DNA of 32,000 bases, from positions 30,001 through 62,000 of the forward strand of contig NC_000918.1 in the NCBI RefSeq assembly GCF_000008625.1. Direction: 5' to 3'. Shown here one piece after another: positions 1 through 32,000 of this stretch. Position numbers and translations under genes: made by a program. The notes beneath the pieces were generated by a model. The model was not told where the DNA came from. It did no database searches and was given only the letters and a program-made list of their open reading frames with translations. Positions within the stretch are counted from its first letter, which is position 1; every line of letters begins with the position of its first letter. This DNA comes from Aquifex aeolicus VF5 (GTDB taxonomy: Bacteria; Aquificota; Aquificia; Aquificales; Aquificaceae).

Positions 1-171
1 GACGCCATGGAACACGTAATGGCGGGGGCAAGTGCAGTTCAGGTGGGAACCGCAAACTTCTACGAGCCCTTAGCACCCTTAAAGGTCATAGAAGGGATTG
101 AAAACTTTATGAAATCTCAGAATATCAAAGACTTCAAAGAATTAATCGGGATTGCCCACAGAGTAGAATAA
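1..171 (+). CDS. pyrD: dihydroorotate dehydrogenase, C-terminal fragment (5' end outside window)
   Basis: Frame 1 from base 1 reads DAMEHVMAGASAVQVGTANFYEPLAPLKVIEGIENFMKSQNIKDFKELIGIAHRVE, with stop TAA at 169-171. The AGASAVQVGTA..F segment and tail look like the C-terminus of class-1 DHODs. It is too short for the ORF track. Confidence 0.7.
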   Translation, partial: DAMEHVMAGASAVQVGTANFYEPLAPLKVIEGIENFMKSQNIKDFKELIGIAHRVE

Positions 172-178
172 AGACATT

Positions 179-478
179 ATGGTTAGGAAGCTGAGCGAAG
201 AAGAAGTAAAGAGGGAACTTGAAAATCTGGAAGGCTGGGAATTCTGTAAAGATTACATACAGAAGGAGTTTTCCACAAAGAACTGGAAGACCACCATATT
301 CGTGGTGAACGCCATAGCCTCTCTGGCGGAAGCCCAGTGGCACCACCCAGATTTAGAAGTCAGCTTTAAAAAGGTAAAGGTTAAACTCACCACTCACGAA
401 GCTGGCGGGATAACGGAAAGAGATATTAAATTAGCAAAATCCATAGACGAGTTGGTGAAAGAAATACTAAAGCATTGA
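179..478 (+). CDS. phhB: pterin-4a-carbinolamine dehydratase (PCD/DCoH family)
   Basis: 99-aa ORF. The segment EGWEF...FVVNAIASLAEAQWHHPDLEVSFKKVKVKLTTHEAGGITERD matches the PCD signature (HHP histidines, T.H..GG.T). Confidence 0.85.
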   Translation: MVRKLSEEEVKRELENLEGWEFCKDYIQKEFSTKNWKTTIFVVNAIASLAEAQWHHPDLEVSFKKVKVKLTTHEAGGITERDIKLAKSIDELVKEILKH

Positions 479-3036
479 TATTTTTCCTTTTTCTCATATT
501 TTCTCTATCCTTTGGCTTTGAAGTTTATATAAAGTCTAACTATCCATTAAAAAAGGACAATCTGCGTCATGTAATAAACGAGAAGAATTACGCGAAAATC
601 CTGGAAATGCTTAAGCAAATTCCCGAAATAAGGGAAGTAAGGTATGAAAAACGAAAGGACAAGCTCTTAATTTACGTGGAAAGGTATCCCATAATCAAAG
701 AGATAAAAATAAAGGGGAACGTTTTTCTGAGAGATGAAGATGTGAAAAACGTTCTTGGAATAGAAGAGGGCATTCCGTTAATAGAGGATAATCCAAAAAC
801 TTACGAGGAAATTCTTGAAAAGTATTATAAAGAAATCGGTTTTTTAAATGCAGATACCAAAGTGAACATAAGTTTAGACGATAAAGGAAACGCTATTTTC
901 TACATAAATATTCGCGAGGGGAACCTTTATTTTCTCGAAGATATCCAGTTTGAAGGTGTTAAAAAGCTACAAAAAAAAGAACTGATAAAAGCCTCTGGAC
1001 TTGTAATAGGGAGTATTTTTGATATAGATAAAGTAGAAGACGCAGAGGAGAATTTAGAAAACTTCTACAGAAAAAAAGGTTTTTTTGAGAGTTTCGTTTA
1101 TCTGAAAGGTATAAAAAAAGAAAAATTAAAGAGAAAGTTTAGGGAAGCACTTTTCCCCGAAACGGATTCATTTTTAAAAAGCCTTTCAATCGGTTTAAAA
1201 AATCTCGTGAACCACCCGCTGGCTACGCTTAAGGCTTTAATCGGAAAAGGTAAGGTAGGCATTCCCGTTTATGAGGTATACGAAGGAGAAAGGTATGAAC
1301 TGAAGTTCCTTGGAAATAAGTTTTTTTCGGATGAATACCTGTATTCTCTCTTTGATATAAATACCGTGGGTGTAGACATACTGGTTCTTGAAGGTTTTAA
1401 AGATAAAATAGAGGAAGAGTACAGGAAAAAGGGCTTCTTTGACGTAAATGTAGAGTACGAACTTGAAGATCACAGGATTTTGATAAAGATAAAAGAAGGA
1501 GAAAGGTATAAAGCTAAGGTTTACATAAACGGGAAAAAAATAGAAATTCCTTACGATGAAGAGAAAATTCAAGACTTAATAAGTAAAGAAATCCAATACT
1601 TGGAAAAAATGGGTTACGTTACGGCAACATATGAACTTAAAAAGAAAATAAACAAAGATAAAAAAGAAGTGAACGTTCACGTAAAAATCAACAAAGGAAT
1701 GCGCTACATTGTTTGGAGCTTTAAAATAGAAAGTGAACTTTTCGAGGATTTAAATGAAAAAATTTCACTTAAATTCCCGAAAGCCTTGGATTACGAAACT
1801 TTAGACGAGATTTACAAGGAAATAAATAAAAGGTTACGGGAAAAAGGATACTTTGACGCTAAGGTTTTCACAGATATAAGAATGCAAAAGGTAAAAGATG
1901 CTCTTTTGATGTTTTATAAAGTAAAAGTAATTCCAGGAGAAAGATACGAGTACGGAGATACACTAATTTACGGTCTTGAGAAGACAAGGTTAAAGGAAGC
2001 TGAGTACGTTCTGGAGAAAGAAAAGTACTTCTCAAAGGAAGTTGAAGAGAGAAGTGTATGGAACGCCATAGAAAGCGAAATCTTTAAAAGTTTAAGACTT
2101 GAAGATTACGTAGACAGGGAGAGTAAGAAAGTTCACAGACTTGCCTACTTTCAGGAGAAAAAGAGAGGGGTAATCGGACTTTCTGCGGGCTTTAACACCT
2201 TTGAAGGTTTTAAACTTTCAGCAGAACTAAGTCTGAGAAACCTCTTGGGAATAGGGCTTATAAACACAAATACCTTTTCCATAAGTGAGAAGTACGAACT
2301 CTACAGGGTAAGCTTCAAAGACAATTTTCTCTTTTCAAGGAGATTTTTCGGGGAAACGTCACTATTTAAGGATTACGAAGAGCATGACACGTACGAATTA
2401 TTTACGGAAGGCTTTGCCTTCTCTCTGGGATACAGGTTAAAACCCTTTACCTTTGTGGGTATTTCCTTCTCAAACTTTGAGGCAAAGACCACAGGTGCGG
2501 AAAGGGACAAGGGAACTTACAGGAAATTGGGGCTGAGTTTTTCGGTAAAGGAAAGGTTTAGACTGGTACTTTTTAGGGGATACGGACACAGGAATTATTC
2601 AAAGATAGAACTTGAAGGAAAAATAAAGAAAGAATTTTTTGAAAAATTCGGTTCAAGGCTGAAATTTTCTTACGGATATGCTACGAAAAAAGCACCAATA
2701 TTTGAAAGATTTTTCCTCGGAGGATATAAGAGAATGAAGGGTTACACCTACGAGAGTATAGGTTCTCCCTTGGGCGGGAGACAAATGCTTTATATTTCTC
2801 CCGAGATTTACTACCTTCTCAACAGAAACTTGGAACTCATAACATTCCTTGAGCTCGGAAAGGTAGAGAATAAATTTCCGAGTCTTTACAAAAATATGAA
2901 AAAGGACATAGGCTTTTCCGCAGGTTTTAGAACGCCCGTGGGCCTTATAAGGGGTGATATAGCCTATCCCTTGGAAGATTTTAAGGTAAAGCCCTCGAGG
3001 CTTAAGTTTTACCTCTCGGTAGAGTTTTTCTTCTAA
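475..3036 (+). CDS. bamA: outer membrane protein assembly factor BamA/Omp85 family
   Basis: 853 aa. The TTG start overlaps the phhB stop (TTGA). It has a signal-like N-terminus MIFFLFLIFSLSFG and repeated POTRA-like modules (IKEIKIKGNVFL, LEDIQFEGVKKL etc.). The C-terminal barrel carries RFFLGGYKRMKGY and ends in the aromatic FFF typical of an OMP beta-signal. Confidence 0.8.
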   Translation: MIFFLFLIFSLSFGFEVYIKSNYPLKKDNLRHVINEKNYAKILEMLKQIPEIREVRYEKRKDKLLIYVERYPIIKEIKIKGNVFLRDEDVKNVLGIEEGIPLIEDNPKTYEEILEKYYKEIGFLNADTKVNISLDDKGNAIFYINIREGNLYFLEDIQFEGVKKLQKKELIKASGLVIGSIFDIDKVEDAEENLENFYRKKGFFESFVYLKGIKKEKLKRKFREALFPETDSFLKSLSIGLKNLVNHPLATLKALIGKGKVGIPVYEVYEGERYELKFLGNKFFSDEYLYSLFDINTVGVDILVLEGFKDKIEEEYRKKGFFDVNVEYELEDHRILIKIKEGERYKAKVYINGKKIEIPYDEEKIQDLISKEIQYLEKMGYVTATYELKKKINKDKKEVNVHVKINKGMRYIVWSFKIESELFEDLNEKISLKFPKALDYETLDEIYKEINKRLREKGYFDAKVFTDIRMQKVKDALLMFYKVKVIPGERYEYGDTLIYGLEKTRLKEAEYVLEKEKYFSKEVEERSVWNAIESEIFKSLRLEDYVDRESKKVHRLAYFQEKKRGVIGLSAGFNTFEGFKLSAELSLRNLLGIGLINTNTFSISEKYELYRVSFKDNFLFSRRFFGETSLFKDYEEHDTYELFTEGFAFSLGYRLKPFTFVGISFSNFEAKTTGAERDKGTYRKLGLSFSVKERFRLVLFRGYGHRNYSKIELEGKIKKEFFEKFGSRLKFSYGYATKKAPIFERFFLGGYKRMKGYTYESIGSPLGGRQMLYISPEIYYLLNRNLELITFLELGKVENKFPSLYKNMKKDIGFSAGFRTPVGLIRGDIAYPLEDFKVKPSRLKFYLSVEFFF

Positions 3037-3887
3037 AGGTAGTAATCAATAAGCACCACAATAAAGAAAATTACACTTATCCAGCCGTTTACCGTAAAGA
3101 AGGCTTTGTTTATTTTTGACAAATCCCATGGTTTTATCAAACTATGTTCGTAAACTAGAAAGCCCGCTATCAAAAATAGCCCCAAAAAGTAGATAAATCC
3201 GAGCTCCTTGTGGGTAAAGCCAAGAATAAGTAGTGATACAAAGGTTATTGAATGGAAAAGCCTCGCTATCTTTATTGCTTTTTCTACTCCATATTTTACT
3301 GGTATGGATTTTAAGCCCACTTCCTTGTCAAATTCGTAATCCTGAAGGGCGTAAAGGACGTCAAATCCCGCAACCCAGAAAGCCATAGCTATCCCGAGAA
3401 TTACAGCGGTAAGGGAAATCCTCTCGTTCAGGGCCACGTCCACGGCAACCGGTATGAGGAAGTAAACGAGTCCGAGGACGAGGTGAGGGTAGTAAGTAAT
3501 TCTTTTAGCTTGCGGATAAAACCATAGTAAAAACAAAACCACGGGGGAGAGTAAAAAAGCTAAAAAGTTGAGCATAAGGGAGGCAAAAACGAAGAGAATA
3601 CTCCCTACTAGGATTATTTTCCTTACTTCTTCTTTTGACACTTCTCCTTTAACGAGGGGCCAGTTTTTGGTTCTCGGGTTTAGTCTGTCGTAGGGTTCGT
3701 CTATGAGTCTGTTAAAAGCCATACCAACGGTTCTGGCGCTCACAAGGGCTACCAGAATCCAGAAAATTTTCCAGAGTGAAGGGAATTCTTCGGCAAGGAG
3801 CAGGACACTTGCAAGGGCGAAGGGAAGGGCGAATATCGTGTGTTCAAATTTTACGAGCTCCGCGTAAGCCCTTACCTTTTTCATCAT
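3033..3887 (-). CDS. ubiA: UbiA-family aromatic prenyltransferase
   Basis: Asp-rich motifs [20 protein letters not shown] and [12 protein letters not shown], and a multi-TM profile. I placed the start at ATG 3887 (MMKKVRAY), which overlaps the mraY stop (ATGA). The 18 extra codons of the track ORF would lie inside mraY. Confidence 0.85.
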
Positions 3888-4963
3888 CTTAACTTTAGCA
3901 TTGATATGGCAATGATAGCAAGCAAGATGGATATAATCCACATCCTAACGACAATTTTGGGTTCGGGAAGTCCGTTTAATTCCAAGTGGTGGTGAAAAGG
4001 AGCCCTCTTAAAGAGCCTCTTTCCTCCGGTCCACCTGAAGTAGATTATCTGAAGGATAACGCTTATAGTTTCAAATACAAAAACGCCTGCTGCAACCGCA
4101 AATATAAACTCCGATTTCGTCAGAAGTGCAACGGTTGCAAGGGAAGCTCCGATACTGAGTGAGCCCACGTCTCCCATAAACATCTGGGCCGGGAAGGAGT
4201 TAAACCATAAAAATCCAAGTCCTGCTCCAACAAGAGCAAAACAAAAAACCGTGAGCTCTCCCGCGTAAGGGACGTAAGGAATGTTTAGATACTGGGCTAT
4301 TTTAGAGTGCCCCACCGCGTAGGCTACAACTCCGAGGGCTGTTGCCGTGGTCATCGCAGGTCCAATCGCAAGACCGTCCAGTCCGTCGGTAAGATTCACG
4401 GCGTTCGCACTCCCCACTATCACAAACACCGCAAAGGGAAGGTAAAGAACTCCTAAATCAACGTAAAGTTCTTTAAAGAAGGGAAAGTAAAGAATCGTGT
4501 CTATATCCGCCCAGTAGTAAATAAGAACTGAGATTAAAGAAGCGCTGAGGACTTGAAGTAGGAACTTAGTTTTTATAGATATACCCTTTTTGTTTTTGAG
4601 TTTTACATAGTCATCCCAGAAACCTATAGTTCCGAAACTCAAAAAGGACAGAAGAACGACCCACGTGTACTTTATATCCCATCGCATTAAAAGGAGCGTG
4701 GAGAGCGTAACGACTATGAGTATAACTATCCCGCCCATAGTAGGCGTGTACTTCTTCACCTCGTGGCTTTCGGGTGTGTACTCCCTCACGTATCCACCAA
4801 AAAGTCTCTGTATTTTCCTCAAGCGATTTATGAAGGAAGGGGAAAGTACAAGCGTCAAAAAGAAGGCAATGAGAACCGCGGTAAAGGAACGGAAGGTTAT
4901 ATATTTCAAGACGTTGAAGGCAAACCAGTAATCTTTAAGAAGCAATGCCAATTGGTATAGCAT
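3884..4963 (-). CDS. mraY: phospho-N-acetylmuramoyl-pentapeptide transferase
   Basis: 359 aa polytopic membrane protein with the MraY motifs [24 protein letters not shown] and APFHHHLE. Confidence 0.95.
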
Positions 4964-5538
4964 CAGTCACACCTGTTTCTGCTAAAGAGTCTGTCAAGGA
5001 TTATAGCAACAGCATTTCTGACCGAGAGGTGATTCCAGTCTCCCGCACCGTATATCGGCTCTAAAATGTAGTCAAAGGTGTTCATGAGATCGGGAGGTAT
5101 CCCGTGTCCCGTTCCAAAAACTATGAGCCAGTCCCTGTCCCTCTTTTGAATCTCATTCCTGAGCCATGAATACTTTACGGTGTTTGGATAGGTTCTCGCG
5201 TCCGTTCCCACGAGAAGAGGTCTCCTTCCTCTTTCTTTTTCTATGTCTTCTATTACTTCGTCCAGGGTGTAGGCGAGTCTAACGAGCTGGACTATCTCAT
5301 AACGCGTGGGATTTGCCTTCCTTCCTTCCTCGGATAACCAGTAATTAATCTGCCTCTGAATTACTATCCTCTGGGCGTCTATGGGCTGGACTATGTAATA
5401 CTTGTTTATCTCGTAAGCCCTCGCGGGTCTTGCTATGTCGTGTAAATCCATAGTGGTAAAGGATGTAACTATTATCTTTCCGTCCTTGTCCATTGCGGGG
5501 TAATGGAGGAGGGCTATAAAGACGTTTTCATTTATCAT
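4963..5538 (-). CDS. putative SPOUT-type RNA methyltransferase (TM1570/DUF2122-like), tentative
   Basis: [34 protein letters not shown] and the C-terminal [14 protein letters not shown] resemble the TrmD-like SPOUT family as I recall it. The start is set at ATG 5538 (MINENVF) because the longer ORF would overlap the divergent gene starting at 5564. The stop overlaps the mraY start by 1 nt. Confidence 0.5.
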
Positions 5539-5563
5539 AATAAAATGAATTATAAATAAAACT

Positions 5564-6322
5564 ATGATCTCGGTATTCATATCACTTCTGGCTTACATCT
5601 TCGCATTTTTCTCCTTCCTCCTCAAGAACTTTTCAAAGAAGGAGATAAAATTCCTGCCGAACTTTTTCCTTACCCTGGGTTTTATATTCTACATACTTAC
5701 ACTCCTTGAAAGGTTTGTACAGACTAAAACCTTTCCCGTGGGTGATGTTTACGGGATGATTTCGCTTGTTGGAAACCTCTCCGTTTTACTCTTCTTAACC
5801 TTTTCGAGGAAGTATGAGTTTTCACCCTTCGGAGCTTTCGTGTCCTTTTTCGCGTTTTTGAGTACTCTTCTGTTGATCCCTTCGAAGGAACTCGGTTTTT
5901 CAAACCCCCTTTACGCCCTTCACATAACGAGTGCGGGATTTTCGTATGCCTTTTTGATTTTTGCGGGTTTTACTTCAACCGCGAGGCTTTTAATCGAGAG
6001 AAAACTCCGCGAGAAAAAGGTGGACTTTAGCTTTGCTCCTTTGAAAATCCTAAAGAAACTTGAAAGGGTTTTCATAATAGCGGGCTTTGTGGGACTTACT
6101 CTTACGCTTATTTTTGGAAGTCTCTGGGCTAAGGTTTACTTGGGCACTCACTGGGTAAACGACCCTAAACTCCTCGTTACACTAATACTCTGGCTTTATT
6201 ACGGATTTCTCGCACACATGTTTATATTCAAACATTTCAAACCTTCTCAGATTTCCTACCTTTCTATCCTCGGTATGTTTTTAAGCTTGATAGCCCTTTT
6301 ATTCTTCAGGCATTCCTTTTAA
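5564..6322 (+). CDS. cytochrome c assembly (CcsA/YpjD-like) family membrane protein
   Basis: 252 aa with about 8 hydrophobic segments. The Trp-rich segment [32 protein letters not shown] resembles the W..W.WDPK region of the cytochrome c assembly family. Confidence 0.55.
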
Positions 6323-6758
6323 TGTCTTCAAGTTTTCTCGCGGCTGCCATCAGCGTAGCCTGTGCCACAACTTCCCCGTCCACCTTTGCAACCCCCTTCA
6401 TCTTTGAAAGTGCCTTTTTAAGAGATATAACTTCAAGCTCGAGTATAAGCTGGTCTCCCGGGTAAACGGGTTTTTTAAACCTCGCGTCGTCTATACCTGC
6501 AAAAACAACTGCGTACTTTCCAATTTCAAGGTTAAGGGACTTTATCATTAAAATCCCCCCCACCTGAGCCATAGCCTCCAGTATGTAAACCCCCGGAAAG
6601 AGGGGAAAGCCGGGAAAGTGCCCCTGAAAAACCGGCTCGTTAACGCTCACGTTCTTTAAACCAATGATCCTTTTTCCTTCTTCTATTTCAAGGATTTTAT
6701 CTACTAAGAGAATGGGATACCTGTGCGGAAGTATTTCCATTATCTCTTGAATATCCAT
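6306..6758 (-). CDS. fabZ: 3-hydroxyacyl-ACP dehydratase
   Basis: 150 aa. [13 protein letters not shown]...[25 protein letters not shown] is the FabZ hot-dog signature. Confidence 0.95.
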
Positions 6759-6781
6759 AACGCTATTTTAACATTTTCAGG

Positions 6782-7426
6782 ATGAAGCTTCCTCCTCTGA
6801 TGCCCGCCATTTTCGTAAAAAGACTAAATAGATTTGTGGGAAAGGTTTTTTTAAATGGGAAAATAGAAAGAGCTCTAATCAGGAACACGGGAAGACTTTC
6901 TGAGCTCTTAAAATTCGGAAACACTGTTTTTGTTAGGGAAAAAGAGGGTGGAAAGTACAGGTACGAAATCATACTCGCAAGGGCGGAGAAGAGTCTCGTA
7001 TGCGTTGAGTCCCACTACGCCAACAAGATTTTTGAGGAATACATTCGCAGAAATTGGAAATTTAAGGAGCTAAAGAGAGAAGTAAAGCTGGAGAATGAAC
7101 GGTTTGATTTCCTTATAGACAACACACTGGTAGAGGTAAAGTCCGTTAACCTGGTAAAAAATGGTGTTGCCATGTTCCCGGACGCTCCTACAAAAAGGGG
7201 AACGGGACACATAAGGACTTTGATAAAGCTTTCCGATAAGTTCAAACCTCTACTTGTTTTCGTGGTTCAAAGAAGTGATTTTTTAAGTTTTGAGCCCAAC
7301 TGCGAAACTGACCCCGAGTTCTGTAAAGCTTACTACGAATACGTATCTAAGGGGTTTGAAGTTTTAGTACTGAAGTGTAGAGTTTCTTTGGAAGAGATAA
7401 ATGTAGTAGAAGTATTTTTCACTTAA
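6782..7426 (+). CDS. sfsA: sugar fermentation stimulation protein SfsA (nuclease-fold)
   Basis: 214 aa. The N-terminus FVKRLNRFVGKVFLNGKIERALIRNTGRLSELL and the later FDFLI...VEVKSV...FPDAPTKRGTGH are typical of SfsA. Confidence 0.9.
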   Translation: MKLPPLMPAIFVKRLNRFVGKVFLNGKIERALIRNTGRLSELLKFGNTVFVREKEGGKYRYEIILARAEKSLVCVESHYANKIFEEYIRRNWKFKELKREVKLENERFDFLIDNTLVEVKSVNLVKNGVAMFPDAPTKRGTGHIRTLIKLSDKFKPLLVFVVQRSDFLSFEPNCETDPEFCKAYYEYVSKGFEVLVLKCRVSLEEINVVEVFFT

Positions 7427-7526
7427 CTCCGTGGCGTTTTTCTTTTAGCGTTTTTGAACCTAAAAAAAGCATTACACTTCCAACGATTATTCCAACTATA
7501 AGAAGGACAATAAATGCCTCTTTCAT
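7419..7526 (-). CDS. unannotated 35-aa single-TM peptide (MKEAFIVLLIVGIIVGSVMLFLGSKTLKEKRHGVK)
   Basis: Hand translation of the minus strand gives ATG at 7526-7524 and TGA at 7421-7419. GGAGGT lies 5 nt upstream of the ATG (plus-strand tacctcc at 7532-7538). The peptide has a hydrophobic core and a basic tail. It falls below the 60-aa track cutoff. Its 3' end overlaps the sfsA 3' end by 8 nt (convergent). Confidence 0.45.
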   Translation of the reverse strand: MKEAFIVLLIVGIIVGSVMLFLGSKTLKEKRHGVK

Positions 7527-7611
7527 TTTTTACCTCCATCAATTTCTGAAGATAAAATGAGAGCGTTTTCCTGACATAAATCATATTTTATTTTCGTGTA
7601 TTGTGATAGTC

Positions 7612-7789
7612 TTGATTTTCAAGGGCTTAAAGAAAAGCCCGTTTTGGCTCCTTGGCAATTGAATAGAGAAAGTGGCTCCCGACCTTGAAACTCAAGGGTC
7701 AGAAAGTAATCCCTTACATTTTCAAGGCTTTCCGAGACACAGGTCAACAAAGGGCATTTCCAAAGAATGAATTTATTGATTTTCAAGGG
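7612..7789. repeat. short dispersed repeats ATTTTCAAGG / TTGATTTTCAAGGG with one inverted copy
   Basis: TTGATTTTCAAGGG occurs at 7612-7625 and 7776-7789. ATTTTCAAGG also occurs at 7718-7727. The inverted copy CCTTGAAA is at 7683-7690. Confidence 0.8.
7623..7647 (+). terminator. hairpin GGGCTT-AAAGAA-AAGCCC followed by GTTTTGG (weak intrinsic-terminator-like)
   Basis: A 6-bp GC-rich stem at 7623-7628/7635-7640 followed by a T4 run. This is the only plus-strand terminator-like element downstream of sfsA. Confidence 0.3.
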
Positions 7790-7922
7790 GTTTAAAAGTA
7801 GGGTTGAAACGCCCTAAGTAAAGAAGGGATGCGGACAATCCTATTAAAGACCTTTCCGGTGAGGCAATACCTGTAGCTTAATTTTCTGGAAATTCCAAAA
7901 ATCTTGAATATCGTTTATCTTA

Positions 7923-8273
7923 ATGGGAGACGTAAACTTCCTCGAGCAGATGCTTTTAAAGAGCACGATGAAAGAGATAGAGGAGAGGTACGACGACGTA
8001 ATAACGATATACAAGTACGACTACGAAATAAGGGGGATTGCGGAAAAACTCTACAGACTCTCAAAAATAGTGGAAGAAGTTTTCAAAGAAATACCGAACC
8101 CGGAGAAAAAACTGGACGAAAGCCTCTACACAACTCTTTACAGTGTACTCAAAGACATAAATTCAATACTCTACGACCTTTCCATAGCAACCAATGAACA
8201 GATAAGCTACGTCCTCATGCAGGCTTACAGAAAACTTGACAATATAGACAACCTTTTGAGTAAATTAAAGTGA
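7923..8273 (+). CDS. hypothetical all-helical 116-aa protein
   Basis: An open frame with K/E/I/Y-rich composition like its neighbours. Its stop overlaps the ATG of the downstream PRTase (TGATG). I recognise no motif and there is no clear SD. Confidence 0.5.
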   Translation: MGDVNFLEQMLLKSTMKEIEERYDDVITIYKYDYEIRGIAEKLYRLSKIVEEVFKEIPNPEKKLDESLYTTLYSVLKDINSILYDLSIATNEQISYVLMQAYRKLDNIDNLLSKLK

Positions 8274-8922
8274 TGTTCAGAGACAGGGAAGAGGCGGGAG
8301 AATTATTAGCCGAAGCTCTGGAGGGAATTATTGACGGAGAGAAGAACCCTGTAATTCTCGCAATACCGAGGGGAGAATTCCGGTAGCATACAAAGTGGCC
8401 GAACGCTTCAATATTCCCATGTCCGTTGTACTTGTGAGAAAGCTGGGACTTCCCTGGAACGAGGAGGCTGGTTTTGGTGCGATAGACCCAGACGGGACTC
8501 CTTACTACGATAAGAGCGTCTTATCCTACCTTTCGGAAGAAGATATTAAACAGGTAGTTGAAAAGGAATTAAAGGAACTGAGGGAAAGGGAGAGGAAATT
8601 CGTCCCAAGGGGTTATCCGGATTTGAGGGGAAGGCAGGTGATAATCGTTGACGACGGGGTAGCCACGGGCTACACGGCAATAGCCGCGGCAAACTGGGCA
8701 AAGAAAAAGGGAGCATCTGAGGTGATAATAGCGGTTCCCGTTTGTCCTTCGGACGCAAAGGAGAGACTGGAAAGGTACGCGGACAAGTTCGTGTGTTACT
8801 ACTCCTCCGACGCACCTTCTTTCGCGGTGGGTATGTTTTATCGGGACTTCCACCAGCTTTCAGACGAGGAGGCAAAAGAGTACTTAAGGAGGGCGGAAGA
8901 AAAAGGGCTTTTAGAACCTTAA
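8273..8922 (+). pseudogene. phosphoribosyltransferase-domain protein (COG1926-like) with an apparent 1-nt deletion frameshift near 8374-8377
   Basis: ATG 8273 reads MFRDREEAGELLAEALEGIIDGEKNPVILAIPRGEFR and stops at TAG 8384-8386. The next frame continues IPVAYKVAERFNIP...VIIVDDGVATGYT (PRPP loop) to 8922. Restoring ggagaatt to ggaggaatt would give the expected AIPRGGIPVAYKV. Confidence 0.7.
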
Positions 8923-9459
8923 TTACTTTTTAGGTCTGAAGGCTTTTACTTTATTCGGATCAGTGTCTATATATGCCCCGCCTATAAGGTCTATACAGTA
9001 GGGAATTGCAGGCATTACGGCGTCCAGGCATACTTTTATGGATTGAGGCTTTCCGGGAAGGTTTACTATTAAGCAACTCCCCCTTATACCCGCGGTTTGT
9101 CTTGAGAGTATGGCGGTGGGAACCTGTTTTAACGAAACCTGTCTCATAAGTTCTCCGAATCCTGGAAGCATTTTCTCGCATACCGCTTCCGTGGCTTCCG
9201 GCGTCACGTCTCTGGGAGCGGGACCCGTTCCGCCTGTTGTTAAAATCAGACTGCATCCCTTTTCGTCTGCAAGTTCTATTAAGGTTTTTTCTATCAAATC
9301 CCTTTCATCGGGAATTACCCTGTACTCAACCTCAAAGGGCGTTATTATCACGTCCTTAAGGTAATCTATAATAGCTTTACCGCTTATGTCTTCGTAAATA
9401 CCTTTGCTCGCCCTGTCGGAAATCGTCACAACTCCTATAACCGCCTTCTTTTCGCTCAT
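8923..9459 (-). CDS. mogA: molybdopterin adenylyltransferase MogA
   Basis: 178 aa that align along their length with E. coli MogA as I recall it (ISDRAS.G.Y.D, LTTGGTGPA.RDVTPEAT, PGFGE.MRQ.SL..VPTAILSRQ, NLPG.P.SIK). Confidence 0.9.
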   Translation of the reverse strand: MSEKKAVIGVVTISDRASKGIYEDISGKAIIDYLKDVIITPFEVEYRVIPDERDLIEKTLIELADEKGCSLILTTGGTGPAPRDVTPEATEAVCEKMLPGFGELMRQVSLKQVPTAILSRQTAGIRGSCLIVNLPGKPQSIKVCLDAVMPAIPYCIDLIGGAYIDTDPNKVKAFRPKK

Positions 9460-9495
9460 GGGAATACATTTTAACGTTTAGGTTAGAATAGTGAT

Positions 9496-10338
9496 ATGAG
9501 GGACATTGTTTTCATAGAAAGGGATCCTTACGCTCCGATAAGACACTGCTACACCGTTTCAAAAATACTCTACCAAGGAAAGAGTCCCTACCAGGAAATA
9601 CAGGTAATTGAAAGTCCTGAGTTCGGGAGAATGCTTATCCTCGACGGAGTGGTTCAGCTGGACGAGAAGTACGAATTTCTCTACCACGAGTACCTCGCAC
9701 ACGTTCCACTCCACGCACACCCAAACCCCAGAAACGTGCTCATAATCGGAGGAGGAGACGGGGGAACATTGAGGGAAGTTCTTAAACACGATATCGTAGA
9801 AAGAGCCGTCCTCGTTGACATAGATAAAGAAGTAATAGAAGTTTCCAAGAAGTACCTCCCCACGCTATCGGTTGGTTTTCAGGACCCGAGAGCCATAGTC
9901 GTGAACGAAGACGGCTACAAGTATGTCCAAGATTACGAGAACGAGTTTGATGTAATCATCGTAGACTCAACGGATCCCGTCGGATTTGCCCACGTCCTCA
10001 CCACAGAGGACTTCTTCAGACACGTCTACAAGGCGCTAAAGGAAGACGGAATATTCGTGGCTCAAACGGAGTCCATCCACTACCACCTTGAAATGGTGAG
10101 TAACATACAACAAAGACTAAAGAAAGTGTTTCCTATTGTTGACCTGTACACTTCCGTAATTCCCATATACGCCGGTTACTGGTGGACCTTCTCAATAGCT
10201 TCCAAGAAGTATCCTGTGAGGACTCCCGCTAGGGAGGTAAAGGTCCAAACGAAGATTTACGACGCGGACATGCACGAGTACGCCTTCCTTCCCGAGAGCT
10301 TTTACAACAAGATTGTAAACGGAGAGTACAAGTATTAA
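9496..10338 (+). CDS. speE: spermidine synthase
   Basis: 280 aa with SPYQEIQVIES..FGRMLILDG, IIGGGDGGTLREVLKH, VDIDKEVIEVSKKYLP and DSTDP. Confidence 0.93.
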   Translation: MRDIVFIERDPYAPIRHCYTVSKILYQGKSPYQEIQVIESPEFGRMLILDGVVQLDEKYEFLYHEYLAHVPLHAHPNPRNVLIIGGGDGGTLREVLKHDIVERAVLVDIDKEVIEVSKKYLPTLSVGFQDPRAIVVNEDGYKYVQDYENEFDVIIVDSTDPVGFAHVLTTEDFFRHVYKALKEDGIFVAQTESIHYHLEMVSNIQQRLKKVFPIVDLYTSVIPIYAGYWWTFSIASKKYPVRTPAREVKVQTKIYDADMHEYAFLPESFYNKIVNGEYKY

Positions 10339-10360
10339 AATAAATCTTTCAACCTCGTTT

Positions 10361-10375
10361 CCCCGCCCTGCGGGG
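10361..10375 (+). promoter_or_regulatory. GC hairpin CCCCGC-CCT-GCGGGG in the rpsF 5' leader (possible S6:S18 autoregulatory element or speE 3' stem)
   Basis: A perfect 6-bp GC stem 29 nt upstream of the rpsF ATG. No U-run follows it. The SD AGGAGGTG lies at 10392-10399. Confidence 0.3.
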
Positions 10376-10403
10376 AGACCTTAAAAAGGCCAGGAGGTGA
10401 AGT

Positions 10404-10745
10404 ATGCCGAGGTTGAGGCACTACAAAACCTTAAGGTATTACGAGACAGTTTTTGCTGTGAAGCCCACTCTCAGCGAAGAGGAGATGAAGAAGAAGTTTG
10501 AACAGGTCAAGGAGTTTATCAAACAAAAGGGCGGTGAGATACTCTACGAAGAGGACTGGGGTATGAGACAACTCGCCTACCCCATACAGAAGTTCAACAA
10601 CGCCAGATACTTCCTTGTGCAGTTCAAGACCGAAAACCCCCAACTCCCCAACGAGCTTGACTTCCAGCTGAAGATTGACGAAGACGTGATAAGGTGGTTA
10701 AATTTTCAAATTAAGGAGAGTGAAGTAAAGAAAAATGCTCAATAA
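10404..10745 (+). CDS. rpsF: 30S ribosomal protein S6
   Basis: YETVFAVKPTLSEEE...EDWGMRQLAYPI.K...ARYFLVQF is typical of S6. Strong SD. Confidence 0.93.
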   Translation: MPRLRHYKTLRYYETVFAVKPTLSEEEMKKKFEQVKEFIKQKGGEILYEEDWGMRQLAYPIQKFNNARYFLVQFKTENPQLPNELDFQLKIDEDVIRWLNFQIKESEVKKNAQ

Positions 10746-11178
10746 GGTTTTTATAATAGGAAGACTTACGGGTGACCCCGTTATAACTTATCTACCGAGC
10801 GGAACGCCCGTAGTAGAGTTTACTCTGGCTTACAACAGAAGGTATAAAAACCAGAACGGTGAATTTCAGGAGGAAAGTCACTTCTTTGACGTAAAGGCGT
10901 ACGGAAAAATGGCTGAAGACTGGGCTACACGCTTCTCGAAAGGATACCTCGTACTCGTAGAGGGAAGACTCTCCCAGGAAAAGTGGGAGAAAGAAGGAAA
11001 GAAGTTCTCAAAGGTCAGGATAATAGCGGAAAACGTAAGATTAATAAACAGGCCGAAAGGTGCTGAACTTCAAGCAGAAGAAGAGGAGGAAGTTCCTCCC
11101 ATTGAGGAGGAAATTGAAAAACTCGGTAAAGAGGAAGAGAAGCCTTTTACCGATGAAGAGGACGAAATACCTTTTTAA
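10735..11178 (+). CDS. ssb: single-stranded DNA-binding protein
   Basis: MLNKVFIIGRLTGDP OB-fold N-terminus and an acidic C-terminal tip DEEDEIPF. It overlaps rpsF by 11 nt. Confidence 0.93.
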   Translation: MLNKVFIIGRLTGDPVITYLPSGTPVVEFTLAYNRRYKNQNGEFQEESHFFDVKAYGKMAEDWATRFSKGYLVLVEGRLSQEKWEKEGKKFSKVRIIAENVRLINRPKGAELQAEEEEEVPPIEEEIEKLGKEEEKPFTDEEDEIPF

Positions 11179-11196
11179 TTTTGAGGAGGTTAAAGT

Positions 11197-11415
11197 ATGG
11201 TAGTGAGAGCTCCTAAGAAGAAAGTTTGTATGTACTGTGAACAAAAGAGAGAGCCAGATTATAAAAACTACGAAGAACTCAGGAACTTTTTAACCGAAAG
11301 GGGAAGGATTAAAGATAGAAAGCAAACCGGACTTTGTGCAAAGCACCAGAGGAGACTAGCTGTTCAAATAAAGAGGGCGAGACAGCTCGGACTACTTCCC
11401 TACGTTGTTTACTAA
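11197..11415 (+). CDS. rpsR: 30S ribosomal protein S18
   Basis: C.YC......DYKN...L..F..ERGRI..R..TGLCAKHQR.LA..IKRAR.LGLLPY is the S18 signature. Confidence 0.93.
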   Translation: MVVRAPKKKVCMYCEQKREPDYKNYEELRNFLTERGRIKDRKQTGLCAKHQRRLAVQIKRARQLGLLPYVVY

Positions 11416-11469
11416 AAACTTGTCCCTTCCTCCCTTTTCCCTTAAATTATTCTCTAAGGAGGCGATTTA

Positions 11470-11649
11470 ATGCACTTTCCTCTGCCGTGGCAATTAATAC
11501 TGATACTCTTGGTTATCCTCGTAATCTTCGGTGCTTCAAAACTCCCCGAAGTGGGTAAAGGTTTGGGAGAGGGGATAAGGAACTTTAAGAAAGCGCTCTC
11601 AGGTGAAGAAGAGGAAAAGGGGAAGGAAGTTAAAAAGGAGGGTGAATAA
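11470..11649 (+). CDS. tatA: twin-arginine translocase TatA/E family protein, copy 1 (59 aa, below track cutoff)
   Basis: Hand translation gives [59 protein letters not shown]. The SD AAGGAGG lies 7 nt upstream. FG..KLPE.G..LG.GIR.FKKA is the TatA hinge and amphipathic helix motif. Confidence 0.85.
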
Positions 11650-11883
11650 ATGTTTCCCGGCGGAATATCTATGACAGAGTTAATCATAATCCTTGCGGTT
11701 ATCCTGCTACTCTTCGGTGCTGGAAGACTACCGGAAGCCGGAAGAGCGCTTGGTGAAGGTATAAGGAATTTCAGGAAGGCACTTTCAGGGGAGACGGAAG
11801 TAAAGGAAGTGAAGGCTGAAGACGTAAAGACGGAGGAGAGGAAAGAAGAAAAGAAGGAAGAGAAGGAAAAGGTAGAGGCTTAA
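11650..11883 (+). CDS. tatA: twin-arginine translocase TatA/E family protein, copy 2
   Basis: [35 protein letters not shown] followed by a K/E-rich tail. Its ATG immediately follows the copy-1 stop, with GGAGG upstream. Confidence 0.85.
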
Positions 11884-12773
11884 CTCAGCAATTGAGCCAC
11901 CGTTTGAATTGAACGCTGAAGGTTTCTCGTACGCAGTACCTCACTGTAAGGGGAAACGTCTATTACGTAACCGTCCTCTTTCCTCTTAATCTGGATAAAG
12001 AACTTTTGAAGGTATCCCTTTTCCGAAAGTAAACACTCCACTAAAAAGTCCTTATCCCTTTGCCAAACTTTAAAGGTTTTGAAGTAAACTTCTTCATCCA
12101 GTTTAATTTCTCGGCTTTCAATTTTCTTAGGATCTACGCTTTCCACTTTTACCTTTACCGGAAACAATTCCCGTACCTCCTCAACCTCTGGATGTTCTAC
12201 AAACTTCGGTTCCTTAACCTTTCTCAAAATTAACTTGTAAAGTGTTTTTCCCATGGAAAGCCACTTTTGTTCATACTTGGTCAAAGGCTCTTTTACGTTT
12301 AAAGTTCCCTCTTCTACCTCAAAGCAGTCTAATACCTTTGCACTTTCTTTTGTAAATTCCAGAAACTCGTAGTTGTCGGTCCTTATCCTTATCTCTCCGC
12401 CGAGTTTTAATTTCTTCGCAAACATGTAAAGTCTTTCGGGCTTTGTTAACCTCCTCTTGTGGTGCCTCTTCTTAAACCACGGATCCGGGTAATTCATGTA
12501 GATGTTCTCAACGTAGTTATCTCTAAAGAGAAAGTAAAAGCCCCAGTAGGCGTCAACGTTTGTGCAGTAAACGTTCTTTAATCCTTTTTTCCCTACTCTT
12601 TTCATCAGTTTTTCAATAGAAATCTGGGATATCTCTATGCCGAAGAAATTCTTATCGGGATTTTCCTTCGCAAGCTTTACTATAAAGTCTCCTCTTCCGA
12701 AACCTATTTCTACCTCAAGATTGGGAATTTCTACAGGTCTTTTTACCCTTTTGTAATTTACGTAACAGAGCAT
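11880..12773 (-). CDS. trmB: tRNA (guanine-N7)-methyltransferase with a long C-terminal extension
   Basis: [14 protein letters not shown]...NFFGIEIS...[18 protein letters not shown] are TrmB motifs. The start is set at ATG 12773 (MLCYV); the track start at 12776 is a TTG. Confidence 0.9.
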
Positions 12774-12794
12774 CAATTATAATCTTAAACTGAA

Positions 12795-13763
12795 ATGCTT
12801 ACGGACTTAGGGCTACTGACACTCGGGTTTTTCTTACTGGTAAAAGGAGCTGATATGCTCATAGAAGGAGCTGGAGGGCTTGCGAGGCGCTTCGGGATAC
12901 CCGAATTCGTAATAGGTCTGACGCTCGTGGCTTTCGGAACATCCCTTCCCGAGTTTACCGTGAACGTAAGTGCAGCACTCAAAGACGCTTCGGGTATTTC
13001 TCTCGGAAACGTTATAGGTTCAAATATAGCAAACATTCTTCTTATCCTCGGTGTAGCTTCATTGATAAAGCCCCTTACTGTTCACGCCACATTCGTAAAA
13101 AAGGAAATTCCAGTGAACTTTTTTCTTACGTTAACGCTCATAGTCATGGCAAACGACGTTATCTTAAATCACGCTCCAGTTTCTTTGATATCCCGTGGGG
13201 ACGGACTTGTCCTGATAATAACTTTTCTGGGATACATGTACTTCCTCGTGGCTTACTTGGAAAGGGACAGCATTCTTGAAGGAGAGATGAAAGAAAGCAT
13301 TTCTCCTTTTAAGGGCTTTATCTACTTCATTCTCGGACTTACAGGTCTTTCTCTGGGAGCAGACTGGACGGTAGACGGCGCAGTCGGACTCGCTAAAGCT
13401 CTCGGAGTTAGTGAAGCTGTAATCGGGCTGTTTGTCGTTGCAATAGGAACATCTCTTCCGGAACTCTTTGCCTCCGCGGTATCAGCCTATAAAGGAAACC
13501 CGGATATCGCTCTCGGGAACGTTGCGGGTTCAAACATTTTCAACGCGACTCTAGTCCTTGGAACGAGCTCCGTTATAAGGGACATTCCCGTTCCAGAAAG
13601 GGCTAACGTGGATTTGGGAGTTTTGTTCATTGCCACACTCTTACTTCTGATATCCTCCATCTGGGGTAAAAGGAAGTACACGCTCGACAGAATGGAAGGA
13701 GGAATATTTTTACTGGCTTACTTTATTTACGTTATAGCTTCTTGGTACAGGGAACTCAGCTGA
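12795..13763 (+). CDS. yrbG: Ca2+/Na+ antiporter, CaCA (YrbG) family
   Basis: Two alpha-repeats, GTSLPEF...GNVIGSNIANILLILG and GTSLPELFAS...GNVAGSNIFNATLVLG, and about 10 TM segments. Confidence 0.85.
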   Translation: MLTDLGLLTLGFFLLVKGADMLIEGAGGLARRFGIPEFVIGLTLVAFGTSLPEFTVNVSAALKDASGISLGNVIGSNIANILLILGVASLIKPLTVHATFVKKEIPVNFFLTLTLIVMANDVILNHAPVSLISRGDGLVLIITFLGYMYFLVAYLERDSILEGEMKESISPFKGFIYFILGLTGLSLGADWTVDGAVGLAKALGVSEAVIGLFVVAIGTSLPELFASAVSAYKGNPDIALGNVAGSNIFNATLVLGTSSVIRDIPVPERANVDLGVLFIATLLLLISSIWGKRKYTLDRMEGGIFLLAYFIYVIASWYRELS

Positions 13764-14268
13764 AGATTTCCTCGTAAAGTTTCTCGTCTATCCTCTTTAA
13801 TTTGTGTCTTTCTTTTGGAACTTCGTCTACCTCAACGAAGTATAAACAGTTCGTTACACACTTCTCAACGCAGGAGGGAAGCAGTCCTTTATCAACCCTT
13901 TTGTAGCAGTAATCGCACTTTTCTACTTTTTGTGTAGCGGGATTGAAAGTTATAGCTCCGTAGGGGCAGGCTATTATGCACGCTTTACAGCCTATGCACA
14001 GAGTTTGTTCCACGTAAACTATACCGTCCTTCTCCCTCTTTCTCATTGCGGATGTAGGGCATGCAACCACACAGGGAGCTGGGTCGCAGTGAAAGCAGTT
14101 CATGGGGTAGTAAAAAGCTCCCGGTTCTTCAGATATACCTTCTACCCTGAAAACTTTCATGGGTCTTATATACAGGCTCTCCAGTCCCTTCTCCTGAACG
14201 CAGGCTACTTCACAGGAAAGGCAGCCTATGCACCTGTCCAGGTCTATGAGCATTATAGGACGCTTCAT
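13756..14268 (-). CDS. 4Fe-4S ferredoxin-type subunit (DmsB/NrfC/PsrB-like, four Cys groups)
   Basis: CIGCLSCEVAC, CFHCDPAPCVVACP, CIGCKACIIACP and CDYC...C..C cysteine groups. ATGA overlap with the yggT stop. Confidence 0.85.
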   Translation of the reverse strand: MKRPIMLIDLDRCIGCLSCEVACVQEKGLESLYIRPMKVFRVEGISEEPGAFYYPMNCFHCDPAPCVVACPTSAMRKREKDGIVYVEQTLCIGCKACIIACPYGAITFNPATQKVEKCDYCYKRVDKGLLPSCVEKCVTNCLYFVEVDEVPKERHKLKRIDEKLYEEIFS

Positions 14269-14501
14269 CTGAGTATCCTCAGGAGGATAGAGAGTATAAG
14301 GATAAGTATTAAGGGGGAAAAGTCAATGCCGTTAATCGGTTTTACGACTTTCCTTATCGGCTCTAAAAAGGGAGACACTATCCAGTCTATGTACCAGTAA
14401 ATTTTACTTCTCCTTACCTCGGGAAACCAAGACCCGAGTGCGTGAATGAAAGTAAGAAGGATGAGGAGCTGAATGAAGACTTTAACGAGTTTTATTATCA
14501 C
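14265..14501 (-). CDS. yggT: YggT/Ycf19 family small membrane protein
   Basis: 78 aa with 2 TM segments. ...IDWIVSPFLEPIRKVVKPINGIDFSPLILILIL is the YggT signature. The GTG start overlaps the rplQ stop by 1 nt. Confidence 0.75.
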   Translation of the reverse strand: MIIKLVKVFIQLLILLTFIHALGSWFPEVRRSKIYWYIDWIVSPFLEPIRKVVKPINGIDFSPLILILILSILLRILR

Positions 14502-14857
14502 TACTCAACCCATTCTATGATGGCCATTTCAGCTCCGTCTCCTCTTCTCCTGTAGGGGAGTTTTATTATCCTTACGTATCCGCCGTTCCTTCCTTCAAAT
14601 CTGGGAGCTATATCCTCAAAGAGTTTCTTTATAGCTGGTTTGTCGGGAAGTCTGCTGAGTGCCTGTCTTCTTGCGTGGAGCGTTCCTTCTTTTGCGAGCT
14701 CAACGAGGGGTTCTATGAAACTCCTGAGAGCCTTTGCCCTTTCGACGGTTGTCTCTATTCTCTCGTCAAAGATTAACGCCCTTGCAAGGGATCGGTAAAG
14801 TGCAAGCCTTTGTTCCTTAGTTCTGTCAAAGTGCTTCTTCTTAACCCTGTGCCTCAT
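14501..14857 (-). CDS. rplQ: 50S ribosomal protein L17
   Basis: [28 protein letters not shown]... is the L17 N-terminus. Confidence 0.95.
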
Positions 14858-14862
14858 CTCAC

Positions 14863-15816
14863 CTACCTCTGAGTTTCAATATTCATACCGAGCTCAAGCC
14901 CAAGCTTATGAAGTGCTTCCTTTATTTCAGCAAGTGCCTTCCTTCCTATGTTTTTAGTGCTTTTTAGCTCATCTTCCGTCATCCTGACAAGGTCCCCTAT
15001 TGTGGTTATACCTATTCTCTTGAGGGAGTTAAGTGCTCTTTGGGATATGTCGAGTTCTTCTATGGAGAGGGAGAGTTTTTCCGCAAGTTCGTCCACCGCT
15101 ACCTTTTGAGGAACTGTCGGTTTTTCCGTAAATATGTTCTCAAGGAGTTCGTAGTGCTTCTTGAGTATTTCTATTGCTTCCTGCATGCACTGGTCGGGAG
15201 TTTTTATACCGTTCGTGAATATTTCAAGTGTAAGCCTTTCGTAAGTGGATTTTTTCCCTACCCTTACGTTATCTACCCTGAAACCTACCTTCTTTACAGG
15301 AGAAAAATCAGCGTCCACGAGAATCCAGCCCACTTCCCCTATAGCTTCCATTTCCTCTACGGGAACGTATCCTCTTCCCCTTTCCACACGAATTTCTATG
15401 TTAAGCTCCTTGTTCGGATCCGTTATAGTTGCTATGTACTGGTCGGGATTGAGTATTTCAACGTTTGGAGGAGTTTTTATATCGGACGCCTTTACCTCCC
15501 CTTCTCCCTTTTTCTGGAGATAAAGTATTTCAACGTCACTGTCTCCCTTCATTAAAAACTTAATTTTTTTAAGGTTTGCTATGAGTTCTATTGCGTCCTC
15601 CTGAACGCCTTCAATCGCAGAAAACTCGTGGTAAATACCGTAAATCTTTACCGCAGTAATGGCAGTTCCGCTAATGGAAGAGAGGAGAACCCTTCTCAGA
15701 GAATTTCCAACGGTAGTGCCAAATCCCCTTTCAAGCGGTTCTACTACGAGTCTCCCGTAAGTGTCCGTTTTTTCTTCCCAGAATATCTTGTCGGGGTATA
15801 TAAACTCGTTTAACAT
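14863..15816 (-). CDS. rpoA: DNA-directed RNA polymerase subunit alpha
   Basis: [27 protein letters not shown] in the NTD and [21 protein letters not shown] in the CTD HhH. Confidence 0.97.
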
Positions 15817-15828
15817 TCAATACCTCCG

Positions 15829-16464
15829 TTATACCTTAGAGTAGAACTCAACGATGTACTGAAGGTTTATGGGTATCTCGAGGTACTCCTGCACGTTTTC
15901 GGGAAGTCTTACAACTCTTCCCCTGAAGTTATCCTTGTCGAGTTCGAGCCAGCTCGGTATAGATCTCGGGTCTACGTTTTCAAGGTTTTCCTTTATGAAG
16001 GGAATGTCTCTGGACTTTTCCTTAATTTCTATAACGTCTCCGGGCTCTACAAGGTAAGAGGGAATGTTCACCTTTTTTCCGTTTACGAGAACGTGCCCGT
16101 GTGCTACAAGTTGCCTTGCCTGTCTCCTCGTGGAGGCAAATCCCAGTCTGTAAACTACGTTATCGAGCCTCCTCTCAAGGTACTGAAGGAGCATTTCACC
16201 GGTATTTTCCTTTGACTTGGAAGCCATATCGAAGTACTTCTTAAATTGCTTTTCTCTGAGTCCTCCGTAGAGGAATTTAAGTTTTTGTTTTTCCATTAAA
16301 CGCAGACCGTACTCGGTTAACTTCTTTCTCCTTCCGTACTTTCTTCCGTGTTGTCCGGGCGGATAATTTCTCCTGGCAAGGATTTTGGGAGCGGACTTCT
16401 TACCGGAAACTACTACACCAAACCTTCTGTCAAGTTTTACCCAAGGACCTATATACCTACCCAT
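15829..16464 (-). CDS. rpsD: 30S ribosomal protein S4
   Basis: MGRYIGPWVKLDRRFG..., RLDNVVYRLGFASTRRQARQLVAHGHVLVNGKKVNIPSY (S4 domain). Confidence 0.97.
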   Translation of the reverse strand: MGRYIGPWVKLDRRFGVVVSGKKSAPKILARRNYPPGQHGRKYGRRKKLTEYGLRLMEKQKLKFLYGGLREKQFKKYFDMASKSKENTGEMLLQYLERRLDNVVYRLGFASTRRQARQLVAHGHVLVNGKKVNIPSYLVEPGDVIEIKEKSRDIPFIKENLENVDPRSIPSWLELDKDNFRGRVVRLPENVQEYLEIPINLQYIVEFYSKV

Positions 16465-16842
16465 TTACACTCTCCTCCTCGCAGGTGGTCTGCAACCGTT
16501 GTGGGGAATAGGCGTAACATCCCTTATGGCGGTTACCTTTACCCCCGAAGCGAATACAGCCCTTACCGCTGACTCCCTTCCTGCTCCGGGGCCTTTGACC
16601 CATATCTCAACTTCCTGAACTCCGTGTTCCTTTGCCTCTTTCATAGCCTTTTGAGCTGCAAGCTGTGCTGCGTAAGGGGTTGATTTTCTCGTGCCCTTAA
16701 ACCCTACAGTTCCACCGCTAGCCCATGCGATGGTATTTCCCTGAGTGTCTGTTACGTTAACTATCGTGTTGTTAAAGGTTGTGTGTATGTGAACTATGGC
16801 TTTTGTTACCTGTCTTTTCTGTTTCTTTTTCTTTTTCGCCAT
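16465..16842 (-). CDS. rpsK: 30S ribosomal protein S11
   Basis: [29 protein letters not shown]...[16 protein letters not shown]. Confidence 0.97.
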
Positions 16843-16857
16843 TTATGTCAACCTCCT

Positions 16858-17238
16858 TTACTTGGCCTTAGCTTTCTTTGTTCCTCCAACAGTTTTCCTC
16901 TTACCCTTTCTGGTTCTCGCGTTTGTTCTCGTTTGTTGACCCCTTACGGGTAGTCCCCTTGCGTGTCTGATACCTCTGTAGCATCCCATATCCTTGAGTT
17001 TCTTAATGTTTAGCTGAACTTCCCTTCTCAGGTCACCCTCTACCTTATAGTTTTCATCTATGAACTTTCTAAGAGTGTTTAGCTCGTCGGGGGTTAATTC
17101 TCCGACCCTTTTGGTACAGGGAATTCCCGTCTTTTCACATATCTCCCTTGCCCTAGACCATCCTATTCCGTAAATGTAGGTGAGTGCGACCTCCAGTCTC
17201 TTGTTGTTAGGCAAATCAACGCCCGCTATTCTCGCCAT
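16858..17238 (-). CDS. rpsM: 30S ribosomal protein S13
   Basis: [26 protein letters not shown]...[28 protein letters not shown]. Confidence 0.97.
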
Positions 17239-17250
17239 TTCTAACCTCCG

Positions 17251-17365
17251 TTACCCCTGTCTTTTGCTTGTGACTGGGTATTTCGCAAATTACCATAACT
17301 CTTCCCTTTCTCCTTATTATCTTGCACTTAGCACACCTTTTCTTCACGGAAGACCTAACTTTCAT
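17251..17365 (-). CDS. rpmJ: 50S ribosomal protein L36; the canonical C-terminus is reached only after removing one A from an A4 run (as sequenced the ORF runs to 17216)
   Basis: ATG at 17365, GGAGG 6 nt upstream. It reads [34 protein letters not shown], then [15 protein letters not shown] with stop at 17216-17218. In the adjacent frame the same bases read ...KRQG then TAA (17251-17253), which is the canonical L36 ending. Below the track cutoff. Confidence 0.8.
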
Positions 17366-17425
17366 ACCGAACCTCCACAATAGCGGAATATCTTAGTATA
17401 ACCTAAGTCCTTGCCTTTTTCAACT

Positions 17426-17668
17426 TTACAATCTGTAAACTATCCTTCCGCGGGTGAGGTCGTAGGGAGAGAGTTCCACCTTAACTTTGTCTCCGGGCAG
17501 GATTCTTATGAAGTTAACCCTGAGTTTCCCGGCTATGTGGGCAAGCACTTCCTGCCCGGTTTCAAGCTTTACCCTGAACATTCCGTTTGGAAGGGCTTCA
17601 ACAACTTCTCCTTCGAGAAGTATGCCCCTCTCCTTTTCGTGCTCTTGCTTTCTCTTCTTCTTTCCCAT
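17426..17668 (-). CDS. infA: translation initiation factor IF-1 (with a Lys-rich N-terminal extension)
   Basis: [59 protein letters not shown] is the IF-1 S1 fold. Confidence 0.95.
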
Positions 17669-17670
17669 CC

Positions 17671-20351
<2,681 letters not shown>

Positions 20352-20395
20352 GTTAAAAGATTTTAATATAATAAAGTTCTCTCGGAGGTAGAAGA

Positions 20396-20605
20396 ATGGC
20401 TGATAGTGAGATTTGTGGAAAGAGACCTGTTGTCGGAAGGAGAGTCACCTTATCGGGTGAGAGGAACAGAAGGATTTTTAAACCGAACGTCCATAAGATG
20501 AGGGTAATGCTCCCGGATGGAACGGTAAAGAGGATGTACGTGTGCACCAAGTGCCTCAAGGCGGGTAAGGTAATGAAAGCACCCAGAATTCCCAAGGAAG
20601 GTTAA
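20396..20605 (+). CDS. rpmB: 50S ribosomal protein L28
   Basis: CGKRPVVGRRVTLSGERNRRIFKPNVHK..V...DG..KRMYVCTKCLKAG. GGAGG at 20384-20388 and TATAAT at 20367-20372. Confidence 0.9.
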   Translation: MADSEICGKRPVVGRRVTLSGERNRRIFKPNVHKMRVMLPDGTVKRMYVCTKCLKAGKVMKAPRIPKEG

Positions 20606-21801
20606 TGTCTTTAAGGTATTTGAGATTTCTGACAGCCGGAGAGTCCCACGGTAAGGGTTTGACCGCAATACTGGAGGGTATACCCGCAAACTTACCCCTT
20701 TCCGAAGAGGAAATAAACCACGAACTCAGGAGAAGGCAAAGGGGATACGGGCGCGGCGGTCGTATGAAGATAGAAAAGGACACCGCGGAAATACTCTCGG
20801 GTGTCAGGTTCGGAAAAACCCTCGGCTCTCCCATAGCCCTCTTTATAAGGAACAGGGACTGGGAAAACTGGAAGGAAAAGATGGCGATAGAGGGGGAACC
20901 CTCCCCTTCCGTTGTTCCCTTCACGAGACCCCGCCCGGGGCACGCTGACCTCTCCGGAGGGATTAAGTACAACCAGAGGGATTTGAGGAACATTTTAGAG
21001 AGGGCTTCTGCAAGAGAGACAGCTGCAAGAGTTGCGGTAGGAGCTGTTTGTAAAAAGTTCCTCTCTGAATTTGGTATAAAGATCGGGAGTTTCGTTGTAA
21101 GCATAGGCCAAAAGGAAGTGGAGGAGTTAAAAGACAAAAGCTACTTTGCCAATCCTGAAAAACTCCTTTCTTACCACGAGAAAGCGGAAGATTCGGAACT
21201 CAGGATTCCCTTCCCGGAGAAGGACGAGGAGTTTAAAACCTACATAGACGAGGTGAAGGAAAAGGGAGAGAGTTTAGGAGGAGTTTTCGAAGTTTTTGCC
21301 CTGAACGTCCCTCCGGGACTCGGTTCTCACATCCAGTGGGACAGAAGGATTGACGGAAGGATAGCTCAGGCGATGATGAGCATTCAGGCCATTAAAGGCG
21401 TTGAGATAGGACTTGGTTTTGAAGCCGCGAGGAGGTTCGGCTCTCAGGTTCACGACGAGATAGGCTGGAGTGAAGGGAAGGGCTACTTCAGGCATTCTAA
21501 CAACCTCGGAGGAACGGAAGGAGGGATCACAAACGGCATGCCGATAGTTGTGAGAGTCGCGATGAAACCCATACCGACTTTAAAGAACCCTTTAAGGAGT
21601 GTTGATATAGAAACAAAGGAAGAGATGAAAGCAGGAAAGGAGAGGACGGATATAGTAGCAGTTCCCGCGGCATCTGTCGTGGGAGAAGCTATGCTCGCCA
21701 TAGTTCTCGCGGATGCACTCCTTGAAAAACTCGGCGGAGACTTTATGGAAGAAGTAAAAAAGAGGTTTGAGGATTACGTGAACCACGTTAAGAGTTTCTA
21801 A
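20605..21801 (+). CDS. aroC: chorismate synthase
   Basis: LRFLTAGESHGKGLTAILEGIPA, RRQRGYGRGGRM, RPGHADL, RASARETAARVA, GG.EGGI.NG. The ATG shares 1 nt with the rpmB stop (TAATG). Confidence 0.96.
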   Translation: MSLRYLRFLTAGESHGKGLTAILEGIPANLPLSEEEINHELRRRQRGYGRGGRMKIEKDTAEILSGVRFGKTLGSPIALFIRNRDWENWKEKMAIEGEPSPSVVPFTRPRPGHADLSGGIKYNQRDLRNILERASARETAARVAVGAVCKKFLSEFGIKIGSFVVSIGQKEVEELKDKSYFANPEKLLSYHEKAEDSELRIPFPEKDEEFKTYIDEVKEKGESLGGVFEVFALNVPPGLGSHIQWDRRIDGRIAQAMMSIQAIKGVEIGLGFEAARRFGSQVHDEIGWSEGKGYFRHSNNLGGTEGGITNGMPIVVRVAMKPIPTLKNPLRSVDIETKEEMKAGKERTDIVAVPAASVVGEAMLAIVLADALLEKLGGDFMEEVKKRFEDYVNHVKSF

Positions 21802-21802
21802 G

Positions 21803-22405
21803 ATGAAGATACTCTCGATAGACACATCTTTTTCCTTTATAAACTTCAGCGTAATAGAAGAGGAAAAAGTAACTTTTTTACATTATTTAAAGAGTAATAA
21901 AAAAACCCTGGAACTTTTGCCGAAAATCTTTGAAGAACTGTGTATAAGACCTGAAAACTTTGACGCTTTTGCAGTTTCAGTAGGAGTGGGTTACTTAACC
22001 TCCCTGAGGATAGGCGTAACTTTTGTAAAAACCTGGGCCTATACCTTAGGAAAACCCGTAGTTTCCTACAAAAATTTAGAACTTCTTGCTAAAAAAACTC
22101 CCGTTCCTTTTCCCAAAATCCCATACCTTAAGGTGGGAAGTAACGTCTTTTATCAGATTTTTGAGGAAAGTTCTTCAAGCGAGGTTAAGGTTTTCAAAGG
22201 AGAAGAGTTAAGAGGCTACGGTATAAGCTTAAAAGAATTTGAAGATATAAAACTGGGAGAAAAGCAGTTCTTTCACGATATCTTCCCTTTTTCAGCATAC
22301 GGAGGAATTTACGCTTATGAATTTTTAAAAGAAAATCCCGAAGGTGAAAACGTTTTTGAAATAGAGCCTATATACGTAAAGCCACCCTATCACGTCAAAG
22401 ATTGA
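21803..22405 (+). CDS. tsaB: tRNA t6A37 biosynthesis protein TsaB (YeaZ) family
   Basis: MKILSIDTSFS..., FAVSVGVGYLTSLRIGVTFVKTWAYTLGKPVV.Y.NLELLA resembles the TsaB core (a divergent G.GS.TGLRIG). Confidence 0.7.
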   Translation: MKILSIDTSFSFINFSVIEEEKVTFLHYLKSNKKTLELLPKIFEELCIRPENFDAFAVSVGVGYLTSLRIGVTFVKTWAYTLGKPVVSYKNLELLAKKTPVPFPKIPYLKVGSNVFYQIFEESSSSEVKVFKGEELRGYGISLKEFEDIKLGEKQFFHDIFPFSAYGGIYAYEFLKENPEGENVFEIEPIYVKPPYHVKD

Positions 22406-23406
22406 GAGATTATCTTTTCAATTTTCTCGTTCAATTCCTCTAAATTCGGGTTTTCAAGAGGTTTAGAAAATATAAATCCCTGCACAAAGTCCGTTCCCAT
22501 GTAAAGCACCGTTTTTAACTCCTCCAAGGTCTCAACACCTTCTGAAACGACTTTTATGTTGTTCTCGTGGGCGAGCCTTATGAGGTAATTCACTATAACT
22601 TTCTTCATACTGTGCTTGTGAATATCCCTTATCAACTCCATGTCTATCTTTATGATGTCGGGTCCTAGTTCCGAAAGGTAGAATAGCCCGGAATATCCCG
22701 AACCTACGTCGTCAAGTGCAATCTTCACCCCTTCGCTCTTCAGAAAGGAAATCAGACTCTTTACAGCACTTATTTCAAGCTCTTCGTACTCTGTTAATTC
22801 CACTACTACCTGCCTTGGACTTACGTCGTGCATGTAAAGGGTAGAGATAAAATCTCCAAAGACCTTCAAGGGTTCCCTCAAGAACCGCGGGTGGAAGTTC
22901 AAGAAAAGCCACATGTCTTCTTTTAGAAACTTTCTGGCATTTTTTAAAGCCATGTACCTGCAGAAGTTTTCGGAAAATTCGGAGGTGCTCTTCCCCATGT
23001 TTATCAGGTCAACGATCTTTATAGGCGGTCTGCAGAGTGCTTCAAAAGCTTTAACTCTTTTTTCTTTAACGTCAACGATAGGATGAAACAGGGTTTTAGT
23101 GTCTATAAATATGTTCCCGAGGCTGTGGTATATGACCTTGTCTATTAAGTTCGTAACGGGTTCTGCCTTGGAAATCGCCTTCACTATATTTTCGCAATCG
23201 TTACCAACTTCCCCCTGATAAACTTTTAGGTCCTTTAATGTGTTTTCGTCCATTTCAGAAAGGAGGTAGAGAATTTCCTCGTCTTTTAAACCTGCGGTTA
23301 TTACGGCTGTGCCTGTGCGTCTTGTTTTTGCACCTGTGCTATGTAGACTTTCCTCAAACTCCCTTGCCTTCTCTTCATCTTTGAAAAGAAAAAGTATTTC
23401 TTCCAT
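22390..23406 (-). CDS. EAL-domain c-di-GMP phosphodiesterase with an uncharacterised ~100-aa N-terminal region
   Basis: FEALCRP, ELTEYE, DDVGSGYSGLFYLSELGPDIIKIDMELIRDI, VSEGVETLEEL, VQGFIFSKP. All the catalytic EAL motifs that I recall are present. Confidence 0.85.
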   Translation of the reverse strand: MEEILFLFKDEEKAREFEESLHSTGAKTRRTGTAVITAGLKDEEILYLLSEMDENTLKDLKVYQGEVGNDCENIVKAISKAEPVTNLIDKVIYHSLGNIFIDTKTLFHPIVDVKEKRVKAFEALCRPPIKIVDLINMGKSTSEFSENFCRYMALKNARKFLKEDMWLFLNFHPRFLREPLKVFGDFISTLYMHDVSPRQVVVELTEYEELEISAVKSLISFLKSEGVKIALDDVGSGYSGLFYLSELGPDIIKIDMELIRDIHKHSMKKVIVNYLIRLAHENNIKVVSEGVETLEELKTVLYMGTDFVQGFIFSKPLENPNLEELNEKIEKIISQSLT

Positions 23407-23422
23407 GTTATCCTTTCCAGAA

Positions 23423-25133
<1,711 letters not shown>

Positions 25134-25134
25134 C

Positions 25135-25161
25135 GTTGCAACAGTGTTGCAACACTGCAAC
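25135..25161 (+). promoter_or_regulatory. candidate enhancer (UAS): GTTGCAAC palindromes
   Basis: GTTGCAAC at 25135-25142 and 25146-25153, 11 bp centre to centre. The perfect 14-bp palindrome AGTGTTGCAACACT spans 25143-25156. A third TGCAAC is at 25156-25161. The site lies about 55-70 bp upstream of the -24 element. Confidence 0.6.
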
Positions 25162-25203
25162 ACCTTCCTGAAACGCCCTTGTTGAAAATCAAAGGGAAAA
25201 GTT

Positions 25204-25219
25204 TGGCACGGAGTTTGCA
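25204..25219 (+). promoter_or_regulatory. sigma-54 (-24/-12) promoter TGGCACGGAGTTTGCA
   Basis: TTGGCACGGAGTTTGCAA (25203-25220) fits YTGGCACGrNNNTTGCW at every specified position. The spacing is GG (25205-06)-N10-GC (25217-18). It sits 37 nt before ATG 25256, with AAGGAGGTG at 25241-25249. Confidence 0.85.
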
Positions 25220-25255
25220 ATTAAAAAATGTGAAAACCAAAAGGAGGTGTGAAGC

Positions 25256-25597
25256 ATGGCAACACTTAGCAAGTTAAAGGAACTTATGTCAATACCCGGT
25301 GCAGTTGCCGCGGGTGAGTTTAGCGACGATGGAAGGCTTCTAGCCTACTACGGCGACATAGACGAGAAGTCCGCGGAGATAGCCGCCATGATGTGTGCAG
25401 CTAACAAGATGATGGGTAACATGCAGGCAAAGGGCTGGAGTGCTTACACGGGCAAGGACGGCTTTTACCCGGTTATAGGTTTTGCGGTTGCGGGAGGCAA
25501 GTACGCAGCCTGCATAATGGGAAACGTAGGTGTTTTCGTAGAGCTTGATAAAGCTGACTTTGACAAAATTTTTGAAACCCTTTCCAAGTTCATTTAA
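25256..25597 (+). CDS. roadblock/LC7-like small protein (DUF2173-like), paralog A
   Basis: 113 aa. The N-terminal L..L..IPGAVAAGEFSDDGRL pattern is the roadblock/MglB-type signature. Strong SD. Paralogous to the next gene. Confidence 0.7.
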   Translation: MATLSKLKELMSIPGAVAAGEFSDDGRLLAYYGDIDEKSAEIAAMMCAANKMMGNMQAKGWSAYTGKDGFYPVIGFAVAGGKYAACIMGNVGVFVELDKADFDKIFETLSKFI

Positions 25598-25611
25598 AAG
25601 GAGGTGGAGCG

Positions 25612-25947
25612 ATGGCAAACTTAGACAAACTTTTACAAATTAAGGGAGTTTTCGCAGCAGGCGAGTTCTCAGATGACGGAAAGCTCGTGGCTTACAAGGG
25701 TGATATAACCGAAGAAGAAGCCGCTATGGCTGCGGAAATGTGTGCAGCAAACAACGCCATGGCCAAGATGCAGGCTGATGGCTACACAGCCTTTTCCGGA
25801 AAAGAGTGGACTCCCCTTGTAGGATGGGCACTCACGGGACCAAAGTACTCGGTTTGCGTTGTTGGAAACGTAGGAGTCTTTGTAAAGAACGATGAAGTTT
25901 CCTTTAACGAAGTATTCAAAGCTTTGAGGGAGGAGGCGGGCAAGTAA
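25612..25947 (+). CDS. roadblock/LC7-like small protein (DUF2173-like), paralog B
   Basis: 111 aa. By hand alignment about 56 of 113 positions are identical to paralog A (AAGEFSDDG, MCAAN, MQA.G, GNVGVFV). SD AAGGAGGTGGAG upstream. Confidence 0.7.
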   Translation: MANLDKLLQIKGVFAAGEFSDDGKLVAYKGDITEEEAAMAAEMCAANNAMAKMQADGYTAFSGKEWTPLVGWALTGPKYSVCVVGNVGVFVKNDEVSFNEVFKALREEAGK

Positions 25948-25986
25948 TCTCTTTTCCTTTCTCTTTACCACTTTTTGGAGGATAGA

Positions 25987-26379
25987 ATGGCTTACAAGTT
26001 TCTTTCAGAAGACTGGATAAAGGCGTACGCAGAGGAGTGGAACAAAAACGAAAAGTTAATGAACGACCTCAAAAACTTCTCGGCGAGTATAAAGTACTAC
26101 GTGGAAGGTAAAGAAAATGACGCAGTGGAGCTGATAATTGAAAAGGGAAAGGCTGTTTCCGCAGGAAAGGCTGACCCTAATAAAAGGTACGACTTTGAAC
26201 TCTGGGCAAGTCTTGAGAACTGGAAAAAGCTCGCAACGGGGGAGATGGGCCCCAGAGCCGCGATGCTCACAAAGAGGTTAAAGTTTAAGGGTTCTATGAT
26301 TACAGCTATGAAGTACATGGGAGCCTTTGAAGAGAGCTTAAAGATGATGGGCAGAGTTCCGACGGTCTGGGATGTTTAA
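25987..26379 (+). CDS. SCP2 (sterol carrier protein 2) fold protein
   Basis: 130 aa from ATG 25987, with GGAGG 5 nt upstream (the track TTG start at 25975 is less likely). ...W..L..GEMGPRAAMLTKRLKFKGSMITAMKY resembles the SCP2 C-terminal signature. Confidence 0.7.
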   Translation: MAYKFLSEDWIKAYAEEWNKNEKLMNDLKNFSASIKYYVEGKENDAVELIIEKGKAVSAGKADPNKRYDFELWASLENWKKLATGEMGPRAAMLTKRLKFKGSMITAMKYMGAFEESLKMMGRVPTVWDV

Positions 26380-27964
26380 ATTTATAAACAAGGTGGATTT
26401 TAAAACATTTGACGAAATTTTTGACGGTGTTCTCGTAATAGATAAAAACAGGAGGATAGTTTTTGCTAACAAAAAGGCAAAAGAAATACTGGGGGAGGTA
26501 AAGGAGGGAGAGTCCTGCAGGGGGCTTTTTTCCATTTGTGAACACTGCCCTATGGAACTTGTTGAGGACTCAGAGCAAGGAGTTCAGGTTTACGACGTCC
26601 TGACGAAAAGGAAAAATCACGTGTGCCTCAGTATGAGTCCCCTCTTTGAGGGAGGGGAATTTACAGGAGTCCTTGAAGTTTTCAGGGATGTGAGCAAGGT
26701 AATCCACTACATGGAAGAGGTTAAAAGACAAAAGGAGTTTGTAGAAGTCGTACTTGACTCTATCGTGGAGGCTGTTCTCGTTCTGGACGAAAAAGGGAAC
26801 GTTATAAACCACAACGGGAACGCAAGCAAAGTTCTTTGTTCCAGGTTTGAAAGCATCACAGGAAAAAATCTGAAGGAAATAACTTCTCTGAGTCTGGAAG
26901 ACCTCCCGCCGGAAGGAGAAAGGGCGGACATTTACATAGAAACTCCCTGCGGTAGGCAAAAAGCCTCCGTTCTCCTCTCAAAACTGAAGCAGGGAAAGGG
27001 CTGGGTTCTTTCTCTATACATAGTTCCCGAGATATTCGCAGGTGAGGGAAACAAGTTAAAAATCGTTACAAAGAGTCCAAAGTTTCTGAAGGTTCTGGAA
27101 AAGGTAAAAACGATTTCCGAGATGAATGTAAACGTTTTGATCACTGGAGAGACGGGAACGGGAAAGAGCCTGCTCGCCAGATATATACACTACCTCTCTC
27201 CCAGGAGGGACAAGCCCTTCGTGAAGATAAACTGCGGTGCTATTCCTGAAAACTTACTTGAGGCGTAGCTCTTTGGCTACAACAAGGGAGCTTTTACAGG
27301 AGCAATTGCGAGTAAACCCGGAAAGGTAGAAATGGCAAACGGCGGAACACTTTTTCTGGATGAGATAGGAGAACTTCCGCTACACCTTCAGGTAAAGCTC
27401 CTCGGATTGATTCAGGACAAGGAGTTTGAAAGGATAGGAGATCTAAAACCGAGAAAGGCGGACGTTAGGATTATCGCGGCTACTAATAAAAACCTCAAAA
27501 AACTGGTAGAAGAAGGGAAATTCAGGGAGGACCTTTATTACAGGTTGAACGTCGTGAACGTGGAATTACCACCACTCAGGGAGAGGAAGGAGGATATACC
27601 TCACCTTGTGAGTTACTTCCTCGAGAAATTTTCAAAGATCCACGGGAAGAAGGTTAAGGGAGTATCTCCCGAAGCCATGAAACTGCTCTTAGAGTACGAT
27701 TATCCGGGAAACGTGAGGGAACTTGAAAACGCAATTGAACACGCTGTTGTGGTCTCAAGCACGAGTTTAATAGGACCCGACGACCTGCCTGAAGAGATAA
27801 GAATCGGAAGCAAAGTTAAGAAGAAGTTCAGGGAGAACGAGGAACTGGAGAAGATAAAAGAAGCCTTGGAAAGGGCTGGGGGAAACAAAAGCCTTGCGGC
27901 AAAGCTCTTGGGTATCCACAGGACCACTCTGTGGAGGAAGTTAAAGGAATACGGGCTTGCTTAG
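26372..27964 (+). pseudogene. sigma-54-dependent enhancer-binding protein (PAS-PAS-AAA+-Fis HTH) interrupted by one in-frame TAG (27266-27268)
   Basis: Walker A GETGTGKS, then [21 protein letters not shown] (canonical ESELFGH.KGAFTGA), Walker [27 protein letters not shown], and the [23 protein letters not shown]. The two track ORFs (26372-27268 and 27332-27964) are in the same frame. The start overlaps the SCP2 gene by 8 nt. Confidence 0.8.
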
Positions 27965-30366
27965 ACACTGCACGCCTCGCATTCCTCAATATCCATAGCC
28001 GAACGGCTCCTGAGGTAGTATATCGTCTTTAGTCCGAGTTCCCAGGCAAGTTCGTAGAGTCTGGAAAGCCTCGGCCCGTCTATGTTTTGAGGATCCACAA
28101 ATAGGTTCAGGCTCTGAGCCTGGTCTATCCACTTCTGCCTTACCGCCGCCGCCCTTATGGTCCACTCGTGGTCTATAGTGTAGGCGGTTTTGTAGTGCCA
28201 GTAGAACCTGTCTACCTCAGGAGGTACCTGAGGGAGTATCCCGGACATGTTCTCCTCTTTGTAGAACCTTGCGAATATCGGGTCTATTGAAGGAGTTGCC
28301 CCGAGTATCAGGGAAGTTGAACCAGTAGGCATAAGAGCGAGGAGGTACGCGTTCCTTATTCCATACTTCTTTATCTCCTCCGCGAGTTCCCTCCAAGGCA
28401 GGTTATTTCCGTTCTGTCTTGAGTTTTCCTCTATTTCCTCAACACTTCTTCCGAAGAGTATCCCCTTGCTCCAGTTTGAACCATCAAAGAGCTTGTACCT
28501 GCCCCTTTCCTTTGCAAGCTCCAGAGAACCTTTCAGTGCATAGAAGGCTATTAGTTCAAAGAGCTTGTCCGCAAACTTAAGGTGTTCTTCACTTTCCCAC
28601 TTTATCCCGTTCTTAACTAAACAGTAGTGGTAATTAGAAACTCCTATTCCTATGGCTCTGTAGCGCTTGTTAGTGTACTCAGCTTCGGGTATGGCGTAGA
28701 AGTTCATCTCTATTACGTTGTCAAGCATTCTCACAAGGAGTGGAAGAACTTCTTTTATCTCTTCTTCCGTATGAACTTTACCGAGGTTTACGGAACCGAG
28801 GTTGCAGACTGGAAGATCTCCCGCCTCCTTTTTGTAAGTTATCTCTCCGGTTTCTGGATCTAATACGGGCTTTTCGTGTTTAGAGGGAGACATTGTTTGT
28901 ACTATTTCATGGCATAAGTTACTACTGTAAACCATTCCCGTGTGTTTATTTGGATTCTTCCTGTTTGCCTCATCCCTGAAGAAGATGTAAGGTTCTCCCG
29001 TCTCAAAGGCTACCGTGAGAAGTCTCTTCCACAGTTCGAAGCTGTTTACCTTCTTCTTCGCATAAGAAGGTAGGTTTTCCTCAAGTTCAAGATACCACTT
29101 CTCAAATTCCTCTCCGTAGAAATCCTCAAGCCCTTTAGGTTCTAAGATATCCTGAGTTCCGTCTTCCTTTATGCCTACGTAGTAGTGACTTCCGGGAAGG
29201 GGTTTTACTTCCTTGTACTTTCCGTCGTAAATCTTTCTCGTTATGTACTGCCTTGCCCAATATGGGTCTATCAAGGTCCAGTCTTCCCTGTTTTTGAGTC
29301 TTTTCATAAAGAGGTCAGGGATTGATACTGCGGGGTGTATGTCGTGGGCTTTCTTTCTCTCGTCTCCAACGTTTGTCTTTACTTCCAGAAAGTCAAGTAT
29401 GTCCTTGTGCCAGATGTCCAGAGTGATGGAAGCGGAACCCTTCCTCATTCCGAGTTGGTCCACGTAGGTCATCGTGTCGTTTATGAGCTTTACTACGGGG
29501 ATTACTCCCGAAGAAGCTCCCTTGAACTTCCTTATGGGTGCTCCCGTTGCCCTTATCTTTCCGAGGTATACCCCGAGTCCCCCCGCAAACTTGGATATCA
29601 TTCCCGCTTTCTTTACGTTGTCAAATATGTCAAAGAGGTCATCGTCCACTGTAAGCACGAAGCAGGAGGAAAGTTGTGTGAAGGGTCTTCTCGCGTTCAT
29701 TAGGGTAGGCGTTGCAACGGTTACTTTGTGCTCAGAAAGGACGTCGTAAAATTTTTTCGCCCACTTTAGTCTTTCTTCCGGTTTTTCAGGAACTGCAAGT
29801 GTCATGGCAATGAGCATGTACATTTCTTGGGGAAGTTCTATTACTCTCCCCTCTTCGTCCCTTACCAGATATCTGTCGTAGAGTATCTTTATCCCTGTGT
29901 AGGTGAAGTAAAGGTCTCTTTCCGGCTTTATGTAGTTGGCGAGCTTATTGAAGTCCTCTTCGGAATAATTCTCAAGGAGGTACTCCCCGTATATTCCCTT
30001 CTCAACGTATTCTTTAACAAAACTGTAAAAGTTCTTTCTGTTATAGGGCTTGTACTTCCCGAGGTCGTCCCTAAGAGAATAACCTCTCAGGTGTGCAACG
30101 TCCTTGTAGAGATCGTAGAGAAGAAGTCTCGCCGCGGTGTACGTCCAGTCCGGCCTTTCGGCGGAAACTTTCTCCGCTGCAGTCTTTATTAAAAGCTGTT
30201 GTATTTCTTTCGTAGTTATGCCGTCCCTGAACTGTATCTGGGCATCAGCTTCGAGTTCTAAGGGGTCAACGTTCAGCCCCTCGCACGCAAACTTAATGGC
30301 TATCCTTATCTTGTTGATATCTAATTTTTCTTTCCTCCCGCTTCTCTTGATTACATACATTGTCAT
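27961..30366 (-). CDS. nrdA: ribonucleoside-diphosphate reductase class Ia, alpha subunit
   Basis: 801 aa. N-terminal ATP-cone [16 protein letters not shown], active-site SSNLCHEI, and a C-terminal Cys pair ECEACSV. No nrdB in the window. Confidence 0.93.
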
Positions 30367-30451
30367 GATTTGAGAATTCTACCTCTCTTCAAGAAAATTT
30401 TTGATTGTCCGTGTCATAGCCGGGCGAAAATTATTCATAAGACAGCATTTT

Positions 30452-31675
30452 TCACTCTACACTCTTTCCAAAGAGCACTATAAAGATAAGTACTGGGATA
30501 AGCAAGGTAAATACGAGAAATTGAAGCCGATCCTTCTTTTCGAAGGAGACGAGCCATGCTATAATCGTCTGGAGGAGATAGTAAAAGGCGAAGGCCTTGG
30601 AGGCGTATGCGATAATCTCAAAGACGTTAGCGCTCCAAACTAGGGCAACTCCTACCAGTGTCGTGATTAAGTATCCGAATCGAGAGGAAACTCTGTGATT
30701 AGTTTCTTCGTATATTAGTCCCCCTGCGCCTATAGTGTCCGCAACTGCCGCACTAAATTGACTCATTAAGGGACCAAACCTGAGGAGGTATCCCAGAACG
30801 AGGGAAACTGCGGAAGCGAGGAATATAATTTCCGTTTCATCTAGCTTCTTAGGCGGATTGTGGACGAACACGGAAGTTATCAAAAACATAAAGGAAACGT
30901 AAATGAATCCCGAAATCCACTGGGCGAGTTTCATGCTCTTTACCCTCTCTTCTGGAGTGTACTCCTCGCCGAGGTATTTGGAAGTTTCAAATCCCTGAAC
31001 TATCAGGAGTATCCCTCCGAGCACCTCAAGGCTGTGAAGGTCAAAGGGTTTTACCTCTCCCGCAAAGGAAAAGTTTTTGTAGTTATAGTAAAGTAGAGCT
31101 GTAAGGAAAGAGAAGATAATTGAGAGCTTCAGTCCCACTGCATACTTTTCCATAAACTCCAGAAAGTGAAGTCTTCTTATGAAGCCCGAAATTCCGATGA
31201 ATAAAAGTAAACCCGTTGTGAGCAGTCTCTCGTAAACCTCGTTTCTTTCAAAAAATCCAGAAAAGACGAAAGAAGAGAGAAGTCTCAGGTAAAAGGCTAT
31301 GGAAATCATGTACGCGAAGGCAAGGGAAAGGTTTGAAAACCTCTCTACATCTAAGAGAAGGGCTTTTAGCTTGGAGCTTTCACTCCCGTAAAGAATGGGT
31401 TCAGCCTTTATGATGTTGTACCTTATCGCTCCTCCGATGAGGTAGGCTAGAATAACAATTCCTGCCATTCCCAGAATCGCATACTTTCCGAGAACGTAGT
31501 AAAGGAGAGGAGCGGAAACCAGATATCCGCTTCCTATAATTGAGGCAAGAGGCGTGACTGCAACTGTCCATAGTCTCTTTCTTTCCAGAAATGGACTCAG
31601 GAAAAACAGGAGGTATAGGATAAAAGAAGTAAAGACTATGTAGTCCGTAAGGGTTAAACGGTTAAGGATTTCCAT
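30452..31675 (-). CDS. uncharacterised polytopic membrane protein (about 11-12 TM; possibly a transporter)
   Basis: 407-aa hydrophobic ORF. PLASIIGSGYLVSAPLL faintly resembles the G-rich TM1 motif of APC-type carriers. I recognise no confident family. Confidence 0.6.
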   Translation of the reverse strand: MEILNRLTLTDYIVFTSFILYLLFFLSPFLERKRLWTVAVTPLASIIGSGYLVSAPLLYYVLGKYAILGMAGIVILAYLIGGAIRYNIIKAEPILYGSESSKLKALLLDVERFSNLSLAFAYMISIAFYLRLLSSFVFSGFFERNEVYERLLTTGLLLFIGISGFIRRLHFLEFMEKYAVGLKLSIIFSFLTALLYYNYKNFSFAGEVKPFDLHSLEVLGGILLIVQGFETSKYLGEEYTPEERVKSMKLAQWISGFIYVSFMFLITSVFVHNPPKKLDETEIIFLASAVSLVLGYLLRFGPLMSQFSAAVADTIGAGGLIYEETNHRVSSRFGYLITTLVGVALVWSANVFEIIAYASKAFAFYYLLQTIIAWLVSFEKKDRLQFLVFTLLIPVLIFIVLFGKSVE

Positions 31676-31695
31676 TCGTGTTAAATTATATTCTC

Positions 31696-31998
31696 ATGTA
31701 CTACGCTCTCCTTACACTATTCGTAATAATTGCAGTTGTACTCATTATCTCCACGCTCCTTCAAAAGGGAAGGGGAGACGTCGGTGCGGCTTTCGGCGGT
31801 GGTATGGGGCAGTCCATATTCGGCGTCGGCGGAGTTGAGACTATCCTCACAAAAGCCACTTACTGGCTTGGAGCACTCTTTTTAGTCCTTGCACTCCTTC
31901 TTTCGGTCATTCCAAAGGAAAAGGGTTCTGTAGTTGAGAAAAGTGTTCAAACTGAACAAAGTGAAGGTAAAGGAACTACTCAAGAAAGTGGAAAGTGA
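31696..31998 (+). CDS. secG: preprotein translocase subunit SecG
   Basis: From ATG 31696: MYYALLTLFVIIAVVLIISTLLQKGRGDVGAAFGGGMGQSIFG is the SecG signature. The track start at 31678 is a GTG 6 codons upstream. Confidence 0.85.
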   Translation: MYYALLTLFVIIAVVLIISTLLQKGRGDVGAAFGGGMGQSIFGVGGVETILTKATYWLGALFLVLALLLSVIPKEKGSVVEKSVQTEQSEGKGTTQESGK

Positions 31999-32000
31999 GT

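Follow-up and report, generated by a model that had tools for sequence, protein, structure and literature searches.

The DNA downstream of modB in Aquifex aeolicus VF5 very probably carries a conserved sigma-54 cassette, the activator gene of which a nonsense codon disrupts in this strain. The cassette lies in a window of 32,000 nt (the whole stretch of DNA analyzed) and consists of a -24/-12 promoter with upstream sites, three cargo genes (DUF2173-A, DUF2173-B and SCP2), and a cis-encoded enhancer-binding protein (bEBP). Such a self-contained module had been proposed by an earlier, sequence-only reading, and it was found to be syntenic across phyla. The same reading had also taken the module to be functional and autoregulated in this genome; this was not supported, given the nonsense codon, which replaces an invariant Glu codon before the GAFTGA motif. 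The features are as follows.

24471..25133, + strand: modB-like molybdate ABC permease (TIGR02141 of NCBIfam; 224 bits, cutoff 182.6)
25135..25163, + strand: probable enhancer (UAS) with three TGCAAC(A) half-sites
25203..25220, + strand: sigma-54 -24/-12 promoter TTGGCACGGAGTTTGCAA, with GG at 25205-6 and GC at 25217-18
25241..25249, + strand: Shine-Dalgarno (SD) sequence AAGGAGGTG of DUF2173-A, with ATG at 25256
25256..25597, + strand: DUF2173-A, 113 aa (AAC06465 / O66498; Pfam PF09941, E 5.5e-42)
25612..25947, + strand: DUF2173-B, 111 aa (AAC06466 / O66499; Pfam PF09941, E 2.6e-43), with SD AAGGAGGTGGAG
25987..26379, + strand: SCP2-domain protein, 130 aa (aq_090 / O66500 / WP_164930561; Pfam PF02036)
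26372..27268, + strand: N-terminal fragment of the activator (bEBP), 298 aa (AAC06468 / O66501), with PAS1, PAS2 and AAA+ Walker A, ending at TAG
27266..27268, + strand: nonsense codon TAG in the activator, in place of the invariant Glu of the LLE[AS]-E-LFG motif
27269..27964, + strand: in-frame continuation of the activator, with GAFTGA (27287-27304), the rest of AAA+, AAA_lid_14 and Fis-type HTH_8
27961..30366, - strand: class II ribonucleotide reductase, convergent, with a 4-nt overlap with the activator stop; downstream boundary

Promoter, upstream repeats and genomic context

All elements previously read in the spacer behind the modB stop codon (25131-25133) were present. GTTGCAAC was located at 25135-25142 and 25146-25153; the window had three copies of it, against an expectation of 0.22. 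The 14-bp palindrome AGTGTTGCAACACT spanned 25143-25156, and the third half-site, TGCAAC, was located at 25156-25161 (25156-62 as TGCAACA), followed by TTGGCACGGAGTTTGCAA, the SD and ATG 25256. The center of the UAS was situated approximately 56 bp 5' of the -24 GG. The consensus promoter was likewise borne out: TGGCACGGAGTTTGCA (25204-25219) matched TGGCAC-N5-TTGCW with 0 mismatches, GG and GC were exactly 10 nt apart, and this exact pattern occurred only once in the window. Transcription is predicted to start around 25229-25231. No sigma-70-like promoter exceeding chance was found, and rpoN was absent from the 32-kb window.

We surveyed 83 distinct related loci, which belonged to Aquificota, Beta/Gammaproteobacteria and Campylobacterota. 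The A-B-SCP2 triad was present in 73 of them, and an activator gene adjoined the triad in 64 of these 73, either directly downstream (50) or divergently upstream (14), the latter being the arrangement in Proteobacteria. The gene-neighborhood check suggested earlier, on co-occurrence of DUF2173-DUF2173-SCP2-EBP, thus gave a positive result in several phyla. Flanking genes were unrelated between lineages, the upstream gene being def, PBP2, folP or others; judging from these differing flanks, modB lies outside the cassette in other genomes and is mere upstream context. We found no published characterization of the cassette, in line with the earlier statement that none was known.

The promoter was kept upstream in related genomes. 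Of 80 unique upstream regions, 65 contained GG-N10-GC no more than 120 nt from the ATG; the typical distance was 32-39 nt for Aquificota, compared with 47-57 nt for Proteobacteria. Most Aquificaceae loci contained a GTTGCA-N5-GTTGCAACA-TGCAACA array at a similar distance from the -24 element, and in Proteobacteria loci the upstream repeats were TGCAACG-N6/7-TGCAACA, with conserved position. Related upstream regions had 3-6 copies of TGCAAC per 230 bp, whereas we estimate that chance alone would give ~0.1 copies of a 6-mer in a region of that length, both strands counted. Further, sequence comparison across related loci revealed that the TGCAAC arrays co-varied with the HTH type of the activator. 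Betaproteobacteria with positionally conserved TGCAAC arrays had a similar activator HTH (..RTTLWR..), and the Hydrogenophilus activator (approximately 310-327 aa, AAA+ and HTH only, no sensor domain) had another HTH (GRVTLWRR) together with other repeats, TTGAAACA.

Activator gene and its nonsense codon

The activator gene begins at 26372 and overlaps the SCP2 gene, which ends at 26379, by 8 nt, as had been read before. The domains assigned to it at that time, namely two PAS regions, a GAFTGA-containing AAA+ core and a Fis-type HTH, were all detected, but they are not encoded by a single intact gene, the frame being interrupted by TAG. PF00158 (Sigma54_activat) was divided between the two ORFs, with matches to profile positions 1-68 and 92-167, and PF25601, PF02954 and the GETGTGKS and GAFTGA motifs were also present. 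The annotated downstream ORF (AAC06459 / O66502, 210 aa) begins only at ATG 27332. The GAFTGA codons fall between the stop and this next start codon, and no in-frame ATG, GTG or TTG was found between TAG and ATG 27332, so that GAFTGA is excluded from any re-initiated product.

The Glu before GAFTGA (LLE[AS]ELFG..GAFTGA) was kept in every listed ortholog. Its codon was GAA or GAG in all bEBP motifs of related loci, and TAG was found only in VF5 copies. Besides this Glu, 109 of 109 near-invariant activator positions were retained, including 72 of the 72 located after the stop, and no frameshift was detected. The reference proteins of the 1998 VF5 annotation also showed the stop, as did the DNA of two re-assemblies of this strain that were compared; a third assembly gave identical gene calls of 298 and 210 aa. 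All copies differed little or not at all from the window, so the stop is documented in a single strain only. With the nonsense codon at an invariant Glu, the activator in VF5 is, on sequence grounds, a pseudogene or split gene, and the cassette is probably switched off in this strain. The promoter might respond to a different VF5 activator, and low-level readthrough of the UAG could also occur.

Two alternative explanations concern this anatomy. It is very unlikely that VF5 has an undamaged, working module, with full-length activator made because the TAG is a sequencing error or is overcome by readthrough or suppression. The perfect conservation of the remaining activator positions and the undamaged promoter, UAS and cargo genes would agree with this explanation, but the split was already present in the 1998 proteins (O66501, O66502) and recurred in other read sets as assembled in Logan, the assemblies being (nearly) identical to the window. 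In addition, no tRNA or suppressor gene was present in the window, no Rfam recoding signal was found, and the TAG differs from the GAG of relatives by just one base. Scarcely credible is the explanation that the repeats and the -24/-12 match arose by chance and that a housekeeping promoter simply drives kdsA-modB and the cassette genes together. The 122-bp spacer between modB and DUF2173-A contains no terminator, so some read-through from modB is likely; however, promoter and repeats were kept in dozens of genomes in which the upstream gene differs, and the exact promoter match was obtained in 0 of 100 shuffles.

Cargo proteins

DUF2173-A and DUF2173-B were paralogous (50% identity, E 5e-33), and both scored more than 140 bits with the DUF2173 profile. 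The AF2 model of DUF2173-A (pLDDT 95.8) had the secondary structure H-E-E-H-E-E-E-H. Its best Foldseek matches were Roadblock (3kye, 7f8m, 9jue), MglB (6izw, 3t12, 1j3w) and Ragulator MP1/p14, with TM values of 0.67-0.82; there were 74 PDB matches at E <= 1e-3, and the best 50 of these 74 were all of roadblock type (Roadblock/LC7, MglB, Ragulator, dynein). These results corroborated the earlier description of two roadblock-like paralogs of 111-113 aa. At the level of Pfam, both proteins matched DUF2173; Robl_LC7 gave 17 bits for DUF2173-A, under the gathering score of 23, and no match for DUF2173-B.

The pair shares the alpha-beta-beta-alpha-beta-beta-beta(-alpha) fold of MglB, Roadblock/LC7 and Ragulator (LAMTOR) proteins, and the side-by-side position of the two genes, together with several natural A-B tandem fusions, suggests a hetero- or pseudo-dimer like that of MP1/p14. 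Unlike those proteins, with which identity was 12-18%, DUF2173 forms a separate small family for which no partner GTPase was found and which is, in most of the surveyed loci, linked to SCP2 and a sigma-54 activator. As had been noted before for this locus, no small GTPase gene was present in the 32-kb window, and none was conserved beside any of the 83 related loci.

The prediction of an SCP2 fold for the 130-aa protein was well supported by Pfam, the match scoring 59.4 bits (cutoff 21.3) and extending over positions 7-100 of the 101 in the profile; no named SCP2 family of NCBIfam was matched. The nearest PDB sequences were those of Thermus thermophilus TT1886 / SCP2 (1wfr, 2cx7; E ~5e-4). The protein resembles stand-alone SCP2 proteins, including UbiJ/UbiT-class lipid carriers, in its length of ~130 aa and its single SCP2 domain, but the similarity is weak, and the genomic pairing with DUF2173, obligate here, is not described for them. 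A natural fusion (P0207, 380 aa) combined DUF2173-DUF2173-SCP2 in one protein. A tie of roadblock-fold proteins to SCP2 instead of a GTPase is not known to have been described before. The cargo genes were preceded by very strong SDs, including GGAGG before the SCP2 start ATG 25987, and the activator gene by none. Of 1.84 billion representative proteins, DUF2173 accounted for 273 clusters; judging from the sequences surveyed, the cargo family is rare and tightly co-inherited, in sulfur- and hydrogen-oxidizing thermophiles. This host taxonomy is confounded by hot-spring sampling.

Some loci contained additional genes. A monoheme cytochrome c gene was found within the operon in at least eight Aquificaceae loci, another heme-c protein was encoded in locus L038, and in L043/L046 a split YeeE/YedE sulfur-transport pair separated the SCP2 gene from that of the activator. 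The cytochrome c and YeeE genes are hints of respiratory or sulfur redox metabolism, but as insertions in a minority of loci they may be hitch-hikers.

Signal input and putative function

Among 49 activator sequences, C49, C56, C59 and C85 of PAS1 and C156 and C193 of PAS2 were invariant, and the structure model of the sensor was a tandem PAS. The closest precedent is OrpR of Desulfovibrio vulgaris Hildenborough, a cis-encoded bEBP with N-terminal PAS, AAA+ and HTH that controls, via palindromic sites, a neighboring sigma-54 operon for small proteins whose role is unclear; its PAS Cys triad (C52, C61, C65) binds [4Fe-4S] and senses redox potential (PMC8359166). The PAS1 cysteines of the cassette activator fall in roughly the same PAS region (around residues 50-65, with C85 in addition). 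In contrast to the present activator, OrpR has one PAS instead of two and a Cx8Cx3C instead of a Cx6Cx2C...C spacing, its site is GGGCGYRTTTTGCGCCC instead of TGCAAC repeats, and the Orp proteins, being neither DUF2173 nor SCP2, are unrelated to the cargo. By analogy, PAS1 would most likely hold a Fe-S or metal redox center, and the chance that the activator is a Cys-based redox sensor is put at about even. The "hydrophobic or redox signal" suggested by the sequence-only reading was a reasonable idea, the redox part of which is sharpened by the PAS1 Cys cluster and the OrpR precedent. The signal input thus varies between activators, given that those of Proteobacteria lacked the PAS1 cysteines and that one had no sensor domain at all.

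In intact copies of the cassette, sigma-54 RNA polymerase would occupy the -24/-12 element, and the cassette's own activator would bind, presumably via its Fis-type HTH, to the TGCAAC array approximately 55-90 bp upstream. The tandem-PAS sensor, in which PAS1 may sense redox, would gate the AAA+ motor; when permitted by the sensor, the activator would open the promoter, and DUF2173-A, DUF2173-B and SCP2 would be expressed. The activator itself would also be expressed, at a lower level, by translational coupling, resulting in positive autoregulation. The cargo would most likely assemble into one soluble complex of a roadblock-fold A/B heterodimer and the SCP2 protein, and this complex may bind or hand over a hydrophobic ligand of respiratory or sulfur redox metabolism. 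In VF5, the activator is truncated ahead of the GAFTGA loop by one G-to-T change at 27266 (GAG to TAG). The cognate activator is therefore dead, and the promoter and cargo, although otherwise intact, are probably silent. Averaged over its anatomy, sensor and carrier layers, this explanation as a whole is fairly probable; the carrier layer, in which the cargo complex carries a hydrophobic ligand and is tied to redox or sulfur metabolism, is tentative. A more specific version, which is unlikely, sees in A/B and SCP2 a hitherto unrecognized soluble carrier complex of chemolithoautotrophs for a hydrophobic redox substrate, in which a roadblock dimer works with a lipid-transfer-fold protein and not with a GTPase, a Fe-S PAS sigma-54 activator acts as the switch, and VF5, the strain used as laboratory model, represents a natural regulatory knock-out. 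The substrate would then most attractively be zero-valent sulfur (S8 or long polysulfanes) or a respiratory quinone.

Other roles of the cargo were weighed against that of a carrier. The roadblock pair, with or without SCP2, might act as a feedback regulator of the AAA+ activator in the manner of PspA/PspF or NifL/NifA, with SCP2 sensing a hydrophobic ligand and the roadblock dimer gating the ATPase, which we regard as unlikely. Roadblock/MglB proteins, the structural matches of DUF2173-A, are regulators of NTPases, and in Proteobacteria a short activator is divergent from the operon that it controls, as pspF is from pspABC in the PspF-pspABCDE system; the Hydrogenophilus activator is, moreover, sensor-less, so its input must come in trans. 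However, the cassette has no PspA-like protein, most versions have PAS sensors, which in Aquificota form an elaborate PAS-PAS sensor of the activator's own, and no roadblock-AAA+ interaction is documented. The strong SDs of the cargo genes and the lack of one before the activator fit abundant effectors better than stoichiometric regulators, and L022/L034 contain a second triad without activator or sigma-54 promoter. It is highly improbable that the pair forms a GAP/GEF platform of the MglA/MglB type for a Ras-like GTPase encoded elsewhere, with SCP2 as an unrelated passenger. Such a role would suit a fold like those of MglB and Ragulator, which all partner small GTPases, but it is opposed by the lack of a GTPase gene in the window or conserved at any of the 83 loci, by the Robl_LC7 score of DUF2173-A (17 vs 23 bits), and by the co-inheritance of SCP2 in 73 of 83 loci and even its fusion to the pair.

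The regulatory logic of sigma-54 promoter, UAS and cis-encoded activator is textbook, and structural work on sigma-54 and NtrC1 uses the A. aeolicus proteins as standard models. With its clear promoter, defined operator motif and Cys-rich PAS, the compact cassette is a tractable system for a new signal/response pair in Aquificota, and its activator may be a second Fe-S PAS enhancer-binding protein. For users of VF5, one of the few enhancer-binding proteins of this strain is a nonsense pseudogene, and a lack of expression of the aq_090 operon in VF5 should therefore not be generalized to the phylum. O66501 and O66502 are to be read as one disrupted gene, not as the two separate genes annotated in VF5.

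Organization of the cassette and its upstream region

The cassette, composed of two DUF2173 genes (A and B), an SCP2 gene and an activator (bEBP) gene, is real, conserved and uncharacterized, and in regulatory terms it is built as an ordinary sigma-54/bEBP unit. The repeats, promoter element and Shine-Dalgarno (SD) sequence that the sequence-only reading had placed ahead of DUF2173-A were all found. The features, all on the forward strand, were as follows:

24471-25133, modB-like gene (stop codon 25131-25133; TIGR02141 match exceeding the curated cutoff)
122-bp spacer between modB and DUF2173-A, carrying the repeats, palindrome and -24/-12 element
25135-25142 and 25146-25153, octamer GTTGCAAC
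25143-25156, palindrome AGTGTTGCAACACT
25156-25161, third TGCAAC
25203-25220, -24/-12 element TTGGCACGGAGTTTGCAA (predicted sigma-54 promoter)
25241-25249, strong SD AAGGAGGTG ahead of ATG 25256
25256-25597, DUF2173-A (Pfam PF09941, E 5e-42)
25612-25947, DUF2173-B (Pfam PF09941, E 3e-43)
25987-26379, SCP2 gene, from its ATG (130 aa; SCP2 match, 59 bits)
from 26372, activator gene, overlapping the SCP2 gene by 8 nt and lacking its own SD
27266-27268, in-frame TAG in the activator gene

The octamer GTTGCAAC was present in three copies in the window (vs. 0.22 expected), and TGGCAC-N5-TTGCW gave a single exact match in the 32 kb and none in 100 shuffles; when two mismatches were allowed, the count was at chance level. 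Between 24400 and 28300, neither sigma-70-like promoters nor terminators scored above chance, and scans of the region for Rfam families and tRNAs found none. The VF5 cassette proteins exactly matched the database entries AAC06465/O66498, AAC06466/O66499, aq_090/O66500, AAC06468/O66501, and AAC06459/O66502.

A functional tie to modB or molybdenum was rejected, the adjacency of modB being specific to VF5. The modB gene (ATG 24471) overlapped the stop of kdsA (end 24474) and was adjoined by neither modA nor modC; this orphan permease gene is predicted to share its transcript with an LPS-precursor gene. At 8923-9459 lay a MoCF_biosynth (MogA/MoaB-like) gene. A gene for a stand-alone EAL-domain protein of 338 aa, whose N-terminal region had no Pfam match, was located between tsaB and kdsA (22390-23406, reverse strand). 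At the other end of the cassette, the activator and ribonucleotide reductase genes were convergent, with stop codons overlapping by 4 nt (27961-27964) and no terminator-like structure between them.

Distribution and conservation of the cassette

When 185,579 species genomes were scanned with a DUF2173 profile and homologues were looked up in addition, 83 distinct loci were obtained. The triad of A, B and SCP2 was found in fixed order in 73 of these, with an adjacent activator gene in 64 of the 73, which upheld the expectation of four-gene synteny beyond one species; the module is real beyond A. aeolicus VF5. The activator was located downstream on the same strand in 50 triad loci, labelled Aquificaceae, Hydrogenothermaceae, Persephonella, Sulfurihydrogenibium, or Hydrogenobaculum, together with a few MAGs labelled otherwise. 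It was divergent and upstream in 14 loci (Hydrogenophilales, Thiobacillus, Rhodocyclales, Burkholderiales, Pelomicrobium, Acidiferrobacteraceae, and one Aquificaceae), and no adjacent activator was present in nine, mostly at contig ends. Since the flanks varied by lineage (def, PBP2, folP, ribosomal genes, and others) and neighbour clustering of the 83 loci found no outside gene kept across lineages, the cassette is self-contained. The genes def and SpoVG were rejected as linked partners, representing merely lineage synteny. Lone DUF2173 genes were found in Sulfolobales, Igneacidithiobacillus, Chloroflexi, and others, in mutually unrelated contexts that gave no functional clue.

For the upstream regions, 80 unique sequences were aligned on the -24 element. 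Of these, 65 had GG-N10-GC no more than 120 nt from the start codon; its usual distance upstream of the ATG was 32-39 nt for Aquificota and 47-57 nt for Proteobacteria. About 55-90 bp upstream of the -24 element, Aquificaceae carried GTTGCA-N5-GTTGCAACA-TGCAACA and Proteobacteria TGCAACG-N6/7-TGCAACA. In Hydrogenophilus, with a sensor-less activator whose recognition helix was GRVTLWRR vs. HRTTLWRK, repeats of the type TTGAAACA/TGTTTCA were present in place of the TGCAAC type. Repeat type would be expected to vary with the recognition helix in this way if the activator binds the repeats.

All cassette genes were fragmented into pseudogene pieces in the Hydrogenothermaceae MAG SKW169 (locus L003, the same as L050; 9977-12313), where the GG/GC element was lost and the TGCAAC repeats were kept. 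The activator was frameshifted in L042, and L086 was a damaged copy; loss of the cassette seems to recur. In two loci, L022 (4712-5851) and L034 (3054-4179), the main cassette was immediately preceded by an additional, divergent DUF2173-A/B/SCP2 triad (phmmer E ~1e-40 vs. ~1e-67 for the main copy); no sigma-54 element was present in the 120 nt ahead of this triad. A single contig of Ca. Pampinifervens sinense carried two cassettes (L020 and L038).

The activator gene and its sensor domains

The activator exhibited the domain order PAS-PAS-AAA+-lid-HTH_8, so that the domain content read from the sequence stood; its description as one intact gene did not, owing to the TAG at 27266-27268. Assignment to NifA, NtrC, NorR, PspF, etc. 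was ruled out, as the NCBIfam scores were under every equivalog cutoff. Because of the in-frame TAG, the activator is listed as two ORFs, one of 298 aa and one of 210 aa restarting at ATG 27332, and the GAFTGA codons (27287-27304) are located between them. The VF5 copy thus lacks the uninterrupted AAA+ frame of a bEBP gene. The corresponding codon was GAA or GAG (Glu) in every bEBP among the fetched loci, and the TAG is a single G-to-T step away from GAG. The split into 298 and 210 aa was present in the 1998 reference proteins and in assemblies of independent read sets that match the window exactly or almost exactly. This excludes an isolated sequencing error, though every copy comes from one strain.

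Of the 109 positions near-invariant among 42 orthologues, VF5 keeps all except the TAG codon; the lesion is single and, presumably, recent. When metagenome contigs were scanned for the sequence around the stop codon, with its first base left free, nothing matched, and so no natural A. aeolicus population was obtained from which to judge whether GAG is ancestral in the species. On this sequence evidence, the VF5 activator gene is best regarded as a nonsense pseudogene that the annotation splits into two genes, and the working autoregulated module proposed in the sequence-only reading fails for the VF5 genome specifically.

A homologue search with PAS1, one of the tandem sensor domains, gave only one match, and the 298-aa fragment was used as the query in its place. 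Cysteines C49, C56, C59, and C85 of PAS1 and C156 and C193 of PAS2 were invariant in 49 Aquificota sequences. In the PAS1 model (pLDDT 86-92), C56 and C59 were located in short helices and C85 in the next beta strand, elements that line the PAS pocket. The best structural matches of the sensor model were the tandem-PAS sensors DosP, FixL, NifL, and MmoS. The closest functional precedent for the Cys-PAS sensor is OrpR of Desulfovibrio vulgaris, a sigma-54 activator in which a PAS Cys triad (C52, C61, C65) binds a [4Fe-4S] cluster, redox potential is sensed, and the AAA+ domain is negatively gated (PMC8359166). From the invariant cysteines, the placement of three of them in pocket-lining elements and the OrpR precedent, we infer that PAS1 may be a Cys-ligated metal or Fe-S redox sensor. 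Proteobacterial activators contained one PAS-like domain, without these cysteines. The cassette shares its Cys-PAS sensor and small enigmatic cargo with orpR-orp, and its divergent proteobacterial form resembles pspF-pspA.

The cargo proteins and genes inserted in the operon

DUF2173-A and DUF2173-B showed 50% identity, and a Robl_LC7 Pfam match was obtained for A only, below threshold. A search of the DUF2173 sequence profile against the PDB was uninformative, yielding only chance phycoerythrin matches, and a fold search was therefore needed. The best PDB matches of the AlphaFold2 model of DUF2173-A (pLDDT 95.8; 77 sequences as input) were Roadblock/LC7 proteins (3kye, 7f8m, 9jue), MglB (6izw, 3t12, 1j3w), and Ragulator MP1/p14, with TM 0.67-0.82. 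The SCP2 protein was weakly similar to Thermus SCP2-like proteins, and no named NCBIfam family was found for any cargo protein. The proposed folds were thus supported, the cargo being assigned to the roadblock superfamily by predicted structure and to the SCP2 family by its Pfam match.

The three cargo proteins were co-inherited in 73 of the 83 loci, one natural protein of 380 aa joined DUF2173-DUF2173-SCP2 via Pro-rich linkers, and several natural A-B tandem fusions were found; together these are evidence of joint action. Since roadblock proteins function as dimers, an A/B heterodimer would be the natural reading. No small GTPase was found in the 32-kb window, and none was conserved nearby in the related loci. 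Literature searches retrieved no roadblock-pair and SCP2 combination and nothing relevant on aq_087-092 or COG4831; for an obligatory roadblock pair with SCP2 and without a GTPase, no characterized counterpart was found.

The only functional hints came from genes that some genomes carry inside the operon. A monohaem cytochrome c with a signal peptide (c-551/c-552 type; 97 aa) was encoded between B and SCP2 in at least eight Aquificaceae loci of a Hydrogenobacter/Pampinifervens-like clade (L012, where it was truncated, L014, L022-L027, and L033; e.g., L027:6750-7040), and presumably strongly resembles cytochrome c-552 of Hydrogenobacter thermophilus. In L038, SCP2 was followed by another small haem-c protein. 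Two MAGs labelled Thermodesulfovibrionales carried a split YeeE/YedE 'sulphur transport' (PF04143) pair (L046:7158-8269 and L043:7115-8034) between SCP2 and the activator. The host labels were largely those of sulfur- or hydrogen-oxidizing chemolithoautotrophs, a pattern confounded by hot-spring sampling. In the working model, held with low-to-moderate confidence, A/B and SCP2 would form a soluble complex whose hydrophobic ligand is linked to redox chemistry of respiration or sulfur.

DUF2173 was named once in the literature, for a gene of two Sulfolobaceae whose expression rose 99-fold and 32-fold, respectively, on elemental sulfur (mBio 2024, PMC11323534). The product was described there as a multi-pass membrane protein, which misfits the soluble 110-aa family and makes this induction a weak lead; no identifier for the gene was present in the supplements.

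A related cytochrome c gene was also located near the cassette in Hydrogenophilales (L006, L066), and a small HupF/HypC-like OB protein followed the YeeE/YedE pair in L043. In 13 Aquificaceae loci (L012, L013, L019, L022-L027, L032-L034, and L038; e.g., L013:8722-9000), the activator gene was immediately followed, in the same orientation, by a gene for a conserved two-Cys protein of 91-112 aa (..RCHDGEN.KFYCLPV..) with no Pfam match, which may be a fifth operon member. The DUF2173 family is rare, with 273 clusters at E <= 1e-3 among 1.84 billion representatives. Some of its proteins were longer, at ~130-134 aa (P0111, encoded at L089:6001-6405, P0210, P0214, P0240, and P0248), and at least P0111 carried a hydrophobic, signal-peptide-like N-terminal extension, a hint that some family members are exported.

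Follow-up and report, generated by a model that had tools for sequence, protein, structure and literature searches.

Tandem DUF2173 roadblock-like paralogs of Aquifex aeolicus VF5, their putative SCP2-fold partner and a predicted sigma-54 control circuit

The Roadblock/LC7 proteins, an ancient family, are generally seen as regulators and scaffolds of small GTPases, and the MglB-type roadblock genes of bacteria and archaea normally adjoin the gene of their GTPase. An earlier note on the genome of Aquifex aeolicus VF5 described two neighboring small genes, here called A and B, as tandem roadblock-like paralogs with two invariant cysteines and no GTPase partner. This raises the question what a duplicated roadblock pair does when no GTPase is encoded beside it, and with which other genes it is associated.

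In this study, we analyzed the pair and its surroundings in the 32-kb window, i.e. the whole stretch of VF5 DNA under analysis, together with the flanks of 85 loci (about 850 kb), homologous protein domains, structure models and a metagenome scan. The data were used to analyze fold and family membership, promoter and gene order, the conservation of cysteines, and the setting in which the genes occur.

The DUF2173 pair and its fold

The description of A and B as tandem genes sharing about half of their residues was borne out. Both open reading frames lie on the same strand exactly at the positions listed in Table 1, and BLASTP aligned their products with 54 identities in 108 positions (50%; E 5e-33). 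The product of ORF A is an exact match to the deposited VF5 protein, and a GGAGG ribosome-binding site precedes each of the two genes. All four blocks that had been picked out as conserved (AAGEFSDDG(K/R)L.AY.GDI, A..MCAAN, MQA.G and KY..C..GNVGVFV) were found in both copies.

Both proteins are full-length members of the Pfam family DUF2173 (PF09941; COG4831), to which no function is assigned. The profile is covered at positions 1–105 of 106 by A and 2–106 by B, with a gathering score of 26.1 bits for the family. DUF2173 is small, with 288 clusters among 1.84e9 representatives. Its A-type and B-type members form separate orthologous groups, with mean identities across phyla of 53% (A-A), 62% (B-B) and 45–48% (A-B), and the B-type gene is always the second one. 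Judged from these sequence comparisons, A and B are ancient paralogs held in a fixed A-then-B order. In IMG, members of PF09941 (COG4831) carry the name 'roadblock/LC7 domain-containing protein'; since A and B are full-length members of this family, databases already pointed implicitly to their roadblock resemblance.

The AF2 model of A (pLDDT 95, pTM 0.85) has the topology a-bb-a-bbb-a, consisting of a helix (residues 2–10), two strands (16–22 and 28–33), a long helix (37–65), three strands (75–80, 83–88 and 91–96) and a last helix (102–110). The same succession defines the roadblock fold, taken here as an alpha-beta-alpha sandwich of a1, b1-b2, a long a2, b3-b4-b5 and a C-terminal helix. Foldseek with this model returned 69 matches with E ≤ 1e-3 (top E about 2e-5), and the best 50 PDB matches listed (TM 0.5–0.72) were all of the roadblock family (Roadblock/LC7, MglB, MglC, LAMTOR/MP1-p14 and dynein light chain), with Roadblock/LC7, MglB or LAMTOR at the top (TM 0.6–0.72). 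According to the model, A thus adopts the Roadblock/LC7 fold, as had been supposed, and B presumably has the same fold in view of its 50% identity to A. At the sequence level, the Robl_LC7 profile (PF03259) matched A at 17 bits (E 0.005), over residues 7–54 only and under its gathering score of 23 bits, and gave no match to B; a PDB sequence search with the family profile returned noise only (phycoerythrin and neuraminidase, E > 0.4).

Predicted promoter, gene order and activator gene

The pair was found to be part of a compact four-gene arrangement with a predicted sigma-54 promoter (Table 1).

Table 1. Features of the DUF2173 locus, with positions in the window.
Feature	Position	Strand	Description
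Upstream activator sites (predicted)	25135..25161	.	GTTGCAAC-AGT-GTTGCAAC-AC-TGCAAC, read from sequence
Sigma-54 (-24/-12) promoter (predicted)	25204..25219	+	TGGCACGGAGTTTGCA; 37 bp upstream of A start codon
DUF2173 paralog A	25256..25597	+	113 aa; A. aeolicus AAC06465.1 / O66498; roadblock/LC7 fold (model); PF09941 142.8 bits
DUF2173 paralog B	25612..25947	+	111 aa; AAC06466.1 / O66499; PF09941 147.1 bits
SCP2 (sterol-carrier-protein-2 fold) protein	25987..26379	+	130 aa from ATG 25987; PF02036 59.4 bits vs cut-off 21.3
Sigma-54 enhancer-binding protein (activator), N-terminal part	26372..27268	+	PAS with Cys49/56/59/85, second PAS-like region, AAA+ start; deposited 298-aa O66501
Activator, same frame past TAG	27269..27964	+	Rest of AAA+ (GAFTGA loop), lid, Fis-type HTH; annotated separately from ATG 27332 as O66502

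As marks of a sigma-54 promoter we took a TGGCAC-N5-TTGCW match at a fixed distance before the gene, its conservation in orthologous loci, and repeated activator sites about 80–150 bp upstream; by sequence, all of these were found before A. The match at 25204–25219 is the sole exact one in the window, and no sigma-70-like promoter was found on the A/B strand in this region. Of 86 upstream regions, 48 have a strict match, located at −44 to −76, and most of the others have near-matches. The upstream sites, two 8-bp palindromes with a centre-to-centre distance of 11 bp and, behind them, a third half-site, begin 2 bp past the stop codon of the preceding permease gene, and their pattern is unique in the window, with a chance expectation of 0.06. 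Clusters of GTTGCA/TGCAAC about 100–150 bp before the start of A occur in nearly all Aquificota loci and in many betaproteobacterial loci. The single promoter assumed for the pair in the earlier note would accordingly be a sigma-54 promoter with upstream enhancer sites.

When the stringent promoter had to be accompanied by two or more TGCAAC/GTTGCA hexamers in the 130 bp before it, 44 matches were obtained in the 85 loci (about 850 kb), all of them before an A gene. The metagenome scan yielded eight matches with a plausible −12 element; among the seven with downstream DNA, six are followed by A-B, while the record of candidate L102 ends without downstream DNA. Further regulon members were found neither in the flanks of the 85 loci nor in the metagenome scan, the strict pattern recovering only a subset of true sites. 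Promoter and enhancer architecture, as predicted from these motifs, is conserved together with A-B-SCP2 across phyla.

The third gene, as a constant partner of the pair, had been missed in the earlier note. Its start is set at TTG 25975 (134 aa) in GenBank and in the ORF list; we favored ATG 25987 because the homologs begin at MYKFLSE. The protein matches the Thermus SCP2-like structures 1WFR/2CX7 at E 4e-4. A, B and SCP2 were found in this order at about 73 loci, which come from four phyla and include loci of Aquificota, Hydrogenophilales/Thiobacillus, Gammaproteobacteria and Campylobacterota. The activator gene follows the triad in Aquificota, whereas in Betaproteobacteria it lies upstream in divergent orientation. 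Beyond these four core genes, the neighbors are variable housekeeping genes only (peptide deformylase, SpoVG, RibF and others).

In addition, genes of the module occur fused. P0121 is a natural DUF2173-DUF2173-SCP2 single chain present on three independent contigs, and five tandem DUF2173 fusions were found. In the AF2 model of P0121 (pTM 0.62, only suggestive for an alignment of seven rows of natural fusions), three folded domains (pLDDT 80–94) are joined by two disordered linkers, and the SCP2 domain superposes on 2CX7 (TMt 0.83, rmsd 2.0), with UbiJ-SCP2 matched too. Both the natural A-B-SCP2 chain and the tandem fusions speak for an A-B heterodimer with SCP2 docked onto it. Members of the roadblock superfamily dimerise, as homo- or heterodimers, through a2 and the edge strand. 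A heterodimer had also been suggested earlier, and it appears likely on the indirect evidence of the separate A and B lineages, the fixed A-then-B order and the natural A-B and A-B-SCP2 single chains. The partnership with SCP2 is not universal to DUF2173, since Sulfolobales and other lineages encode a single DUF2173 gene without SCP2 and some distant members carry signal peptides.

The start codon of the activator gene overlaps the SCP2 stop codon. Pfam profiles assign PAS_9/PAS_4 and positions 1–68 of Sigma54_activat (PF00158) to the N-terminal part of the activator, and positions 92–167 of the same profile, AAA_lid_14 and HTH_8 to the C-terminal part, in which the GAFTGA loop is encoded at 27287–27304. 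The four PAS cysteines are kept in 42–45 of about 45 Aquificota-type activators. A Cys-rich segment had been noticed in this regulator; the segment is present, but its spacing is C-x6-C-x2-C (Cys49, Cys56 and Cys59) instead of C-x7-C-x2-C, and a fourth conserved cysteine follows (Cys85). A PAS domain with four conserved cysteines is likewise found in the NreB-type Fe-S PAS oxygen sensors, and the activator Cys region gave a weak sequence match (E 0.005) to the PAS domain of the sensor kinase 9WEX_A. However, the complete spacing C-x6-C-x2-C-x25-C differs from that of NreB (C-x2-C-x11-C-x2-C), and the output of the activator is an AAA+ domain, not a kinase.

NCBIfam, PADLOC and PHROGs gave zero matches for A, B or the SCP2 protein, so the module corresponds to no named equivalog, defence system or phage gene. 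In the literature searched, two passing mentions were found, of DUF2173 in PMC11323534 and of COG4831 in PMC2464742. Neither describes the division into A and B types, the association with SCP2, the fusions or the sigma-54 circuit, and the A-B-SCP2-activator module is apparently undescribed so far.

Proposed role of the module and alternatives

Taken together, we propose that the locus is a sigma-54-driven four-gene module in which an A-B roadblock heterodimer serves as platform for the SCP2 protein, yielding a hydrophobic-ligand complex in a lithotrophic setting; for this reading as a whole we see about an even chance. The module would comprise the enhancer sites (GTTGCAAC repeats), the −24/−12 promoter, A, B, the SCP2-fold protein and the dedicated PAS-AAA+-HTH activator. 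A signal received by the sensor domain of the activator would switch on transcription of the operon. The Aquificota sensor would be the PAS domain carrying the four invariant cysteines, which plausibly responds to redox state or O2 by means of an Fe-S cluster or a metal. With the activator gene as last cistron of the operon, the circuit would be positively autoregulated.

A and B would form a pseudo-symmetric heterodimer resembling MP1-p14 (LAMTOR3-LAMTOR2 of Ragulator), a docking platform made of two paralogous roadblock proteins of about 115–120 aa, structures of which are among the top matches of the A model (2ZL1, 1VEU and 5Y39). The differences are considerable: MP1-p14 is eukaryotic and scaffolds Rag GTPases on lysosomes, whereas A/B come without a GTPase, have an SCP2-fold partner and predicted sigma-54-dependent expression, and share less than 20% identity with it. 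On this platform the SCP2 protein would be docked, and the resulting cytoplasmic ternary complex may bind or carry a small hydrophobic compound, for example a lipid, a quinone or sulfur in the zero-valent state. The third protein has the fold of known lipid and quinone carriers (Thermus TT1886/2CX7, UbiJ-SCP2 with UbiK, and human SCP2), and UbiJ is an example of a bacterial SCP2 domain that holds a hydrophobic quinone while working as part of a protein complex. Unlike UbiJ, the third protein gave no NCBIfam match of UbiJ/UbiT type, there are no ubi genes nearby, and its partner is a roadblock pair.

An alternative is that A-B, with or without SCP2, acts chiefly in trans on the adjacent AAA+ activator, either as its anti-activator or as a co-sensor. 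The target of the roadblock pair would in this case be an AAA+ ATPase in place of a small GTPase, and the operon would be a feedback loop in which SCP2 serves to sense a hydrophobic ligand. Regulation of NTPases is a known function of the roadblock superfamily (MglB-MglA and Ragulator-Rag), and PspF-PspA and other NtrC-family circuits offer a model, with the same AAA+ domain with GAFTGA and Fis-type HTH, upstream enhancers and a −24/−12 promoter. The likeness extends to gene arrangement and domains: as for pspF and pspABCDE, the betaproteobacterial activator gene is divergent from the operon it would control, and the activator of one lineage, Hydrogenophilus (309 aa), is like PspF without any sensor domain. 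Also, sensor domains vary among clades while A-B-SCP2 and the DNA sites are constant, and the searches described above found no other target of the enhancer motif. The target genes, however, are unrelated to psp, the Aquificota activators possess a Cys4-PAS sensor of their own, and a regulation in trans by A-B is hypothetical. Furthermore, nine loci (L002–L004, L007, L060, L067, L069, L073 and L083) contain A-B-SCP2 with neither an activator gene within 6–8 kb nor a sigma-54 promoter, and the DUF2173 singletons of Sulfolobales occur in organisms without sigma-54, a factor that archaea are not known to have. A loop with itself as sole output would still need an effector role. We therefore consider this alternative unlikely. 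Slightly less probable still is its specific form, in which the roadblock heterodimer with SCP2 senses or buffers a hydrophobic species of sulfur/hydrogen lithotrophy (zero-valent sulfur/polysulfane or quinone) and feeds back directly on the AAA+ sigma-54 activator. If true, these would be the first roadblock proteins to regulate an AAA+ ATPase rather than a small GTPase, following a PspA/PspF-like logic.

In the preferred reading, the A-B pair would not be a regulator of a small GTPase. A and B could alternatively be an MglB-like GAP/GEF, or a scaffold, for a Ras-like small GTPase whose gene lies at another place in the genome. MglB, the GAP of the small GTPase MglA in Thermus and Myxococcus, has the same bacterial roadblock/LC7 fold (1J3W, 3T1R and 6IZW at TM about 0.6–0.7), the A model matches LAMTOR and Asgard roadblock proteins as well, and A gave the weak Robl_LC7 match. 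But MglB is a homodimer encoded beside mglA, while A/B are a duplicated pair below the Robl_LC7 Pfam threshold with just 12–14% identity to MglB. Confirming the earlier observation, none of the genes in the 32-kb window encodes a Ras-like GTPase, and a motif screen for G1, G3 and G4 found none among 992 ORFs flanking the 85 loci; the constant partners here are SCP2 and the AAA+ activator. Some DUF2173 members are, moreover, apparently exported, as judged by their signal peptides. Given these points, an MglB-like role is very improbable.

The earlier note had also read the cysteines of A and B as invariant and as a hint at a redox, metal or ligand chemistry shared with the Cys-rich sensor of the regulator. 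Both cysteines are indeed present in both copies of this pair and in most Aquificota orthologs, with B-type proteins keeping them in 79 and 80 of 84 cases. In the 271 DUF2173 domains compared, however, retention amounts to 72% for Cys47 (A numbering) and 63% for Cys86; 46% of the domains have both cysteines and 11% have neither. The positions do not co-vary and are lost independently, with Ala, Ser, Val, Leu, Ile or Phe as replacements. Leu replaces the A-type Cys86 in the whole betaproteobacterial clade, Hydrogenothermaceae have Ala in place of Cys47, and tandem-fusion relatives have neither cysteine. In the model of A, the two positions lie in the middle of helix a2 and of strand b4, as expected for core packing. 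Since hydrophobic residues replace them, Cys47 and Cys86 look, in alignment and model, like buried core residues and not like a conserved chemical site. Although the hosts are sulfur oxidisers, in which Cys-persulfide relays (TusA, DsrE) are common, and although the four activator cysteines are invariant in Aquificota, a disulfide, metal or persulfide site sharing its chemistry with the regulator has very little probability, as conservation in the family is incomplete, betaproteobacterial activators of the same operon have no Cys-PAS, and the Hydrogenophilus activator has no sensor.

Probable lithotrophic setting and the interrupted VF5 activator

The organisms that carry the module are almost all S/H2-oxidising lithotrophs. 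In nine loci, the Hydrogenobacter cytochrome c-552 gene is located between B and SCP2, and in Thiobacillus loci the triad sits after a molybdoenzyme/cytochrome c cluster. Lithotrophic (sulfur/hydrogen) respiration is most likely the setting of the module, on circumstantial and correlative grounds, and the link could instead reflect a common hot-spring habitat combined with gene transfer. A gene labelled DUF2173 was induced 99- and 32-fold by S0 in two Sulfolobaceae (PMC11323534), the species concerned being A. brierleyi and S. ohwakuensis. The same report describes it as a multi-pass membrane protein, which is at odds with the DUF2173 family, and its supplements do not name the gene; Sulfolobaceae do encode the family.

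If the sulfur/respiratory link holds, it would provide a function for a DUF whose induction by S0 is among the strongest reported for Sulfolobaceae genes, and would explain the presence of the classic Hydrogenobacter cytochrome c-552 gene inside the operon. DUF2173 would represent a bacterial and archaeal roadblock branch without GTPase; its fixed partners would be a protein with the SCP2 lipid-carrier fold and, for the bacterial members, a sigma-54 switch of their own. Direct tests of the module are feasible because it is compact, thermostable by its origin from Aquifex and Hydrogenobacter, and defined in every part, from the DNA sites and the promoter to the activator, both roadblock subunits and the SCP2 protein.

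A separate observation, likewise not made in the earlier note, concerns a stop codon in the VF5 activator. Its orthologs are single ORFs of 510–540 aa. In VF5 the ORF is not intact; an in-frame TAG at 27266–27268 replaces a Glu that is conserved in 57 of 57 orthologs. With its activator truncated at this invariant residue, the VF5 operon is probably either silent or deregulated. Each half of the activator has a protein entry of its own, and both halves are found again on 4–6 contigs.

Two roadblock-fold paralogs in tandem

The paralog pair described in an earlier note was confirmed as two ORFs on the + strand, A and B, separated by 14 bp and sharing 54 identities over 108 positions (BLASTP, E 5e-33). 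Both proteins contain the conserved blocks and the two cysteines, here designated Cys47 and Cys86 according to the numbering of A. A, B, the downstream-encoded SCP2 protein and both halves of the following activator match Aquifex aeolicus VF5 records exactly. Both paralogs are full-length members of Pfam family DUF2173 (143 and 147 bits; cut-off 26.1), which databases already name DUF2173, COG4831 or 'roadblock/LC7 domain-containing' and which is mentioned in passing in the literature (DUF2173 in PMC11323534, COG4831 in PMC2464742).

The designation 'roadblock-like' held at the level of the fold but not for the sequence family Robl_LC7, since at the Pfam cut-off of 23 bits A gave only a weak, sub-threshold score (17 bits) and B no match. 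By sequence search of the PDB, no solved structure was detectable for the family. An AF2 model of A based on a 25-sequence alignment was confident (pLDDT 95, pTM 0.85), with the topology a1, b1-b2, long a2, b3-b4-b5, a3. Using Foldseek against the PDB, the best 50 matches were all roadblock-family structures, including Asgard and Streptomyces roadblock proteins, MP1-p14/LAMTOR, MglB, MglC and dynein light chain (E about 2e-5 to 3e-4, TM 0.5-0.72, identity 12-20%).

Operon structure, promoter and activator

The genes and cis-elements of the operon are listed in the table. The activator comprises a PAS domain, a second PAS-like region, an AAA+ domain with GAFTGA loop, a lid and a Fis-type HTH; as the last cistron, it would be positively autoregulated.

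Genes and regulatory elements of the A-B-SCP2 operon
Feature	Position	Strand	Remarks
Enhancer sites GTTGCAAC-AGT-GTTGCAAC-AC-TGCAAC	25135-25161		two 8-bp palindromes 11 bp apart plus half-site
Sigma-54 promoter TGGCACGGAGTTTGCA	25204-25219	+	exact match, 37 bp before A start codon
ORF A	25256-25597	+	113 aa; GGAGG ribosome-binding site ahead
ORF B	25612-25947	+	111 aa; GGAGG ribosome-binding site ahead
SCP2-fold gene	probable start ATG 25987	+	directly downstream of B; PF02036, 59 bits
Sigma-54 enhancer-binding protein (activator)	next after SCP2	+	start overlaps SCP2 stop by 8 bp

The promoter is the sole exact sigma-54 match within the window, and a sigma-70-like promoter was not detected on the + strand of this region. 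The enhancer sites, unique in this arrangement within the window, lie fifty bp upstream of the promoter and 2 bp past the stop codon of the permease gene ahead of them. Towards the 5' end of the rpoA coding sequence, a sigma-54-like site with one mismatch, TGGCACTACCGTTGGA (15706-15721, - strand), has no enhancer motif close by and is probably fortuitous.

Of 86 upstream regions from the related loci, 48 have a strict -24/-12 match at -44 to -76, and most of the remainder carry one-off variants. Clusters of GTTGCA/TGCAAC, spaced by about one helical turn and located about 100-150 bp before the A start codon, are present at almost every Aquificota locus and at many from Betaproteobacteria. Over some 850 kb of loci, all 44 stringent promoter matches with at least two such hexamers within 130 bp upstream precede an A gene, with none in the flanks. 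A metagenome-wide scan for GTTGCAAC-N3-GTTGCAAC-N45-75-TGGCAY yielded 49 matches, eight of them with a plausible -12 element at correct spacing, and A-B follows in six of these eight. Match L111 has a near -12 element (TTGT) and lacks A-B; match L102 lies on a contig without downstream DNA. On these counts, the activator seems to serve this operon alone.

In VF5, the activator frame is interrupted by a TAG (27266-27268) in place of the ESELFG-motif Glu, a residue present in 57 of 57 orthologs, and GenBank lists the halves as two proteins (O66501, O66502). Each half is found again on 4-6 contigs, independent assemblies included; the stop is therefore probably a true nonsense mutation of this strain, in which the operon may be silent.

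Conservation of the module and natural fusions

A survey of one genome per species revealed 77 loci, and contig look-ups supplied further ones. The order A-type, B-type, SCP2 was found in about 73 loci from Aquificaceae, Hydrogenothermaceae, Hydrogenophilales, Thiobacillus, Pelomicrobium, Rhodocyclales, Acidiferrobacteraceae, other Gammaproteobacteria and Campylobacterota. The activator gene adjoins the triad in 60 loci, following it in the same orientation in Aquificota and lying upstream in divergent orientation in Betaproteobacteria. A-type genes are always first (76 cases) and B-type genes always second (78 cases), and the two types form separate orthologous groups, with mean identities across Aquificota and Betaproteobacteria of 53% (A-A), 62% (B-B) and 45-48% (A-B). 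The duplication therefore predates the dissemination of the cassette.

In some Aquificaceae, the main cassette is directly preceded by a second, diverged one, A'-B'-SCP2' (L022 4736-5854; L034 3069-4176; 51-54% identity to A), in which both the GTTGCAAC sites and a sigma-54 promoter are missing. Almost identical operons of the Aquificaceae type (86-91% identity to A) appear in records of Acinetobacter baumannii, of an Acidobacteria MAG and of Thermodesulfovibrionales MAGs (P0002; L018; L043/L046) and probably reflect contaminated or mis-binned public assemblies.

A profile search across 1.84 billion representatives yielded only 288 DUF2173 clusters. Among these proteins, P0121 (380 aa) is a single-chain DUF2173-DUF2173-SCP2 protein present on three independent contigs, and five more remotely related members consist of two DUF2173 domains in tandem. 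Fusion of this kind is a classical sign that the separate proteins act as a complex. When P0121 was modelled with AF2 from a shallow alignment of seven rows, the three domains were folded (pLDDT 80-94) and the two linkers disordered; the pTM of 0.62 exceeds what is expected for three independent beads, which is suggestive rather than proof. The SCP2 part of the model can be superposed on Thermus SCP2 (2CX7, TMt 0.83) and UbiJ-SCP2. We infer that A and B would form a pseudo-symmetric roadblock heterodimer, like that of MP1-p14, docking SCP2.

The module can be classed as a probable roadblock heterodimer without a nearby GTPase, tied to SCP2 and sigma-54; its anatomy is clear and directly testable. 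Apparently undescribed are the division into A and B orthologs, SCP2 as constant partner and the natural fusions, the sigma-54 activator devoted to the operon with its conserved GTTGCAAC sites, and an embedded cytochrome c-552 gene.

Alternative readings and physiological context

An attractive alternative is that A-B control the AAA+ activator through feedback in a PspA/PspF-like manner, which would suit the self-contained regulon and the Hydrogenophilus activator, in which the sensor domain is absent altogether, but many loci and all archaeal members lack an activator.

Regulation of a distant GTPase by A-B is disfavoured. That no GTPase partner is encoded nearby, as noted earlier, was borne out for the window, whose other genes are housekeeping genes (BamA, UbiA-type prenyltransferase, MraY-like family-4 glycosyltransferase, ribosomal proteins, RpoA, SecY, Adk, Map, AroC, KdsA, NrdA and others), and for the neighbourhoods of 85 loci. 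Moreover, some distant members (P0111, L005 8001-8405; L084/L085 about 6001; P0125, P0128) bear an N-terminal extension of about 25 residues reading as a Sec signal peptide (e.g. MKRPALVLTVVFLLVSASAALAG); if exported as predicted, a roadblock-fold protein in the periplasm could not act on NTPases. Elsewhere in the window, 22390-23406 (-) encodes an EAL-domain protein (c-di-GMP phosphodiesterase type) whose N-terminal ~100 aa lack a recognised domain, and ORFs of 407 aa (30452-31675, -) and 116 aa (7923-8273, +) have no Pfam match at E <= 1e-5.

The proposal that the cysteine pair of A and B forms a disulfide, metal or persulfide site is likewise disfavoured, since both residues are often replaced by hydrophobic or small ones and are lost independently. 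Among A-type proteins of the fetched loci, Cys47 is kept in 67/79 (Ala in Hydrogenothermaceae) and Cys86 in 56/79 (Leu in all Betaproteobacteria); the B-type values are 79/84 (replaced by Ser) and 80/84 (Phe, Trp). In 271 near-full DUF2173 domains, Cys47 is retained in 72% and Cys86 in 63% (replacements Ala, Ser, Val, Leu, Ile, Phe), the two occurring together in 46% and being jointly absent from 11%; in the tandem-fusion relatives, both are missing. With positions mid helix a2 and mid strand b4 in the model of A, this is the pattern of buried core residues. Nor is the suggested chemistry common to the pair and the regulator supported, as the PAS of the activators serving this operon in Betaproteobacteria is shorter and free of cysteines, and the Hydrogenophilus activator is sensor-less. 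Aquificota-type activators keep Cys49, 56, 59 and 85 without exception, which makes a Cys4 cofactor site in the PAS plausible; this region weakly matches a Cys-bearing PAS of a sensor kinase (9WEX_A, E 0.005).

For the A-B-SCP2 complex, we propose that a redox- or O2-type signal would switch on its expression and that it might bind or ferry a hydrophobic molecule linked to lithotrophic respiration. Several links to lithotrophy and sulfur are hints to this unproven role. The hosts are almost all sulfur- or hydrogen-oxidising chemolithotrophs. A single-copy DUF2173 relative also occurs in Sulfolobales (Acidianus, Metallosphaera, Sulfurisphaera, Sulfuracidifex, S. acidocaldarius), where it is monocistronic, in variable context and without an SCP2 neighbour (P0108, P0418, P0420, P0426, P0436, P0445; L138, L141, L143); P0108, the sole one directly compared, is 55% identical to A. 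This points to gene transfer between archaea and bacteria among sulfur-oxidising thermophiles. In a 2024 mBio transcriptome study, elemental sulfur induced a DUF2173-domain gene 99-fold in A. brierleyi and 32-fold in S. ohwakuensis (PMC11323534). The authors termed its product a membrane protein, which misfits the DUF2173 family, so the identity of this gene needs checking.

In nine Hydrogenobacter-like Aquificaceae loci (L022 6747-7040; L026 6748-7053; seven more), a cytochrome c-552 gene (PDB 1AYG/1YNR, E 4e-38) lies between B and SCP2, which would place its transcription under the sigma-54 promoter; the insertion is absent from A. aeolicus. Hydrogenobacter cytochrome c-552 is a classic model protein. 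A small cytochrome c gene abuts the activator in Hydrogenophilus, and the Thiobacillus triad lies downstream of a molybdopterin oxidoreductase / NarJ-like / cytochrome c cluster. The P0121 fusion gene neighbours SulP/STAS, a cysteine-desulfurase-like gene and a Pyr_redox_2 fragment.
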